Assembly (NCBI GenBank): GCA_947624305.1
Contig: CANQKC010000019.1
Span: 23,658-55,657 of the forward strand
Direction: 5' to 3'
Source of the DNA: an uncultured Monoglobus sp.
GTDB lineage: Bacteria; Bacillota; Clostridia; Monoglobales; Monoglobaceae
DNA: 32,000 nt
Shown here piece after piece: positions 1-32,000 of this stretch. Each line of letters begins with the position of its first letter. Positions within the stretch are counted from its first letter, which is position 1. The translations under genes were made by a program, and so were the position numbers. Under the pieces are notes generated by a model. The model saw nothing but the letters and a program-made list of their open reading frames with translations, was not told where the DNA came from and did not search any database.

Positions 1-8923: not shown

Positions 8924-9772
8924 ATGGGCAGAATATTAGAGCCGTATCAGGAAGTTGAGCGCAGCATCGTTAAAAAATACCGCAAAACAATATGGAACCC
9001 GTTTATCGCTGCGGTCAAGCGTTACCGACTTATCGAAAGCGGCGACAAAATCGCGCTCTGCATTTCGGGCGGCAAGGACTCGATGCTTATGGCAAAGCTC
9101 ATGCAGCAGCTCCACCGCCACAGCGACGTTCCGTTTGAACTCGAGTTTTTGGTTATGGACCCGGGCTACAACGAGGTCAACCGCCGCAAAATCGAGAGCA
9201 ACGCGGAATTTCTGCATGTTCCGATCAAAATTTTTGAAACCGACATCTTCGAGGTCGCGAACAACGCGAGCCAATCGCCCTGCTATCTCTGCGCCCGCAT
9301 GAGGCGCGGCCACCTTTACAGCAAGGCGCGGGAGCTCGGCTGCAACAAAATCGCGCTGGGGCACCACCTCAGCGACGTGATCGAAACCACTTTGATCGGA
9401 ATGTTTTACGGCTCGCAGATCCAGGCAATGCTTCCCAAGCTGCACAGCACAAATTTTAAGGGAATGACGCTGATAAGACCCCTGTATTGCGTTAATGAGG
9501 ACGATATTCTCTCTTGGAAGCGTTACAATAATCTGGAATTCATTCAATGCGCCTGCCGCTTCACCGACAACTACACAAACAGCGGCGACGGCATAGGCAA
9601 CTCAAAGCGTCAGGAGATCAAGCACCTTATAAAAAGCCTCAGAAAAGACAACCCGCAAATCGAAAAAAACATATTCAGCAGCATCCACTCCGTCTGCCTT
9701 GACACCATGCCGGGCTATAAAACCGAGGGCGAAGAGCACTCTTTTATGGAACGGTTCGACAGAACCGAATAG
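8924..9772 (+). CDS. PP-loop ATPase, TtcA-family tRNA thiolation enzyme-like
   Basis: SGGKDS PP-loop and CYLCARMRRG Cys motif as in TtcA-type enzymes. Consensus promoter at 8844-8872. Confidence 0.7.
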   Translation: MGRILEPYQEVERSIVKKYRKTIWNPFIAAVKRYRLIESGDKIALCISGGKDSMLMAKLMQQLHRHSDVPFELEFLVMDPGYNEVNRRKIESNAEFLHVPIKIFETDIFEVANNASQSPCYLCARMRRGHLYSKARELGCNKIALGHHLSDVIETTLIGMFYGSQIQAMLPKLHSTNFKGMTLIRPLYCVNEDDILSWKRYNNLEFIQCACRFTDNYTNSGDGIGNSKRQEIKHLIKSLRKDNPQIEKNIFSSIHSVCLDTMPGYKTEGEEHSFMERFDRTE

Positions 9773-9785
9773 GGGGCAAAAAACA

Positions 9786-10676
9786 ATGAACGGGATCAAA
9801 AAATTTTCATCAATAAACGGAGCGCTGAAAGAATTGTTCGGCGCGGAAATTGAAAGTACCGACCGTCTCTACGGCGGCGATATTAACGACGCGTTCGCTA
9901 TCACCCTGAGCGGCGGCAAAAAGGTGTTTATGAAGTCCAACCGCCGCGCCTCATCTTCATTTTTTGCGGCCGAGGCCGCGGGTCTCGCGGCGATCGCGGG
10001 GACCGGGGCGATTGGTGCGCCGAAAATCTTGGGGTTCGGCGACGAAAACGGCAGGGCGTTCCTGCTGCTCGAGTTCATTGATGAGGGCAGCAGAGCCTCC
10101 GACTTTTGGGAGACATTCGGCAGACAGCTTGCCGCGATGCACAAGGCGGACGCAGGCTCATTTGTGAGCGGCGGCGCGTTCGGGTTTAAGGCGGATAACT
10201 ACATCGGCCATACCAAACAAATAAACACTCCCAAAAATTCCTGGATCGAGTTTTTCAGGGACTGCCGTCTTGAGCCGCAGTTCCGCATGGCCGAACGGTT
10301 TTTCTCGGCTCCCGACATAAAACGCGCGAATTTGCTGCTCGACAGGCTCGACGGGCTCCTTATCGAGCCCGATCATCCCTCGCTGCTGCACGGCGATCTG
10401 TGGTCCGGCAACTTTATGACGGGCAGCGACGGCAGAGCGTGGATAATCGACCCCGCGGCCTACGTCGGCCACGCCGAGGCCGACGTTGCTATGACCGAGC
10501 TGTTCGGCGGCTTCCACCGCAAATTTTATGCCGCTTATAACGAGGCCGCGCCGATCGAGCGCGGATATGAGGACAGACGCGATTTGTATAATCTGTATCA
10601 GCTTTTGAACCACCTTAACATGTTCGGAGGCTCTTATCTCTCATCAGTTATGCGGATCGTGCGCCGTTACGCTTAA
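9786..10676 (+). CDS. fructosamine kinase-family protein
   Basis: PSLLHGDLWSGN and IDPA.Y.GH.E.D motifs. Start moved to the ATG at 9786 (GGGGG RBS). The listed 9699 start overlaps the upstream gene. Confidence 0.85.
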   Translation: MNGIKKFSSINGALKELFGAEIESTDRLYGGDINDAFAITLSGGKKVFMKSNRRASSSFFAAEAAGLAAIAGTGAIGAPKILGFGDENGRAFLLLEFIDEGSRASDFWETFGRQLAAMHKADAGSFVSGGAFGFKADNYIGHTKQINTPKNSWIEFFRDCRLEPQFRMAERFFSAPDIKRANLLLDRLDGLLIEPDHPSLLHGDLWSGNFMTGSDGRAWIIDPAAYVGHAEADVAMTELFGGFHRKFYAAYNEAAPIERGYEDRRDLYNLYQLLNHLNMFGGSYLSSVMRIVRRYA

Positions 10677-10712
10677 AAAGCCGAGAGAACCGCTGGAGCC
10701 CTCTCGGCTTTT
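10676..10712. terminator. bidirectional terminator between the fructosamine kinase gene and the small peptide gene
   Basis: Stem aaaagccgagag / ctctcggctttt, 13-nt loop, flanking A and T runs. Confidence 0.8.
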
Positions 10713-10716
10713 AATT

Positions 10717-10890
10717 CTATTGCGCGCTATAGATGTCGCTCCATTTTTTGCTGCCGGCGGGCACATATGTGCCGCTTTCGTTAAGTTGTTTGCTGAGCGA
10801 CGTGGGAGTATTGCTGTCGGTAATAACGTCCGCGCACTCAAACACGGTGATCTCCGCAACGGGAGCTTTATATTCTTTTATATTTCTCAT
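10717..10890 (-). CDS. small hypothetical peptide (57 aa), no signal peptide
   Basis: AGAGGAGAG RBS about 8 nt before the ATG at 10890. Sequence MRNIKEYKAPVAEITVFECADVITDSNTPTSLSKQLNESGTYVPAGSKKWSDIYSAQ. Ends at a bidirectional terminator. Confidence 0.55.
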   Translation of the reverse strand: MRNIKEYKAPVAEITVFECADVITDSNTPTSLSKQLNESGTYVPAGSKKWSDIYSAQ

Positions 10891-10925
10891 AATTATTTCT
10901 CTCCTCTCTGTTATTGATCCGCCGA

Positions 10926-12041
10926 TTATTCGGCAGGTGCTTTCCATGCATCTTCAATGTTTACCCAATTGCTTTCATTAACCGTACCTTTTATAGACGT
11001 TTCGGAAAAAATAATATATCCGTCTTTGGAAACATACGGCTTAGCGGTAATTCCATTAGAAAAATCTCCCTTTGCTATATCATAAACTTCACCGTAAAAT
11101 CCATCCCCGTTAAGGTTTTGATCGGTATAGCTTTTTACTATTCTTCCATTAAGAATGTTGTTGTCCGCGTCGATAAACACAAATCCGTAGCCGTCCGCTT
11201 CTCCGCTGTATTTCTGGAAAAACCTGATTACACCTTTTGGATCACCCTCTTTTTTATCATTTTCATAATAAATTCCCGAAACAAAATCGTTCTCATTTGT
11301 TGTAAGCGTAACATCCGTGGGCGCGTCAACACTTTCGTGATAGTCAATTGATACACTATAAATGAAAACCTCATAATCCCAAGTAAGCTCAATTGATTTT
11401 GCGGATAAATTTCTAAAAATTATTTCATCAGGATCAGTTTTTTTACTGTTGCCTTCTTTTTGCGTATAGTTTTTAATTTCTTCCCCAGGACTCCCGTCAC
11501 TGACATCTTTTGCAGTTAAAACAGTTTCTTTATCACTTGTATTATCGTCATTGTACACAAATATTAAATCATAACTTTTATAATTACAATCTTCCGGCAG
11601 TATATTATTAATTTTTAAATATGTATTCGCAACAGAGCTTACTACATAACCGGGATCGCCTTTAGTGGTTCCGTGATGTTCATGTTCAGTATGCGGTAAA
11701 TCAAAATCGTGTTGAGTAACCTCCCAGCCTCTGTCGACTTTCTCTGATACACCATTGGGAATTTCTATTGTAACATTATCAGCGAAGCTTTCCACAGAAT
11801 GACTTATAGTTTTGTAGGATTCAAGATCAGTTGTTACAATTCCGGTAGTGTTATGGAAAGTCCAATTGATATAGTTTGCATTTGTGGAAGCAAACGGTTC
11901 GGCATAGCCATCCGCAGTTACTTCCGCGGCGCTGGCGGCCATGGGGAGCGCGAGGGTTGTAATAATCACTGTTATAACAGTGAGAAGAGATATTAATTTA
12001 CCCCCCCCCGATTTAAAATTTGACATTTTTCTTTTTCTCAT
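10926..12041 (-). CDS. secreted hypothetical protein (371 aa), AT-rich gene with a G9 tract in codons 11-14
   Basis: Signal peptide ...LISLLTVITVIITTLALPMAASAAEV. His cluster HTEHEHHG. GC is far below the neighbouring genes. No family recognised. Confidence 0.75.
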   Translation of the reverse strand: MRKRKMSNFKSGGGKLISLLTVITVIITTLALPMAASAAEVTADGYAEPFASTNANYINWTFHNTTGIVTTDLESYKTISHSVESFADNVTIEIPNGVSEKVDRGWEVTQHDFDLPHTEHEHHGTTKGDPGYVVSSVANTYLKINNILPEDCNYKSYDLIFVYNDDNTSDKETVLTAKDVSDGSPGEEIKNYTQKEGNSKKTDPDEIIFRNLSAKSIELTWDYEVFIYSVSIDYHESVDAPTDVTLTTNENDFVSGIYYENDKKEGDPKGVIRFFQKYSGEADGYGFVFIDADNNILNGRIVKSYTDQNLNGDGFYGEVYDIAKGDFSNGITAKPYVSKDGYIIFSETSIKGTVNESNWVNIEDAWKAPAE

Positions 12042-12099
12042 TGTTGTTCCCTTTCTTTCTTAAAAATTTTATATTATTTATTTTTTCGTGGTTTGTGTT

Positions 12100-12149
12100 T
12101 ACCCCTCTCCGTCAGGCTTTGCCTGACACCTCTCCCCAAGGGGCGAGGC
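12100..12149. repeat. modular GC-rich repeat, short form (conserved ends plus a variable hairpin)
   Basis: The ends tacccctctccgtc and ccccaaggggcgaggc are identical to those at 17531-17544 and 17648-17663. The internal hairpin is gtcaggc-ttt-gcctgac. Confidence 0.8.
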
Positions 12150-12151
12150 TC

Positions 12152-12283
12152 GGGCGGGCGAGTCGTCCGCCCCTACGGCATACATGGATTTTGTCCAATT
12201 TCCGGTGTAGGGCGGCATGCCCACATGCCGCCGCGGGCGGATAATATCCGCCCCTACGGGACGTCGAGGGCGCCGTCCCCTAC
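12152..12283. repeat. cluster of four REP-like hairpins, each abutting a CTAC/GTAG foot
   Basis: Units at 12152-12176, 12207-12232 (gtagggcggcatgcccacatgccgcc), 12233-12257 (gcgggcggataatatccgcccctac) and 12258-12283 (gggacgtcgagggcgccgtcccctac). Confidence 0.85.
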
Positions 12284-12331
12284 GAAATAAGGTGGGTTTT
12301 TGCCCGAACGGACAAAAAGTCGGGTGAGAAG

Positions 12332-12376
12332 CCTATTCGCTATTCGCTAATCCCTAATCACTACGTTGCTACGTTG
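12332..12376. repeat. short tandem array: 4 x 7-mer then 2 x 8-mer
   Basis: The minus strand reads CAACGTAG CAACGTAG T GATTAGG GATTAGC GAATAGC GAATAGG. Confidence 0.8.
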
Positions 12377-12379
12377 ACA

Positions 12380-12542
12380 TTTTGTTTTGGCAGGAGCGTC
12401 GTTTTTAAAGTTAAACTCCGTCAGCGCCGCTTGGTTTTTTACGGTTGGTTGATACGGCGCCCCGATGGTGCGGGTTTTCGGGAGCAAGAAAGGAATTCAG
12501 TGGATACTTTCTCTTATGAATGGCGCTCCTGCCAAAACAAAA
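12380..12542. repeat. 163-bp element bounded by perfect 19-bp inverted repeats (candidate invertible switch, MITE, or long-stem RNA)
   Basis: Left arm ttttgttttggcaggagcg at 12380-12398 is the exact reverse complement of 12524-12542. The 125-bp core contains three internal hairpins. Confidence 0.85.
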
Positions 12543-12554
12543 CGCTTTTAATAT

Positions 12555-12588
12555 ACGAAAAAACCCGAGGCGGATACGCCTCGAGCCC
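12555..12588 (-). terminator. intrinsic terminator ending a ~160-nt leader or small RNA
   Basis: Minus-strand RNA CUCGAGGCG-UAUC-CGCCUCGGG followed by UUUUUU. The one non-Watson-Crick position is U-G on the minus strand but C-A on the plus strand, which supports the minus orientation. Confidence 0.75.
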
Positions 12589-12625
12589 AGCATATCCGCA
12601 GTCCGGTTATGGCTGATTTGCGGAT
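12564..12625 (-). promoter_or_regulatory. attenuator-like switch with three mutually exclusive helices
   Basis: H1 pairs 12619-12625 with 12594-12600 (AUCCGCA/UGCGGAU). H2 pairs 12593-12599 with 12570-12576 (GCGGAUA/UAUCCGC). H3 is the terminator stem, 12577-12585 with 12564-12572. H2 shares bases with both H1 and H3. Confidence 0.5.
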
Positions 12626-12723
12626 AAAATAAAACGCATCAAGCTCCCGCCTCACCATAGGCGGAAACCGATGCTACCCAACATTAATTAAAATATAATC
12701 AACGAATCAAATCAACCAACTAT

Positions 12724-12752
12724 ATATTAGCATAATTAAAAAGTGTTGTCAA
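12724..12752 (-). promoter_or_regulatory. orphan near-consensus promoter with no adjacent CDS
   Basis: Minus strand TTGACA (12747-12752), 17 nt, TAATAT (12724-12729). The next CDS on this strand starts about 680 nt downstream at 12041. Confidence 0.6.
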
Positions 12753-12804
12753 TGGTTTTTTTGAGAAAATATATTAAAATTTTGTTTTATTCTTAATTAT
12801 TATA

Positions 12805-12835
12805 TGCAAAAGCAAGCGGCTCAAACGAGCCGCTT
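12805..12835 (-). terminator. intrinsic terminator after leuB
   Basis: Stem aagcggctc / gagccgctt, 4-nt loop, then GCUUUUGC on the minus strand. Confidence 0.75.
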
Positions 12836-12851
12836 AACTCTCATATTTTAA

Positions 12852-13931
12852 TTATCCTATATATTTTACTATTATGTCGCCCATCTCTTTGGTTCCGAGA
12901 AGCTTTCCGCCCTCGTCCATTATGTCGGCGGTTCTGTAGCCGTCGTTCAGGACCTTTGTCACCGCGTCCTCGATATCCTTCGCCTCGTCCATAAGGCTGA
13001 AGCTGTCGCGCAGCATCATGGCGCAGGACAGGATCGTGGCGATCGGGTTCGCGATGTTTTGGCCCGCAATATCCGGCGCGCTGCCGTGGATAGGCTCATA
13101 CATGCCGAGGGTGGTGCCGCCGAGCGATGATGAGGGCAGCATTCCGATCGAGCCGGTCGTCATGCTCGCCTCGTCGGAGAGAATGTCGCCGAACATATTC
13201 TCGGTCACAATAACGTCGAACTGACCGGGGTTCCTCACAAGCTGCATCGCGCAGTTGTCAACGAGCATGTCGGAATACTCAACCTCGGGATATTCCTTGG
13301 CGAGCTTGTGCATCGTCTCGCGCCACAGTCTTGAAGTCTCGATAACGTTGGCCTTGTCAACGCTTGTTACCTTTTTGCGGTCGCGCTTCATCGCAAGCTC
13401 GAACGCGACTCTGCCTATTCTCTCGATCTCGCTTACCGAATATTTAAGCTCGTCATAGGCCTCCTCGTTTCCGGTCGTCTCGTTGCGTCTGCCTCTGTCG
13501 CCGAAATACAGGCCGCCGGTGAGCTCGCGCACGATAACCAGGTCAAGACCGCCCTCCGAGATCTCGGGCTTGAGCGGACACGCTCCGGCGAGCGCGTCAT
13601 GCAGCTTCGCGGGTCTGATGTTGGCGAACAGGCCGAGCTCGGAACGCAGACCCAGCAGAGCCTTCTCGGGTCTTAAATGTCCGGGCAGGGTGTCCCACTT
13701 GGGGCCGCCGACCGCGCCGAGAAGCACCGAGTCGGAGGCCTTGGCTATCTTCACCGACTCCTCGGGCAGAGGAACCCCGGTCTCGTCGATCGCGCAGCCG
13801 CCCGCCAGAATGTCGGTATACTCAAAGGTGTGGCCGTATTTTTCGCCGATCTTGTCGAGGACTTTTTCTGCCTCGGTAATTATTTCGGGGCCTATTCCGT
13901 CGCCTTTTACTACTGCTAATTTAATGTTCAT
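12852..13931 (-). CDS. leuB: 3-isopropylmalate dehydrogenase
   Basis: 359 aa. Motifs [48 protein letters not shown]. Confidence 0.95.
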
Positions 13932-13947
13932 GGCATGTTTCCTTTCT

Positions 13948-14433
13948 TTATTTCAGTGAGTTCATCAATCCGTTTTTGTTGATTATATCTTTTATAAACT
14001 CGGGGAAGGGCTCGGCTTTGAACTCTTTGCCCGTGGTTATATCCTTGATTATTCCGGTGTCAAAATCAACCTCTACCTCGTCGCCCGCGTTTATATTCTC
14101 CGCGGCCTCGGGGCACTCCATGATGGGAAGCCCGATGTTTATCGCGTTGCGGTAGAAAATTCTCGCGAAGGTCGCGGCAATAACGCAGCCGATGCCCGAA
14201 GCCTTTATGGCGATGGGCGCGTGCTCGCGCGAGGAGCCGCAGCCGAAGTTGTTGCGGGCAACCATAATATCGCCCGGCTTGACGTTGTTTACGAACTCCG
14301 CGTCAATATCCTCCATGCAGTGCGCCGCAAGCTCCGAGGGCTCCGAGGAGTTCAGATAGCGGGCGGGGATTATAACGTCCGTGTCAACATTATCAAGATA
14401 CTTGTGTACTTTTCCTTTTGCGTTCATAGTCAA
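13948..14433 (-). CDS. leuD: 3-isopropylmalate dehydratase small subunit
   Basis: 161 aa. [12 protein letters not shown] motif. Immediately downstream of leuC. Confidence 0.93.
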
Positions 14434-14441
14434 GCTCCTTT

Positions 14442-15701
14442 CTATATCTCGTCGGGGCCGCAGATGTAACCCTTGATCGCCGAGGCAGCCGCCACAACCG
14501 GGCTTGCTAAGTAGACCTCGGACTCGGGATGACCCATTCTGCCGACAAAGTTTCTGTTTGAAGTGGAGATCGCTCTCTCGCCCTTTGCCAGAATTCCCAT
14601 GTGTCCGCCGAGGCAGGGGCCGCAGGTGGGCGTCGAAATAACGCAGCCCGCGTCCATGAATATGTCAAACAGTCCTTCCTTCATGGCCTCGCGGTAAATC
14701 TTCTGAGTGGCGGGAATGATTATTGCCCTAATGTTCTTCGCGACATGTCTGCCCTTAAATATCTCGGCTGCCTTTTCAAGATCCTCAAGACGACCGTTGG
14801 TACACGAGCCGATCACGCACTGGTCAAGCTTCACCTCTCCGACCTCGTCGATCGTCTTGGTGTTCTCGGGCAGATGCGGGAACGCGACCGTCGGCTTTAA
14901 CGCCGAAAGGTCAATATCATAGACAGCGTCATATTCCGCATCATCGTCCGCCGTGTAAACCTTATAATCTCTGTCAACTCTCTCGTCAAGGTAAGCCTTT
15001 GTCACCTCGTCAACCTCGAAAATGCCGTTCTTGCCGCCCGCCTCGATAGCCATGTTAGCCATGGTCAGACGATCGTCGATTGAAAGGTATTTAAGGCCTT
15101 CGCCCGTGAACTCCATTGACTTATAAAGCGCTCCGTCAACGCCGATCATGCCGATTATGTGCAGGATAACGTCTTTTCCGGAGATCCACTTCGCGGGCTT
15201 GCCGATCAGGTTAAACTTAAGCGCCGCGGGAACCTTGAACCACGCCTCGCCGGTCGCCATTCCTGCCGCCATGTCGGTCGAGCCTACGCCTGTCGAGAAA
15301 GCGCCGACAGCGCCGTATGTGCAGGTATGGGAGTCCGCGCCGATAATGACCTCGCCCGGAGCGACCAGGCCTTTTTCTGGCAGCAGAGCGTGCTCAACGC
15401 CCATCTCGCCCACGTCGTAGAAATTGGTAACATCCTTGTCGCCCGCGAACTCGCGGCACATTTTGCAGTGTTCAGCCGATTTTATATCCTTGTTCGGCGT
15501 GAAGTGGTCAAGGACGATAGACACCTTGTCTTTATCAAAAACCTTGTCAAAGCCCGCGGCCTTGAACTCCTTGATCGCGACCGGAGTCGTGACGTCGTTG
15601 CCCAGAACCATGTCGAGCTTCGCGCGGATAAGCTGGCCCGCCTTGACCGAGTCAAGACCCGCGTGGTCAGCCAGAATTTTCTGCGTCATTGTCATACCCA
15701 T
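14442..15701 (-). CDS. leuC: 3-isopropylmalate dehydratase large subunit
   Basis: 419 aa aconitase-family protein ([17 protein letters not shown] Fe-S ligand motifs). The ATG overlaps the cimA stop (TAATG). Confidence 0.95.

Positions 15702-32000: not shown

What the first reader, a model, noticed from the sequence alone, without database searches (positions are those of the whole stretch)
10717..12752. Stacked regulatory devices upstream of one horizontally acquired-looking secreted protein
Reading the minus strand, the order is orphan promoter, terminator/antiterminator leader, IR-bounded 163-bp element, heptamer/octamer array, REP-like hairpin cluster, weak RBS, G9 tract, 371-aa secreted protein, then a 57-aa peptide gene and a terminator. 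The 810-bp non-coding stretch is by far the longest in the window, where typical intergenic regions are under 270 bp. A riboswitch followed by an invertible switch in a single leader is known from the C. difficile flgB operon, so the architecture has precedent. The cargo here, however, is an uncharacterised secreted protein with a His cluster (HTEHEHHG). If real, expression would be gated at three independent stochastic or signal-responsive levels.
Basis: inference. Interest (0 to 1): 0.7.

Follow-up and report, generated by a model that had tools for sequence, protein, structure and literature searches.

The report
Poly-G on/off switch, secreted protein
A run of nine G's at the start of a secreted-protein gene in an uncultured rabbit-gut Monoglobus differs in length (8, 9 or 10) between otherwise identical genomes, so it looks like a heritable on/off switch, and the gene belongs to a large family whose other copies carry a similar G run in a small upstream leader gene.

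Summary
Every listed element is present at the stated coordinates. Only one shows evidence of switching. The G9 tract (12009-12001) sits in a 30-nt insertion in the signal-peptide region of the 371-aa gene. It is the sole indel in six public contigs that are otherwise about 99.8-100% identical (G10 x4, G8 x2). G9 is in frame; G8 and G10 reach TAA within 0-2 codons.

The 'orphan' promoter is not a riboswitch leader. It is a partial copy of a multi-copy Monoglobus module. In 10 other loci this module lies 0.5-1.5 kb upstream of paralogous secreted proteins with near-identical signal peptides. The full module holds a 43-50-codon leader ORF, usually with its own poly-G tract. The ORF's single long frame always stops inside an intrinsic terminator, the geometry shown experimentally for Streptococcus gallolyticus pil1. 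The window copy lacks that ORF.

The 163-bp IR element has the same orientation in 3 of 3 assemblies, no internal promoter, no other copy, and no recombinase within 32 kb. The hairpin cluster and TAG-rich array are dispersed repeats.

Verdict: a classical slipped-strand switch inside an unusual, lineage-specific family architecture. The three-level gating idea is only partly supported.

The parts
12724..12752 (-). Sigma-70-type promoter: TTGACA, 17-nt spacer with extended -10 TG, TAATAT. Expected transcription start near 12717.
   Evidence: Consensus scan scored 10/12 plus TG. The pattern TTGACAANNNTTNNNNNNTATGNTAAWATNNNNKTGGTTG recurs in 11 places in three Monoglobus MAGs, and also in L007 and L013.
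12697..12775 (-). The only stretch with sequence homology to the multi-copy family leader module. It covers the A-rich upstream element, the promoter and the first ~25 nt of transcript with the GTTGA...GTTGA repeats.
   Evidence: nhmmer with an HMM of 12 module copies aligned model positions 18-92 here, E = 5e-5.
12624..12674 (-). Hairpin 1 (16 bp) plus the U-rich run GUUUUAUUUUAU. It is the positional and structural analogue of the conserved long hairpin plus U run in the family module. Its role is unknown: weak terminator, pause site or 5' stabiliser.
   Evidence: Folds. The family hairpin is conserved with G-U and compensatory changes. The window hairpin shows no sequence homology.
12555..12588 (-). 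Intrinsic terminator T2: 12-bp GC-rich stem, 4-nt loop, U6. An overlapping alternative hairpin (12599-12569) would exclude it. No leader ORF with an RBS covers it.
   Evidence: Terminator scan. Constrained and suboptimal folds. No RBS+ATG of the family type is present.
12380..12542 (-). 163-bp element bounded by a 19-nt perfect (29 nt, 86%) inverted repeat. It behaves as a locus-specific long hairpin; there is no evidence that it is an invertible switch or a MITE.
   Evidence: Inverted repeat I1. Same orientation in the window, L001 and L076. No promoter-like site inside.
12333..12376 (-). Array of short tandem repeats rich in TAG/TGA that closes all three reading frames (CAACGTAG x2, GATTAGG/GATTAGC, CGAATAG x2). 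It is a member of a dispersed repeat.
   Evidence: Read directly from the sequence. Related arrays directly follow the leader-ORF terminator in L020 and L026 and a different inverted repeat in L062. Copies in both orientations occur in L007, L010 and L012.
12100..12331 (-). Cluster of GC-rich REP-like hairpins (CGTAGGGGCGGA...TCCGCCC, GGCGGCATG...CATGCCGCC, CCCCTTGGGGAGAGG...GGAGAGGGG). These are dispersed intergenic repeats, not a locus-specific device.
   Evidence: Further copies lie at window 17340-17520, 30715-30747 and 31740-31799. The motif CGTAGGGGMSGR occurs 5 times in the window against 0.01 expected, and in 21 Monoglobus loci on both strands.
12042..12097 (-). Conserved proximal 5' region shared by all paralogues, including the Shine-Dalgarno sequence AGAAAGGG (12056-12049). 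No conserved -35 lies upstream of it.
   Evidence: Alignment of 11 paralogous upstream regions. Only a weak 9/12 promoter-like match occurs at 12101-12073, and its -35 falls in non-conserved repeat sequence.
10926..12041 (-). 371-aa secreted protein. The signal peptide is about residues 1-39 (...PMAASA|AE). Motifs conserved across homologues: LPHxxHxxH, SYDLIxVYN, DPDExIF, GVIRFFQ. The N-terminal part is a beta-sandwich and the C-terminal ~110-aa domain is shared family-wide.
   Evidence: ORF list. Six homologues at 40-47% identity. Only 101 representatives among 1.84 billion proteins. No Pfam or NCBIfam hit. AlphaFold2 model is all-beta with pLDDT 65. Foldseek gives only weak CBM/jelly-roll matches, TMq <= 0.26.
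12000..12029 (-). 30-nt (10-aa, KMSNFKSGGG) lineage-specific insertion in the signal-peptide n-region. It carries the G tract.
   Evidence: Protein alignment with five homologues. Of the representatives that begin with the family signal peptide, none has the insertion.
12001..12009 (-). G9 homopolymer, the switch. G9 is in frame, G10 gives an immediate TAA, and G8 gives TAA two codons later.
   Evidence: G10 in L001, L003, L004 and L006; G8 in L002 and L005; G9 in the window. It is the only indel in 1.2-12.4 kb of about 99.8-100% identical sequence. Gene callers truncated the product to 338 aa in all six contigs. It is the only G/C run of 6 or more in the window.
10717..10890 (-). 57-aa peptide gene with its own GAGGAG RBS. 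It is a conserved partner of the family: 54-83-aa peptides with invariant Y7, P10, FECAD and W50.
   Evidence: It follows the homologous large gene in L007, L010 (twice), L013, L061, L062, L064 and L072. 35 clusters, none with a Pfam domain or a name. The model is unstructured on its own, pTM 0.15.
10676..10712 (.). Bidirectional terminator hairpin shared with the convergent fructosamine-kinase gene.
   Evidence: 12-nt perfect inverted repeat I18. Terminator-like site on the plus strand.

Best explanation
The 371-aa gene and its 57-aa partner form one cassette of a multigene family seen so far only in rabbit-gut Monoglobus MAGs. The family encodes secreted beta-sandwich proteins.

In this copy, expression is switched heritably and reversibly by slipped-strand mispairing at the G tract in the signal-peptide coding region. 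G9 gives the full pre-protein. G8 or G10 ends translation at a TAA within 0-2 codons, so no secreted protein is made.

The distant promoter, its first ~25 transcribed bases and the following hairpin are a degenerate copy of the family's leader module. In the other loci that module contains a 43-50-codon leader ORF, in most copies interrupted by its own poly-G tract. Only one tract-length class lets ribosomes run to a stop codon buried in the 5' arm of an intrinsic terminator. By analogy with S. gallolyticus pil1, that would prevent termination and turn the downstream gene on.

In the window copy the leader ORF and its tract are absent, and the tract is in the structural gene instead. Transcripts from the 12752 promoter meet hairpin 1 and terminator T2 with nothing evident to relieve them.

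The IR element, TAG array and REP-like cluster are structured or dispersed repeats that fill the long leader. None of them is shown to switch.

Shown: the tract polymorphism, the frame consequences, the module's conservation and synteny, and the leader-ORF/terminator geometry. Inferred: that the polymorphism arises by replication slippage in vivo, that ribosomes relieve termination, and that the upstream promoter feeds this gene.
For: 1. Tract polymorphism. Six public contigs are about 99.8-100% identical to the window over 1.2-12.4 kb and differ by exactly one indel, in the tract: G10 x4 and G8 x2 against G9. None of the A/T runs of 6-7 in the overlap varies.

2. Frame logic. Homologues align through the signal peptide only with G9. 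Gene callers fell back to Met34 in all six off-length contigs.

3. Family module. There are 11 exact pattern hits in three Monoglobus MAGs, plus L007 and L013. All 10 distinct loci with downstream sequence carry a gene starting MRKRRILSLLLAVAV...PLTASA 0.5-1.5 kb downstream. The proximal 55 nt and the SD are conserved, without a conserved -35.

4. Leader ORF.
   - In every copy exactly one frame reaches the TAG inside GGCATAGGG...CCCTATGCC-UUUU.
   - The long-frame peptide is conserved (...ADNxxRxLxAxENKxKTA).
   - Tract-less copies (L013, L026) are open in that frame.
   - L020 has a shorter pre-tract and is in frame at G9 instead of G10.

5. Leader tracts are polymorphic at orthologous loci. 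L007/L008 have G9 and L061 has G10, with flanks 98.3% identical. L072 has G12 and L073 has G11, the sole indel in 5.2 kb at 99.96% identity. G7 and G8 runs in REP elements are stable across assemblies.

6. Experimental precedent for the geometry: the pil1 leader peptide with GCAGA repeats, where a stop codon in or after the terminator gives ON and a stop 39 bp upstream gives OFF (PMC3894217).

7. Precedents for tracts inside structural genes: Opa CTCTT repeats in the leader-peptide coding region (PMC3960869) and the Bifidobacterium breve pilus G-tract (PMC9187656).
Against: - All tract lengths come from low-coverage (about 3x) short-read metagenome assemblies, and poly-G runs are error-prone. 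The ENA and Logan contigs may come from the same three samples.
- The in-frame G9 allele is seen only in the window, and its 371-aa product is not on record in public gene calls.
- There are no expression data.
- In this copy the promoter is followed by two terminator-like hairpins and no leader ORF, so it may not drive the gene at all.
- Homology to the module covers only about 75 nt.
- The function of the protein is unknown, so no selective rationale for switching can be given.
Confidence: 0.7

Rival explanations
1. One reading: three independent gates act in one leader. These are a ligand- or signal-responsive terminator/antiterminator (riboswitch-like), an invertible DNA switch bounded by the 19-29-nt inverted repeat, and the G tract.
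For: - The leader RNA is unusually stable (z = -6.9) and has a hairpin mutually exclusive with T2.
- A good inverted repeat flanks 105 nt.
- Long inverted repeats also sit at the same relative position in a second leader type (L010, L062).
Against: - No Rfam family matches.
- The antiterminator has no comparative support, because homologous copies differ in sequence there.
- The IR element has the same orientation in 3 of 3 assemblies, no promoter inside and no other copies.
- No recombinase lies within 32 kb.
Confidence: 0.07
2. Artefact or decay: the G8/G9/G10 differences are homopolymer sequencing or assembly errors, or the gene is simply a frameshifted pseudogene in most cells. There is no functional switch.
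For: - Contig coverage is about 3x.
- Poly-G is error-prone in short-read data (general knowledge).
- Six of seven sequences are out of frame.
- By dinucleotide shuffles a G run of 8 or more is not rare.
Against: - Lengths two apart (G8 and G10) recur in several contigs, while every other base and homopolymer agrees.
- G7, G8 and one G9 tract elsewhere are reproducible between assemblies.
- Variable tracts are found specifically at frame-setting positions in three loci.
- Both off frames hit TAA at once (read from the sequence), and the rest of the 1.1-kb ORF is intact.
Confidence: 0.12
3. Uncoupled units: in this copy the upstream promoter makes only a short stand-alone RNA of about 95-160 nt ending at hairpin 1 or T2. 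The 371-aa gene is transcribed from a weak proximal or alternative-sigma promoter. The G tract would still switch translation.
For: - Two terminator-like hairpins follow the promoter, and no leader ORF is there to relieve them.
- A weak 9/12 promoter-like site lies at 12101-12073.
Against: - The promoter module is linked to the same gene family in all 10 other loci.
- The proximal region has no conserved -35.
- No further terminator-like site lies on the minus strand between 12561 and 12042.
Confidence: 0.3
4. RNA-level recoding: RNA polymerase slippage or ribosomal frameshifting on the G run makes a fixed fraction of in-frame product from any tract length. The result would be a rheostat rather than a heritable switch.
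For: - Most tract-bearing leader ORFs (7 of 10 loci) sit one G short of the long frame.
- The tract pairs with a conserved upstream pyrimidine run in the module RNA.
Against: - DNA-level length differences are observed directly at three loci.
- Slippage on G runs is less documented than on A/T runs (general knowledge).
Confidence: 0.08

Closest known systems
Streptococcus gallolyticus pil1 leader-peptide/terminator phase variation (Danne et al. 2014, PMC3894217)
   Same: Shared by the Monoglobus family module: a promoter, an RBS and a short leader ORF containing a slippage-prone repeat, followed by an intrinsic terminator. Only the long reading frame puts the stop codon in the terminator. The short frames stop about 55-75 nt upstream, compared with 39 bp in pil1.
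   Different: - The repeat is a G homopolymer, not 22 GCAGA units.
- The module is multi-copy: five places in one MAG and four in another.
- It lies 0.5-1.5 kb upstream of its gene, across repeat-filled spacers.
- It controls secreted non-pilus proteins.
- The window copy itself lacks the leader ORF, so it is not a working member of this device.
Neisseria Opa (CTCTT repeats in the leader-peptide coding region; PMC3960869) and the Bifidobacterium breve pilus G-tract (PMC9187656)
   Same: A slippage-prone repeat in the 5' coding region, inside the signal peptide for Opa, sets the reading frame of a surface or secreted protein. Like Opa, this is a multigene family. Like B. breve, the host is a Gram-positive gut commensal and the repeat is an intragenic G tract.
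   Different: - No homology of the proteins.
- The tract lies in a lineage-specific 30-nt insertion.
- No switching rates or phenotypes have been measured.
- The host is an uncultured member of the Clostridia (Monoglobus).
Clostridioides difficile flgB leader (c-di-GMP riboswitch plus invertible flagellar switch) and the cwpV switch
   Same: A long 5' leader holds a terminator and an inverted-repeat-bounded segment upstream of a surface-protein gene.
   Different: - No riboswitch match.
- No evidence of inversion.
- No recombinase nearby.
- The demonstrated variable site is a homopolymer in the coding region.
Mycoplasma variable lipoprotein families (Vlp/Vsa type)
   Same: Many paralogues share a nearly identical 5' region and signal peptide but have divergent mature parts. 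Each is linked to a homopolymer that can change length. This comparison rests on general knowledge.
   Different: - In Mycoplasma the tract is poly-A in the promoter spacer.
- Here it is poly-G in a leader ORF or in the coding sequence.
- The proteins here are not lipoproteins: the cleavage site is ASA|A and there is no lipobox.
REP / dispersed intergenic palindromes
   Same: Short GC-rich hairpins occur in clusters in intergenic DNA on both strands, at many loci.
   Different: The sequence families are specific to these genomes. Here they pile up inside 5' leaders and after the cassettes. No function has been tested.

Membership tests
Slipped-strand (contingency-locus) phase-variable gene | Simple-sequence repeat within the 5' coding region, long enough to slip (homopolymer of about 8 or more) | tested here: met
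   G9 at 12009-12001, codons 11-14 of the ORF. It is the only G/C run of 6 or more in 32 kb.
Slipped-strand (contingency-locus) phase-variable gene | Repeat length differs between otherwise near-identical genomes | tested here: met
   G8 x2, G9 x1 and G10 x4. The tract is the sole indel in each of six contigs.
Slipped-strand (contingency-locus) phase-variable gene | Length change toggles between a full-length product and early termination | tested here: met
   G9 gives 371 aa with a signal peptide that aligns to the homologues. G10 gives an immediate TAA and G8 gives TAA after 2 codons (sequence). Products were called as 338 aa from Met34 in the off-length contigs.
Slipped-strand (contingency-locus) phase-variable gene | Reversible on/off switching of expression within a clonal population | not testable with these tools
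   Needs culture, deep error-controlled sequencing or reporters.
Leader-peptide/terminator phase-variable attenuator (pil1 type) | Promoter-proximal short ORF with an RBS, containing the repeat | tested here: not met
   The window leader has no RBS+ATG of the family type and no tract. Of 11 other distinct loci, 9 meet the feature; L013 and L026 have the ORF but no tract.
Leader-peptide/terminator phase-variable attenuator (pil1 type) | Intrinsic terminator placed so that only the long frame's stop codon lies in or after it | tested here: not met
   In the window, T2 (12588-12561) is not covered by a credible ORF. In the family copies, TAG lies in the 5' arm of the terminator in exactly one frame in every copy.
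Leader-peptide/terminator phase-variable attenuator (pil1 type) | Downstream transcription depends on translation of the leader ORF | not testable with these tools
   Requires start-codon and terminator mutants, as in PMC3894217.
Invertible DNA switch (cwpV/flgB type) | Inverted repeats flanking a short segment between promoter and gene | tested here: met
   Arms 12542-12514 and 12408-12380.
Invertible DNA switch (cwpV/flgB type) | Both orientations present in populations | tested here: inconclusive
   Only one orientation is seen, in three assemblies (window, L001, L076). No reads were available.
Invertible DNA switch (cwpV/flgB type) | Orientation-dependent promoter or terminator inside the segment; a recombinase available | tested here: not met
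   No promoter- or terminator-like site lies inside on either strand. No recombinase domain was found in the window ORFs scanned or covered by precomputed Pfam calls. A recombinase acting in trans cannot be excluded.
Riboswitch / known cis-regulatory RNA | Match to a curated aptamer or leader family | tested here: not met
   No hits at gathering thresholds over the whole window. Only chance-level hits (bits far below gathering) at E <= 10 in 11900-12900.
REP-like dispersed repeats | Multi-copy, intergenic, both orientations, hairpin-forming | tested here: met
   Fold.
MITE (for the IR-bounded element) | Multiple copies in the genome or related genomes | tested here: not met
The full genome was not available.

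The most novel reading that the evidence does not exclude
These rabbit-gut Monoglobus genomes carry a repertoire of secreted-protein cassettes (four or five module copies found per MAG). The proteins have one shared signal peptide and divergent beta-sandwich bodies, most with a common C-terminal domain and a partner 55-60-aa peptide. Each cassette is independently switched by a poly-G tract in a leader ORF that gates an intrinsic terminator. This would be a combinatorial, heritable secretome-variation system in a commensal gut member of the Clostridia. The window locus would then capture an evolutionary relocation of the switch from the leader ORF into the signal-peptide coding region: the motif TC-G9-TAA occurs in both places.
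Probability: 0.45. Interest if true: 0.75.

Novelty: new variant of a known kind. Interest (0 to 1): 0.6.

Why it matters
Phase variation by repeat slippage is textbook for mucosal pathogens. To my knowledge it has not been described for the uncultured fibre-degrading Clostridia that dominate herbivore and human hindguts; the two literature searches run here found no Monoglobus report.

Here the evidence comes straight from public metagenomes. At three separate loci the G tract is the only indel between near-identical contigs, and at two of them it is essentially the only difference of any kind.

If the family-level reading holds, it would be only the second system I am aware of that couples repeat slippage in a leader peptide to transcription attenuation. 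It would also be the first multi-copy one. Monoglobus would then vary what it secretes or displays cell by cell, which bears on glycan foraging, phage or host-immune evasion, and the interpretation of 'frameshifted' genes in MAGs.

There is a practical point as well. Gene callers truncated this protein in all six public contigs, and leader ORFs in the off state are too short to be called. Such switches are therefore systematically invisible in MAG annotation.

Tried and rejected
- **Rfam.** Gathering thresholds on the whole window and relaxed thresholds on 11900-12900 found nothing credible.
- **Pfam and NCBIfam** on the 371-aa and 57-aa products found nothing.
- **Structure of the 371-aa protein.** The AlphaFold2 model has only moderate confidence (pLDDT 65). 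The Foldseek PDB hits are generic jelly-roll/CBM folds with TMq <= 0.26. They support 'beta-sandwich, possibly glycan-binding' at most and do not give a function.
- **Structure of the 57-aa peptide.** The model is unstructured.
- **Single-sequence search with the peptide** found only itself. A profile search was needed to find 35 clusters.
- **Metagenome scan with the 19-nt IR arm** returned 34 single chance matches and no copy of the element.
- **Homology of the window leader to the leader ORF and terminator of the family.** nhmmer finds none beyond the promoter and first ~25 nt. A shared 'CCCGAAAA / APEN' string inside the IR element was judged too short to count.
- **The 60-aa ORF at 12593-12411 that crosses T2** was considered as a replacement leader ORF. 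It was rejected for lack of an RBS and of conservation.
- **Look-up of the exact 371-aa product** is not on record.
- **Look-ups through LeuB and the peptide** added one more assembly covering the IR element and one sister lineage without the cassette, but no new tract lengths.
- **Statistical rarity of G9 by shuffling** is not significant on its own.

Full report
**What is there**

All coordinates are on the minus strand.
- The ilv-leu operon (ilvB, ilvN, ilvC, leuA, leuC, leuD, leuB) ends at 12852, with a terminator at 12836-12813.
- An 810-nt non-coding stretch follows. It is the longest gap in the window; the next longest are 412 and 362 nt.
- Then come a 371-aa ORF (12041-10926), a 57-aa ORF (10890-10717) and a bidirectional terminator (10712-10676). 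The terminator is shared with a convergent fructosamine-kinase gene.

- A near-consensus promoter with an extended -10 lies at 12752-12724.
- The leader is strongly folded (z = -6.9).
  - It has a long hairpin plus U run at 12674-12624.
  - It has a canonical terminator at 12588-12555.
  - An alternative hairpin is mutually exclusive with that terminator.
- A 163-bp segment at 12542-12380 is bounded by a 19-nt perfect inverted repeat.
- An array of short tandem repeats lies at 12376-12333.
- A cluster of GC-rich hairpins lies at 12331-12100.
- The G9 run is at 12009-12001.

One correction: the ribosome-binding site is not weak. AGAAAGGG is conserved in all paralogues.

**The G tract is the real switch**
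- A search of 5.8 billion proteins found a 100%-identical product of only 338 aa that starts at Met34.
- The six public contigs that encode it are about 99.8-100% identical to the window over 1.2-12.4 kb.
- Each differs from the window by exactly one indel, in the tract: G10 in four contigs and G8 in two.
- L001 has one substitution and that one indel in 12,424 nt. Four contigs have no other difference at all.
- With G9 the ORF begins MRKRKMSNFKSGGGKLISLL...PMAASA|AE and aligns with the signal peptides of its homologues. Relative to them, the tract lies in a 10-codon insertion in the n-region.
- With G10 the next codon is TAA. With G8, TAA comes two codons later.
- The tract is the only G/C run of 6 or more in the 32-kb window.
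- By shuffling, a run of this length is not in itself improbable. The argument therefore rests on the polymorphism, not on occurrence.

**The organism and the gene family**
- A DNA pattern taken from the promoter and the first transcribed bases hit 11 places in three species-representative MAGs. All are titled 'uncultured Monoglobus sp.' and come from rabbit ('Lapin') samples.
- The 371-aa protein has only six close relatives and 101 representatives among 1.84 billion proteins.
- Dozens of these start with an almost invariant signal peptide, MRKRRILSLLLAVAV(M/T)ATML(I/V)AVPLTASA. Their mature parts diverge. About half of the representatives end in the same ~110-residue C-terminal domain.
- None of those that begin with the family signal peptide has the G-tract insertion.
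- Wherever I looked, the large gene is followed by a 54-83-aa peptide gene with invariant Y7, P10, FECAD and W50.
- Neither protein matches Pfam or NCBIfam.
- The AlphaFold2 model of the large protein is all-beta with moderate confidence. It gives only weak jelly-roll/CBM-type Foldseek matches.
- The peptide model is unstructured.
- Low GC (37%) is shared by all family genes (37-42% against about 50% for most of their loci). It is therefore a family trait.
- The cassette is nevertheless lineage-specific at this site. A sister lineage with an identical LeuB protein is 97.4% identical in DNA up to 8 nt past the leuB stop. It then continues into an unrelated sequence that looks like valS, read from the translated start.

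**What the 'orphan promoter' is**

Copies of the promoter pattern were aligned. The alignment shows a conserved module with these parts in order:
1. an A-rich upstream element;
2. TTGACA, a 17-nt spacer with TG, and TAAAAT;
3. a 5' end with GTTGA repeats;
4. a long hairpin followed by a U run;
5. the RBS GAGAAGG;
6. a short ORF;
7. an intrinsic terminator, GGCATAGGG-loop-CCCTATGCC-UUUU.

In 9 of the 11 distinct loci the ORF is interrupted by a G tract: G9 in seven, G10 in two more plus one allele (L061), and G11/G12 in one. In every copy exactly one of the three frames runs on to the TAG that lies inside the 5' arm of the terminator. That frame gives a conserved 43-50-aa peptide (...NFNNLKNADNAVRALTARENxxxTA). 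The other frames stop 55-75 nt earlier.

The two tract-less loci (L013, L026) are open in the long frame. L020 has a pre-tract two bases shorter and is in frame with G9 rather than G10.

The leader tracts are themselves polymorphic at orthologous loci.
- L007/L008 have G9 and L061 has G10, with 98.3% identical flanks.
- L072 has G12 and L073 has G11, the only indel in 5.2 kb at 99.96% identity.
- G7 and G8 runs in REP elements are stable between assemblies.

All 10 distinct loci with enough downstream sequence carry a family gene on the same strand 0.5-1.5 kb further on. The spacer is variable and repeat-filled. It ends in a conserved 55-nt proximal region with the SD but no conserved -35.

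This is the geometry demonstrated experimentally for S. gallolyticus pil1. There, slippage of GCAGA repeats changes the length of a leader peptide, and only peptides whose stop lies in or beyond the terminator relieve termination (PMC3894217).

**How the window copy differs**
- nhmmer aligns the window to the module only from the upstream element to the GTTGATT motif (12775-12697).
- A hairpin plus U run follows at the equivalent position but with a different sequence.
- There is no RBS, no leader ORF and no tract.
- The terminator (T2) is unrelated in sequence.
- Sequence similarity to some family leaders resumes only at the TAG-rich array. In L020 and L026 that array follows the leader-ORF terminator directly. 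In L062 it follows a different inverted repeat.

The window leader is thus a degenerate or remodelled module, and the frame-setting tract sits in the structural gene instead. The tract context TC-G9-TAA is the same in both places. This hints at a common origin but does not show one.

Whether the 12752 promoter still feeds the gene cannot be decided from sequence.
- For: conserved linkage, no conserved proximal promoter, and no further terminator-like site between 12561 and 12042.
- Against: two terminator-like hairpins with nothing evident to relieve them.

**The other 'devices'**
- IR-bounded element:
  - It has the same orientation in the window and in two independent assemblies.
  - It has no promoter- or terminator-like site inside.
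  - No recombinase was found within the 32-kb window.
  - Inversion is not excluded, but nothing supports it.
- The GC-rich hairpins are dispersed repeats. Copies lie at 17340-17520, 30715-30747 and 31740-31799, and at many Monoglobus loci on both strands.
- No riboswitch or other Rfam family is present.

**Mechanism and confidence**

I put 0.7 on the following reading. The gene is a slipped-strand phase-variable member of a lineage-specific secreted-protein family, and its leader is a decayed copy of the family's leader module.

The family-level attenuation mechanism is inferred from geometry, conservation and one experimental precedent. I put it at about 0.5.

The main caveat is data quality. 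All tract lengths come from contigs of about 3x coverage, possibly from only three or four samples. The in-frame allele is seen only in the window.

**Comparison and novelty**

For the window locus itself the closest analogues are Opa-type repeats in a signal-peptide coding region (PMC3960869) and the intragenic G tract of Bifidobacterium breve pilus genes (PMC9187656). That makes it a new member of a known kind.

The family architecture is a new variant of the pil1-type device. It is multi-copy, uses a poly-G tract in a leader ORF with a terminator, acts across long repeat-filled spacers, and sits in an uncultured gut member of the Clostridia. Two literature searches found no report of it for Monoglobus.

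Noticed in passing
L016-L026, L007, L013, L061, L072/L073 (for example L023 6315-6690): A multi-copy leader module in rabbit-gut Monoglobus MAGs. It consists of a promoter, a hairpin plus U run, an RBS, a 43-50-codon ORF with a G9-G12 tract, and a terminator whose 5' arm contains the long frame's TAG. By assembly consensus, most copies are one G short of the long frame.
   Followed up: yes
L023 6349-6700 (also the other module copies): In the module RNA the G tract is predicted to pair with a conserved pyrimidine run about 10 nt upstream (GUGCCUUCCUCCGAC/GUCGGGGGGGGGUAC). The tract therefore forms the 3' arm of a strong hairpin inside the leader ORF. In the window gene a pyrimidine run (UCUCUUCUC) lies 10 nt downstream of the tract instead.
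   Followed up: partly
L010 3040-3140; L062 about 1960-2290: A second leader type precedes other family members. It has a different strong promoter followed by a 21-24-nt inverted repeat (AATACAACATATGATGTATTT / AAATACATCATATGTTGTATT) flanking 36 nt or about 290 nt. A TAG-rich array follows in L062. L010, L011 and L012 gave the same pattern of matches to the window leader, so no rearrangement was evident there.
   Followed up: partly
window 12333-12376; L020 and L026 just after the leader-ORF terminator; L062 after the inverted repeat: The short-repeat array (AACGTAG, GATTAG, CGAATAG units) contains TAG/TGA in all three frames. In several loci it lies immediately after the last hairpin of the leader module. 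It could be a stop-codon trap or a protein-binding array. It also occurs as a dispersed repeat in both orientations.
   Followed up: partly
L007 vs L061 vs L018: The same chromosomal site (same upstream gene and terminator, and a near-identical module) carries different cargo in different lineages: 376 aa in L007, 572 aa with an extra N-terminal domain in L061, and a 607-aa protein in L018. Only the signal peptide, the C-terminal domain and the peptide gene are shared, which suggests cassette or domain replacement.
   Followed up: partly
L077 1636-2067 vs window 12843 downwards: A sister lineage has an identical LeuB protein and 97.4% DNA identity in leuD-leuB. It lacks the whole cassette and leader. 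An ORF that looks like valS, read from its translated start, follows leuB instead, and homology breaks 8 nt after the leuB stop.
   Followed up: partly
window 17306-17717, 30715-30747, 31740-31799: REP-like GC-rich hairpins of the same families as in the leader lie between leuA and ilvC (the second-longest gap, 412 nt) and around the AraC-type regulator gene.
   Followed up: partly
window 22418-23716 (+): A very low-GC island (32-39%) encodes a 432-aa Acyl_transf_3 membrane protein, next to a split chromate-transporter pair. It is another candidate for a recently acquired or fast-evolving surface-modification gene.
   Followed up: no
window 6957-8066 (-): A 369-aa protein with a signal peptide and internal repeats has no Pfam match. 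It sits next to a two-component system and a MacB/FtsX-type ABC transporter.
   Followed up: no
L010 2780-2912: This is an apparent 5'-truncated remnant of a partner-peptide gene (...AEVIEFECADVITTS...SYVSVGSKTWKSGLTD*). It lies between two cassettes and suggests past cassette turnover.
   Followed up: no
window 12020 (L002): The only substitution near the tract among the public contigs is A>G, 11 nt upstream of it (MSNFK to MSDFK). It occurs in one of the two G8 contigs.
   Followed up: no

Follow-up and report, generated by a model that had tools for sequence, protein, structure and literature searches.

The element at positions 12553-12760 (minus strand) of the window, by which we mean the whole 32,000-nucleotide stretch of DNA analysed here, is the promoter and leader module of a lineage-specific secreted-protein cassette from an uncultured rabbit-gut Monoglobus, and diverges from about nine paralogous modules of this genome that are better conserved. 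It is not a metabolite-sensing riboswitch. Our best explanation, to which we would give an even chance, is that the leader attenuates, though leakily, and that its RNA docks on a 'mirror' element of its own; leader and mirror are two uncatalogued, lineage-restricted structured elements that annotation pipelines have missed.

Promoter and cassette

Between 11800 and 13000 the top promoter-like site is TTGACA-17-TAATAT on the minus strand, the very place where an earlier note on this DNA had seen a near-consensus promoter. The whole of it spans 12724-12760 and comprises an A-tract, the -35 box TTGACA (12752-12747), a 17-nt spacer and a -10 box that turns out to be extended by a TG (TGcTAATAT, 12732-12724). 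With 10/12 hexamer matches, this TG and a spacing inside the 16-18 nt of sigma-70-type promoters, we infer a strong promoter of that type and a transcription start at about 12720. By blastn, the promoters of paralogous cassettes show homology to its spacer and flanks (75% over 71-72 nt, E 7.7e-5 and 2.6e-6), and the homology with C30-type and main-type leaders takes in the 5' motif as well (blastn, alignment). This motif, GU-rich and bipartite (GUUGGUUGAU...CGUUGAUUAU, 12695-12720, minus strand), stands at the predicted transcript start and is where the UGAUU repeats of the earlier note are indeed to be found (UGAUU/TTGRTT, 12720-12695). It heads all leaders of the family with the consensus GGUUG-N3-9-GUUGAUUA, is unpaired in the family consensus fold, and recurs in the P2 loop of mirror elements. 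Its first half may be a general promoter-proximal feature, since in another genus of the same bacterial family GUUGGUU also stands right after the -10 box, at promoters of tRNA and ribosomal-protein genes.

The promoter had been called an orphan, and it is true that no ORF with a ribosome-binding site (RBS) follows it; it does, however, head a 2.1-kb cassette in which the leader is succeeded by a repeat-filled spacer, the gene of a 371-aa secreted protein and the gene of a 57-aa peptide. The spacer (12042-12379, minus strand) begins with REP-like hairpin modules, a part that is highly repeated in metagenome contigs, and continues as a conserved gene-proximal 5' UTR with a CA-rich tract, an A/T-rich tract containing a second TAATAT (12076-12071) and the RBS (12061-12046), the last ~75 nt before the start codon being homologous in all cassettes. 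The secreted protein (10926-12041, minus strand), which has a signal peptide and a G9 tract in its gene (12009-12001), is a paralogue of the protein of another cassette, C11b (47% identity, E 2e-106), and paralogues of the peptide with TEFECxDVIT likewise follow the big genes of other cassettes. The peptide gene (10890-10717) and the cassette terminator (about 10712-10680) take up 10678-10890 of the minus strand, at the end of the 2.1 kb. Protein and peptide are without a Pfam or NCBIfam match, and the only domain that these collections recognise in the secreted proteins is Big_2, in three of them. Compared with a sister genome (G015; leuB 97% identical), all 2.1 kb are an indel, and in G015 the leuB terminator is joined directly to a fructosamine-kinase gene. 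Metagenome contigs of four runs place the window in the source sample, with no informative variation in it and no joints at 12380-12760.

The genome that carries the window (G000) contains nine better-conserved paralogous cassettes, and there are more in four sister Monoglobus species (G008, G009, G013 and G015). A covariance model built from the nine G000 leaders, R2, finds those nine and 15 more in G008, G009 and G015. All leaders of the family have a homologous promoter, the GU-rich 5' motif, a UGG-loop hairpin and a U-tail, and they share a consensus fold made up of the unpaired motif, a 17-bp hairpin and U6-7. The hairpin has many G.U pairs, on the leader strand only, and their presence at several positions fixes the strand of the leader; its base is rich in AU and GU pairs, as in leaky terminators. 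In the paralogues a conserved RBS and a small upstream ORF, which the window leader lacks, come immediately after the leader terminator.

The window leader shares with this family the homologous promoter and motif, a UGG-loop hairpin with a U-rich tail, and paralogous secreted-protein and peptide genes behind it. It is, at the same time, a distant relative and could be decaying, as R2 finds no match in 12553-12720 (E up to 1, filters off) and the mirror models R1 and R3 see only the clamp of the neighbouring element. When the whole leader was compared by blastn with 40 relatives, only the promoter and the first ~25 nt were common and no orthologue was found, and an exact-pattern scan for the window-specific motif gave 0 matches in metagenome contigs. 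The family motif had 2 chance matches in these contigs, fitting neither model, and among species genomes it was confined to Monoglobus MAGs, plus one chance match in Vibrio.

Leader fold and terminators

The stability of the ~165-nt leader fold exceeds chance: 168 nt fold at -71.3 kcal/mol, as against -46.4 +/- 3.7 for dinucleotide shuffles (z -6.7, with 0/200 shuffles equal). The nested hairpin that the earlier note had described is present on the minus strand at 12674-12636, and with its tail it makes up what we call T1 (12624-12674): 12674-12660 pairs with 12651-12636 around the loop UAUGGUGA (12659-12652), giving 15 pairs and then GUUUUAUUUU, with the U-rich tail GUUUUAUUUUAU at 12635-12624. 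T1 and its tail are the window's counterpart of the family's single leader hairpin and U-tract, and the hexamer AUGGUG of the T1 loop is found again in the window mirror. What follows is a window-specific extra segment (12558-12625, minus strand) with two helices, HA and HB, and the predicted intrinsic terminator T2 (12588-12561, then U6 at 12563-12558), a stem of 12 pairs, 7 of them GC, with the U-run directly on its 3' side.

It was in this extra segment that three competing helices had been read as the switch of a ligand-sensing riboswitch or a classical three-helix attenuator. The helices do exist and overlap as described, AUCCGCA/UGCGGAU being a perfect 7-bp pairing of 12625-12619 with 12600-12594, GCGGAUA/UAUCCGC another of 12599-12593 with 12576-12570, and the terminator with its U6 lying where it was said to lie; two conformers are, moreover, nearly isoenergetic. 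The helices are not, however, mutually exclusive on and off states, for the middle one continues as a hairpin of 17 pairs (12608-12562), and that hairpin, too, finishes at the U-run. A hairpin stands directly against the U-run in the alternative conformer (-71.3 kcal/mol) as well as in the compact terminator one (-70.4 kcal/mol), so that neither would relieve termination. Nor are the alternative pairings conserved in homologues: about 25 related leaders have one hairpin and a U-tract each, and none of them contains an equivalent of 12625-12561. There is no conserved aptamer-like core either. The earlier failure to recognise a known riboswitch class is borne out by Rfam, whose covariance models at gathering score match neither the 32-kb window nor 11 related loci, and on 11900-12900 with E up to 10 give chance-level matches only, far below gathering. 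The gene downstream belongs to a family for functionally uncharacterised surface or secreted proteins, which has no link to metabolism, and altogether we regard a riboswitch or three-helix attenuator as extremely improbable. What survives of the earlier reading is a promoter-driven, non-coding, structured leader that ends in terminators; its orphan status and its ligand-switch logic do not. The 6S, SRP and tmRNA families were also considered and were rejected, Rfam being negative for them.

One comparison is with the intrinsic-terminator leaders of Firmicutes, which likewise have a promoter, a short leader and a hairpin with a U-tract before the gene, and which the paralogues resemble also in having an RBS and a small ORF nearby. 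The Monoglobus leader differs from these attenuators in that it has no convincing antiterminator, in that Rfam gives no T-box, riboswitch, PyrR, TRAP or LicT-type match, and in that the small ORF of the paralogues comes after the terminator and not before it.

A strong promoter of its own and terminators that look efficient (in T2, a 12-pair GC-rich stem with U6) could also belong to a stand-alone, trans-acting sRNA of ~85 or ~165 nt, with the GU-rich 5' end as its seed and with targets in the mirror or in CA-rich sites of the cassette mRNA. A 5' seed followed by a terminator hairpin is, of course, typical sRNA architecture, and complementary sites lie both in the mirror and ahead of the RBS. 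REP-like modules, which as a rule are found between transcription units, occupy the stretch before the gene, and the gene would be left to the TAATAT that is conserved about 30 nt before its RBS, a site that could drive it independently of the leader. That site is weak, however, with 9/12 matches and no -35 box; an RBS and a small ORF directly past the leader terminator, as seen in the paralogues, would serve no purpose if nothing read through; leader and gene come and go together as one 2.1-kb unit; and the AU/GU-rich hairpin base of the family is that of a leaky terminator. The GcvB-like sRNAs, in which a GU-rich seed targets CA-rich sites, are a known parallel, with a similar single-stranded GU-rich 5' segment and terminator hairpin, and the cassettes have CA-rich complementary tracts in the partner element and ahead of the RBS. 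There is no sequence relation, however, and the Monoglobus element is linked to, and inherited with, one gene cassette. We consider a free-standing sRNA unlikely.

The mirror element and its match to the leader

Family leaders go together with mirror elements, each clamped by a stem of 19-25 bp, in which motif, loop and a box resembling an RBS recur, nearly always inverted. The element modelled by R1 lies 2.4-4.4 kb downstream of every leader whose contig extends far enough, and its interior is colinear with the leader, having the motif, the UGG loop and then GAGAAGGGAUUCA, which is the RBS. In the three G000 cassettes that were read closely (C31, C11b and C13) it sits close to the closing terminator of the cassette's own transcription unit, on the inner side. 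In the window an R1-like mirror (12380-12542, plus strand) is instead directly downstream of the leader, closed by a perfect 19-bp clamp stem (12380-12398 with 12524-12542). Its interior, read on the plus strand, has a hairpin whose loop contains the motif, then a small one with the loop AUGGUG and the RBS-like box AAGAAAGGAAUUCA, which by eye is the same order as in the R1 family (motif loop, UGG hairpin, RBS-like box). The gene's own (minus) strand accordingly carries an anti-RBS (12500-12482), the anti-loop CACCAU (12470-12465) and the anti-motif AUCAACCAAC (12453-12444). This is the best R1/R3 match in the window, at 15.2 bits with R1 (E 0.05) and 21 bits with R3 (E 6e-4), the clamp stem alone contributing to these scores.

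Seven loop variants (UCAUGG, UCUUGG, UCAAGG, UGUUGG, AUGGUG, UUUGG and GGUUG) are each shared by a leader and its cognate R1, and 0/20,000 permuted leader-R1 pairings are as good, while the surrounding stems are unrelated. In the window itself the motif and anti-motif make a perfect 10-nt pairing (12720-12711 with 12453-12444), loop and anti-loop match over 6 nt, and the anti-RBS is complementary to the gene's RBS. The window's motif-mirror duplex is marginally better than chance (-18.6 vs -14.7 +/- 2.6 in shuffles, 36/500 as good), and duplex energies of the leader motif against all mirror elements reveal no cassette specificity. A direction-of-transition test for G.U tolerance between leader and mirror gave 57 vs 43, on alignments that run into non-homologous stems.

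The same window copy can be viewed as a decaying relic, that is, as the degenerate leader of a recently acquired or rearranged cassette, where T2 and the adjacent mirror arose by rearrangement and play no regulatory role, and where expression is governed only by the G9 tract. The failure of R2, the missing small ORF, the atypical place of the mirror and the strain-specificity of the cassette are all in keeping with decay. The promoter is nevertheless still near-consensus, the fold is far more stable than shuffles, and a contig from a second study carries 12464-12723 (260 nt) with one change; motif, loop and anti-loop, too, still match perfectly although their sequences are unlike those of all paralogues, which argues for continued selection. 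A relic is, to our minds, very unlikely.

The clamp raises a different question. Compensatory changes are seen at 18/23 of its pairs, with 96.6% of cells paired vs 80.7% in shuffles and 99 double changes in all; unlike the leader hairpin it has G.U in just 2/610 cells, and a stem almost without G.U pairs may alternatively be a perfect DNA palindrome. One might then suppose that motif and loops are protein or recombinase sites, either operators or crossover points at which DNA is inverted or excised so as to switch the surface protein, and that the clamps are the inverted repeats of a flippable segment. The near-perfect Watson-Crick arms, with a conserved inner 10 bp (AGCGCGRGC), would suit this idea, as would a short identical core at two partner sites, which is what site-specific recombination requires. 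The motif is found in either orientation, and G013, alone among these genomes, has both mirror orientations, in two different cassettes. One of these (C46) has a directly oriented mirror, placed between the big and the peptide gene; on one RNA, leader and mirror would there be identical and not complementary, which is more easily explained by a shared trans factor or a role at the DNA level than by pairing of RNA with RNA. Surface-protein families of gut Clostridia are, besides, often phase-variable, and the G-runs of 6, 9, 10 and 12 in these leaders suggest one such switch. Much speaks on the other side, however. The loop flanks are wholly different in leader (CUUAUCCGC/GCGGGUAGG) and mirror (CUC/GAG), so that the two cannot share common recombinase arms. 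The gene is on the leader's strand in all nine G000 cassettes (9/9), the mirror is inverted in 19/19 leader-mirror pairs of G000, G008, G009 and G015, with no flipped state between orthologues, and the contigs of the four runs have no joints at either element. The homology that is mirrored in the partner begins precisely where the transcript is predicted to start and not already in the promoter (alignment), and the leader hairpin is rich in G.U pairs, an RNA signature. On balance, we find a DNA-level element quite unlikely.

In Clostridioides difficile, flgB and cwpV are under invertible DNA switches that are flipped by RecV, and the resemblance lies in a stretch of about 100-125 bp, within a surface-protein gene's leader, that is enclosed by inverted repeats, and in a family that looks phase-variable. 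The Monoglobus contigs and orthologues are, by contrast, without a flipped form, no recombinase gene is apparent nearby, the outer halves of the arms vary freely with complementarity kept, and the interior is without a promoter. Three further candidates were rejected: a MITE with terminal inverted repeats, as the outer ends of the clamp are its variable part; an integron attC site, for lack of a GTTRRRY core and of an array; and a tracrRNA or omega-RNA, for lack of a cas, IscB or TnpB gene nearby.

A possible leader-mirror handshake

How, then, might a leaky leader that docks on its mirror work? Transcription would start from the sigma-70-type promoter at about 12720, the first ~25 nt with the bipartite motif would be single-stranded, and the next hairpin would show the cassette-specific UGG loop, as the family consensus shows and the window fold predicts. 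T1 with its U-rich tail and T2 would stop most transcripts, while the rest would read through about 500 nt of spacer into the only gene behind; we infer this read-through from the fact that the leader promoter is the only strong one both upstream of the gene in C31, the one paralogous cassette that was scanned, and in the window's leader-to-gene interval. The leader RNA, be it the short product or the 5' end of the read-through mRNA, would then dock on the cognate mirror, a step suggested by the co-variation of the loops and the colinear complementarity. The mirror, directly downstream in the window (12542-12380) and at the 3' end of the transcription unit in the paralogues, would offer same-strand sequences complementary to motif, loop and RBS, with the clamp stem holding them out. 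Such a handshake could set mRNA stability, access to the RBS, or both. The more specific idea of a handshake that is private to each cassette, in which the leader pairs with a clamp-held mirror platform (anti-RBS) on the same mRNA, is one that we put forward tentatively, and we rate it as possible but rather doubtful.

Pairing of a 5' UTR with a 3' UTR within one mRNA is known to control translation and RNase access in Staphylococcus aureus icaR (PMC3868564) and Bacillus subtilis hbs (PMC5737220). The Monoglobus cassettes are alike in that a distal element of the transcription unit complements the 5' leader and includes an anti-Shine-Dalgarno box, anti-RBS, anti-loop and anti-motif being colinear on the sense strand. 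They are unlike these precedents in several ways: the pairing is deduced from sequence alone; it is modular, with three boxes on a clamp stem of 19-25 bp; it recurs across about ten paralogues of the cassette, every one with a matching loop of its own; and the partner can be placed otherwise, in the window in the 5' UTR beside the leader and in one G013 cassette in direct orientation.

If the pairing is true, it would join the few cases of long-range recognition between UTRs in bacteria, and would be the first to be run as a gene-family-wide code with cassette-specific loops. Indeed, we know of no family-wide, co-evolving 5'-3' pairing code of UTRs (5'-5' in the window) that has been described in bacteria. 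Each paralogous mRNA would identify its two ends as belonging together and adjust its stability or translation without regard to the others, and the proteins so governed would be the fast-evolving surface and secreted proteins of a gut specialist, a likely interface with diet, host or phage. Should the pairing prove not to be real, a false riboswitch candidate has been removed and the leader and clamp elements are still defined. If it is real, the seven loop versions would furnish natural compensatory variants for direct tests. A third loop-complementary site is present in one cassette only, before the RBS of the peptide gene.

The promoter and leader of the window

On the minus strand of the window, TTGACA (12752-12747) is followed after 17 nt by TGcTAATAT (12732-12724), and this is the best-ranking of the promoter-like sites between 11800 and 13000. 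RNA started there would carry a GU-rich run with TTGRTT repeats (12720-12695), the hairpin T1 (12674-12636; loop UAUGGUGA, tail GUUUUAUUUUAU) and a 12-pair terminator (12588-12561) followed by U6, all on the minus strand; the promoter, repeats, nested hairpin and terminator of the earlier note are all present, as are its two 7-bp helices. The 168-nt leader RNA has a predicted fold of -71.3 kcal/mol, against -46.4 +/- 3.7 in shuffles (z -6.7).

The note saw in these elements a possible riboswitch or an attenuator with three mutually exclusive helices, a reading that is not supported. Rfam gave no family at gathering score across the whole 32-kb window, and only chance-level matches at E values up to 10. 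Folded alone, the 3' domain favours helix A together with the terminator (-29.6 kcal/mol). Within the full-length RNA, the middle helix, the supposed antiterminator, belongs to a 17-pair hairpin (12608-12562) abutting the same U-run (-71.3 kcal/mol, compared with -70.4 when the compact terminator is enforced). Since both conformers are terminator-like and end at the same U-run, the middle helix cannot be called an antiterminator, and none of the related leaders has a counterpart of the segment bearing the helices. A riboswitch is, in our opinion, highly improbable.

The DNA comes from an uncultured rabbit-gut Monoglobus. On the leader's strand, the upstream neighbours are a leuA/cimA-like synthase gene and leuC, leuD and leuB, a cluster closed at 12852 by its own terminator. 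Downstream of the leader come about 500 nt without an ORF, with an inverted-repeat element at 12380-12542 as well as REP-like hairpins, then genes for a signal-peptide-bearing protein of 371 aa (12041-10926, minus) and a 57-aa peptide (10890-10717, minus), and a terminator. In the sister species G015 (leuB 97% identical), the leuB terminator directly abuts a convergent fructosamine-kinase gene, so that window positions ~10678-12812 represent a 2.1-kb indel (against L055:2150-2230) comprising one unit of promoter, leader, gene and peptide gene; in G009, another sister (98% identical), valS is next after leuB. The REP-like spacer modules (12066-12413) reach 100-490 in summed contig depth over rabbit-gut runs, where the flanks have 3-6, and numerous contigs link different modules; community-wide, they are highly repeated and recombined.

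A family of secreted-protein cassettes

Together with the first ~25 bases transcribed from it, the promoter has a second copy within the same genome (G000), and blastn with this second leader found about ten leaders there and further ones in four sister species (G008, G009, G015 and G013). A covariance model, R2, built from nine G000 leaders, recovered 24 copies across G000, G008, G009 and G015. The genus has 13 other species, in which R2 found no copy.

The typical cassette begins with an A-tract and TTGACA-17-TAAAAT with TG, and its leader starts AGUGGUUGAAAAUGUUGAUUAG and forms a hairpin of 17 pairs, many of them G.U, with loop UCAUGG and U6-7; it is this richness in G.U pairs that fixes the strand of the hairpin. 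In the single cassette scanned, the leader promoter is the sole strong promoter upstream of the gene. There follow an RBS, GAGAAGG, with a ~28-codon small ORF containing a G-run, a spacer of REP-like modules (~600 nt), 75 nt of conserved gene-proximal UTR, and a gene whose product (376-874 aa) begins MRKRRILSLLLAVAV...ASA and is variable thereafter, with Big_2 in three cassette proteins. More REP-like modules and an inverted mirror element, R1, make up the 3' part, and a bidirectional-looking terminator closes the three cassettes examined closely (C31, C11b and C13). Between the gene and these later REP-like modules, a 56-59-aa peptide gene is found in at least three G000 cassettes besides that of the window.

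The small ORF (MKRRQNYESYTQNVPFSDIxRGGV...) is conserved and has its own RBS directly past the leader terminator (L080:835-925 in C31; equivalents in L088-L111), and its G-run varies in length among orthologues: G6 in G000 C29 versus G9 in G015 C3, G9 in G000 C31 versus G12 in G015 C4, and G10 elsewhere; the same G9 module lies inside the coding start of the window gene (12009-12001). Peptides of 56-62 aa with TEFECxDVIT, cytoplasmic-looking and without a match in Pfam or NCBIfam, follow the secreted-protein genes of several cassettes (window 10717-10890, minus; L080:3446-3625; L082:2657-2827; L125:574-762, minus). Divergently upstream of the C30 promoter are a ParE-type toxin gene (84 aa, PF05016) and an adjoining 112-aa ORF (L002:898-1471, minus).

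The mirror element and its matching loops

R1 is a multicopy structured element of ~145 nt, with nine copies in G000 (L021-L029, for example L021:1501-1641, minus) and 24 over four species (those of G008, G009 and G015 at L035-L050), always ~2.4-4.4 kb from a cassette leader and present only in leader-bearing genomes. In the three cassettes read closely, it sits just inside the terminator that ends the transcription unit. Neither leader nor mirror is in Rfam, and among 121 family genomes and a species-genome collection both are confined to five rabbit-gut Monoglobus species.

Its 23-bp clamp shows compensatory changes in 18 pairs, with 96.6% of cells paired, against 80.7% when shuffled and 32-44% with the partner slid; its inner sequence, AGCGCGRGC, is conserved. 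The interior consists of a hairpin whose 20-nt loop is the leader's GU-rich bipartite 5' motif (UGGUUGGUUCGUUGAUUAG), a second small hairpin with UCAUGG in its loop, and a box, GAGAAGGGAUUCA, identical to the cassette RBS sequence; it thereby copies the three landmarks of the leader, in unchanged order and on unrelated stems. Read on the gene's strand these become anti-RBS, anti-loop and anti-motif, an order that would allow all three to pair in register with the 5' end.

What we find of moderate interest is the cassette-specific co-variation of the loops, tempered by the narrow distribution and the divergent window copy. In every cognate pair the leader hairpin and the small hairpin of R1 share a short loop word that varies by cassette: UCAUGG in C11a, C11b, C29 and C9 (with UCAUGA in the R1 of C31), UCUUGG in C13, G9_C8 and G15_C4b, UCAAGG in C2, UGUUGG in C30 and G8_C8, AUGGUG in the window, and UUUGG and GGUUG in G013 C46 and G013 C31, respectively. 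Summed over cognate pairs, the longest common word comes to 67, which none of 20,000 permuted pairings reached, a figure that is not a true probability because the cassettes are related. To produce the match, two sites separated by 0.2-4 kb must have changed in step no fewer than four times, and wholesale gene conversion is an unlikely source, since the stems flanking the matching loops are unrelated. The motif is constant across cassettes, and motif-mirror duplex energies show no cassette specificity.

All 19 pairs of G000, G008, G009 and G015 have the mirror inverted with respect to the leader, and so do the window and G013 C31. G013 is the only case showing both orientations: in C46 the mirror (L125:803-954) is direct, between an 821-aa gene and the peptide gene, and in the second cassette (L127:1497-1658) it is inverted. 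What is strictly conserved is therefore the sameness of the two modules rather than one-strand complementarity, which would also suit a shared factor or a role at the DNA level. Among 610 clamp cells, two G.U against eight A.C or C.A hint weakly that the gene strand is the folded one, and the near-absence of G.U fits a DNA palindrome equally well. Operator or recombination sites in DNA, or a flippable clamp element, we consider improbable.

The window copy and a possible docking mechanism

R2 does not match the window leader, which is thus not a member by that model; its homology lies in the promoter, including the spacer, the motif and a UGG-loop hairpin with a U-rich tail, and that of its cassette in the proximal UTR and peptide gene shared with the family, the 371-aa protein being 47% identical to that of C11b (E 2e-106). 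This copy has no small ORF, carries an extra terminator (T2) and has its mirror directly behind the leader, not at the 3' end, so it might be viewed as a decaying relic, which we judge quite improbable. Its inverted repeat (12380-12542) keeps the R1 order of 19-bp clamp, motif-loop hairpin, CCCG-AUGGUG-CGGG and AAGAAAGGAAUUCA, and is top-ranked in the window by two models of the mirror, R1 and R3 (15 and 21 bits, via the clamp alone); with R3 the leader itself (12728-12639) also aligns to the interior of R1 (10.9 bits). For the leader motif there is a perfect complement of 10 nt at 12453-12444 and for the T1 loop one of 6 nt at 12470-12465, and the anti-RBS of the element matches the gene's RBS.

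We think there is an even chance that a strong promoter drives a leaky terminating leader whose RNA docks on its cognate mirror platform, whether it is a short product by itself or the 5' end of an mRNA made by read-through. Affinity would come from the common motif and cassette specificity from the loop, and the platform's anti-RBS would couple docking to translation or decay. The sequence features, homology, family structure and the co-variation in clamp and loops are observed; the start site, the termination and read-through, and pairing in the cell with any effect it has are inferred. A weak promoter-like site at 12071-12101 (minus; TAAACA-17-AATAAT, with TAATAT at 12076-12071) sits within the 75 gene-proximal nucleotides that all cassettes conserve and could be a leader-independent start for the gene; that the leader is a stand-alone sRNA, with the gene driven by a separate weak promoter, strikes us as unlikely. 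The nearest known mechanisms are the 5'/3'-UTR pairings of Staphylococcus aureus icaR (PMC3868564) and Bacillus subtilis hbs (PMC5737220), and ordinary terminator leaders; the window element belongs to none of these.

In a different genus of the family, a tRNA cluster and a ribosomal-protein operon (an L7Ae-like gene, then rpsL), both with strong promoters, also have transcripts predicted to begin GUUGGUU, a few bases past the -10 (L018:560-640, L019:1501-1560, L020:1501-1580), so a promoter-proximal feature general to the family may account for the first half of the motif.
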